41,402 bases of DNA from a virus (IMGVR_UViG_3300036982_001423); one strand, 5' to 3'. Positions 1-41,402 are shown, numbered from the stretch's first letter. The notes: generated by a model from the letters alone, not told the origin. Translations and numbers: made by a program.

Positions 1-291
1 TAGCAAAGAAGGAGAGGGAGAGGGTGTTGATTCCACTTCTTAACCAATGCAAAGTAGAAGAACTCAACAACAAGAAACGGTGTGATGCCGGGGTGGATAA
101 CATTTCGTCATTCCAGTTACGAGTAAGACAGGCGGCGTTTGAACGATGTGCTATATGGATAGAGGAAATCTTAAGGCGAGGTGAGCCATGACTGACGGTA
201 TCTATACGTTCATGGATTGCCCGGATAAGACCGACACTGGTATGTGTTGTGCTATCTATCACGATAGAAAAAGAATGTATGGAAATTGTGA

Positions 292-723
292 TTGTATGAT
301 GAAGAAAGGAATATGCAAACGGGGTTATGCCCGATGACTGACAAGCCGAAACGCAATACCCGGAAAATGCCCGAAAGGATTTCCTGCAAGGAGCGTTATC
401 CGATGACCGACCAGAAGCCCAACTGCGGAAATTGCCCCAAGTTTTCGTATATAGAACGAGATGTAAACTCTGGCAAATTATGTCGTGCCTGCGGATGCCC
501 CCAAGATCAAGTTTTGAAACTCCCGGCTTGTGACGGCGAGGTTGAACAATATAATCAGATGGTCACAAAAAAACACGGTTGTTTAGACCATCCCAGTGCA
601 AGGGAATGGCTGATGAGAGAGGTGATTGCGGAACTGGAACGCCTAATCACACAACCAACACTCGATAATGATATTAAGGTCGGACTCGAACACGCAATCG
701 CCGTAATCAGAGGTGAGAAATGA
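292..723 (+). CDS. Hypothetical Cys-rich protein, KPNCxxCP/AREWLM family member 1 (real start probably 334 or 403)
   Basis: ORF track. MTDQKPNCGNCP and GCLDHPSAREWLMREVI motifs are shared with the 5053 and 5301 ORFs. Confidence 0.75.
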   Translation: MYDEERNMQTGLCPMTDKPKRNTRKMPERISCKERYPMTDQKPNCGNCPKFSYIERDVNSGKLCRACGCPQDQVLKLPACDGEVEQYNQMVTKKHGCLDHPSAREWLMREVIAELERLITQPTLDNDIKVGLEHAIAVIRGEK

Positions 724-791
724 GTAGACCAAGGAATGTTATACCATATTTCATAGATGGTGCGGCTCGTATATTAGTGGTGAAAGGATGA
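720..791 (+). CDS. 23-aa micro-ORF MSRPRNVIPYFIDGAARILVVKG
   Basis: Manual translation. ATGA overlaps at both ends. C-terminus nearly identical to that of 7106..7351. Confidence 0.45.
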   Translation: MSRPRNVIPYFIDGAARILVVKG

Positions 792-796
792 CAGAC
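757..796 (+). repeat. 40-bp direct repeat copy A (gene end + RBS + next start); copy B at 7317..7356
   Basis: atggtgcggctcgtatatt(a/g)gtggtga(a/g)ag(g/a)atgacagac, 37/40 identical by manual alignment. Confidence 0.85.
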
Positions 797-1120
797 CGAT
801 GTAAAGCCAAAATTCGATTTGGCGATGATTACGGCGATAACTCATCGACGTTCCATTGTCAACTGGAAGAAGGGCATGAAGGCGAGCACAAAGAAGGCGG
901 CAATATGGGTGATGAGGAACACCCATATCCCTATATCTTGAAATGGATGGGGGATATGGGAGCTGAAATAACCCATGAAGATTGCCCGTGTATGGATTGC
1001 CCGCACGAAACAGACCGGGAGAACAACCCATGTCCGGTATCTACGGGAGAATTAGATGCGTGTGACCAATTCAAATGTAAAATATGTCTGGCGCATTGCG
1101 AAGGAGAGCCGTGTAAATGA
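788..1120 (+). CDS. Cys/His-rich hypothetical protein
   Basis: ORF track. GGTGA RBS and ATGA overlap. Several CxxC/CxC motifs. Confidence 0.7.
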   Translation: MTDRCKAKIRFGDDYGDNSSTFHCQLEEGHEGEHKEGGNMGDEEHPYPYILKWMGDMGAEITHEDCPCMDCPHETDRENNPCPVSTGELDACDQFKCKICLAHCEGEPCK

Positions 1121-1262
1121 CAGATATCCCAATCCAGAGAATGGTAAAATGTGCGATGTTATATGACCACGATCCATGTGATTTAGTGCCAGCAACAGAT
1201 TGTAAAACATGTGAATTTAAAGTGCATCTGTGGCAGGATCATGTAGTGTGTAGGTATGAACC

Positions 1263-1478
1263 ATGAAAGAATACATTATCACCGAAAAACAACTTAACAC
1301 CATCTACCATTTGTGTAAAGAGTTTCCGGATATCCCAAACGCAGACGCAGCAGTACGTTCTCGTCCGTTATTGGAAGAACAGGATCGCATATTAGACGCA
1401 TTTGTAAAATGGGATGAATCGAAATGGAGTGCAGCACGGATAAAAGAATACAAAGAACGCTTATGGGAAGGTGAATGA
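1263..1478 (+). CDS. Hypothetical protein, MKEYII/MTDYVI-start family
   Basis: N-terminus MKEYIITEKQL resembles the ORFs at 8335, 4460 and 7854. Confidence 0.7.
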   Translation: MKEYIITEKQLNTIYHLCKEFPDIPNADAAVRSRPLLEEQDRILDAFVKWDESKWSAARIKEYKERLWEGE

Positions 1479-1633
1479 GCGATGGACGTAATGCTAGAAA
1501 ACTATCTGCGGAGGATAGAGCAGCATCAACTAGAGACGAACAAACTCTTACAAGGTATCACCGCAGAGTTGTGTTTACAGAGGGGGATACGGTGTAACCA
1601 ATACTCATACACTCCCCCAAGAGATGACCAAGT

Positions 1634-2011
1634 ATGAAAATCTACGCACCATTTAGTGATACGGAAGTAACCGCCTTAAACGCATATCAGAAAAAAGGGG
1701 ATGAACACCCATTTACTTGTAAGTGCGGGGATCATACCCTACTAGTAGCGACGAATGAGGGCTGGATATGCAAGAATTGTGCATATACACAAAAATGGGC
1801 GTGGGCATGGATGTGCTATCGGGTAACAGGACGTGTAACAGGAACTTTCAAACGACAGGGTTTTACGTCGATAGACGAAAAAGACCCGGTAAAACGGCTA
1901 AGGAACTTAGAACAAAAGAGGATACACATTTGCGAGAACATTATTGAGTTGATAGATAAAGGGCAGATAATTTCGCATGAGATTGAGGAACTAAAGAAGG
2001 AGGTAATATGA
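1634..2011 (+). CDS. Phage-type hypothetical protein (LNAYQ...HPFTC...GWICxxCxYTQxWA) with coiled-coil tail
   Basis: Motif pattern I recognise from uncharacterised phage proteins. No function known to me. Confidence 0.7.
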   Translation: MKIYAPFSDTEVTALNAYQKKGDEHPFTCKCGDHTLLVATNEGWICKNCAYTQKWAWAWMCYRVTGRVTGTFKRQGFTSIDEKDPVKRLRNLEQKRIHICENIIELIDKGQIISHEIEELKKEVI

Positions 2012-2341
2012 ATGTCAATCAAAGAATTCATAGCGTTCTTTTACAATCCTACGTCGTTATGTGATTGTAAAGACCATATCCCGGTATGGGTAATCGAAAA
2101 TAATAAAATCTACCACGTATTCAAAGACGGTCAAGCGGTCTGTTCGACAGCGAATAAAAACAATGCAGAGCAGATCTTAAAATTATTAGATGAACATTCG
2201 AGAGTAGGTTGTAAAATGACCCCGCAAGAGATTGCGTCTGAGAAACGCATGGCAGCGATTAGGAACTTAGATTTCCAGTTAGATACAGTAAAAACACTGA
2301 TCATCTGTCTGGTAGGTATAACCGTAGGAAAATTATTGTAA
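2012..2341 (+). CDS. Hypothetical protein with hydrophobic C-terminus
   Basis: ORF track. GGAGGT RBS upstream. Confidence 0.65.
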   Translation: MSIKEFIAFFYNPTSLCDCKDHIPVWVIENNKIYHVFKDGQAVCSTANKNNAEQILKLLDEHSRVGCKMTPQEIASEKRMAAIRNLDFQLDTVKTLIICLVGITVGKLL

Positions 2342-2352
2342 GGAGGAAAAAC

Positions 2353-2943
2353 ATGCACCAAAACAGTTGTAAAAATGGATGTGAATTTGCAAAACAAATC
2401 CACTTAATGTCATACGCTACAAAGAACGCAGACGGCACATATTCGGATGCAGATTATTTGTATAAGTGTTCGAAGATTGATCGTATTATTTCACTAGATG
2501 CTTCAGTCTATGAACTAGGTTGTGCGACGTATAATTACATGCGAGCAGAACCCGTATGTATATGCACACCGCAACCAGAGCCAGAGCCAGAACATGTACC
2601 GGAACCTATCCCTACCCCTGTAACAGTAGAACCGGCAGTGATGGTAACTGGTGATCTTACATTCCCGGCACCCGCACCCACCCCCGTTGTAATTGTAGAA
2701 CCCATTGTTCCAAGGGTTGAACCGAAGTTCGTCCCGGAACCGTCAGCAAGTGTCCCACCAGAACCCGTAGCAACCCCAATACCGGAAGTCAAGAAGGTAA
2801 GAAAACCGCGTAGTAAACCCGCAGTAACCGTAACCGTTCCGGTAGTCCCGATTATCAGTGATAACACCCCGATAGTATCGGTAGTTACCGATACCCCGGC
2901 AATTCCGGTAGTTGTTGAACATACGGAGAAGAAAGAGGAATAA
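2353..2943 (+). CDS. Protein with Cys-containing N-domain and long Pro/Val/Glu/Thr-rich low-complexity tail
   Basis: GGAGG RBS. PEPEPE and PVVV repeats in the translation. Confidence 0.75.
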   Translation: MHQNSCKNGCEFAKQIHLMSYATKNADGTYSDADYLYKCSKIDRIISLDASVYELGCATYNYMRAEPVCICTPQPEPEPEHVPEPIPTPVTVEPAVMVTGDLTFPAPAPTPVVIVEPIVPRVEPKFVPEPSASVPPEPVATPIPEVKKVRKPRSKPAVTVTVPVVPIISDNTPIVSVVTDTPAIPVVVEHTEKKEE

Positions 2944-3185
2944 TGTCGGACACAACCATCACGTTCATAATCATGATTATGATCGTATGTAGCACATCAT
3001 TCATAGTATACAGTATTGCAGATGTAGCGAACATGCCGCCGTCTGATGAATATTGCCACAAAATCAGTGGCAACTTCTTTTTCCCGGTAGAACAATATGC
3101 GAAAATGGGTTTCTGTGAATTTAACGGGACTGCGTGGAATTTAAATCAGACGTTATTACGAGAGAAAATGAAAAATACAGGGTGA
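2943..3185 (+). CDS. Small N-terminally anchored membrane protein with Cys pair and N-x-T sequons
   Basis: Hydrophobic N-terminus. NGT and NQT sequons. Confidence 0.65.
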   Translation: MSDTTITFIIMIMIVCSTSFIVYSIADVANMPPSDEYCHKISGNFFFPVEQYAKMGFCEFNGTAWNLNQTLLREKMKNTG

Positions 3186-3190
3186 TACAC

Positions 3191-3787
3191 ATGGCGACAA
3201 AAGAGTATAATTTCGAGATATTAATACGAGGTCAGATGCGAGCGTATTCGAAGGATGAACTTATAGATACGTTCACAGACGACGGTTGTTTCGATATGAT
3301 CCGCAGGTCAATGCAATCATCCACGAATAAGTATAATGGTCGCATAAAAGTATCAGAACCTTCGGACACAGATCCGGATATTGGTTATTATAATGCTTGT
3401 CGATACGAGGAAGTCGAACAGAAATTGGCACACCGACTGTATATACATCAACTAAAAGGCACTGTAATGGATATGAAAGAACGAGTTAAAGTGTATGATC
3501 TTTCAATCTATGCGTTAAAAGATGCCAAAACGGGATTGTTCGGGGATAAAGAGCAAATCAAATTAACATATACTTCATTGGTATCTCAACGTGACCTCCT
3601 TAACAACCTGATCACAACAAGCGAGAGGGCTATCAAACGCATAAAATATTACGACGATATCCCAAACGGCGATGAAAAATGTCTTGAACAGGCAAAACGT
3701 ATCTTAATAGAACTTGACAGCATATTCCTAATCAACGAACCGACAGAACAAGATACCGTAGGGATTGTTACTGGTAAGGGCGTGTGA
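3191..3787 (+). CDS. Helical hypothetical protein (start MATKEY)
   Basis: ORF track 3134..3787. GGTGA RBS precedes ATG 3191. Confidence 0.7.
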   Translation: MATKEYNFEILIRGQMRAYSKDELIDTFTDDGCFDMIRRSMQSSTNKYNGRIKVSEPSDTDPDIGYYNACRYEEVEQKLAHRLYIHQLKGTVMDMKERVKVYDLSIYALKDAKTGLFGDKEQIKLTYTSLVSQRDLLNNLITTSERAIKRIKYYDDIPNGDEKCLEQAKRILIELDSIFLINEPTEQDTVGIVTGKGV

Positions 3788-3790
3788 GTT

Positions 3791-4075
3791 ATGCAGATTT
3801 CAGTGAATCAAGTGATTTTATATTCAGTGATTTTAACTGTAATCTTAATGTTAATCATGACCTTGATTGTACAAGCCATAATCACAAACCAACAGCAACA
3901 ATTCAATCAATATGCAAACGCCCCGGACTGTAACGGCACGATCCCGCAGACGGAAGGGATATGCAAATGGTCAAACCGGACATGGATTATGTGCGAGAAA
4001 CCGCTATTATCGGATGTGCATTTGAAGGACACGGTTTGGTGCAAACCAGTAGAATTGTATGATGTGACCACATGA
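3791..4075 (+). CDS. Small membrane-anchored Cys-containing protein
   Basis: N-terminal hydrophobic helix. NGT and NRT sequons and four Cys. Confidence 0.65.
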   Translation: MQISVNQVILYSVILTVILMLIMTLIVQAIITNQQQQFNQYANAPDCNGTIPQTEGICKWSNRTWIMCEKPLLSDVHLKDTVWCKPVELYDVTT

Positions 4076-4293
4076 AATCTTACATAAAAATCATTGAAGA
4101 ACCCACATCCGTTTATCTACCCGATTTCGTAGAAATTACAAAAGGCGGTATTAAACTTAAAGTTGCGATTAACATTGACCGTCCAATCGAAGCTCATCGG
4201 AGAATAGATGAAGGGTTAGGGTTACGCGAATATGCATTGAACGCATTGTTAATTCAGATCGATAAATTAGCGAACCGCAAGGAGAAAGTATGA
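4072..4293 (+). CDS. Hypothetical protein
   Basis: ORF track. ATGA overlap. Confidence 0.6.
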   Translation: MKSYIKIIEEPTSVYLPDFVEITKGGIKLKVAINIDRPIEAHRRIDEGLGLREYALNALLIQIDKLANRKEKV

Positions 4294-4459
4294 AACCCAC
4301 TATGGATGACGCGAAAAGATATTGCCCGTTGAATAGCAAAGGTCGTGGCGATAATCAAATATCGTTATTCGAAGATTGCGACGAAGGAACTTGTCAAGAT
4401 GACCACGAGAAATGCCATTATCTGACCTGTTCGATATTAAAAAATATAATGGAGAAATC

Positions 4460-4750
4460 ATGACAGATTATGTAATAGATGATGAGATCTTAAAAGAATT
4501 GATACACCACAGATTTAATATGTTACGATTTATCCACACCTGTCCCTTAAAAGCAGAATTGAAAAAAGAGAAAGAAAAAACTTTAAATGAGTTCATGAAA
4601 GCAATCGACTGGCGTTTCAACGATACAGAAAAAGGAAGAATGATCATTAAAACCATTCAGGAAATTAAAGATAATCTCTACAAAGAACCGGACGATAAAG
4701 AGGATCTACAAGAGTTCCCATTTCGTAGCATTCCGAGGAGTAAATCATGA
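4460..4750 (+). CDS. Hypothetical protein, duplicated gene copy 1 (MTDYVIDDEILKEL...)
   Basis: Near-identical paralogue at 7854..8156. Confidence 0.8.
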   Translation: MTDYVIDDEILKELIHHRFNMLRFIHTCPLKAELKKEKEKTLNEFMKAIDWRFNDTEKGRMIIKTIQEIKDNLYKEPDDKEDLQEFPFRSIPRSKS

Positions 4751-4752
4751 AA
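4551..4752 (+). repeat. 202-bp direct repeat copy 1; copy 2 at 7957..8158
   Basis: Manual alignment: 8 mismatches, 6 synonymous. Confidence 0.9.
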
Positions 4753-4938
4753 GGATATAGGAAAATAGACACATCTGATGTAATTTTTGGTAGTGAAATG
4801 AATTTGTCAGATGATGATTTGTACAACCAAGAGGAACGCATGAGAAGTATCCTCGGTACAATATCAACATATGCAGAAGAAAAAAACTGCCGCGATTTTG
4901 TGGTTGTTGTATATGCAAAGAGGAAAACCAATGACTGA
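4747..4938 (+). CDS. Hypothetical protein
   Basis: ORF track. ATGA overlap. Confidence 0.55.
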   Translation: MKGYRKIDTSDVIFGSEMNLSDDDLYNQEERMRSILGTISTYAEEKNCRDFVVVVYAKRKTND

Positions 4939-5052
4939 CACAAAACCCTCTGTTGATTATCACGAACTATCATTCGGTATCATAATCGGTGTAGGGATAT
5001 CGGCGTGTGTAGTATTCTTTTACATATCCGAAATATTAGGATGTGGTTGTAG

Positions 5053-5304
5053 ATGATTGACCAGAAACCCAACTGCACTACCTGTCCTCAAATGAAGGCT
5101 CGTGGTTATTGTATGGAAAAAGGCACTGCTTGTGTCGAACATCCTCAAGCAAGAGAATGGTTGATGCGGGATGTGATCAAGGAGTTGGAAGCAACGATTA
5201 AATGCAATTCTCGGTGGGATGAATTAGAGCCGTATTACGAAGGTGTAAATGCGGCAACTAAAGAAGCAATCGCCCTAATAAAAGAGGGGATGAAAAAAGA
5301 ATGA
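5053..5304 (+). CDS. KPNCxxCP/AREWLM family member 2
   Basis: MIDQKPNCTTCP...EHPQAREWLMRDVIKELE. Confidence 0.8.
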   Translation: MIDQKPNCTTCPQMKARGYCMEKGTACVEHPQAREWLMRDVIKELEATIKCNSRWDELEPYYEGVNAATKEAIALIKEGMKKE

Positions 5305-5618
5305 CTGAAAAACCAAACTGCTCGAACTGCCCTCACCATACAGAAAACAAATATATGGATTTCTGTTGCGGGTATCCGCTATCTAACGACAATCCCACAG
5401 AAATATATAATCATATAAAGAAACGTGGTTGCCTCTCGCATCCCGGCGCAAGGGAATGGTTGATGGGCGATGTGATTGAAACGATGGGTAATGAAATACA
5501 GTGTATAGAGGATGATATACCAGAGATGCAAAATCTTGGTAATATCAATAAAGCGATGCAAACAATTGGTGTTTTACGAGCAGCAATATCCCTCATCAAA
5601 AACGGAGTGATAAAATGA
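5301..5618 (+). CDS. KPNCxxCP/AREWLM family member 3
   Basis: MTEKPNCSNCP...GCLSHPGAREWLMGDVIE. Confidence 0.8.
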   Translation: MTEKPNCSNCPHHTENKYMDFCCGYPLSNDNPTEIYNHIKKRGCLSHPGAREWLMGDVIETMGNEIQCIEDDIPEMQNLGNINKAMQTIGVLRAAISLIKNGVIK

Positions 5619-5809
5619 AACTATATACTGCCGAAGTAACCTGCAAAATATGCCCTCACCGAGTACCATTAGGACAATTCTATAAAAAATACGACGAAGA
5701 ATATTATGATAGATTTCTCTGCTTAAACGAATCAAGACCGAGAGAGATATTGTTACACCCATCACTTGATGCCCCGGATTGGTGTAAATTAGAGGACGTG
5801 AAAGAATGA
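5615..5809 (+). CDS. Small Cys-containing protein (CxxC...C...PDWCKL)
   Basis: ORF track. C-terminal PDWC is also seen in 13652..13951. Confidence 0.6.
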   Translation: MKLYTAEVTCKICPHRVPLGQFYKKYDEEYYDRFLCLNESRPREILLHPSLDAPDWCKLEDVKE

Positions 5810-6006
5810 AACACAAAAAAATCGGAGATCATGGAGTTATGCAGATGTCATCACATTCGGGGTGTCCGAATTGTAATGCAGATTTGGGTTATTATGTGGA
5901 ATTACTCGAAGGATTTACTTGTGAGGTATGTGGTGCAGAATTTGGTATCGAGATCGAACCCGAATACTGGTATACATGTATAAAAGAAGGTGAGAATTAT
6001 GAATAA
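5806..6006 (+). CDS. Zn-ribbon micro-protein (CPNC...CEVCG)
   Basis: Two CxxC motifs. Confidence 0.65.
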   Translation: MKHKKIGDHGVMQMSSHSGCPNCNADLGYYVELLEGFTCEVCGAEFGIEIEPEYWYTCIKEGENYE

Positions 6007-6280
6007 ATTCTTTCAAGACGTTATCGCAGAAGAGGATGCAATCCGCGATGAAATCTCCGTTATCAGAGCTAAAGTAAAATCATTAGAGGATGAAATAACA
6101 AAATTAAAAAATAATGACGCGTTCTTTTACCGACAACGAAAATATTGTAAGTTCTCAGACGGATATAACTGTAAATTCACTGGAGATTGTGATCACAAGG
6201 ACAAAGTAGTTGGTTATACGAAGATATTTGGAATACGGTGTTTTGCGGAACAACACGCAAGGGAGGCAAATAATGATTGA
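5990..6280 (+). CDS. Coiled-coil plus Cys-cluster hypothetical protein
   Basis: ORF track. Heptad-like N-half and Cys-rich C-half. Confidence 0.6.
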   Translation: MRIMNKFFQDVIAEEDAIRDEISVIRAKVKSLEDEITKLKNNDAFFYRQRKYCKFSDGYNCKFTGDCDHKDKVVGYTKIFGIRCFAEQHAREANND

Positions 6281-6437
6281 CCAATTCGAACCTTATGAAT
6301 CATCAGGGTATTGTTGCCATGTAACCTGCACAGCGTATACGAATTGGACAATGTGCGAATTGGTAATTAACGATAGTAATACTTATTACGAAAATTGTAG
6401 AAAATTACGTGAAACTGGGCGGTGTTTGCATCCATGA
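6273..6437 (+). CDS. Cys-rich micro-protein
   Basis: GGAGG RBS before ATG 6273, in frame with track ORF 6210..6437. Confidence 0.55.
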   Translation: MIDQFEPYESSGYCCHVTCTAYTNWTMCELVINDSNTYYENCRKLRETGRCLHP

Positions 6438-6628
6438 ACTGTATCAATGAAAGTGGTGTAAACGACTGTCATTGGAACACGGACGGACGTTGCACATCGT
6501 TAGAAGTAACACGGTCTAAAGTGAACAGGTTTTGGTCACGCGATTGGGAAAGTAAACAGAATTGCACACTGACGCAAATCGGTGTGCATGTATGCAGTGC
6601 GTATTTGGCAGAAGGTGAAGTAAAATGA
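6434..6628 (+). CDS. Cys-rich micro-protein
   Basis: ATGA overlap. Five Cys (CxxxxxxxDCHWNxDGRC pattern). Confidence 0.55.
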   Translation: MNCINESGVNDCHWNTDGRCTSLEVTRSKVNRFWSRDWESKQNCTLTQIGVHVCSAYLAEGEVK

Positions 6629-6897
6629 GCTTGTTACCCACAGATGAAGATAAAGCAAGGAGTAAAGGGTATTCAGAAGGATATCATGATGGTCGCACAG
6701 ATGTTCTAAAAGAATTGCAAAAAGAGAATTCAGAAATAGCCCGGAAAGAGAAGAAGAAGGTGTTAGATGAACTTAAAACCGATCTAAAAACACGGTTTAT
6801 AGCAGAAGGGGGAAATCAATGGGTAAGGGGTAGAAACTCCGGGTTGATTGAGTGTTGTAACATAATTGATGAGCACCTGCAAGGAGGCGAGCAATGA
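6625..6897 (+). CDS. Hypothetical protein with EKxKVLDELK helix
   Basis: ORF track. Motif similar to EKGKLLDELK in 8335..8601. Confidence 0.7.
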   Translation: MSLLPTDEDKARSKGYSEGYHDGRTDVLKELQKENSEIARKEKKKVLDELKTDLKTRFIAEGGNQWVRGRNSGLIECCNIIDEHLQGGEQ

Positions 6898-7109
6898 CTG
6901 ATTATGTAATATCCCGTCCAGATCCGCTTGAGATGCTGGAAGCGTGGACACAACACGAGTACGACAAATTACAAAATTGTGATGGATATGAGGAAATCAT
7001 AGACTTCTTAAAAAATCTGGTGTATTATCAGAAAAAGGTCATCAAACAACTCCGCACCAATCCAGCAGCAGTACGAGAACAGGGGATTAAAGACGGGTGG
7101 TGGAAATGA
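6894..7109 (+). CDS. PDPLxxLEAW...NPxAVRExGxKDxWWK family member 1
   Basis: Paralogue of 7561..7857. Confidence 0.75.
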   Translation: MTDYVISRPDPLEMLEAWTQHEYDKLQNCDGYEEIIDFLKNLVYYQKKVIKQLRTNPAAVREQGIKDGWWK

Positions 7110-7351
7110 GCGACGGAATTACCGATGCGGCAAAGCAGACAGCAGAAGCGGTAAGAAGGTTTCAACTTCAATATTTGAAGGATATTCCTACAAATCTGAT
7201 AGTAGATGAACTGTGCAAGCGGGAAGGCGTGAAAGAGATTGTTGTTGAAAAATACCAAAACTTCGACATCTATTCCAACACAACCGAAGGAATAAAACTT
7301 CATGTACGACAAGAACATGGTGCGGCTCGTATATTGGTGGTGAGAGAATGA
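7106..7351 (+). CDS. Hypothetical protein ending GAARILVVRE
   Basis: ORF track 7097..7351. ATGA overlap at 7106. Confidence 0.7.
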   Translation: MSDGITDAAKQTAEAVRRFQLQYLKDIPTNLIVDELCKREGVKEIVVEKYQNFDIYSNTTEGIKLHVRQEHGAARILVVRE

Positions 7352-7390
7352 CAGACAAACTAAACTGCTCGACATGCGAGTGGTGCAACC

Positions 7391-7564
7391 ATGACGGATA
7401 ACGAATTTGTAACTCGATACTATGAAGGCGAGATGTGTCCCGAATGTGGGGATGACGAGGGGTTAGTAGAAATTATTGATGGGATCACGTCGTATTTAGA
7501 ATGTAAGAAATGCGGAACAATTTCAAATAATGGGGAACGTGGCGGGGGGCATACTTTCATATGA
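7391..7564 (+). CDS. Zn-ribbon micro-protein (CPECG...CKKCG)
   Basis: Manual translation, 57 aa. GGTG RBS. Confidence 0.6.
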   Translation: MTDNEFVTRYYEGEMCPECGDDEGLVEIIDGITSYLECKKCGTISNNGERGGGHTFI

Positions 7565-7857
7565 TTGCTTATCCAGTTACGAAAGAGCATTGTAATCATC
7601 AATGTGTATGCTCCAAACCAGAAAATTGTAGACCTGTTGATGGGTGTGGGCGCGAAAATTGTGAACACGACACAAGAACCCACCCCGATCCGCTTGCGTT
7701 GCTGGAAGCATGGGTTAGGTATGAAAGTGAAAGAGGGTTTAAAAACTACAATCATTCACAAGTTGTAATAGCGGTTTGCGGAATGATAGATAGCATCAAA
7801 TCCAATCCAGAAGCGGTACGAGAACGAGGATTGAAAGACGAGTGGTGGAAGGAATGA
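7561..7857 (+). CDS. PDPL...WWK family member 2, with Cys-rich N-terminal module
   Basis: C-terminal half is paralogous to 6894..7109. Confidence 0.75.
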   Translation: MIAYPVTKEHCNHQCVCSKPENCRPVDGCGRENCEHDTRTHPDPLALLEAWVRYESERGFKNYNHSQVVIAVCGMIDSIKSNPEAVRERGLKDEWWKE

Positions 7858-8156
7858 CCGACTATGTAATAAACGATGAGATTTTAAAAGAACTTTTACA
7901 CCGATCATTAGATCACAAACTTAATATTTTACGATACATTCACAACCGCCCATTAGAAGCAGAATTAAAAAAAGAGAAAGAAAAAACTTTAAATGAGTTC
8001 ATGAAAGCAATTGACTGGCGTTTCAACGATACAGAAAAAGGAAGAATGATCATTAAAACCATTCAGGAAATTAAAGATAACCTCTACAAAGAACCGGACG
8101 ATAAAGAGGATTTACAAGAGTTCCCATTCCGTAGCATTCAGAGGAATAAGTCATGA
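7854..8156 (+). CDS. Hypothetical protein, duplicated gene copy 2
   Basis: Paralogue of 4460..4750. Confidence 0.8.
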   Translation: MTDYVINDEILKELLHRSLDHKLNILRYIHNRPLEAELKKEKEKTLNEFMKAIDWRFNDTEKGRMIIKTIQEIKDNLYKEPDDKEDLQEFPFRSIQRNKS

Positions 8157-8338
8157 AACCGTTACTTTTATTAGTATTGGCGACGGTAGCGATAAGTTCC
8201 CTATTGGTGGGCTTGTATATCGGCTACGCAATAAACATTGTCGTTGCAGCATCATTAGCAATCGCTTGTGGGATGTATTTGATTGTAGGTATTTTTGATA
8301 TGATGCCGGGTAGTAATTTCGAAAAGGAGCGTGTATGA
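8153..8338 (+). CDS. Small two-TM membrane protein
   Basis: Two hydrophobic segments. Confidence 0.6.
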   Translation: MKPLLLLVLATVAISSLLVGLYIGYAINIVVAASLAIACGMYLIVGIFDMMPGSNFEKERV

Positions 8339-8601
8339 CTGACGATTATATAATCAGCAAAGAAGATTTTGATAGTTTTGCACATCAGATGACGGTAACA
8401 TTTCCGTTCATGCCGAAGATAGTTCGAGAGGAATGGATGGCACGAATAGACCGTGTTCGGAGCAGTTCATTATCTTTAGTAATAAAGACGGAGAAGGGAA
8501 AACTATTGGATGAATTAAAAACGTTTGGAATGTCATTCAACGACCACCTATATTATGAAGAATTATTAGAAAAAATAAAAACTATGCGGAGTAACCTATG
8601 A
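8335..8601 (+). CDS. Hypothetical protein, MTDDYII-start family
   Basis: Similar layout to 1263..1478 (VRSxx...E..LLD). Confidence 0.7.
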   Translation: MTDDYIISKEDFDSFAHQMTVTFPFMPKIVREEWMARIDRVRSSSLSLVIKTEKGKLLDELKTFGMSFNDHLYYEELLEKIKTMRSNL

Positions 8602-8852
8602 AAGAATATATGTTTGGGGGGATACTCATACGTAAATTTATCCCGGTATTCATCTTAATGGTAATTGCGGCAGTTACGAGATATTTGTATGGTGTGCACG
8701 AGTTAACATTGGGGGATCAGTTAATATTTATATGCGGGTTAGTCAGTATGTTGTGGGTAGGATTATTAGTAGGAGAACAAATGGGTAGGAATAAATCTAC
8801 ATCAGATGATGGTAACTTGCCGAAGATAGTTCGAGAGGTGAACCATGAATAA
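8598..8852 (+). CDS. Small two-TM membrane protein
   Basis: Hydrophobic segments. C-terminus carries a 21-bp repeat shared with 8411..8431. Confidence 0.6.
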   Translation: MKEYMFGGILIRKFIPVFILMVIAAVTRYLYGVHELTLGDQLIFICGLVSMLWVGLLVGEQMGRNKSTSDDGNLPKIVREVNHE

Positions 8853-8970
8853 TCTTCCAGAACGAAATACGGCATATTTACGCGCAGTTAAACCCAAACG
8901 CAACACACGCAAAACATTACCCCAGCACGACGAAAAAGGAAGGTTCACAAAAAAAGCGGAGAACTCATGA
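8845..8970 (+). CDS. 41-aa basic micro-protein (KPKRNTRK...DEKGRF)
   Basis: Manual translation. GGTGA RBS. KPKRNTRK is also encoded at 343..366. Confidence 0.55.
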   Translation: MNNLPERNTAYLRAVKPKRNTRKTLPQHDEKGRFTKKAENS

Positions 8971-9191
8971 CCGAACGGTTCAATCGCAACAATTTCATCA
9001 CATTAAACGGCAGCCGACTGTTCACCGCCAAAGAAGTTGCAGACTTAATACGTAAGTATGGGGGCGATGCAAAGAAGGAGAGAACGAGGTTGTTGATAAA
9101 ATTGGATCTAAAAATAATCGAACAGATCGATTGTCACGATTGCCGCATGACATTGTTAAAATTTATAAATGAACTGCGAGACGAACCATGA
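8967..9191 (+). CDS. Hypothetical protein
   Basis: ORF track. ATGA overlap. Confidence 0.6.
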   Translation: MTERFNRNNFITLNGSRLFTAKEVADLIRKYGGDAKKERTRLLIKLDLKIIEQIDCHDCRMTLLKFINELRDEP

Positions 9192-9360
9192 CGGATATCA
9201 AAGAGGGAGTAGAATACCTAGAAGTGCGATGGAACGATCCTAAAGATTATAACATCCACTTCAAACGGTTCAGACGTATGGGTGCGTTACTTGAATGGGT
9301 TGAAGAACATCCGTTGAAGGTAGTGGGACTTACTACATACTGCAAAAAAAAGGAAGATAA

Positions 9361-9654
9361 ATGACAGAGATCACTATAGAAAAACCCAGTATTTATACAA
9401 CCTTAATCACATGGGGATTAATAATCAGTTTAACTGCTGGGGGACTATTTGTATTATCTACCTTTCCCATACCCCCTCCAAACACCACAAAAATTCCGTT
9501 AGGTTGTGGCGAAACCGCAATAAATCGTTCAGAATCCTATGTAATCCATAATATGTGCGGATTAGCCCCATGTCCCTTAACATTGTATCACCTAGATTTA
9601 GTGTGTTCAAATGGGACGACATTTTTAAAATGGAGAACTACAAGTTCAGTGTAG
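9361..9654 (+). CDS. Small membrane-anchored Cys-containing protein with sequons
   Basis: TM segment followed by NTT, NRS and NGT and four Cys. Confidence 0.6.
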   Translation: MTEITIEKPSIYTTLITWGLIISLTAGGLFVLSTFPIPPPNTTKIPLGCGETAINRSESYVIHNMCGLAPCPLTLYHLDLVCSNGTTFLKWRTTSSV

Positions 9655-9662
9655 GAGGATAA

Positions 9663-9983
9663 ATGACAATGTTAGAATTTCAGGGTACGTGTATATACAG
9701 CATCCCGGACGAGGGTGGTGCGTTCTGCAACGTAAACTCAAACTATCCGATAGAATGTGCATATACAGACAGGTGGAATGAATGCAAGATCTACAAACCT
9801 GTGAGGCAGGCAATGAGGGATATAAATTATAGGGTTCATTTACCTACACAACCCTGTAATACAACCCTAGAAGATTTAGAAAAAACAAATAACGAACTAT
9901 TAAAATTATATCCAACCGATTTTGCACTACTTCACAACCTCACCCAGATACAACAACTGAAAATAGAGCGTGACGCAAAATGA
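9663..9983 (+). CDS. Cys-containing hypothetical protein
   Basis: GGAGG RBS. ORF track. Confidence 0.6.
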   Translation: MTMLEFQGTCIYSIPDEGGAFCNVNSNYPIECAYTDRWNECKIYKPVRQAMRDINYRVHLPTQPCNTTLEDLEKTNNELLKLYPTDFALLHNLTQIQQLKIERDAK

Positions 9984-10822
9984 TAAACACCTTCACAGAT
10001 TGTAGAAAACGAGGAACGTTATCAAACGTCTGTTTGGAAAGATTTGATTGTAAAACAGGTCATCGACTAAAAACATGGTTAAAAGATTGTTATAAACTAT
10101 GTGAGAAAAAACAATGTCCGAGAGGTTATCAAAAATGATAAAAACATTTGTGGATTGTAAATACAGGTCAACATCCCAGTTTGTTCTGCCGTATGCGTTA
10201 TGTAATTTATCTGGAAGATCATTTTTACTATCCGAGGGGATTTGCGAGATGATATGCACAAACAAACGATGTCCAAAGGGGTTTCAGAGATGAACAAAGA
10301 AGAACGCAAAGCATATTGGGCAAAGGAGATAGCGTTTGATTGCCCACGGACTAATGGTAAGCGACACTCGATAAACTTCTGTTTTGATCATTGTGAGATG
10401 TGGGGTAGAGTATATCACGACGGAGCTGCGTATCTGAAATGCTATGCAGATTGTTGGGGTGAACGGGAACTCCACAACGGAGCAATAACGAGGGATAATT
10501 AAAGCGAGGGTAGTATGAAGTTCGAAAGGAGAATACAAAGAATAATACTAGATTTGGAAGACCTGTATGATGAGTGCAGCACCCTAACGGATCGAGAAAT
10601 CGTAGATGAAGTCATAAACAGATTACGATATTCATCATTAAAAGGTCGTGATTAAATGAACGCAAATACGTTATACCCCCACGAATGGATTATTAATTGG
10701 TTATTGGATAACATTTGGGTAGGTATCATCGTCGTAGGTACGATCACAGCCTTATTTGCAGCATACCCTTATTATACTCACTTACATACAACCTGCTCGT
10801 ATTCCTGTAAAGGGTGTTGTTA

Positions 10823-10969
10823 ATGAAAACCAACAAAGGTGTAAAAGGACGCAATCGCAGGTGTCCGAAATGCAACAGTTCGAGTACAGTTTATCTTTCA
10901 AAACGACGACATATAGTATGTAAAATCTGCAAATGTGTATTAGCTAGTAATCAAGGGGTGTGTAAATAG
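10823..10969 (+). CDS. Zn-ribbon micro-protein (CPKC...CKIC)
   Basis: Manual translation, 48 aa. Confidence 0.55.
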   Translation: MKTNKGVKGRNRRCPKCNSSSTVYLSKRRHIVCKICKCVLASNQGVCK

Positions 10970-11199
10970 TGGTAGGGAAAGGTCAGGTCAGTCATAGTAA
11001 CAAACAGAAACAGTTACGAGCGAACCCGGAATACCGTGCAAAGAAAAACGCAGAGGCAAAGATATACCATGCAGAACACCGGGAAGAACAGAACCGCAAG
11101 AACCTAGAGAGGTATCATCGCAGAATGGCAATAATGCATGATGCAGTCCCACGAAACGACGATGGTTGTCATACGGGTAAACAATATGCGGGTGATTGA
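10969..11199 (+). CDS. Basic helical protein
   Basis: ORF track. Arg/Lys-rich helix. Confidence 0.55.
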   Translation: MVGKGQVSHSNKQKQLRANPEYRAKKNAEAKIYHAEHREEQNRKNLERYHRRMAIMHDAVPRNDDGCHTGKQYAGD

Positions 11200-11366
11200 T
11201 GGCAACTCGTGGCAGAAAACCTAGAAACGAACCATGTCCGTATTGCGGAAGTTATGATGTAAGGTTCCGCAGACGGGCAATGGATCTGAGATGTAGGAGA
11301 TGTAAAAAGATCATAGGTAAACGCAAACAACTCATTCAAGGGGGTTGTAATTATACCAATAGGTAA
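11199..11366 (+). CDS. Basic Zn-ribbon micro-protein (CPYCG...CRRC)
   Basis: Manual translation, 55 aa. GGTGA RBS. Confidence 0.65.
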   Translation: MATRGRKPRNEPCPYCGSYDVRFRRRAMDLRCRRCKKIIGKRKQLIQGGCNYTNR

Positions 11367-11628
11367 AAAGGAAGGCATAGAATGAGGATAACAGGTACGC
11401 AGCAACGCACCGTACTAACCGATTGTAGGGGTGAAATCACAGGATATACGTGTGGCACAGCGATGCAACGCACGATACACCTCAAAGTAGATTGCGAGAT
11501 GGGTATAGAACAGGCGTATATCTTTGCGCAGCAGATACTAGAAAAATGTATATACATTGAGAAAAGTTCGAAAGGATGTAATCGATGTGAACATTCACCG
11601 GGCTGCCCGGAGAAGGAGGAACCGGAAC

Positions 11629-11796
11629 ATGGTTAATCAAACATTATTGGTGATAAGTGTCTTCACATTGGGGTTAATAGTCGGGGTGGGTATACATAAT
11701 TTATACATCAAATATAAGTATGGCGCATTGATCAAATTCAAAAAAGCCAGTGATCAAGAAGCACTACTCAAAAAACATCTGGAGACAAAACAATGA
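11629..11796 (+). CDS. Single-TM micro-protein, paralogue 1
   Basis: C-terminal KASDQEALLKKHLETK. Confidence 0.65.
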   Translation: MVNQTLLVISVFTLGLIVGVGIHNLYIKYKYGALIKFKKASDQEALLKKHLETKQ

Positions 11797-11960
11797 TAAC
11801 AGAACGTCAATTTTACGGGATACTATGTGTAATCTGTTTCTTATTGGGTATTTTATTCCATTGGGTGCACACACAACATATGAAAATATTATCAAAAGAA
11901 CGGGTTGCAAAAGCACTCGATCAAGAATCATCACTAAAACAACATTTGGAGGTAAAATAA
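11793..11960 (+). CDS. Single-TM micro-protein, paralogue 2
   Basis: Manual translation. C-terminal KALDQESSLKQHLEVK. Confidence 0.65.
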   Translation: MITERQFYGILCVICFLLGILFHWVHTQHMKILSKERVAKALDQESSLKQHLEVK

Positions 11961-12202
11961 TGTCATATCGTCCAGTTCAACCATTACCGCCAACCGATCA
12001 TCGGGATGCAGGGCAGATCCATCGAGATACTGAACGTGCATGGAGTGATCGATTAGAAGAAGACCGCAGAGATGGACTACCGTACTATTTCATATGTAAG
12101 TGTATAAAATGCGGAAAATCGCATAATATCGAGGAATTGATCTGTAAGGGCTGTGGTGCGAACTTAAAATTCATACATCCTAAAGGTATAAACCATGAAT
12201 AA
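11960..12202 (+). CDS. Zn-ribbon protein (CIKCG...CKGCG)
   Basis: GGAGGT RBS before ATG 11960, in frame with track ORF 11750..12202. Confidence 0.65.
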   Translation: MSYRPVQPLPPTDHRDAGQIHRDTERAWSDRLEEDRRDGLPYYFICKCIKCGKSHNIEELICKGCGANLKFIHPKGINHE

Positions 12203-12500
12203 CCTGATTTACGTTTCAATAGGTATGATTGGAGGTTTTATCTTAGGTATAATCGCACATTGGGGATATGTGCGATGTAAATACCACGAGGTAATTAATT
12301 ATGCAAAAACCCTAGCTGCAAAGAAAAAAGAACATGATGATTGGAAGTTAAAATGATCTCAATACTACGCTGTCCGAGATGCAAAGAGTTCACGGAAATT
12401 GATTATGACCAGTGGTGTCAGGCAAGATTAACGAGCGAGAAAATTCGATGCAAAAACCAGTTATGCGATAAAAACGAACTAGTTTATCATAAACTGAAAG

Positions 12501-12713
12501 GTGAGTAGGGTGCCGAAAAAACAAAAGAAAACGGAATACGAGATCGAGCAGGAAACCAAACTGAACTTCGAAATTGATGCTTGTGATTGGTGCCACCAAG
12601 ATTATCCGAAAGGTTCAGGAGAACGGTATTATTACCTCGAAGTATTCTCTAAACCGCATAAACTGTGTGGCGATTGTTACGACCATCTACAACTACAAAA
12701 AAAGGGTGACTAA
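12501..12713 (+). CDS. Zn-finger micro-protein (CDWC...CGDC)
   Basis: Two CxxC motifs. Confidence 0.6.
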   Translation: MSRVPKKQKKTEYEIEQETKLNFEIDACDWCHQDYPKGSGERYYYLEVFSKPHKLCGDCYDHLQLQKKGD

Positions 12714-12920
12714 TTGCCAGCCTGTGATTTCTGCTATGACGGGATCAGAAGGTTCTGTAAACTGGAACCGGATAAAGACGAGCTAGTAAAAGCGTTTAGA
12801 TTAGAAAACCTATTTCCATGCAATCATAAGGCATATTGTGATTGGGCAGACTGGTATAATGCGTGGAAAGACAATATGTTAATTTACTATCATAAAAACG
12901 ACGAGGTTGATTATGAATAA
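12714..12920 (+). CDS. Cys-rich micro-protein
   Basis: ORF track. GGTGA RBS. Confidence 0.55.
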   Translation: MPACDFCYDGIRRFCKLEPDKDELVKAFRLENLFPCNHKAYCDWADWYNAWKDNMLIYYHKNDEVDYE

Positions 12921-13104
12921 GGGCAGGCAAGGTACACTGGGGCGGGTAAAAGTCAAATGTACAAATTGCGGGATCACATTCACCTTACCCCCGGCGACAT
13001 ATAATGCAAAAATAAGAAAAAACCCACACGCAAATTTCTTTCACGTAGCAGCATGTTTTTACGACTGGAACCGGAAACAACGAGAGGTTAAAAATGGCGT
13101 ATAA
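12907..13104 (+). CDS. Zn-binding micro-protein (CTNCG...FHxxAC)
   Basis: ORF track. Resembles TRASH-like fingers. Confidence 0.6.
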   Translation: MIMNKGRQGTLGRVKVKCTNCGITFTLPPATYNAKIRKNPHANFFHVAACFYDWNRKQREVKNGV

Positions 13105-13327
13105 TCACGGTAGATACAACACGTTAGAACAAAAACTGATGGTAGAATTAGCGCAGTTAAAGAATGAAGGCAAACTGATATACCCGAACGTATTAGCGAA
13201 GAAATACAAGACGACAGCGAGCCACATAACTGCCAATATCCGCCACCAACCGGGTGTATACTTAATGGAGAAATGCATAGCAGATCGCAGAGGGTATCGC
13301 GGGTCAGTATGGGGGTTCGTGGAGTGA
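13094..13327 (+). CDS. Possible winged-helix DNA-binding protein
   Basis: Basic 77-aa ORF with an HTH-like pattern (PNVLAKKYKTTASHI). Fold is inferred. Confidence 0.45.
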   Translation: MAYNHGRYNTLEQKLMVELAQLKNEGKLIYPNVLAKKYKTTASHITANIRHQPGVYLMEKCIADRRGYRGSVWGFVE

Positions 13328-13651
13328 AATATTGCAAACCGCCACGCAAACACGGTAAAACCGATGGTAAATCTAGGGCGGGTGTCTGTAGGTTAGATGT
13401 ATCTCGCAGACAGACGGCAGTAAAGAAAGGATTAGCCCAACCTACAGAGTATACAGACACGGTAGACGAAGCGATAATCAAAGCAGGATTAAGGCAGAAA
13501 CCACGTATGGCACAGAACGACACCAATACTTAGTACAAACAAAATGTCCGAGAAGTTGGGAGAAATGCACACGAAAGTTCAGATGTCGGTATGGAGAAGA
13601 TTGCTGGATGAATTCAGAGAGTTACAAACAAGAGTTTGAGGAGAGGACAAA

Positions 13652-13951
13652 ATGAGATGTTGTGTAGAATGTAAAAACATTCCGTGTGCACCAAGGTCAA
13701 ATTACCCGTGCATCCAAGAAGAACTAAAAACCACTGTAGAAGAAGTATATGATGGGTGTATGAAAGCGACAGTTACGCATACATTTACAGGGTGTTATTC
13801 GGGATGCCCGTATTGCACGGATAATGGCACGTTAAGCCCGGAATATTGCAAGCACCCGTCATTCGATCCGCCGAAAAAGATTGTTGGATACTCATCGAAA
13901 AGCGAGATCCCGTTAGGCAAACAACACCCGGATTGGTGTCCATGCCAATAA
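13652..13951 (+). CDS. Cys-rich hypothetical protein
   Basis: Many Cys. C-terminal HPDWCP. Confidence 0.6.
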   Translation: MRCCVECKNIPCAPRSNYPCIQEELKTTVEEVYDGCMKATVTHTFTGCYSGCPYCTDNGTLSPEYCKHPSFDPPKKIVGYSSKSEIPLGKQHPDWCPCQ

Positions 13952-14050
13952 CAGCAGATGCAGAGATGCGGTTAGTTGTCGCGTGGATATTATTGATTGG
14001 AGGACTAATAATGATTTATTTTATCGTAACAAGGTTGAAGGAGGACAAAC

Positions 14051-14380
14051 ATGGAACAAAATGAACGCACAGAATTGTATAAATCGGCGTGGAGTCACTG
14101 GGGAGCATCTACGCAATTAGATATACTGATTGAAGAGATGGCAGAACTAACGCAAGCGATCTTAAAGGACAGGAGAAAGGGCGAACTATATTCATACCAG
14201 TTCACAGAAGAACTGGCAGATGTATTGATATGTTTAGAACAGATCGAGATGCAACTCAAGGGTAACATTATCGAACCCCCGCATGTCCATACGGGTTGGG
14301 ATCAGGTCTTACAGTTTAAGACGGGGAAACTGTTCAGGTTAAAAGAACGGTTACAGAAAAGCATGGAGAGCAATAAGTGA
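14051..14380 (+). CDS. MazG-like nucleotide pyrophosphohydrolase
   Basis: Q..ILIEEMAELTQAI...EELADVLIC carries the all-alpha NTP-PPase EExxE...EExxD motif. Confidence 0.85.
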   Translation: MEQNERTELYKSAWSHWGASTQLDILIEEMAELTQAILKDRRKGELYSYQFTEELADVLICLEQIEMQLKGNIIEPPHVHTGWDQVLQFKTGKLFRLKERLQKSMESNK

Positions 14381-14718
14381 CACTGACTGACCACCTGATC
14401 CCAATGTACGTCCGGTTCGGCTATGGTTTCGGGATAATATCTATTTTCCTAGGGCTAATCAGTTTCGGCATGAACGTCGTAACAATGATTACAGTCAAGG
14501 GTTTCTACACTCCGGCATGGTTAATTCCGATAGTCGGAGTAGGGATTGTAGTTTTGTGTATATGCATTGGATATGTGTTAGAGAAAAAGAATGTATTAAG
14601 TCGTATCTCTACACACTCTAGCACGAAGATCAATACGGAGTTCAGGGATATGTGTCAGGACGTAAAAGACATCAAACAGATGATGAAGGAGGAATACTCA
14701 AATGACGAGAAGCATTGA
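14377..14718 (+). CDS. Two-TM membrane protein with C-terminal helix
   Basis: Two hydrophobic segments. Confidence 0.65.
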   Translation: MTLTDHLIPMYVRFGYGFGIISIFLGLISFGMNVVTMITVKGFYTPAWLIPIVGVGIVVLCICIGYVLEKKNVLSRISTHSSTKINTEFRDMCQDVKDIKQMMKEEYSNDEKH

Positions 14719-14965
14719 AACGTGTCGTAAAATGTCAGCAGCAAGGTTAGGCAAACCGCTATGCCAATCAGCGAAGGATAAGTTAAAGGGCAGGAAAGAC
14801 AGTCGGGGTTTCCCGCCAATGTGTATAAAATGCGTGAACAGGGATGTGAACACCTGTGCGAAATTCAACATGTCGTGTTTCAAAGCTAGAGAATGTGAAT
14901 GTTTTAAGAGACAGATGAAACGAAGAGAACATCCGGATTATCACAAAGTAGGAGGTAGAAAGTAA
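14702..14965 (+). CDS. Basic Cys-rich protein
   Basis: ORF track. CxxC and CxxF motifs. Confidence 0.55.
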   Translation: MTRSIETCRKMSAARLGKPLCQSAKDKLKGRKDSRGFPPMCIKCVNRDVNTCAKFNMSCFKARECECFKRQMKRREHPDYHKVGGRK

Positions 14966-16011
14966 TGACAGTAAAAATTCAACCCTTAGATAACGACGGT
15001 TTTGTTATTGAAGCAAGCGACTTAAAACCGGGACAACACATCGTTGTAAGTAAAGAAGAACTAACAGAAATTGCAGATACAGTCGCAAAGGCATATGGAA
15101 CACGTAACCAGAAATCCGAACGCAAGATGGTATTAAGCAGGTTAAGTTTTCTGGAAGCATGGAAGAAACGTTCGATTTCAAACATTCAACGGACACACGC
15201 AGAATTAAAAAACCGTATTGACCAATTGGAAACCGTGATAAAAACAACACCCGCATGGCTCAACCAAGATGAACAGGTAATATACCTCAAGAAAGAGATT
15301 GAAGGGTTAAGGCAAGCAGTATCAGGAGAGCTCGACATGCTGCTAACTATATTCAATCATCAACGTGCACAGTTACACGATCTAGAAAAGAGGATAATGT
15401 CAGACGGCAGAAAAATCTCATTAGAAAGTCGCATGACAAGTTTAGAGAGTGCAGTTAAATCATCACCGAGCAGACTGACACAGGATGCAAAGATAACGCA
15501 TTTAGAAAACCACATTGAAGATTTAAACCAGTATATTGCCGGAGAACTAGACGTTATCACGAAACACATTGCGAAAACAGATGTTAGGGTATGCGAAATG
15601 GAACGGTTAGATGGGTTACATCAGATGTTCTCAAAGAACCAACTTGAACGGATTGATGCTGTTGAAAAGAAAACAGATGACGTAAATAAACAGTTCCAGA
15701 TATCCCTGAACATGTATAATTCAATAAGAGATAACCAGAACGGTCTGGCAGCAGAGCAGGACAAACAACAGGCTGAAATTAAAGACCAGAGGGACGATTA
15801 TCACGCTCACTTTAGGCAACTGGTGGAAGAAAATAAAAATGCCCATGCCCCCCTATGGAAACGAATAGAGAATGTTGAAGAAAAGCAAGTCTCTCCAAAG
15901 ATTAAAAACGAAGAATTTCCCCCCGGTTCATTAGCAGAAGCATTAAGAAATCGCGATATCAAAAAGAAAGACAATCTAACAAAGCGAGACGCAAAAGGGC
16001 GGTTTAAGTGA
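14965..16011 (+). CDS. Long coiled-coil protein with internal duplication
   Basis: Heptad pattern. Two related segments of about 45 aa, each ending GELD. Confidence 0.85.
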   Translation: MTVKIQPLDNDGFVIEASDLKPGQHIVVSKEELTEIADTVAKAYGTRNQKSERKMVLSRLSFLEAWKKRSISNIQRTHAELKNRIDQLETVIKTTPAWLNQDEQVIYLKKEIEGLRQAVSGELDMLLTIFNHQRAQLHDLEKRIMSDGRKISLESRMTSLESAVKSSPSRLTQDAKITHLENHIEDLNQYIAGELDVITKHIAKTDVRVCEMERLDGLHQMFSKNQLERIDAVEKKTDDVNKQFQISLNMYNSIRDNQNGLAAEQDKQQAEIKDQRDDYHAHFRQLVEENKNAHAPLWKRIENVEEKQVSPKIKNEEFPPGSLAEALRNRDIKKKDNLTKRDAKGRFK

Positions 16012-16271
16012 ATAACGACGAGGAGATCAGCCGTGCGATTTTAATGGCACACGGCAAGGTCAATACGTTTATCAGAGTAAACCGGGTAAAAGACGAGATT
16101 GTAGATAACCCGGATAAATTCCCTATTTTAGCGAAAGAAACGGTAAAAACAATTAAGGGCAGAATATCTCGGTATTGTAACTGCCAGAACTGGAAACAAG
16201 CCACTACGAAACACACTTGTATGGTATTCCAGAGACCGGAACAGAAACCCGAACGGAGACCGAAGAAATGA
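16008..16271 (+). CDS. Hypothetical basic protein
   Basis: ORF track. GTGA overlap. Confidence 0.6.
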   Translation: MNNDEEISRAILMAHGKVNTFIRVNRVKDEIVDNPDKFPILAKETVKTIKGRISRYCNCQNWKQATTKHTCMVFQRPEQKPERRPKK

Positions 16272-16603
16272 ATGTATATACACAAACTTTGAATGGTGAG
16301 ACAATCCCAGACTTACAGCAACGCCCGCATGTAGAAGAAACCGTTGAACAGAAACACGCATACACTCATTCAGTAACGGAAGGACAGACTACTTTGGAAG
16401 TGTATTTCCAATAATCGCACAGAAACCGTATAAAACAGCGAAAGGATGATAAAGAATGGCGTTACATATATTTGTAGATAAAGACCAAGAGTTAATTGTG
16501 CATATCATCCGTGGTGATGATGCAGAAGCAGCTAGATTTCTGAAACATCCGCAAGAACACCGGATAACTCACATCCAAGTAAAGAAAGGGAATATTGCAG
16601 TAG

Positions 16604-16921
16604 GTGACTGAAATCGAACCGAAAGTATACAATGTAGATGTAACCCTACCAGCCCACATTAAGATCGGGGGTACGAAACACATAATCACTCGCACTCCGA
16701 TGGCAGATCAGGGCAACATTTTATTTTTAAGAGGTAAAATCCTGATCAATGATGAACTATGTCAGGAAAAAGCCGAAGAAGCGGTATGTCATGAAATTGT
16801 AGAAGGATGGAATGATTTGTATAATCTGAAATTAAAACACCGTAAAATCCAGATTATCGGGAATGCATTACACCAGTTACTTAAAGACAATGATTTGAGT
16901 AGTATGAGTGGTGCGGAATGA
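16604..16921 (+). CDS. Phage-type zincin-like protein (degenerate HExxH: CHEIVE)
   Basis: IKIGGTKH...ILINDEL...EEAVCHEIVEG matches a common phage metallopeptidase-like pattern, but the second His is replaced by Glu. Confidence 0.55.
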   Translation: MTEIEPKVYNVDVTLPAHIKIGGTKHIITRTPMADQGNILFLRGKILINDELCQEKAEEAVCHEIVEGWNDLYNLKLKHRKIQIIGNALHQLLKDNDLSSMSGAE

Positions 16922-17090
16922 CAGTTCACCCCCAAAATATCCCGTATAGCGACTGGTTAGGCTTAAAGAAACACATATACCAATTATTCACAACAGGCTA
17001 CCCGGCAGATGAAACGTATAAGAAAAACCTCATGGAATACATGCGAGAGATCGAGAAACAACAAGTTGAGATAGAAAAAGGAGTTGAACT

Positions 17091-17372
17091 ATGACATCAA
17101 AATCATTAATCCCGGAACTAGTGATAGGAATCATTTTACTTATCATAGGGGTATGGACAGTCCCCCTATTAGTCCCGAATGTATTAGCAATGACTTCTGA
17201 ACCTTATAGGGCGACTGTAGATGTCAATAGTATGGCATATTTCAATCTGTTATTTTCAGGATTATCGTGTGTCTTATTGGGGATGATATACTTCATACTG
17301 GGTTTGTATTTAATTGGTTTAGTTGTAGATGCTTTATTCACACGAAACCAAAAAGAAAAAGGAGTTGATTAA
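17091..17372 (+). CDS. Membrane protein
   Basis: Two or three hydrophobic segments. Confidence 0.65.
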   Translation: MTSKSLIPELVIGIILLIIGVWTVPLLVPNVLAMTSEPYRATVDVNSMAYFNLLFSGLSCVLLGMIYFILGLYLIGLVVDALFTRNQKEKGVD

Positions 17373-17679
17373 TACGTGCGATATAGTTAATTCTCCATGT
17401 AAAATTTGCGGGAAAGATTTACCACTACATTTAGGCGACTACAATACGGCACCGGAAGAAGTCGAATGTTATTGTAGTGAACACATCCCGAAAAAAGACG
17501 TAAGTGTATTTACGTTACTGGAAGATGATGTCTATGAAGATTTACCATACGTTCCACGTCATGTCATATACAAACAAGGCTGGAAAATGGGTATCCGTTA
17601 TCTGACCGAGAATGCAATTGAGAATAAAGAGATTAATTTCCCAAACGTCGCTTGCGACTGGTCTGTAGAAGAGCGTTGA
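17329..17679 (+). CDS. Cys-containing hypothetical protein
   Basis: ORF track. CKICG and CYC motifs. True start probably a few codons downstream. Confidence 0.6.
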   Translation: MLYSHETKKKKELINTCDIVNSPCKICGKDLPLHLGDYNTAPEEVECYCSEHIPKKDVSVFTLLEDDVYEDLPYVPRHVIYKQGWKMGIRYLTENAIENKEINFPNVACDWSVEER

Positions 17680-17796
17680 GGTGTTAAAAATATGCAATTA
17701 GAGTTAGGACAAGGCGAAGCGTTCTTTTTGGGCGTTACAGTAGGGTTATTGTTGATGTTCGGAATATTCACGTTATTCCCCCCGGTGGTGTGAACA

Positions 17797-17991
17797 ATGG
17801 CAGGTGGATTTCAAGATGCAAATGGCAACCCGAAACGCAGGGTATCGTTTATTATGGTAGACGAAGGCACGTATGATAATCTAGTATACGTCAAAGATAA
17901 TCTAATAAAACAATTCAAACAAGACCCGGAAGATATCGGAGAAGTTATCAATGCATTAGTAAAGTTCTGGTTTGAAGGGAAGCGTGACTGA
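17797..17991 (+). CDS. Probable ribbon-helix-helix DNA-binding protein
   Basis: FIMVDEGTYDNL...DIGEVINAL follows the archaeal RHH pattern (strand, helix, D/E-VI helix). Confidence 0.5.
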   Translation: MAGGFQDANGNPKRRVSFIMVDEGTYDNLVYVKDNLIKQFKQDPEDIGEVINALVKFWFEGKRD

Positions 17992-17993
17992 TC

Positions 17994-18224
17994 ATGTTAT
18001 CTTACGATGATAAATGCAAGTATATTGCGGGGTCAATGGTATTAGAAGGCGCAATTGCGTGTGTATTTTTATACTTACTATCCGAGCCGGGACTATTAAG
18101 TGCGCAGTTTGCGAACTTATTCTGGGGGATATTAGTCTTAATCGGGTTTTTACTGATATTAGAGACAGTAGAGTTATATTCAATCTCGCCAAAACAGCAG
18201 ACCGAATTTAATCCTCCGGTGTAA
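17994..18224 (+). CDS. Small two-TM membrane protein
   Basis: Hydrophobic segments. Confidence 0.55.
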   Translation: MLSYDDKCKYIAGSMVLEGAIACVFLYLLSEPGLLSAQFANLFWGILVLIGFLLILETVELYSISPKQQTEFNPPV

Positions 18225-18229
18225 CTGCT

Positions 18230-18418
18230 ATGGACGACACTGCATATACAGCATGGTTGATTATCTTAACGCTGATAGTACCGGGAACGATAGGTTTTTC
18301 AGTAGGCGGGTTCAGTGCAGGCTTATCAGGAATATTCGTATCGCTGATCTGTTTACCAGTAATCCTATTCTTTATTTGTATTGGGCTGTTCAGGAGACAC
18401 GAGGATATCTATGGGTGA
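18230..18418 (+). CDS. Small two-TM membrane protein
   Basis: Hydrophobic segments with a Gly-rich turn. Confidence 0.55.
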   Translation: MDDTAYTAWLIILTLIVPGTIGFSVGGFSAGLSGIFVSLICLPVILFFICIGLFRRHEDIYG

Positions 18419-18590
18419 AATAATCTTATATTCTACATACACATCAATCGAACTGTTATATCTGTGTGTAAAAATGTTCATAATAGTTGCAATATTAGCA
18501 GGATTTAAAATGTGGTGGGATATGCGAAGTACCCCTGTAGAGGAACCATGACTACAGAAGTTCGCATGTATATACAGAAACAGGAGTTGC

Positions 18591-20015
18591 ATGATATACA
18601 ATAAAGATTGTTTAGAAGGAATGAAAGAACTGGATAAGAATATTATTGATCTTGTTTTAACAGACCCCCCATATGGATTAGAATTTATGGGGAAGAAATG
18701 GGATAAATTAACAGAACATACAAGTCCAAAGGCAAATGGAATATACCCCAAAAACCGAAATACGAGCGGATATCGTTATAGTGAATGTGATGGATATTCA
18801 ATGCAAGAATGGCATTATAACTGGGCAATTGAAGCCATACGTGTTGCTAAACCCGGCGCACATCTCATGGCGTTTGGAGGGACGAGAACCTTTCATCGGT
18901 TAATGGTAGCGATTGAAGATGCAGGATGGGAGATAAGAGACACAATCGGATGGATTTACGGATCGGGATTCCCAAAATCTACCAATATAGCCAAAAATAT
19001 AGACAAACAAGCAGGAATTAAGCCCGAAATAGTGGGAGTATTACCAAGCAGTCGTGCAAAAGCAAGTGATAGTGGGTTCATGATGGCACAGAAACTCGAA
19101 ACCAAATCCGTATCTGATGCTGCGAAAGAGTGGGACGGTTGGGGTTCAGCCTTAAAACCGTCATGGGAACCCGTAGTATTAGCCCGCAAACCGCTTGAGG
19201 GTACATTAGCCGCAAATACGCTCAAGTGGGGAACTGGAGGGATTAACATAGATGTATGTCGTGTACCGTATCAATCAAAAAAAGATTATGACACATTAGT
19301 AAATAATTACAAAGGGGGATTAGAACGAGATACACCTGAAACCCAAGAGAGTTGGAAGTTACACGATGGAGGATGGAAATTAGGGCAGGGGATTACAATT
19401 CCCGGTGAACAAAAAGGTAGATTTCCGGCAAATATAATCCACGACGGTAGCCAAACCGTTCTTGATATGTTTCCAAACGCAAAGGGTATGAGTGGTGGGG
19501 GTGCAAAAGACAATCTAAAAAAAGAAAAATGGGCTATTCAACCGTATAATCGCCAAATCGTAAGAGATGAATGGTTACGTGGTGATTCCGGTTCCGCAGC
19601 CCGTTTCTTTTATTGTGCGAAGGCAAGTCGTAGTGAACGAGATAGGGGATTAACCGATTGTGAAACATTAGGTCGAAAAACACCGATGGCGGGTAGAGGT
19701 CAAGGCGGTTTAAAATGTAAAATATGCGGTCACTGGAAGAATTCAGGTAGTCCGTGTATATGCACAAATCCAGAATGGGAACAATCGAATTTCGTTTCAC
19801 CGCCACAGAAATGCAGCCATCCCTGCGTTAAACCCCTTTCCCTTATAGAATATCTCTTGAAACTAGGTAGCCGCAAAGGTGCATTAGTATTAGACCCGTT
19901 CATGGGTTCTGGAACTACAGGGATAGCGTGTAAGAAACTGGGCAGAGAGTTTATTGGGTATGAGCTGGAAACAGAATATTACGAAATTGCAGAAGCACGT
20001 ATCAAAGGTGTATAA
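18591..20015 (+). CDS. Beta-class N6-A/N4-C DNA methyltransferase with long insertions
   Basis: Catalytic TDPPYG. GWEIRDTIGWIYGSGFPKS, GRFPANIIHDG, HPCVKP and SAM-binding VLDPFMGSGTTG. Confidence 0.95.
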   Translation: MIYNKDCLEGMKELDKNIIDLVLTDPPYGLEFMGKKWDKLTEHTSPKANGIYPKNRNTSGYRYSECDGYSMQEWHYNWAIEAIRVAKPGAHLMAFGGTRTFHRLMVAIEDAGWEIRDTIGWIYGSGFPKSTNIAKNIDKQAGIKPEIVGVLPSSRAKASDSGFMMAQKLETKSVSDAAKEWDGWGSALKPSWEPVVLARKPLEGTLAANTLKWGTGGINIDVCRVPYQSKKDYDTLVNNYKGGLERDTPETQESWKLHDGGWKLGQGITIPGEQKGRFPANIIHDGSQTVLDMFPNAKGMSGGGAKDNLKKEKWAIQPYNRQIVRDEWLRGDSGSAARFFYCAKASRSERDRGLTDCETLGRKTPMAGRGQGGLKCKICGHWKNSGSPCICTNPEWEQSNFVSPPQKCSHPCVKPLSLIEYLLKLGSRKGALVLDPFMGSGTTGIACKKLGREFIGYELETEYYEIAEARIKGV

Positions 20016-20518
20016 TGAAAGGACAGAAAGCATTATTTTCAAGTGCTAGTAACGAATGGGAAACTCCGCAGGGTTTATTTGATACCCTTAACAAAGAGTT
20101 TCAATTCGATTGTGACGCAGCAGCAACCGCATCGAACTGTAAAGTAGGCAGGTTCTTTGCAGAAGGGTCGGTATGGGATGCACTTAAATTAGATTGGAGT
20201 TCAATTCCACACGTAACTAAAATTTTCTTAAATCCTCCGTATGGTCAAATCGCAGTGTTTATGAAAAAGGCGTATGAAGAAAGCCTGAAAGGACTTACAG
20301 TAGTATGTCTAATCCCTGCAAGGACGGATACGAAATATTTTCACGAGTATTGTATGAAATCCCACGAGATCCGGTTTATCAAAGGCAGACTAAAGTTCAC
20401 GAACTCGACATTAGGGGAAAAGAAACTTACGTCAGCTACATTTCCATCATGTATCGTAATATTTGACCACAAAAAATATGATAAAAATAACGATCCTATA
20501 TTAACCGTACAGGAGTAA
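20015..20518 (+). CDS. Phage-type DNA N6-adenine methyltransferase (Dam family)
   Basis: NEWETPQ..FD.LN.EF.FD.DAAA, LNPPYG, CLIPARTDT and IRFIKGRLKF. Confidence 0.95.
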   Translation: MKGQKALFSSASNEWETPQGLFDTLNKEFQFDCDAAATASNCKVGRFFAEGSVWDALKLDWSSIPHVTKIFLNPPYGQIAVFMKKAYEESLKGLTVVCLIPARTDTKYFHEYCMKSHEIRFIKGRLKFTNSTLGEKKLTSATFPSCIVIFDHKKYDKNNDPILTVQE

Positions 20519-20519
20519 C

Positions 20520-20744
20520 ATGATAGATCCGCATGTATATACACAAGACAGAACGTATAGAGATTACGATGAATCTAGAAAGAGAAAAGATCAACTGAAA
20601 TCAGAAGGGTTCCGCACAAAGTTGCGGAAAATTGACGACGGTTCATTTGTAATTTATAAGAAAAACATTGAACTGATCGATAAACAAGGCACAAAAGTAT
20701 ACAAACCAAGGAGTTACGATAACAATGGCAAGCGCATCAATTAA
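20520..20744 (+). CDS. Small basic alpha/beta protein
   Basis: Pattern similar to 37431..37616 and 40633..40809. Confidence 0.6.
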   Translation: MIDPHVYTQDRTYRDYDESRKRKDQLKSEGFRTKLRKIDDGSFVIYKKNIELIDKQGTKVYKPRSYDNNGKRIN

Positions 20745-21246
20745 ACTGAAGAAAGGCACGATCTTATCGGATAACTTAAACCACACATTAATGGCAATTG
20801 CGATTAACGTCCGGAAAGACGTTGACGGGTTTGCACTGGCAATGACAACCGTATTCCTCGTAATGACAGGATTATTAGTATATTGGATCACGCTAGGATA
20901 TTACGGTATGCAATCCTATGCACGAGACTGGGTAGCAGCAAACCCCTCAATTACCGTAGACCAGACAGCAACATGGAACTACTGGTTTACAGTGATATAC
21001 ACATTAACCCCGTGGCTGTTATGCTTGTTCTTTGCGTATATCAATACAGTCTTAATCTGTTTAGCGTATACTTCAGAACCAGTGCATATACAGAAAGATA
21101 CCCCGAATAAACAGGTTAAAAAACCTGTCAAAAAACTGAAACATGATGTATGTCCGTATTGCGATAGCCGTAAAGTAAGAGAAGCAGGCGCATGCAGTAC
21201 TCACGCAGGCAGGATGTTTTGTAAATCGTGTAAGGAGTTTTACTAA
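20725..21246 (+). CDS. Two-TM membrane protein with C-terminal Zn ribbon
   Basis: Two TM segments, then CPYC...C...CKSC. Confidence 0.7.
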   Translation: MASASIKLKKGTILSDNLNHTLMAIAINVRKDVDGFALAMTTVFLVMTGLLVYWITLGYYGMQSYARDWVAANPSITVDQTATWNYWFTVIYTLTPWLLCLFFAYINTVLICLAYTSEPVHIQKDTPNKQVKKPVKKLKHDVCPYCDSRKVREAGACSTHAGRMFCKSCKEFY

Positions 21247-21247
21247 T

Positions 21248-21439
21248 ATGCCGACGAAAAAAGAAGTTATCAAGAAAGTAGGAAAACCGATGTGGGATAA
21301 GATGGTAGCGACCACATGGTTAGACGGGATCACCGTAACTATGAATGAGAATGGTGAGATGGACATTCCGCAATCTGATATTGACCGGGCGTATCGGGCA
21401 GCTAATGGCGGTAACATACACCCGCTGGAATGGGATTGA
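21248..21439 (+). CDS. Hypothetical protein
   Basis: ORF track. Confidence 0.6.
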   Translation: MPTKKEVIKKVGKPMWDKMVATTWLDGITVTMNENGEMDIPQSDIDRAYRAANGGNIHPLEWD

Positions 21440-21660
21440 CTATGACGCCAGAACAAGAAATGCGAGCGAAAGCGATAGAATTAGCAATACAATGGAAATC
21501 TACATTAGCTGCCGCAGCGATCCAAGCTAAAATGGGTATGAAAGATATGAACCCCTTTGATGATCTTGATCTATTATATGAATACATATCAGAAGGTAAA
21601 AACCGGAGAAAAAACCATGACACGCTATTACGTCCCGATGAGATGCCCGAACTGCGGTGA
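21430..21660 (+). CDS. Hypothetical protein
   Basis: ORF track. True start probably ATG near 21442. Confidence 0.55.
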   Translation: MGLTMTPEQEMRAKAIELAIQWKSTLAAAAIQAKMGMKDMNPFDDLDLLYEYISEGKNRRKNHDTLLRPDEMPELR

Positions 21661-21808
21661 TGCAAGCATGACCGAAACCCCCAACCCATTAGCGCAATCG
21701 GGCGACCCGGAGCACATGCGTCACGCGATGGTAGTAAAATGGGCGGAATGCAACATGTGCGGTGAAATATACCCGTTACCTAGAAATGTCAAAGAATATC
21801 ACTCATAA
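21617..21808 (+). CDS. Zn-ribbon micro-protein (CPNCG...CNMCG)
   Basis: Two CxxCG motifs. Confidence 0.65.
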   Translation: MTRYYVPMRCPNCGDASMTETPNPLAQSGDPEHMRHAMVVKWAECNMCGEIYPLPRNVKEYHS

Positions 21809-21862
21809 TAATAAGAACGGGTGTAGAAACCATTATATTGAGAAAAGGAGTATAGATTACAT

Positions 21863-22255
21863 ATGTATTGTCCATTTGTATACGCAAAAGTAATGTGTGA
21901 TGAATCGCTAGTCCCGAAAAACAAACAACTGGATATCAGAATCGCATGTTACGAAGATAAATGTCCGATTAAGATATGGGAACCCAAGAAAAAGATTGGT
22001 ACGGTAGAGATTGCAGGGCGGTGCAGTATAATCATTAATATCTGTGAGGAATGCTCGCAGTTGCATAAGTGTAAGAAAACTGGAGACAGTAAAGAAGAAT
22101 GCAGGCAGGAACGAATTGATAGCATGTTCCGCATATCAACCCCAAAACCCGTAGAACCTGTAGAACCCGCACAGACGGAGGTACAGAGACGCCGACACAC
22201 TCCAGTACCCGCAGAACCCGCACCGATTCAGACGATAGGTAATGAATTCCCATGA
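21863..22255 (+). CDS. Cys-rich protein with Pro-rich tail
   Basis: GGAG RBS. Nine Cys and a PVEPVEP tail. Confidence 0.65.
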   Translation: MYCPFVYAKVMCDESLVPKNKQLDIRIACYEDKCPIKIWEPKKKIGTVEIAGRCSIIINICEECSQLHKCKKTGDSKEECRQERIDSMFRISTPKPVEPVEPAQTEVQRRRHTPVPAEPAPIQTIGNEFP

Positions 22256-22434
22256 TCGGAAGGGAATGCGAGTTTCAGGGCATTAACAATAAATGTGAGA
22301 ACCGCAAATGCTTGCACTATAAAAGTGACTGCCCCCCAATGACTTGCAAAGAGATTGCAGTCGAAGACTGTATGTATTCATTACCCGTAAACTATTTTGA
22401 TAGGAAAGAGGTTAGACAGCAATGGCAGAAATAA
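22252..22434 (+). CDS. Cys-rich micro-protein
   Basis: ORF track. Seven Cys. Confidence 0.5.
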   Translation: MIGRECEFQGINNKCENRKCLHYKSDCPPMTCKEIAVEDCMYSLPVNYFDRKEVRQQWQK

Positions 22435-22703
22435 CAATTAAACTAACGCAGGGAAAACTACTTTTTATCGTTGCCGGGGTTCTGTTATCCGCAGGGTTAT
22501 CATTACACCAATATTTCTTGTTTTTACGGGCATATTTCAGCAAATCCAAGGCGGTTGTGCTTTTTATCGACAAAATGGGAGAAGCAAATTTAGAACTTAT
22601 ATTAATGACAATATCTGCGATCATAATAGTAATCACGACATATTATATTATGAAATTTTTGAGCAACCTAAAGAAAGGTGGAGGAAAAGTATGTTTGGTG
22701 TGA
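22422..22703 (+). CDS. Two-TM membrane protein, tandem paralogue 1
   Basis: QYxLFxxxYFS...GEANLE is shared with the next gene. Confidence 0.75.
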   Translation: MAEITIKLTQGKLLFIVAGVLLSAGLSLHQYFLFLRAYFSKSKAVVLFIDKMGEANLELILMTISAIIIVITTYYIMKFLSNLKKGGGKVCLV

Positions 22704-22709
22704 GGCGAT

Positions 22710-22970
22710 ATGGAAATACGGTTTGAAGTTACAAAACCAGAATTAATCATAATTTTTCTAGGGATAACATTAGCATTAGTCACATCAATCCAGCAATATT
22801 TACTATTTTGTAAGACATACTTTTCACCATCCCAAACGATCTTATTCAGTATAAACACTTTTGGAGAAGCGAACCTAGAAATGGTTGTAGTATCCGTATC
22901 GATGGTTCTGATAATTGCATCTTCTACGTATTTATTCAAAGTAATATTCCCGAAACTGGTGAAACCATGA
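22710..22970 (+). CDS. Two-TM membrane protein, tandem paralogue 2
   Basis: Same QY/YFS/GEANLE motifs. Confidence 0.75.
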   Translation: MEIRFEVTKPELIIIFLGITLALVTSIQQYLLFCKTYFSPSQTILFSINTFGEANLEMVVVSVSMVLIIASSTYLFKVIFPKLVKP

Positions 22971-24676
22971 GTTACAGGAACTTTCTGATATTATCATTAG
23001 TATGGATTATAGCAATTTATGCAACTATCCCGTCAGTATCAGCAGTACCAAAATGCGAGGTATTATATCAGGGTGACGAAGTATTTTTGGGGGAAGAAAA
23101 CTGCGATTTGTCGCGTGTAATTTCATGGCAAACGACGTTCGCTTATTATAACAGCGGGTATCCGGGAGGGATTCCAGATAGGGAAGTAGAAGTCAGCGGG
23201 TTTATGCACAACGTCTATATTGATCCCGCAGTTTACTGTGTAGGAACGTGGTATAAATACGATTTCGGGGATGACGATGCAGGTAACATGTTAGCGTTTG
23301 TAGTAAAATCGGGTGTCCGTCCGGAAGTATATACCAATGAAACCCCGGCGCCCGGAACTACCCCGATAATTCCAACCCCTCCAGCGAAAAATATCCCGAA
23401 AGAGACACATCTGTATATTGCAAGGGGAGATCACGGAACATTAAGTTACGCATTAGATTGGAATAAAACGTTACAGAACACACCAATGAACGGCACGATC
23501 TGGTTATTCGGCACGAGCAGTTCATTAACGCAGGTATTAGACGAACCGATGGTCTATAACAGCAACGACACTGTAAATACCTATACAATTTCACCGGAAA
23601 AATCAGATACTTTAACGCCCGGTTTCTATACGGGCTATATCCAATTCGCAGGAGCTAATGGAATTAAAGATGTATGGTATTCCCAATCCCATAAAATAGA
23701 TGATTACAGGTATAACATACTGGAAACTCCGTATGATGACGCAGTAGTTCCGGACGTTCCGTTAGAAGGATACGTACCGAGCAGAGTTCAAGAAGAATTC
23801 GAAAAACTAGCAAAATCATCAAGATATTCAGATGATGTATTAATCCCGATTACAATGGAAGTCGCTGACCCGGAATTAACAATTACTAATTACTGGGAAG
23901 AGTTAGATTTTATCGTAATCCAAGGCACAACCAATTTAGAGGCAGGCACACCGATAACCATCTGGATAGATCCGGATCAATATCCATTACCGGCAGACAA
24001 ACGAGCGCACACGTTTAACACTACAGCAATAAAAGAAACGACAACAGGGTATCTGCTTACGGTAGACGATCACAAATACATTGACGAAGATGGCAATCCC
24101 GTATTACAAGCGAGATCCAGTCCTAGAACGTTTAAAATTAGCATTCCGTTACTGTGGGGAGAATTAGGAATTGGCGAACATTCCGTAGTAGCAGAGGTTA
24201 CTAAATATAACATTGATGTAACTACCACGAAAATATTCGCAATTTCAGGTACATGGGTAAATCCCACACCCGTCCCGGAGTTTAAGAAAGTCATTGTCAG
24301 TGAAGGCGGCACACACGCGGTCAGTTTAGATAACAAAACAGTATTCGATTCGAGTGGTTTCCCGAACGGTTCAGTCCAACCGACAATCCAAGCAGGCACA
24401 TGGGATATAGATGTCAATGGCAACCCGGTAATGAGAACTACATATCCCGTGGTCACATTGCCACCTACCCCGACGTTACCGCCCGTAAATGAAACTTTAC
24501 ACCCGAACGTCAATACTACGGCTCGGAACAACACCAGACCGATTACAGTAGCGACTACAATCCCAACCCGCACACCGATCCCAGTACCGACTGATGACGT
24601 AACAATCCCAGTCAGTCCGGTATTAGCGTTAATGGGTATAGCAGTTGTAGTATTAGTCAAAGGCAGAAGGAGGTAA
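22967..24676 (+). CDS. DUF3821-like cell-surface (S-layer-type) glycoprotein with archaeosortase-like C-terminal signal
   Basis: Signal peptide. QGDEVFLGEE N-domain and IQGTTNLEAG Ig-like segment resemble Methanomicrobiales surface proteins. Many N-x-T sequons, Thr/Pro linker, and IPVSP-TM-RRR end. Confidence 0.75.
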   Translation: MSYRNFLILSLVWIIAIYATIPSVSAVPKCEVLYQGDEVFLGEENCDLSRVISWQTTFAYYNSGYPGGIPDREVEVSGFMHNVYIDPAVYCVGTWYKYDFGDDDAGNMLAFVVKSGVRPEVYTNETPAPGTTPIIPTPPAKNIPKETHLYIARGDHGTLSYALDWNKTLQNTPMNGTIWLFGTSSSLTQVLDEPMVYNSNDTVNTYTISPEKSDTLTPGFYTGYIQFAGANGIKDVWYSQSHKIDDYRYNILETPYDDAVVPDVPLEGYVPSRVQEEFEKLAKSSRYSDDVLIPITMEVADPELTITNYWEELDFIVIQGTTNLEAGTPITIWIDPDQYPLPADKRAHTFNTTAIKETTTGYLLTVDDHKYIDEDGNPVLQARSSPRTFKISIPLLWGELGIGEHSVVAEVTKYNIDVTTTKIFAISGTWVNPTPVPEFKKVIVSEGGTHAVSLDNKTVFDSSGFPNGSVQPTIQAGTWDIDVNGNPVMRTTYPVVTLPPTPTLPPVNETLHPNVNTTARNNTRPITVATTIPTRTPIPVPTDDVTIPVSPVLALMGIAVVVLVKGRRR

Positions 24677-24683
24677 TCATTAC

Positions 24684-24956
24684 ATGGCAACAGAAATGGC
24701 GCAATATACACTGTGGGGTATGGCAATTGGCGTAGTAGTATTTGGCATACTATTCGGCTACGTTTACTTCACAACCCCTACATATACAGACGCCCAGAAA
24801 CTCGAACTTAACGAAATGTATGCGTATAATTGCACGAAATGTTTAGTTAAAGAGAACACTACCTGCACGGCAGCCACGATAGAATATACGCAATGGGGGA
24901 CAGTGTGTGATCTAAAGTATATCCGTAACTGCACAGCAGCGTGTCGGAGGTTCTGA
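24684..24956 (+). CDS. Membrane-anchored Cys-rich small protein
   Basis: TM segment, NCT/NTT sequons and six Cys. Confidence 0.65.
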   Translation: MATEMAQYTLWGMAIGVVVFGILFGYVYFTTPTYTDAQKLELNEMYAYNCTKCLVKENTTCTAATIEYTQWGTVCDLKYIRNCTAACRRF

Positions 24957-25050
24957 TGGGAACCCTCACTGTATGCAAACAATGTGAACATTTCAATGAA
25001 ATAACTGGGTATTGTAACCATTACGAACAATTTTATTATTTTGTAGTGCG

Positions 25051-25254
25051 ATGCGAAAAGGAGAATGTATGAGACTTATAAAAACCTGCGGGAACTGCAA
25101 CTATTTCTGTGCGCCGTATCGGTCAACAGAAGGTGTATGTCAGAGGTATCCTCCGACAGTATTAGAAATCAGAACAGCATATCCGTGTGTATATACATCA
25201 GGAACATGCGGAGAATGGAAAGTGAAGGTGGAACGTGAAAGTTTACAGGGTTAA
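25051..25254 (+). CDS. Cys-rich micro-protein (CGNC...CQRYPP...CGEW)
   Basis: Motif pattern common in phage hypothetical proteins. Confidence 0.65.
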   Translation: MRKGECMRLIKTCGNCNYFCAPYRSTEGVCQRYPPTVLEIRTAYPCVYTSGTCGEWKVKVERESLQG

Positions 25255-25564
25255 GAAATGGTCGCATATCCTGATCGAAGGGTTTTGTAGAATTAATCAG
25301 GAATATGATCATAAACATTCGAAATGGACGTATGGATGGAAAGGCAATAAGAACCCGGAAGATCGGGGAAAGTTACCGAATAAAGATTATGATCCTACGG
25401 TTAAACCGGACGAGAAACCAGAGTATTGCAAAGGGCATATCTGCGAAGCATGTTTACACGACGGAACGATGTGTCCCAACCTATTGTATGGAACTGTCGA
25501 GAAAAAACTCAAGAAGAAATTCGGAAAACTGGTGCACAAACACTATGAAAAAAACCAAGACTGA
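25235..25564 (+). CDS. Hypothetical protein with Cys cluster
   Basis: ORF track. Confidence 0.6.
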   Translation: MKVYRVKKWSHILIEGFCRINQEYDHKHSKWTYGWKGNKNPEDRGKLPNKDYDPTVKPDEKPEYCKGHICEACLHDGTMCPNLLYGTVEKKLKKKFGKLVHKHYEKNQD

Positions 25565-25697
25565 GATGTGTGTAGTCTGTGGCGGTGCATCGTTCAGAGC
25601 GTCAAAGAACGCGAAATGCGATGCATGTTTTGGGCAAGGATACCAGACATGGCAACTAGTTGAGCCAGAGAAGGTGAAAAAGATTGACGATGTGTAA
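25545..25697 (+). CDS. Zn-finger micro-protein (CVVCGG...CDACFGQG)
   Basis: DnaJ-like CxxCxGxG repeats, in frame with track ORF 25305..25697. Confidence 0.55.
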   Translation: MKKTKTEMCVVCGGASFRASKNAKCDACFGQGYQTWQLVEPEKVKKIDDV

Positions 25698-25775
25698 TGA
25701 CTACTTAGTTTTACACAATGATGCAGGTAGTTGCCATAACAACTATTGCAAGTATCAGTATCGGTATGATATCAC

Positions 25776-26111
25776 ATGTCCGATCAAACATCTTTTTGCA
25801 GAGAGGAGGAACAAGAAATGACACAGGAAGGGCAACAAGATTTACTGGATAACGAAAAACGAAACGGGGTATTACCGAACCGCCGGTTATTAGATGCAGA
25901 ATTAGTCGAGTTGAAAATGCTGGCACGGGAATGCAAACGTCATTTGAGCGATATGTATGGGTGCTTGAGAACCTATGATATAGAAAAAACATTTGACGGC
26001 ACCGATGAGAAATGTGATGAAGTCGGACGCATATGTGATAATGTTATCCGATATTGCAGCGACGAGCTCAAGAAACCCGAAGCAACCCGGAAAAAGAGGA
26101 ACAAAAAATGA
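25776..26111 (+). CDS. Helical hypothetical protein
   Basis: ORF track. GGAGG precedes an internal ATG near 25818. Confidence 0.6.
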   Translation: MSDQTSFCREEEQEMTQEGQQDLLDNEKRNGVLPNRRLLDAELVELKMLARECKRHLSDMYGCLRTYDIEKTFDGTDEKCDEVGRICDNVIRYCSDELKKPEATRKKRNKK

Positions 26112-26405
26112 AACGATTAGATTTACGTGTACTAGATATACTGTCAAATGAATATACCAAAAAGGACATATATCCGGATTACGAACCCCGTTCAATATCA
26201 GAAATACAAGAAAGCCTCATTAAATCGGATACAGAGGATACACAATGAGTGGATTAGGTATCGCATTTATATTATTGTTAATGATAACGGGCATCGTAAT
26301 CTGGTTTGGATTACCGGATATCCCGTTTATCATCAAACTGGGCGTAACCGCACCGTGTATTGGCGGCGTTTTCTTGATTATATTGTTCGGAATGAGGGAT
26401 GATTA

Positions 26406-27806
26406 TTGACATCCCATCACAAACTCATTCAGGGTGATGTAATTGACGGGTTACGCACCTTACCGGACAAAACTATACAGTGTGTGGTTACTAGTCCACC
26501 TTACTATAATCTCAGAAACTACGGGGATCACGCAGGGCAGATAGGGTTAGAAAAAACCCCAGAACTATATGTACAGCGACTTGTCGAAGTATTCAGGGAA
26601 GTTAAACGAGTATTGAGAGATGACGGCACATGTTGGTTAAATCTAGGTGACTCGTATGCTGGTGCGGGCATACATGCAGCCCACCATAAAAATCCGGGTA
26701 TGAGTAACGCTGCACATCGAGGGGGAGTTCCCGTAGGGTGTAAAGCGAAAGATTTGCTGGGCATCCCGTGGATGGTCGCATTTGCATTACGTGCCCCCGA
26801 ATATACCTGTAAAGGGTGCGGTCAAACCAATCATAGTTTGAAGTGGGGGACATTTCCCAACGGCAGAAGGATATGTCCGGCATGTGAGTTGTCTAAAGGG
26901 CATGATATAATACCGGGGTGGTATTTACGGAATGATATAATCTGGCACAAAAACAATCCGATGCCGGAAAGTGTAAATGATCGGTGTGCAAGGTCGCACG
27001 AATATGTATTTTTACTTACGAAATCCCAGAAATATTATTACGATGCAGAAGCCGTAAAAGAACCGCACAGTGAAGCGAACGAACGTGATTACAAGGCACG
27101 TATGCGGAGAGGCAAACTTGGATGGGATGGTAAAATATGCAAGAACCTAAAAGAAGATGGGGGTCAAAAACATTATGTAAAAGTAGGGCGATCTCGCACA
27201 GAGTTCCACAGCCCTACTGGTAGGACACGCAGATCGGTATGGACGATTAACTGTCAGCCCACTAAAGATGCCCATTTTGCTACGTTTCCAGAGAAGTTAG
27301 TTATCCCGTGCATACACGCAGGCACGAGTGAAAAAGGGTGTTGCCCGAAATGTGGTAGTCCGTGGAAACGCATCCTCAAAAAAGAAAAAATTGTATTGAC
27401 TGATACAAACAACTTCGGCAAGCACGACAGTAAATGGATAGATGAAGATACCCAGTCTAGCGGTCATCGTATTCAGAAAAACATGAACGCATTACGGGCG
27501 TTAGGGCGGGATCACGACAATCCATTCCCGGTCAAAGAAACGATTGGGTGGCAACCTACGTGTAAATGCGGGGATGAAACGGTAATCCCGTGTACGGTAT
27601 TAGATCCGTTCATGGGTAGTGGGACGGTTGCATTAGTAGCCCGTAACCACAATCGGTCAAGTATCGGGTGTGAACTTAACCCGGACTATGTGCATATATA
27701 CAAACGTAAACTCAACGCAGACCAGCAGTTAGACAGTGGCGTAGTAGAATTCATATTTGAAAAGGCAGGTGATACAGATGGCAAAACAGATCCAATTAAA
27801 CTTTGA
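26406..27806 (+). CDS. Beta-class DNA methyltransferase (SPPY, likely N4-cytosine) with two Zn-finger-like insertions
   Basis: VTSPPYY, LRDDGTCWLNLGDSY, GWYLRNDIIWHKNNPMPES, HFATFPEKL and VLDPFMGSGT. Confidence 0.95.
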   Translation: MTSHHKLIQGDVIDGLRTLPDKTIQCVVTSPPYYNLRNYGDHAGQIGLEKTPELYVQRLVEVFREVKRVLRDDGTCWLNLGDSYAGAGIHAAHHKNPGMSNAAHRGGVPVGCKAKDLLGIPWMVAFALRAPEYTCKGCGQTNHSLKWGTFPNGRRICPACELSKGHDIIPGWYLRNDIIWHKNNPMPESVNDRCARSHEYVFLLTKSQKYYYDAEAVKEPHSEANERDYKARMRRGKLGWDGKICKNLKEDGGQKHYVKVGRSRTEFHSPTGRTRRSVWTINCQPTKDAHFATFPEKLVIPCIHAGTSEKGCCPKCGSPWKRILKKEKIVLTDTNNFGKHDSKWIDEDTQSSGHRIQKNMNALRALGRDHDNPFPVKETIGWQPTCKCGDETVIPCTVLDPFMGSGTVALVARNHNRSSIGCELNPDYVHIYKRKLNADQQLDSGVVEFIFEKAGDTDGKTDPIKL

Positions 27807-28035
27807 GGATGTAAATCAATCGATCTTGTTAATGTGTGCGTTCAGGTATGCATTAGGTGGCAGGTCGTATGCTACAAGTTCGATAATTGAAGTTATTAAA
27901 GCGAACATCCCAAACATGGGTGATATAACGAAAGCCAAATATGCTACAGAGATTGAACAAGCGATTAAATCAGACCTAGCGGGCGGAAAATACGAAATTG
28001 AAGAATGGCAAGGAGTATTGGAGATGCTGGAATGA
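27757..28035 (+). CDS. Phage-type hypothetical protein (AFRYALG motif)
   Basis: Pattern I recognise from uncharacterised phage proteins. GGTGA RBS before MAKQ. Confidence 0.65.
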   Translation: MKRQVIQMAKQIQLNFEDVNQSILLMCAFRYALGGRSYATSSIIEVIKANIPNMGDITKAKYATEIEQAIKSDLAGGKYEIEEWQGVLEMLE

Positions 28036-28184
28036 TGTATGTAAAAGTAACTGTAGATTTTCTGGTAACTGGAGCAACCCCGGAAGCCGCAAAAAACAAA
28101 CTGGACGGAATGTTGAGACACACGTTAGTCCCGCATTACAACATCCGCCCGCACACAGAGGTAACTGGACTAGAAGGTGACTGA

Positions 28185-28469
28185 TTGACACTATCCAAAG
28201 AAGAATTAATTGAACGCACTAAAAACTGGGGTAGCACGGTAAACCCGGATGGAACGAAAACCATCCATCTCAAATTATGTTTTGACGGGACTGTAAGTAA
28301 CCTCTGTGAAGAAATAGAATATATCAGTGCAGCCGCAGATGTAGACGCAACAAATCCTGTAGATACGTGGGGGATACGGGAAGCCGCACGATTATATGCA
28401 GAAGGAAGAAAAGCGTGGTTGAATGGAGATTTCGAGACGGTTGCCGATTTGTTTGGGGTGTTAGTGTGA
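28185..28469 (+). CDS. Hypothetical protein
   Basis: ORF track. GGTGA RBS. Confidence 0.6.
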   Translation: MTLSKEELIERTKNWGSTVNPDGTKTIHLKLCFDGTVSNLCEEIEYISAAADVDATNPVDTWGIREAARLYAEGRKAWLNGDFETVADLFGVLV

Positions 28470-28723
28470 CAACCTGTGACAAGTGCGGCAAAGAAGTAGG
28501 TAACTTATTCTGCGGTCATTGCAGAGCAGAAATACAAAGCCGTCATAACCTGATACCATTACTATATTTCGACAAACTATCCAAAGGCTATAGGGCAGGC
28601 TGTTCGTGCATAGAATGTCCGAGCAATGAAAATCGTATATGTATAGCCATAAACATGCGAATTGATCAAATCACGTTCCATGAATATGATGGAGATAATT
28701 GTATCAAGCAGGTGTGCGGATGA
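28466..28723 (+). CDS. Cys-rich Zn-finger protein
   Basis: CDKCG...CGHC...CSCIECP. GTGA overlap. Confidence 0.6.
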   Translation: MTTCDKCGKEVGNLFCGHCRAEIQSRHNLIPLLYFDKLSKGYRAGCSCIECPSNENRICIAINMRIDQITFHEYDGDNCIKQVCG

Positions 28724-28941
28724 TAATCACGAAAAAAGGACAGTTAGTGATATGGCTGACGCAAGAGATTGAAGATGCTCACGATGCAGAGACATTTTCA
28801 AGAAATGGTGAAAGCACGGATTTCGACAGTGGGCTTTTTGCTGGTAGAGAAGAAATGGCGAAAGAGATATTAAAAGTTATAATGAACGACTGTAAATTCC
28901 GAAGATTACCTACGGGCAAGATCGAACCGCTAGTGCCATGA
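28699..28941 (+). CDS. Hypothetical protein
   Basis: ORF track. Confidence 0.55.
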   Translation: MYQAGVRMIITKKGQLVIWLTQEIEDAHDAETFSRNGESTDFDSGLFAGREEMAKEILKVIMNDCKFRRLPTGKIEPLVP

Positions 28942-29315
28942 AGTTATCAGATGAAGCCAAGAAACAGAAGTTACTGTTCCACGTAAGTAGATGGCATATA
29001 ACTGTAGAAAAACTGCCGTATGCACAGGTACAGAAAAAAGCCATTAAACGCTATAATACACATCTTTTCAATACGGGACAGTTCGATAAACCGAAAGCAA
29101 ACACTACTAGAGATCGTGAGTTTCTGGATCGCATATCGGTCAATTATATACGACACAACTTGACCAATTACGACAAAATGCTGGATAGGGTATGTAAGAA
29201 AATGGTTTCAATAGATGTATATGTATTACTGAACCAGAAAATCTATCAGACTATTGGTGAAACATATCTCAACCTCAAGGATGAATGTGATAGACAAATG
29301 GAGAGTAAGAAATGA
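28938..29315 (+). CDS. Phage-type hypothetical protein (VNYIRHNLTNYD motif)
   Basis: Pattern I recognise from uncharacterised viral proteins. C-terminal ECDRQ. Confidence 0.75.
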   Translation: MKLSDEAKKQKLLFHVSRWHITVEKLPYAQVQKKAIKRYNTHLFNTGQFDKPKANTTRDREFLDRISVNYIRHNLTNYDKMLDRVCKKMVSIDVYVLLNQKIYQTIGETYLNLKDECDRQMESKK

Positions 29316-29483
29316 CGTTCAAACAATTAGTCCCGGTAGGGTCAATAACAGGCGACCCGATAGGTATGCGTAGATATATGGTAGTTGACCCACAGAACTC
29401 CAGCACATCAGCCGCAGAGACTATCTGTATTTCACAGGATGGATCAACACCTACCCCACAACCTTTTTCTGTATATACAATCA
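29312..29483 (+). pseudogene. Small ORF whose last codons are displaced by the IS insertion
   Basis: Removing 29484..30791 joins ...VYTI to NKQTECP-stop in frame. Confidence 0.4.
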
Positions 29484-29650
29484 GTGAACTACCCCGTCCT
29501 AAAGAACGGGGCTTCTTGCTTCATACCCCGGTATGCGTACCGCAAGTCCACAAGCTCGACGGGTAGTTCCTACCCTAATAGTTGGTAACAGGTTTTGTCC
29601 CTGTAATGCCATTTTCTTAATATTAATTGCTGCATTAATATCTCTATCGT
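29465..29650 (-). ncRNA. Predicted TnpB omega/reRNA with flank-derived guide starting TGATTGTATATACAGAAA
   Basis: TnpB reRNAs are known to overlap the tnpB 3' end and right end. The 5' boundary here is approximate. Confidence 0.6.
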
Positions 29651-30791
29651 GAGTTGTACTGCAACTGGTACAAGTCCACACACGGTCTTTTAATATCAGG
29701 TCATGATTGATCGTTCCACAAACAGAACACATTTTACTGGACGGTTCAAACTGCCCGATTTTCAGGAGAGTTTTACCATGTTCAATACATTTGTATTCTA
29801 ATTGTCGGAAAAACTCTGACCAACCAACATCTGATATTGACCGGGCAAGACAATGGTTTTTCAGCATCCCGGAAACGTTCAGAGTTTCTACTGCAATAGC
29901 TTGGTTCTCGCTCACGTATTTAGAAGTGTGTTGATGCAAGAAATCTGAACGTTGATTTGCAATCTGTTCGTGCAATACTGCTACTTTACAAATTGCTTTA
30001 TGACGGTTCTTTGAACCTTTTACTTTACGGGATACTAACTGTTGTAAATGTTTTAACCGAGCTAATGAGTTTTTTAAGTATCGAGGATTATCTTTTTTCT
30101 CTCCATCAGAAGTTATTAAAAAACTCGTCAGTCCGACATCAATCCCAATAGTATTTTTACTATTGAACGGTGCAGGTTCCGGTTCTTTTGAACCATCATC
30201 TACCAACACTGATATGTAATATTTGCCAGTACTTGTCGCAGATACTGTTGCTGTTTTTAGCAGACCTTCAAAAGTACGGTGTAATATTGTTTTAACCACT
30301 CCTATTTTGGGTAGTTTAACTTTGTTTTTGCCAGTTAAGACCTCATAATGCTGCGGGATTTGAAATGATTGTACCGGGTTCTTTTTTGATTTGAACTTTG
30401 GAAAATCTGCTTTCTTACGGAAGAAGTTTTTAAACGCCGTTTCGACATTACGATTTACAGTTTGTAATGACTGTGAGTTTGTTTCACTCATCCATTCAAA
30501 CTCATTCTTCAATCCCGGTAACATCATATTCAAGTCATACATACTCAACGACTTGTTTTCTGACTGATATGCTTTAATCTTCTGTTCTAATGACCAGTTA
30601 TACAAAAAACGACACGTACCGATATGTTGCCAGATCTGTTTGACCTGTTCCTTGTTAGGATACATTCGATACTTATACGCTTTAAGCATGTTATTTAGTA
30701 ATTGTCATAATATGTATTAAAGATTTCTGTTGGTAGGTTGCGGAGCAATTCATCCCCTGCCTAAAGATAGGGGTTTTCTTGCGCCCTCTTG
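29484..30791 (-). mobile_element. Non-autonomous IS200/IS605-family (IS1341-like, tnpB-only) element
   Basis: Subterminal hairpins cccctgcctaaagatagggg (30754..30773) and ccccgtcctaaagaacgggg (29492..29511). Right end reads ...GTAGTTCAC on the minus strand. Putative TAM TTTAT precedes the left end. No tnpA present. Confidence 0.85.
29499..30689 (-). CDS. tnpB: TnpB RNA-guided endonuclease
   Basis: MLKAYKYRMYP HTH. RuvC residues IGIDVG, VETL and HDRDINAAINI intact. CSVC/CTSC Zn finger. Confidence 0.97.
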   Translation of the reverse strand: MLKAYKYRMYPNKEQVKQIWQHIGTCRFLYNWSLEQKIKAYQSENKSLSMYDLNMMLPGLKNEFEWMSETNSQSLQTVNRNVETAFKNFFRKKADFPKFKSKKNPVQSFQIPQHYEVLTGKNKVKLPKIGVVKTILHRTFEGLLKTATVSATSTGKYYISVLVDDGSKEPEPAPFNSKNTIGIDVGLTSFLITSDGEKKDNPRYLKNSLARLKHLQQLVSRKVKGSKNRHKAICKVAVLHEQIANQRSDFLHQHTSKYVSENQAIAVETLNVSGMLKNHCLARSISDVGWSEFFRQLEYKCIEHGKTLLKIGQFEPSSKMCSVCGTINHDLILKDRVWTCTSCSTTHDRDINAAINIKKMALQGQNLLPTIRVGTTRRACGLAVRIPGYEARSPVL

Positions 30792-30804
30792 ATAAACAAA
30801 CCGA

Positions 30805-30875
30805 GTGCCCATAGGCTAATAGTAGACTAATCTCCCGATACGGGATTGACAACGGGGCAGTACCGTTTGGGCACA
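30805..30875 (+). tRNA. Atypical tRNA-like RNA, anticodon GAT (Ile-like), T-loop GGCAGTA
   Basis: Acceptor GTGCCCA/TGGGCAC + A73. Anticodon stem ATCTC/GGGAT with loop CCGATAC. T-stem AACGG/CCGTT. D-loop lacks GG. Confidence 0.65.
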
Positions 30876-30878
30876 TCC

Positions 30879-30949
30879 GCACTCTTGGTATAGTGGCATT
30901 ATTTCAGCCTTCCACGCTGACGACAGGGGTTCAATCCCCCTAGAGTGCA
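30879..30949 (+). tRNA. trnG: tRNA-Gly(TCC)
   Basis: Full cloverleaf: GCACTCT/AGAGTGC, TCAGC-CT-TCC-AC-GCTGA, AGGGG-TTCAATC-CCCCT. A73 discriminator, no encoded CCA. Confidence 0.95.
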
Positions 30950-30978
30950 TAATATAATAAGTTCTACATAAAAAAATC

Positions 30979-30986
30979 TATAAATA
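30979..30986 (+). promoter_or_regulatory. TATA box upstream of vWA gene (probably leaderless)
   Basis: TATAAATA preceded by an A-tract, 22 nt upstream of ATG 31009. Confidence 0.5.
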
Positions 30987-31008
30987 TAAATAACGTTAAT
31001 AGATACAT

Positions 31009-31785
31009 ATGCCAGCAAAGAAAGGCGTTAAGAAAACCAAACCGAAAACAAAATCGGTTAAAAAGGTTGAGAAGAAAGAGAAAGTTACGAAATCTGCTGT
31101 AACGGAGATCGTCTGTATTATCGACAGGTCAGGCTCGATGGACAGTATCAAAATGGATGCTATAGGTGGGTTCAACAACTTCTTAGCAGACCAGAAGAAA
31201 GAGAAAGGCAAGGCGATAATGACTATCGCACTGTTCGACAACGAATATATCTTAATGTGTTCTGGAAAACCATTAGGGGATGTAGAACCGTTCAATGAAA
31301 ACACCTATGTCCCACGCGGTTCAACGGCATTATTGGATGCAGTCGGTAGAACAATTAACGAAACAAACCAGCGCAACCCTGAGAAAGCGATCATCGTAGT
31401 GCTTACGGACGGGCATGAGAATTCCAGTCACGAGTTCACTAAACAAGCGATTAAGAAAATGATCGCAGATTGTGAAGCGAAAGGCTGGGTAGTAGTTTAC
31501 CTATCCGCAGATGCAAATGCGTTTGAAGATGGCAGAACTGTAGGTGTAGGGATCAATAACATCATGTCCTTCTCGGCAGATCAGCGTGGTGCTAATATCG
31601 GTACTATGTCAGCCTCGTATGCAACGTCAGATTATAGACAGAAGGGTGCACGGGGTATGTCTTCGATGGCACAATATTCATGTCGAGCTAGCAACCAGTA
31701 TGATGCAACGCATGGTCAAAAATCCCACTCCAACGGGTTTTTCAGTTCATCAGGATCAACAACAAAAAAGAAACATTTCTTTTAA
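31009..31785 (+). CDS. von Willebrand factor A domain protein with Lys-rich N-terminal extension
   Basis: MIDAS IDRSGSM, GSTALLDAVG and VLTDGHENSS. Confidence 0.92.
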   Translation: MPAKKGVKKTKPKTKSVKKVEKKEKVTKSAVTEIVCIIDRSGSMDSIKMDAIGGFNNFLADQKKEKGKAIMTIALFDNEYILMCSGKPLGDVEPFNENTYVPRGSTALLDAVGRTINETNQRNPEKAIIVVLTDGHENSSHEFTKQAIKKMIADCEAKGWVVVYLSADANAFEDGRTVGVGINNIMSFSADQRGANIGTMSASYATSDYRQKGARGMSSMAQYSCRASNQYDATHGQKSHSNGFFSSSGSTTKKKHFF

Positions 31786-31849
31786 ATTTTTAACGACTGA
31801 ACTATGATGGTTAAGTATAAATAATATTAAAAATTGCGATATACTTGTT

Positions 31850-32488
31850 TCATATCTTTTTAATACGGTCTTCCCAATACACGACAAGTATAGAAGAAAT
31901 CCGTGGGATATGCACGGTATATGGTATTAATCGAAGATATTTTCCTAACCACGAAGCATCTTGAATTAATAATCGTATACCGATAGCGGCAGATAATAAC
32001 ACAATTCCGGCAACGAATACTTTAGTTGAGCCGATAGGTTCACCGTAGATTAACATATCATTCGTCGCAGAAATTATCCCGAAACACCAAGATTGTGTAC
32101 AGAACGGCGCAAAATAAGCGTAGGACGGATTATATACGAAAGCATCTTCGACTAGATGTGCAAAAAATCCTACTGATACGCAGAGAATTGCATCATAAAT
32201 GTGTATTTCTCGCATATACTTAGAGATAATCCAACCTAGTCCAACTGAAACTACGAGCATTACGAATATAGTATGAAAATCTCCGTGATAAACGGTAGCA
32301 TTCACTCGAAACAAGTCACGCTGTAAATATTCGATAATATAATCAATATCAGGAATTAAACAAGCAAACCATATAATCCAGACGGGGTTACGAAACGTAT
32401 ATTTTTCGTATAACACCCCTGCAAATACGCATAACGCGAGAGTATAAATAGCATGCTCTAAAATCAAAAAATCACCGTAGGGCTTCAA
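31850..32488 (-). CDS. YdjM-like membrane metal-dependent hydrolase
   Basis: EHAI, LIPDID, HGDFHT and AHLVED metal-ligand motifs within TM segments. Confidence 0.75.
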   Translation of the reverse strand: MKPYGDFLILEHAIYTLALCVFAGVLYEKYTFRNPVWIIWFACLIPDIDYIIEYLQRDLFRVNATVYHGDFHTIFVMLVVSVGLGWIISKYMREIHIYDAILCVSVGFFAHLVEDAFVYNPSYAYFAPFCTQSWCFGIISATNDMLIYGEPIGSTKVFVAGIVLLSAAIGIRLLIQDASWLGKYLRLIPYTVHIPRISSILVVYWEDRIKKI

Positions 32489-32687
32489 TATCAGTATTCG
32501 TATACCCGAAATACTTTGCGGCGCAACCTAATACTAATATAGCAGTCCCAGCAAACACAAATATCGTTAAGAAACGTATGATATTGTCGGTATCTGTAGA
32601 TAAATACCAGAATTTATAGTATAAAGCAATACTAATAATCAAAAACCCGATTGTAACGAAAATTGAACCAAAATCCACTTTTCCCAT
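32472..32687 (-). CDS. Small two-TM membrane protein
   Basis: Two hydrophobic segments. AT-rich promoter-like region upstream. Confidence 0.55.
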   Translation of the reverse strand: MGKVDFGSIFVTIGFLIISIALYYKFWYLSTDTDNIIRFLTIFVFAGTAILVLGCAAKYFGYTNTDIEALR

Positions 32688-32720
32688 ATAATTAAGTAGG
32701 TTACAGCCCTATAAATAAAT

Positions 32721-33113
32721 ATGTCAAAATACGGAAATGAAAAGATGGTTATTGATGATATAACGTTCGATTCTAAAAAAGAAGCAAACCGCTACACATA
32801 CCTGAAATTACTGCAACGTGCGCAAGAAATCCAATCGTTCAAACACCATGTAAAATATGTATTACAAGAAGCGTTCGAGAACTCGCAAGGGGTACATCGT
32901 GCAGCGATTACATATACCCCGGATTTCTTAATTACGGGGAATGATTGGAAACTTTACGCAGAAGATGTGAAAGGTAGCAGGGCGATAATGACGCCGTTAT
33001 TCTCGATTAAACAGAAACTGTTTGAGAAACGGTATCCTGAAATACCATTGAAGATATTAGAATATAAAAATAAACGGTGGGTAGAGATCACGAAAAATAA
33101 GCAAAACCTTTAA
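32721..33113 (+). CDS. DUF1064-family PD-(D/E)XK nuclease
   Basis: SKYGN.K...ITFDSKKEANRY, YTPDF and EDVKG. Confidence 0.88.
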   Translation: MSKYGNEKMVIDDITFDSKKEANRYTYLKLLQRAQEIQSFKHHVKYVLQEAFENSQGVHRAAITYTPDFLITGNDWKLYAEDVKGSRAIMTPLFSIKQKLFEKRYPEIPLKILEYKNKRWVEITKNKQNL

Positions 33114-33300
33114 GTTATCATAGATACAACCAATAACTATGCAAGAACAGAACGGATTGCAAAACAAGTATCGCAATATGACTAGTTCAGAGACAACCCT
33201 TAAAAATACGCATATGGCGGTAGGAGTAGGGATCATTTTCGGCTGCGGCGTGATCTGCGGCTGGATTTTAGTGCTATGGGGTATACTTTACGTCTAACTG

Positions 33301-33564
33301 ATGACACTAGAGATAACTAAATCGTCAATTATCGAGGGGATCTACGTAGGTAAGGAGATCCTCTTCTTCTTTATAGGATTGTTTACACTAGTCCTAATAC
33401 CATTTTTACATGCAGAACCAATTTCGATTTTACAAACCAGTATCATTGGGGCTGCATTATTTCTTGAAGGTCTTTCAAGCATGCTGGAAATGGGATATAA
33501 TTTCATAACAGATCATATCAAACCGTGGTATGAAAACCAGAAAAGGAAAAGAAAATTAATCTAA
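33301..33564 (+). CDS. Two-TM membrane protein
   Basis: Hydrophobic segments and basic C-terminus. Confidence 0.6.
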   Translation: MTLEITKSSIIEGIYVGKEILFFFIGLFTLVLIPFLHAEPISILQTSIIGAALFLEGLSSMLEMGYNFITDHIKPWYENQKRKRKLI

Positions 33565-33885
33565 AACACGTTCAATATTCTGTACACGAGTTCTATCCCG
33601 AACTTCAGCTCTTTTCCCCTGATTGTATGATTGTATGTTCCCCAAGTATCCTGTGACTCTTGAGAGCTGGAAAACATCATGCGAAAAACAACCCTCTACT
33701 GGGCATATTGGCTGACCACAATCAGGGCAATATTTTAATCCAGAAACCATATTATGAGAACAGTGAATATTATCTAATTTACACATTGGAGCGAGATGTG
33801 GCTCTCCACATTGGGGGCATTTATTATCTATAAGTTGATTATCGTTCAACACCGTATAACACGTATGACATTTCCACCGTTTCAT
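33556..33885 (-). CDS. Stand-alone Zn-ribbon plus NrdD-type glycyl-radical C-terminal domain (start may lie further upstream)
   Basis: Several CxxC motifs, then SHDVFQLSRVTGYL...NQGKRAEVRDR, matching the class III RNR C-terminus. No catalytic barrel. Confidence 0.8.
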   Translation of the reverse strand: MKRWKCHTCYTVLNDNQLIDNKCPQCGEPHLAPMCKLDNIHCSHNMVSGLKYCPDCGQPICPVEGCFSHDVFQLSRVTGYLGNIQSYNQGKRAEVRDRTRVQNIERVLD

Positions 33886-34362
33886 TTCAACAGGTTTTTC
33901 CGTTATAATCGGTTTACATAAAAGAGGTTGTTCAACAATCATTCCAGATACTTGATTTGTAGTTCCTAAAGCAATACTTTCACATTCAGACAAAAAAACC
34001 ACCTGCGGGCAGATACAACATATAGTGCTGGATAGTAATAAACTTTGGGAACTCCTATACAGGCGTGAAACTTTCTGTATATACACTCACGCAACCGTTC
34101 GGTCAGAAACATATATCAATCCAAAACAACCCAGAACCAAATGCATATAAATCAGGGAGGCGTAATAGTAACTTGTCTCAAGTATCCTCAACTTGGGACG
34201 CTCGCAACTCGAACAAGCATGTAACACCATTAAGCAATCTCTACAACAACCCTCGTCCATAATATCGCAAATGGCAAATTTGTGAACAGGTGTGTAGGAA
34301 GCCTCCTCTCTCTGCACATCCCAATTTTTCGTTTTTGTAAATCCCGTCAGAACAGAGGAATC

Positions 34363-34393
34363 TATATATAGATTAACGGCGTTATTACTATTA
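34363..34393 (+). promoter_or_regulatory. Putative late promoter 1: TATATATA + 11 nt + TTATTACTATTA
   Basis: Same layout at 39782 and 40585. The TATA lies inside the perfect palindrome aatctatatatagatt (34359..34374). Confidence 0.65.
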
Positions 34394-34409
34394 TTCAGAT
34401 GGGTGTATT

Positions 34410-36815
34410 ATGTTAAAGCGCAAACTAACACGTAATCGAATAATATCTAAACGTGCACGGAATATTGGAAACTACGATGAAATTACAGTTCCCGCACCCA
34501 CTCTTTCATTAGGTGAATACAGTTACGGATTATTGAAAGCCCATGATGACTATAATACAGAACTCCAGAAAGCAATTGATACTACTCAATCAAAAATAGA
34601 TGAAATAAAAACAGTTTTAACCAAAAGCGATCAGGAAGTATTGGCTTACTATGGAGGTAACAAATACCCGGCGGATACATATTGGGTTACGCACACAAAT
34701 CCAAAAACACCTTATACGGGCGGAGGATATGGAACACTAACTCCGGAAATAGCTAGATGGCAACTCCAAAACTCGATAGATGGCAAGAGTGAGCGTGTAG
34801 GGGGATTAACTCTTACAGAACAGATTGCAAACTACAAAGAGATCCAAGAAGATAACACATTAAGTCGGGCGTACGTCCAGAAACAGGTCAATGATGTAAT
34901 GGACGGTAAACCGCCTACATATAGTAATACACCGAGCGCTTACGAAGCCCATTTAATTGCAGAAGGTGGAAATGAAGAGATAATCAAACAACTGGTCAAT
35001 GATCGTACAAAACCCGGCACCACGCCCGGAACCACTCCCCCAACTCCCGGAACGAGTACAGCCACTAAAACAGAAACCGAAGCCGCAATAGCGGCTTTAA
35101 AAGCCAACCCTACTGCAAGAAAAGCGTTACTAGCCGATCCGACAATAGCGAAAATAATGGCAGATCCTACAGCACGAGTAGCGTTCTTATCAGACCCGAC
35201 AGTAGTTAAAACGTTAAGCAACCCAAAAGCCTTAAAGTATATCGCAGAGAACCCGGATGAAATTGGCACATGGATATCTAAACTAGTGGGTGGCAGTTCA
35301 ACCCCCGCAACACCCGGAGGAAATACAGCAGCAACGGCAAAAGCCGCCAAACAAACTGCATATACAGCATTAGCAACCGGGTTAGCAACTGCATTACCGT
35401 TAATGGCGAAGAATGACGACGCTGCCAGAACTGCATCAGTAACAGCGTTCAGCACACTTACCCAATCTGTAGTAGATATGGTAGGTGCAATAGCAAAAGC
35501 AAACGCAGACGCAGCGTATAAATTACACCCATATCCGGATAATTACGTATTAGTTGAGATAGGGGATACAGGGTGGGGAAAATGGCAAGCGCCGAACTCT
35601 ATAGGGTATGTAGACTCTCCTTTAGTCCCGATGACGGATAAGAAACCGCCAAAAGCAACGGCAATGTCATTAAGTGACTTCAAAGCCAGACCGGAAGTAA
35701 TGGCAGTATTATCTACATCCGCAGTAAGGACTGCACTGGCAGACCCGACAATTAAAATCATACTAGGCAACCCGACAGCAAGAAAAGCTCTATTCGATAA
35801 AATCAATCAGGCTGTCTTAAACCCGGAAGCCATGAATGTTGCATTAAGCAATCCAAAAACAATGCCCGCTTTGATAACAAAAATCGCAAAGAATTTACCG
35901 AAAACCACGTTCCAAGATTTCATGCAACGTCCGGAAATGAAAGCAATGATGGCAACAACTGCTGTCCAGTCAGCATTAAAGAACCCGGATGTTCAGGCAG
36001 CATTAAAGAACCCGAAACTACGTGCAGCTCTATCAGACCCTAAAGTACAGGCAGCGTTAAGTAACCCGAATACGTTAATGACCGCACTATCAAACCCGAA
36101 AACTATCCCATCATTGATCAATAAACTACAAGGGGGTAGTTCATCGAATATCAAAGGATTAACGGCGAAATATCCGGAACTATCGGCAACGATCAGGGCA
36201 AACCCGAAAGCAATGGCAGCGTTCCAGAACCCGCAGGTGCAATCAGCGTTAAGTAACCCTGCAACAAGAGCGGCTATTAGGGAGAACCCACAATTCCAAG
36301 CGGCAATGAAAAATCCGGACGCTATTAAGAATTTCATGTCAGATCCAAAGAAAGTCCAAGCAGCATTAGCGAAAATCAAAACTATAACCCCTCCAGAAAG
36401 CAAATCTCCGACTGGGTATAAAGGGTTCATATCACAATATCCGGGATTACAAGACGCTATCAGGTCAAACCCACGGGCAATGACAGCGTTCCAGAATGAT
36501 AAAGTAAGAGCAGCGATGTCAAGCACAAAAGCACAAAATATTTTACAAAGTTCCAGAGCAAAAGCGTTTTTATCAGACCCGCAGAAAGTAAAGGCGGCAC
36601 TTAACAATCCGCAACAGATTAGGAATATGTTAGAGAAAATAGGCGTCTCATATGGGGGATCGGGGCGATCATTAGGTAACTACGGCACTATAAAACCGAA
36701 ACGCACAAGAAAACACACTGAACTGGGTGAAGTATACGACTTGTGGGGAACAGCACCGAAACGTAAACCGTTAAAAAAGAAACAGCCTAAGAAAAACACA
36801 TTCTGTGGGATTTAA
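34410..36815 (+). CDS. 801-aa protein with basic termini and five STI1/DP-like helical repeat blocks; probable virion/core protein
   Basis: Repeated (A/F)(L/M)x(N/D)P units, Lys/Arg-rich ends, and IGNY, LGEY and LGNY motifs. Confidence 0.85.
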   Translation: MLKRKLTRNRIISKRARNIGNYDEITVPAPTLSLGEYSYGLLKAHDDYNTELQKAIDTTQSKIDEIKTVLTKSDQEVLAYYGGNKYPADTYWVTHTNPKTPYTGGGYGTLTPEIARWQLQNSIDGKSERVGGLTLTEQIANYKEIQEDNTLSRAYVQKQVNDVMDGKPPTYSNTPSAYEAHLIAEGGNEEIIKQLVNDRTKPGTTPGTTPPTPGTSTATKTETEAAIAALKANPTARKALLADPTIAKIMADPTARVAFLSDPTVVKTLSNPKALKYIAENPDEIGTWISKLVGGSSTPATPGGNTAATAKAAKQTAYTALATGLATALPLMAKNDDAARTASVTAFSTLTQSVVDMVGAIAKANADAAYKLHPYPDNYVLVEIGDTGWGKWQAPNSIGYVDSPLVPMTDKKPPKATAMSLSDFKARPEVMAVLSTSAVRTALADPTIKIILGNPTARKALFDKINQAVLNPEAMNVALSNPKTMPALITKIAKNLPKTTFQDFMQRPEMKAMMATTAVQSALKNPDVQAALKNPKLRAALSDPKVQAALSNPNTLMTALSNPKTIPSLINKLQGGSSSNIKGLTAKYPELSATIRANPKAMAAFQNPQVQSALSNPATRAAIRENPQFQAAMKNPDAIKNFMSDPKKVQAALAKIKTITPPESKSPTGYKGFISQYPGLQDAIRSNPRAMTAFQNDKVRAAMSSTKAQNILQSSRAKAFLSDPQKVKAALNNPQQIRNMLEKIGVSYGGSGRSLGNYGTIKPKRTRKHTELGEVYDLWGTAPKRKPLKKKQPKKNTFCGI

Positions 36816-36828
36816 GGAGTTTATAGTT

Positions 36829-37434
36829 ATGGTAACAAAAACTAAAACTAAATGTAAACGCAAGAAAGTCCCGAAACGGGTCGGGAATTACACCGTAGGG
36901 GATTTCGAGAACCAACCGGGAACTGTATTTGATATGGTCAACATATCAGGCAGACACGACAAAAAATCGACTCCCTTAAAACCGTATGACGTAACTACGT
37001 TACAGCCGTATAGTCCGAAAGGAATATCATCGACAGGCTTAAAACCGTATACTATTCCCACACCATATACAAAACGAAAAAATATTGGTGAATACAGTAA
37101 AAAGAAACGCAATGCGAAACGGATCGGCAATTTCTTTAATATGCCCCGCCCGAACCCATATGATGTATCTAAAATAAAACCGTATGTTGCCCCGAAACCT
37201 ATCGGGACTTATGGAACTACTAAAGTTATTGACCAAGACGACGTACCGGGCGACTATAGATCTCTTGGCATCCACAACACATTCCCGGAAGCGGTCAAAC
37301 ATTACGAAGCGTGGAATAAAGTTAAACCGCAATTACACTATATAATCAGTGTGAACACACTTAACGGTTCCACTTACTATTCAGTATGGACAAAAACCCC
37401 GAAAAACGCAAAGAAAAAGGGTAGAGTGCAATGA
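36829..37434 (+). CDS. Basic protein with five [IV]G[NDET][YF] motifs and C-terminal small alpha/beta domain
   Basis: GGAG RBS before MVTK. Translation. Confidence 0.8.
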   Translation: MVTKTKTKCKRKKVPKRVGNYTVGDFENQPGTVFDMVNISGRHDKKSTPLKPYDVTTLQPYSPKGISSTGLKPYTIPTPYTKRKNIGEYSKKKRNAKRIGNFFNMPRPNPYDVSKIKPYVAPKPIGTYGTTKVIDQDDVPGDYRSLGIHNTFPEAVKHYEAWNKVKPQLHYIISVNTLNGSTYYSVWTKTPKNAKKKGRVQ

Positions 37435-37616
37435 ACAATCCGAAAATGGGTATTACAGCGATCATTAAAGGCAAGAAATATGATCTGGTGTATAAAGACA
37501 CGAACAAAGTCAAATTCGATAAAATGATGCATTCATTTTCCGTAAAAGGATTTGATGTCGAAGCCATTAACCCTGCGAATAAAGGGTTCTGGTATTTGTA
37601 TGCAAGGGAGAGGTAA
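37431..37616 (+). CDS. Small basic alpha/beta protein
   Basis: ORF track. KKYDLVY...KGFDV...WYLYAR pattern. Confidence 0.65.
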   Translation: MNNPKMGITAIIKGKKYDLVYKDTNKVKFDKMMHSFSVKGFDVEAINPANKGFWYLYARER

Positions 37617-37621
37617 CTGAA

Positions 37622-38287
37622 ATGCTGAACATAAACCGCATCGTCAAACAATCTCGTGCTAACGGTCATGGGGTCAGGTATACTATATGGATGCAAGGCT
37701 GTGATCGTAGATGTCCGGGCTGTTTCAACCCGGAAACTCAGCCGCATACAAAAGCGCATCAAATGGACGTTCGTTCGTTAATAAACGACGTAATGAACAC
37801 TCCCGGAATTACAGGGATCACTCTATCGGGAGGAGAACCATTACTGCAAGCTAAAGAACTAGCCGTACTAGCAAAAGCCGTACAGGCTGCGGGATTAACC
37901 GTAATGATATTCACGGGTTTCTCAAAACCCCCGAACAATCCGGATGTCCATAACCTGTTGAAGTATACGGATATGGTAATTGCAGGGGAATATGATCGCA
38001 CAAAACCCGGCAAGATCCCGTTGATCGGCTCATCCAATCAGCGAGTAATGAACTTAACAAAACGATTACCGAACCCCCTTACAGACAAAACAATTCCGAG
38101 AGTAGAGATTATACAAAACGGCACAGAACTTAGTTTATCTGGGTTTCCGACACCGGAAGAAGTCAAAGAGTTTAAAGAAACGTTCGGGTCGAAATCTGTA
38201 GGTGATTACGGAAGGAAATTAATGAAAGCCAGACCTAAACCAAAAGTGAAACAACCTACCAGTAGAAAGAGGCAGATTTTATGGTAA
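37622..38287 (+). CDS. nrdG: NrdG-like radical SAM activase with basic C-terminal extension
   Basis: NGHGVRYTIWMQGCDRRCPGCFNP (CxxxCxxC), GITLSGGEP, DMVIAGEY and GSSNQRV. Confidence 0.85.
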   Translation: MLNINRIVKQSRANGHGVRYTIWMQGCDRRCPGCFNPETQPHTKAHQMDVRSLINDVMNTPGITGITLSGGEPLLQAKELAVLAKAVQAAGLTVMIFTGFSKPPNNPDVHNLLKYTDMVIAGEYDRTKPGKIPLIGSSNQRVMNLTKRLPNPLTDKTIPRVEIIQNGTELSLSGFPTPEEVKEFKETFGSKSVGDYGRKLMKARPKPKVKQPTSRKRQILW

Positions 38288-38667
38288 CAAAACTCAAAAA
38301 GAAAACAAGTTGCGGGTGTAAGAACCCCGCCCGCACTGTAGGCAAATACAGCGAAAAACTATCACAACCTCGGTCTATTGAAACACATGGGATCTATTAC
38401 AACAAACTCACCGAGAAGAAAGCTCGTGATAAATTAAATGTAAAATTAAATCATATCTGTGAACGTTACTACGCGAACAGCATCCCGTGGGGTTTGATAA
38501 TGGATGCAGCGATTAGTGAAGGGTTTGATGGCGCAATGCTGACAAACATTGATGATAACCGTCCGGGTAAAGTCCATGTGAACATCGGGGGTAATACATG
38601 GCTTACCGTAATGTGGTATATCATGCCCGTAAGTAAGAAATTCGAAATAACTGCATATGCATCGTGA
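38281..38667 (+). CDS. Protein with basic MVTK leader ending VGKY
   Basis: ORF track. Confidence 0.75.
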   Translation: MVTKLKKKTSCGCKNPARTVGKYSEKLSQPRSIETHGIYYNKLTEKKARDKLNVKLNHICERYYANSIPWGLIMDAAISEGFDGAMLTNIDDNRPGKVHVNIGGNTWLTVMWYIMPVSKKFEITAYAS

Positions 38668-38683
38668 AAAAGGAGTAATTGAA

Positions 38684-38893
38684 ATGGTAACAAAACGCAA
38701 GACAACTACGAAAAAGAAATCAAGTGCAAAGCCGAAGACTAAAATTGTATACCGCACACGCACAGTATACAAAGAAGCCAAATCGCCGGTAAACAATATT
38801 GCGAAAGACACATCAGCGATGATTGGCGGTGTCTTAATTCCCGCAGTAATCGGTATTGGTGTTGCAGGTGCGATTGGGAAAGCATTACAGTAA
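38684..38893 (+). CDS. Basic N-terminus plus Gly-rich C-terminal TM helix micro-protein
   Basis: MVTKRKTTTKKK...MIGGVLIPAVIGIGVAGAIGK. Confidence 0.75.
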   Translation: MVTKRKTTTKKKSSAKPKTKIVYRTRTVYKEAKSPVNNIAKDTSAMIGGVLIPAVIGIGVAGAIGKALQ

Positions 38894-38904
38894 GTGGGGT
38901 TCAA

Positions 38905-39078
38905 ATGACCTCACTAGAACCCTATTATTGCAATGATTGTGAACACATGGTAAAACATCGGTTATTATCAGCAGGAGCGCACCATGCGTGTCCGAAATGT
39001 GGCGGGTTAATGTCTACGCTCAAGGACATTAAACCACGAGCGACAAAACAAATGAAATTAGATTGGTGTGAAGCATGA
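38905..39078 (+). CDS. Zn-ribbon micro-protein (CNDC...CPKCG)
   Basis: Manual translation, 57 aa. Confidence 0.55.
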   Translation: MTSLEPYYCNDCEHMVKHRLLSAGAHHACPKCGGLMSTLKDIKPRATKQMKLDWCEA

Positions 39079-39332
39079 CCGCAAAAAAAGAATTAGCCTT
39101 CCCGGCAAACATGTTTGCAACCCATAAAAAAGGGTCAATGCACAGGATGTTGAATGTACCGAAAGGAGAAAAATTACCGAGAACGTTCATGCAGGAAATT
39201 GTAGACACCCCGCTTGGCGGCACAGCCCATAACCCTACACAGATTGGCAAACCGGAAATCACTGTCACGCGTCTGGTTAAATCACGGGCGAACGGTCTTT
39301 TGAACGCAGTAAGATTACGCAAGAAAAGGTAA
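39075..39332 (+). CDS. Small basic viral protein (KKGSMHRMLNVPKGEKLP)
   Basis: Resembles the widespread uncharacterised viral motif K(K/P)GALHxxLxVPxGxKIP...RA. Confidence 0.65.
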   Translation: MTAKKELAFPANMFATHKKGSMHRMLNVPKGEKLPRTFMQEIVDTPLGGTAHNPTQIGKPEITVTRLVKSRANGLLNAVRLRKKR

Positions 39333-39338
39333 CTGTAT

Positions 39339-39779
39339 ATGCACACATCAAAACGATTACGAACAAAACCCCGTTCAATGGTAGGTCATCCACATAAGTT
39401 CTCAGACGGTTTCTATTACTGTAAAGGCATATATGGCAGTAATAAAGACACAGCGTTACAGATGGCAGATGAGATCACGAAACGGTATGGTATAACTACA
39501 AGAGTAACCGAGAAGATGCGGAAGGTAGATGGCGAACACGGGACGGTAAAACGTGCACATTATCTAATCTGGGAAAAATCTCCGATGCCGATAGGCAACT
39601 TCGGAGTAGATAATGCGGAAAAAGCGAAAGAGCGAGAATTAGTGAAACTAGAGAAAGTAAAACAAGAGAAGAAACGTGCAGCCGAAGAAGCGAAAGCCGA
39701 AGCACTACGTAAGAAATTACGAGCACAAGGACAACACACGTTATCAGACGCAGGTGTAAAAACGCTCAAACACTGGTAA
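39339..39779 (+). CDS. Basic protein: alpha/beta domain, IGNF motif, charged helical tail
   Basis: ORF track. Confidence 0.75.
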   Translation: MHTSKRLRTKPRSMVGHPHKFSDGFYYCKGIYGSNKDTALQMADEITKRYGITTRVTEKMRKVDGEHGTVKRAHYLIWEKSPMPIGNFGVDNAEKAKERELVKLEKVKQEKKRAAEEAKAEALRKKLRAQGQHTLSDAGVKTLKHW

Positions 39780-39781
39780 GT

Positions 39782-39812
39782 TATATATACTTCAGATGCC
39801 TTACTACTATTA
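39782..39812 (+). promoter_or_regulatory. Putative late promoter 2: TATATATA + 11 nt + TTACTACTATTA
   Basis: Same spacing as at 34363 and 40585. Confidence 0.65.
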
Positions 39813-39828
39813 TTCAAATCAAACCTAG

Positions 39829-40566
39829 GTGAATGAAAACATGGTAAGAACAAATCTAAACACGTTCCTGAACGGAGTCACTCTGAATGCAGACGGTACA
39901 TCTACGCTCACGAAAACTTCACAAGGGATATATAAAAACTGGGAAAAGACCTCTCCGCAAAACTATCGGAAAGCCACAAATCCCCAAGGATTGCTAAACG
40001 GACAAAACATTGTAAGAACCAACACAGACGGTTCTGTAGTTCTTAACAAAAGAACAACTACGCAAGCCAAAACCTATATTGCGAAAGTATATCCGACTTC
40101 AAAGGATCGGGATATCCTACGCATGTCATTAGCAGGTGGCGGTGGCGGTTTAGATACAGGATCTTACGGAAAGAAAAAGAAAGCATGTAAGAAGAAACCG
40201 AAAAGTGTAGGTAAAATCACAGAAGGTTTTGGTAAAAATGCAACCAAAGCAAAAGTCTGTGATGGCACAAACGCAGTATGCACCCCCAACTTTAGAGGGG
40301 GTAACTGGGGCACACAGGGTAATCGGTATAATGCAGGGTTTGAATACAAAGGCAGATTAGGGGATGGTACTGCTGTTAAAAACCCGGACGTAATCACAAT
40401 CCACAAGACGCATACCACAATCCCGGAGAAGTATAAACCGAAGAAAACAGGTAGTTATGGTGGCGGCACTCGTCCAGTCACTCCAAAAAAATGTAAAATT
40501 GATATTGTATGCACCCCCGCAAAAAATGGGATGCTAGGTTGCAAACGAATTATCGTTTGTAAATAA
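39829..40566 (+). CDS. Basic protein with two TGSYG motifs
   Basis: ORF track. Lys-rich C-half with Cys. Confidence 0.75.
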   Translation: MNENMVRTNLNTFLNGVTLNADGTSTLTKTSQGIYKNWEKTSPQNYRKATNPQGLLNGQNIVRTNTDGSVVLNKRTTTQAKTYIAKVYPTSKDRDILRMSLAGGGGGLDTGSYGKKKKACKKKPKSVGKITEGFGKNATKAKVCDGTNAVCTPNFRGGNWGTQGNRYNAGFEYKGRLGDGTAVKNPDVITIHKTHTTIPEKYKPKKTGSYGGGTRPVTPKKCKIDIVCTPAKNGMLGCKRIIVCK

Positions 40567-40584
40567 CTTCTTTTTTTCCAACAT

Positions 40585-40615
40585 TTTAAATAGATAAAGC
40601 ATCTTATTACTATTA
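40585..40615 (+). promoter_or_regulatory. Putative late promoter 3: TTTAAATA + 11 nt + TTATTACTATTA
   Basis: Canonical archaeal TATA with the same spacing. Preceded by a T-tract (40568..40577) resembling an archaeal terminator. Confidence 0.65.
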
Positions 40616-40632
40616 CCGATAACAGGGGTATT

Positions 40633-40809
40633 ATGATGCAGGTAGACTTTAGTAAACGCAAGCGGGAAGGCGATGTGAAGTTCAAGTTGTATGGCGTGAT
40701 GAGCTGTACGAAATGTGCGGAAGGTTGGAAACACAAACTTATGCGGAAAGGCAAAAAAGTCAGATTACACAAAGTAGAGCACGGCAGAGTGGAAGTCTGG
40801 TCATCGTGA
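40633..40809 (+). CDS. 58-aa basic alpha/beta micro-protein
   Basis: Manual translation: MMQVDFSKRK...VEVWSS. Lies directly downstream of promoter 3. Confidence 0.6.
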   Translation: MMQVDFSKRKREGDVKFKLYGVMSCTKCAEGWKHKLMRKGKKVRLHKVEHGRVEVWSS

Positions 40810-41402
40810 ACCAACCAAAACCGTTCAATCCACAATGGTATCGTAATTTACAGACGTTTATAGTAGAACGCGGTCTTGACCCGGAAACTACAGATTTACG
40901 AGCATATATAGATCCCAGTTTAAAAACATATGGCGAAATTAAAAGAGACGTAGCCCGAAAATTAGATATGCAGTATGAATCAGGTGGGCGGGGTATTCAG
41001 GGTTACAAATATAATTCACAAGAATCAGCAGTTGCAGCCCCAAAACAATTCCGGCAGAACATGGAACGGGAAGAATGCGATAGAATTGCAGAAAGTTGTG
41101 AAACCTATTGTAACAACGCAGCGTGTAGAACGTTTAAGAAATCCTGCGAAGGGGATATTACACCATGCCCCCAGAAAGAACGACGGGCTGAACTCAAATA
41201 TCGCAAATCCAGTGTTGCAGCTAAGGGAGCAGCCATAGGAGATTGCACAGTAAGGTCATACTGCGTCGCTCCGCACACCAGACCTCCGCAGCACAATAGC
41301 AAGACGGGCAATCCAATAGTAGTCAAAGGCTATTGCGTAAACCCACACCCCCGATTATGTAGGCGTAAAGCATTTGAATCTAATGAAATGTATGGGAGAT
41401 AA
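40806..41402 (+). CDS. Cys-rich basic hypothetical protein
   Basis: GTGA overlap start, in frame with track ORF 40713..41402. Confidence 0.7.
   Translation: MNQPKPFNPQWYRNLQTFIVERGLDPETTDLRAYIDPSLKTYGEIKRDVARKLDMQYESGGRGIQGYKYNSQESAVAAPKQFRQNMEREECDRIAESCETYCNNAACRTFKKSCEGDITPCPQKERRAELKYRKSSVAAKGAAIGDCTVRSYCVAPHTRPPQHNSKTGNPIVVKGYCVNPHPRLCRRKAFESNEMYGR

Follow-up and report, generated by a model that had tools for sequence, protein, structure and literature searches.

A recurrent hydrophobic-Gly-x-Tyr/Phe seam joins basic tags to unrelated proteins in a probably archaeal virus-like element

What does a short glycine- and aromatic-containing motif do at the borders of so many lysine/arginine-rich tails within a single gene cluster? 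The original prediction was that 13 copies of [ILVT]-G-[NDESTK]-[YF] at positions 34410-40566 of the window (the whole 41,402-nucleotide stretch of DNA analysed here) mark the sites at which basic, DNA-binding tags, having brought unrelated proteins into a virion, are removed. We refer to the source as a virus-like element, uncultivated and probably archaeal, its assignment as a virus coming from context only. A six-frame scan confirmed all 13 copies, each in frame and at its exact coordinate, in six plus-strand ORFs of 801, 201, 221, 128, 146 and 245 aa. These ORFs and their neighbours are as follows.

33556..34086, minus strand: stand-alone NrdD C-terminal glycyl-radical fragment with RVTGY (Pfam NRDD 4.3e-08, above cut-off)
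34410..36815, plus strand: 801-aa protein with tags at both ends and STI1/DP-like helical repeats in its body (Pfam STI1-HOP_DP 3.6e-15 and UBQLN1 1.3e-09, each above cut-off); IGNY 34464, LGEY 34509, LGNY 36672
36829..37434, plus strand: 201-aa protein with a MVTK-type 17-aa basic leader and five motif copies, VGNY 36880, VGDF 36895, IGEY 37084, IGNF 37123, IGTY 37201
37622..38287, plus strand: NrdG-like radical-SAM activase, 221 aa (Pfam Fer4_12 6.8e-28); VGDY 38198
38281..38667, plus strand: 128-aa protein with a 19-aa MVTK...CGC basic leader, VGKY 38338 and a globular domain (residues 42-128)
38684..38893, plus strand: small protein with a MVTK basic N-terminus and a C-terminal membrane helix, lacking the motif
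39339..39779, plus strand: 146-aa protein with a basic N-terminus, a small domain followed directly by IGNF 39591, and a charged helical tail
39829..40566, plus strand: 245-aa protein (241 aa from the ATG at 39841) with two TGSY-G copies, at 40156 and 40447
40713..41402, plus strand: Cys-rich conserved protein lacking the motif, a synteny marker

The simplest explanation for such a cluster of copies would be that they arise by chance, as a by-product of Gly/Tyr/Lys-rich low-complexity sequence, and Gly, Lys, Thr and Pro are indeed more frequent in the cluster than elsewhere in the window. We therefore compared the observed count with that in shuffled sequences of the same proteins. The 2,023 aa of the cluster hold 13 copies; the shuffled sequences average 0.91 and never exceed 6, so that none of 5,000 within-protein shuffles reached the observed count, while the rest of the window (65 ORFs, 8,566 aa) holds 4 copies against 3.8 expected, which is the chance level. 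The enrichment over the rest of the proteome thus stood after correction for composition, and the background remains at chance even though the earlier report of about one copy in the preceding 34 kb was an undercount. Because the pattern had been chosen post hoc, simpler forms were also tested with 3,000 shuffles. G.[FY] occurs 21 times in the cluster against 8.3 expected (z 4.8) and G.[FY]G eight times against 0.63 (z 9.5), counts that no shuffle (0/3,000) matched; [ILVMT]G by itself shows no enrichment (43 observed, 44 expected). Together with the enrichment in relatives and the retention of motif positions in homologues at 45% identity described below, these results refute the compositional explanation, to which we assign a negligible probability. 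Nor is the motif a reflection of the genome's abundant 10-bp palindrome or another DNA repeat. All four Gly codons and seven different position-1 codons are used to encode it, and this mixture of synonymous codons indicates a signal at the level of protein.

The arrangement of the motif relative to charge is equally consistent. As originally described, it borders basic leaders of 18, 17 and 19 aa in the 801-, 201- and 128-aa proteins, and precedes basic C-terminal tails of 43, 25 and 35 aa in the 801-aa, NrdG-like and 245-aa proteins. In the 801-aa protein the leader is followed by IGNY and LGEY, and the last copy, LGNY, by a Lys/Arg/Pro tail ending in FCGI; the NrdG-like core ends at about residue 189 and is followed by VGDY and a basic tail ending in ILW; both TGSY-G copies of the 245-aa protein adjoin Lys-rich, Cys-containing runs. 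Lys and Arg make up a fraction of 0.26 of the residues up to 12 positions from the motif, but 0.16 of the cluster as a whole and 0.09 of the residues around the chance copies elsewhere in the window. For 18 N-proximal copies the Lys/Arg fraction is 0.33 on the outside and 0.18 on the inside, and for 17 C-proximal copies 0.13 inside and 0.42 outside. The polarity is therefore constant, with the Lys/Arg run on the terminal side and the folded domain opposite, and the charge switches at the seam, the domain side being acidic. AlphaFold places the motif in disordered tails, with pLDDT <50 at residues 1-36 of the 128-aa protein (its domain scoring 84-94 in the AlphaFold2 model) and at residues 186-249 of a JAMM-like protein from a relative. 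The module, then, comprises 10-40 residues rich in Lys and Arg, in many cases with M-V/T-T-K at the start and a C-x-C pair, and a seam of the form hydrophobic-Gly-x-Tyr/Phe-(Gly/Ser) that connects them to the protein body. The tails also carry a second conserved terminal element, either F-Y/C/H-G-I/V (FYGI, FCGI) or x-L-W.

One way to view such a module is as a nucleic-acid or condensate sticker, in which Gly-flanked aromatic residues and Lys/Arg runs stack on bases or give multivalent weak contacts and so hold proteins on the genome or within a compartment of replication or assembly without a specific receptor or protease, in the manner of FG or [G/S]Y[G/S] repeats. The Lys/Arg-rich flanks and the Gly-aromatic-Gly chemistry would suit this role, as would the free exchange of Tyr and Phe, which indicates that the hydroxyl group is not needed. 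The 201-aa protein is also multivalent: its first 130 aa hold repeated KPY units and all its motif copies, of which those at 37084 and 37123 flank a 9-aa basic run, and a small C-terminal domain lies beyond. However, a polarity so strict, together with an invariant first Gly and an aliphatic residue ahead of it, speaks for a shaped binding pocket rather than generic stickiness, and the charge switch at the seam would be left without explanation, so we regard a sticker as a doubtful account.

We then turn to six related metagenome loci, in which the motif recurs as [ILVM]-G-x-[FY]-G, enriched 5-20 times and on different proteins. The counts are 5 copies against 0.16 expected in L001, 7 against 0.95 in L004, 4 against 0.25 in L006 and 8 against 0.41 in L009. 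Where homologues can be compared, copies lie at homologous positions: the motif Gly of the 128-aa family is invariant in 7 homologues of 45-79% identity whose leaders vary from 13 to 52 residues; a homologue of the 201-aa protein, 79% identical, keeps 4 of the 5 copies with substitutions within class; the counterpart of the 146-aa protein in L009 has VGKFG at its seam; and G233, F235 and G236 are invariant in the tail of the JAMM-like family. Enrichment and conservation, whose absence the original prediction had named as telling against it, were thus both found. The gene neighbourhood is retained as well, in that the small MVTK membrane-helix gene follows the 128-aa gene in relatives too, the NrdD fragment adjoins the cluster there, and the Cys-rich marker is followed by a C-tagged P0123-family gene and, in L004, also by the JAMM-like gene. 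Taken together, these sequence comparisons support the view that motif plus basic run is a selected module common to unrelated proteins, a module that is real, conserved, disordered, portable and found at either end of a protein, always with the basic run outermost.

That the window, L001, L004 and L009 all have an NrdG-like gene within the cluster raises the question of whether the motif might be a substrate of this radical-SAM enzyme, with a glycyl radical or other modification formed on the invariant Gly. There is a superficial likeness to the glycyl-radical site R-V-x-G-[FYW], including a basic residue at position -3 from the Gly, but the register is off: the motif has its aliphatic residue at -1 and its aromatic at +2, whereas glycyl-radical enzymes have them at -2 and +1. 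The motif also lies in disordered context and not in a C-terminal glycyl-radical domain, and a proper RVTGY is encoded nearby in the separate NrdD fragment, which is likely the true partner of the activase. Furthermore, the activase is itself tagged, and only in its closest homologues (P0005-P0007, L001); the tail is absent from P0008-P0024, and relatives with an untagged NrdG nonetheless encode tagged proteins. We rejected the motif as a glycyl-radical site, and consider any role as an NrdG substrate highly improbable.

The most informative copies lie at gene fusions. In L009 (2239-2928) a basic C-x-C linker between two modules has IGQFG on one side and IGRFG on the other; NrdG is fused to the next module through motif-bearing linkers (L009/P0005); a further fusion, L009:634-1056, which contains the C-domain of the 201-aa protein alone, without its repeat region, has the motif at its seam; and in P0129 a P0123-family protein and a JAMM-like protein are fused with the motif at the joint. 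What the seam looks like from these data is a shared cut-or-dock signal. If it is cut, a dedicated protease would act at, or immediately C-terminal to, the aromatic residue or the Gly that comes next, separating basic peptides from folded modules and resolving fused modules in the fashion of a small polyprotein; the freed or exposed peptides might then bind the genome or another polyanion. If it is a dock, the seam, basic run and hydrophobic C-terminal end would be recognised by a single shared receptor, be it a shell, hub or membrane protein, so that many proteins are loaded or co-localised in the manner of encapsulin cargo-loading peptides or the T4 capsid-targeting sequence, except that the tag would stay in place. 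Docking is consistent with a disordered and portable module and with the apparent resemblance to the [IV]-G-S-L-[KR] core of encapsulin loading peptides, and the second conserved element at the tail end suggests an intact docking unit rather than a discarded peptide, which argues against cleavage. However, the window and related loci yielded no gene for a receptor or shell, copies around internal linkers and at every fusion seam would be needless, and five copies in the 201-aa protein better fit a scaffold or multiply cut precursor than a cargo. Docking is thus possible but on the unlikely side. Cleavage is favoured by the presence of the motif where modules are fused and at each end of an internal basic linker, and by a protease candidate bearing the same tail in relatives. 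With enrichment, recurrence, conservation, polarity, disorder, portability and the exchange of Tyr and Phe, these observations lead us to prefer, tentatively and short of an even chance, a processing site from which basic peptides would be released. Against cleavage, the aromatic residue is followed by Ser, Thr, Asp or Glu rather than Gly in many of the window's copies, so that they do not define a scissile bond.

The candidate enzyme is encoded in a relative.

L004:16605-17354: JAMM/MPN-like metalloprotease candidate with the same motif and basic tail

Six close sequences of this family share invariant E23, H72, S73, H74, P75, S86 and D89 (E23...H72-S-H74-P...S86-x-x-D89), and in 24 distant sequences E and both H are fully conserved, with P and D almost as constant. 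The metal-binding motif E-x(n)-H-[ST]-H-x(7)-S-x-x-D is matched except that the spacing from the second His to Ser is 11 instead of 7, and this metal site is shared with the JAMM/MPN+ peptidases (PfJAMM1/HvJAMM1, which act with SAMPs, Cap3 of CBASS, Rpn11 and BRCC36), whose corresponding loop is 4 residues shorter. Pfam matches for the close family are sub-threshold (DUF4329 0.056, Prok-JAB 0.021), and Prok-JAB reaches 2e-5 in 3 of the 24 distant members. All fold matches to the core are JAMM/JAB enzymes, namely BRCC36 at E 2.4e-3 and RadC in Foldseek, and PfJAMM1 (Z 5.2) and Cap3 (Z 5.0) in VIA-align, each below usual thresholds and obtained with a low-quality model of mean pLDDT 57; among Atlas clusters the nearest are Prok-JAB, DUF4329, Toxin-JAB1 and RadC. 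JAMM enzymes normally cleave after the Gly-Gly of ubiquitin-like proteins. JAMM/MPN+ enzymes trim after Gly and the motif here usually ends in Gly; against such processing, neither a ubiquitin-like fold, their usual type of substrate, nor an E1/E2 partner was seen here, and we know of no JAMM enzyme that processes polybasic tags. This protein would be the best candidate for cleaving the seams, and its own tail might keep it with its substrates, much as the adenovirus protease is held by the basic pVIc peptide.

In line with the earlier statement, no protease gene was found in the window, the JAMM-like candidate coming from relatives. No ORF in the window has H-x-H...S-x-x-D; for the window's own genome, a protein search found no JAMM-like homologue on the 115-kb contig, the syntenic slot lying past the contig end; and another relative has a truncated SprT/WLM-like gene. 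Adenain/Ulp1-like (papain-like cysteine) proteases were absent from Pfam matches in the cluster, the larger window ORFs and the called genes of L002, L004 and other loci, for a genome that is incomplete. Similarly, Pfam and PHROG searches of the 41-kb window and ~40 kb of related loci yielded no gene for a capsid, portal, terminase, scaffold or prohead protease, and the virion packaging and maturation role originally proposed is therefore unsupported; packaging into a particle is possible, and from composition only we infer that the basic tags may bind DNA.

How does this arrangement compare with known systems? Adenain cuts pVII, pre-Mu and pVI, with the basic pVIc peptide as cofactor, at (M/I/L)-x-G-x↓G or (M/I/L)-x-G-G↓x (arrow, cut). 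As here, these are short, aliphatic-first, Gly-containing sites bordering very basic peptides; pre-Mu has a small basic peptide between two sites, a C-terminal basic peptide starts with Gly after a site, and a basic peptide holds the protease on a polyanion, a parallel to the self-tagged candidate. However, the consensus here, [ILVM]-G-x-[FY]-[GS], has its Gly one position earlier and requires an aromatic, so that a test with the adenain consensus failed; the candidate is a JAMM-like metalloprotease and no C5 cysteine protease was found; and the host is probably archaeal, with no capsid genes known. In T4 (capsid-targeting sequence and prohead protease gp21) and giant phages (propeptides of phiKZ and SPN3US), unrelated proteins, enzymes among them, likewise share a terminal tag with a site at its border, and the set includes a multiply cut scaffold-like protein and the protease itself. 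Those sites end in Glu, (L/I)-x-E and (S/A/G)-x-E, on tags that are N-terminal only (PMC3012670, PMC5694885, PMC10052503), whereas the tags here are polybasic and terminal at either end or internal, and the window and related loci (partial genomes) gave no HK97-type capsid, portal or S77/S78/S14-type prohead protease in Pfam or PHROG. Encapsulin loading peptides are similarly short, disordered and terminal, with an aliphatic-Gly-polar-hydrophobic core near basic residues on unrelated cargo, but they are uncleaved, lack long polybasic runs and sit beside a shell gene, and searches of the window and related loci gave no adjacent gene for an encapsulin/HK97-fold shell.

Complex viruses rely on shared peptide codes to sort and mature many proteins simultaneously, and to our knowledge almost nothing is known of such codes in archaeal viruses, whose proteins are mostly unannotatable. 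The motif provides a sequence handle by which a dozen orphan protein families are grouped as a single functional set; it predicts exact processing sites and names a candidate enzyme, and short basic tags could serve as portable targeting or DNA-binding handles. At its most ambitious, and with rather low probability, the scheme would be that a clade of archaeal virus-like elements, large and uncultivated, matures a whole set of unrelated proteins by tag-and-cleave, with a polybasic C-x-C peptide, an h-G-x-[FY]-G seam and a self-tagged JAMM-type metalloprotease, freeing genome-condensing peptides and resolving fused modules. This would be a convergent analogue of adenovirus core maturation, and cutting of the seams by the JAMM-like enzyme would widen the substrate range of that superfamily beyond ubiquitin-like proteins. 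One more tagged protein is encoded just beyond the end of the window (L002:14577-15161).

We scanned the window in six frames for [ILVT]-G-[NDESTK]-[YF], and all 13 copies listed in the original prediction were recovered at exactly the positions given there, in the frames of six plus-strand ORFs:

34410-36815, plus strand, 801-aa protein with STI1/DP repeats
from 36829, plus strand, 201-aa protein
37622-38287, plus strand, 221-aa NrdG-like protein
from 38281, plus strand, 128-aa protein
from 39339, plus strand, 146-aa protein
from 39829, plus strand, 245-aa protein

For counting, the cluster was taken as ten ORFs (2,023 aa together) and the remainder of the window as 65 ORFs (8,566 aa). Shuffling residues within each cluster protein gave a mean of 0.91 copies, and at most 6 in 5,000 trials, against the 13 observed, whereas the other 65 ORFs hold 4 copies where 3.8 are expected; the cluster is thus enriched over composition-matched shuffles, as had been proposed, and the rest of the window lies at the chance level. 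Because the original pattern had been fitted by eye, simpler forms were also tested: within the cluster, G.[FY] occurs 21 times against 8.3 expected and G.[FY]G 8 times against 0.63, and aliphatic-Gly by itself shows no enrichment. All four Gly codons occur among the copies, and codons at the other positions vary too, so the motif is a signal at the level of protein and not a DNA repeat. The same diversity rules out an origin in the 10-bp palindrome that abounds in this genome, only 4 copies of which lie beyond 34 kb.

Only one relative of the 201-aa protein (79% identical) was found among 5.8 billion clusters, which makes this a rare family. Using the NrdG-like and 128-aa proteins, we found six related loci in metagenomes (L001, L004/L010 and L006-L009), and a seventh (L013) carries a homologue of the JAMM-like protease candidate described below. 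IMG/VR (three queries) and the INPHARED phages gave no relatives and GTDB genomes a single spurious short match; all known members of the clade come from sediment and lake metagenomes of JGI, ENA and Logan. Every relative carries the motif again, more sharply defined as [ILVM]-G-x-[FY]-G and far above expectation (copies observed against expected: 5 against 0.16 in L001, 7 against 0.95 in L004, 4 against 0.25 in L006 and 8 against 0.41 in L009), mostly on proteins with no homology to those tagged in the window. The claim that unrelated proteins share the tag holds in the window and its relatives alike, with the motif beside the tags of non-homologous proteins. Conservation within homologues was checked in the 128-aa family, where the motif Gly is invariant across seven sequences (45-79% identity) and the leader ranges from 13 to 52 residues. 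Among NrdG homologues, the tag is confined to the nearest relatives (protein homologues P0005-P0007, and L001), slightly more distant ones ending at the core or with a few basic residues, which argues that the tag is portable. We regard it as close to certain that motif and tag form a genuine, selected and portable module.

The basic leaders (18, 17 and 19 aa) and basic tails (43, 25 and 35 aa) that had been described are present, and the motif without exception separates the basic run from the folded part. The fraction of Lys and Arg is 0.33 upstream and 0.18 downstream of N-proximal copies (n=18), and 0.13 upstream and 0.42 downstream of C-proximal copies (n=17); the domain side is often acidic. 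That the tags serve as stickers for nucleic acids or condensates seems to us improbable. AlphaFold2 models leave the tags disordered in both the 128-aa protein (residues 1-36) and the JAMM-like protein (residues 186-249). Several unrelated proteins have a common leader pattern, M-V/T-T-K, basic, (G)C-x-C, basic, P-V/A-K/R and then the motif. Tyr and Phe swap freely at the aromatic position, from which it follows that the Tyr hydroxyl is not required; protein priming and a modification specific to Tyr are thereby excluded. Nor is the leader of the type IV prepilin-like or lipobox kind, since the motif is not followed by a hydrophobic segment.

A second conserved element, F-[YCH]-G-[IV], occupies the extreme C-terminus of basic tails (window 36684-36812, L002:14577-15161 and L004:16028-17354), with x-L-W in its place in NrdG tails. 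The next gene overlaps the tail end, taking its ATG from the codons TTCTATGGGATTTGA, so that downstream products begin MGF. The gene just past the window end, on locus L002, closes with IGDYG and a basic run followed by FYGI; this last gene is found on one Logan contig only, which ends 39 nt after it, and the 16-codon stub that follows starts MGFD. Conserved extreme C-termini, together with a resemblance to encapsulin loading peptides, speak for a docking or loading tag that is never cleaved, a reading we nevertheless consider rather doubtful, and to which we return with the fusion joints.

Although the window itself encodes no protease that we could find, in agreement with the original prediction (no such family in the cluster or larger ORFs, and neither candidate enzyme), two candidates occur in relatives. 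The first is a 249-aa protein whose gene in L004 follows that of a conserved, C-tagged protein of about 190 aa (the P0123 family), which has a ParB/Srx-looking E-G-A-H-R-T-H-A ... V-P-V-W segment and no Pfam or PHROG match:

L002:14577-15161, P0123-family protein
L004:16028-16615, P0123-family protein
L009:6534-7103, P0123-family protein
P0129, P0123-family protein fused to the JAMM-like protein
L004:16605-17354 and P0125-P0131, JAMM-like family with tail

The 249-aa protein has invariant E23, H72-S-H74-P and S86-x-x-D89, a JAMM/MPN+ metal site, and ends in [IV]-G-[DE]-F-G-K, a Lys run and F-Y-G-I/V, the same tag tail as on other proteins. Several results, weak but concordant, point to the JAMM/MPN-like class: Pfam gave sub-threshold DUF4329 and Prok-JAB matches, distant members from an exhaustive profile search match Prok-JAB at 2e-5, the top Foldseek matches are BRCC36 and RadC, the matches covering the core in a wide structural search are PfJAMM1, Cap3 and BRCC36, and the nearest Atlas clusters are Prok-JAB, DUF4329, Toxin-JAB1 and RadC. 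Model quality is modest (pLDDT 57), and a PDB profile search with the family returned a designed-repeat artefact only. The exhaustive search also found about 45 relatives without the tail, mostly of 210 aa, with a few large proteins carrying the domain internally. The 115-kb contig has no JAMM-like homologue, the syntenic slot lying past its end. The second candidate (L009:7500-7847), cut short by the end of its contig, lies downstream of a C-tagged gene at a distance of about 400 bp; it contains HELAH and has sub-threshold SprT-like and WLM matches.

Some modules encoded by separate genes in one genome occur as fusions in another, and the motif then marks the joint:

L009:2239-2928, small domain, IGQFG, 16-residue basic C-x-C linker, IGRFG, 128-aa-family domain
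L009 and P0005, NrdG joined to the following module by linkers with three motif copies
C-domain of the 201-aa protein joined to another small domain by a basic G-M-F-G linker
P0129, P0123-family and JAMM-like proteins joined at a seam of EDVGDFG and basic residues

A processing site predicts this pattern, whereas nothing in a pure docking tag would call for it. We tentatively favour a processing seam, since the consensus spans five positions with small and aromatic residues, the motif keeps strictly to tag/domain borders, it flanks internal basic linkers on both sides and marks fusion joints, and relatives encode a protease candidate that is itself tagged. A protease would then cut at the seam between basic tag and folded module.

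The closest systems in their working are adenovirus core maturation and the capsid-targeting and prohead-protease systems of T4 or giant phages (PMC3012670, PMC5694885, PMC10052503). The tag system matches neither: the consensus differs, the protease candidates appear to be of another class, and capsid genes were not found in the available DNA. Pfam and PHROG searches of the cluster and larger window ORFs detected no capsid, portal, terminase, scaffold or protease families, and the virion or packaging role originally proposed for the tags finds no support in the available DNA, where no capsid, portal or terminase was seen. We found no published description of such a tag system.

An archaeal host is likely for the element and its relatives, because L004 encodes an AglB/STT3 oligosaccharyltransferase and a histone-fold protein, along with two YfhO-like proteins (L004:1-6343 and 20196-20480), and the window encodes a DUF3821 surface protein. 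The L004 genes also point to glycosylation functions on the element.

Two of the six motif-bearing window proteins could be assigned, the remaining four having no Pfam or PHROG matches; a fold search with the 128-aa domain gave nothing at E <= 0.001. The 801-aa protein has several STI1/DP and ubiquilin-like helical repeat blocks above Pfam cut-offs. Such domains are typical of eukaryotic co-chaperones and unusual for an archaeal virus-like element. It is unlikely to be a universal tag receptor, as the syntenic block of L004 has tagged proteins without it. The 221-aa protein is an NrdG-like radical-SAM activase whose core stops near residue 189, followed by the motif and the basic tail. A stand-alone C-terminal glycyl-radical fragment of NrdD lies upstream:

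33556-34086, minus strand, NrdD fragment (Zn ribbon and RVTGY)

In relatives too, this fragment adjoins the cluster (L004:7267-7701), together with the NrdG-like activase, and may serve class III ribonucleotide reductase as a spare part. The motif might itself be a substrate of the radical-SAM enzyme, which is unlikely because R-V-x-G-Y has a different register and the window encodes a proper NrdD fragment. On the 115-kb contig and on L003 (L003:1158-1682), the gene call for the NrdG-like protein gives 174 aa and misses the Cys cluster, whereas in the window the ORF is intact at 221 aa, probably a gene-calling difference.

Two further kinds of small protein were observed:

window 38684-38893, L001:2419-2628, L004:12129-12332 and L009:3965-4141, small protein with MVTK and a membrane helix
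window 37431-37616, 37240-37434 and 39400-39590, and many ORFs of L004 and L006-L009, small domains of 60-90 aa

The first is conserved and looks tail-anchored, with a polybasic MVTK N-terminus and one membrane helix at the C-terminus, and is always encoded a short way downstream of the 128-aa family gene. The second form a large set without database matches, ending for example in Y-x-V-W-x-K and SPOR/RRM-like in sequence pattern, and occur with tags in many different arrangements.
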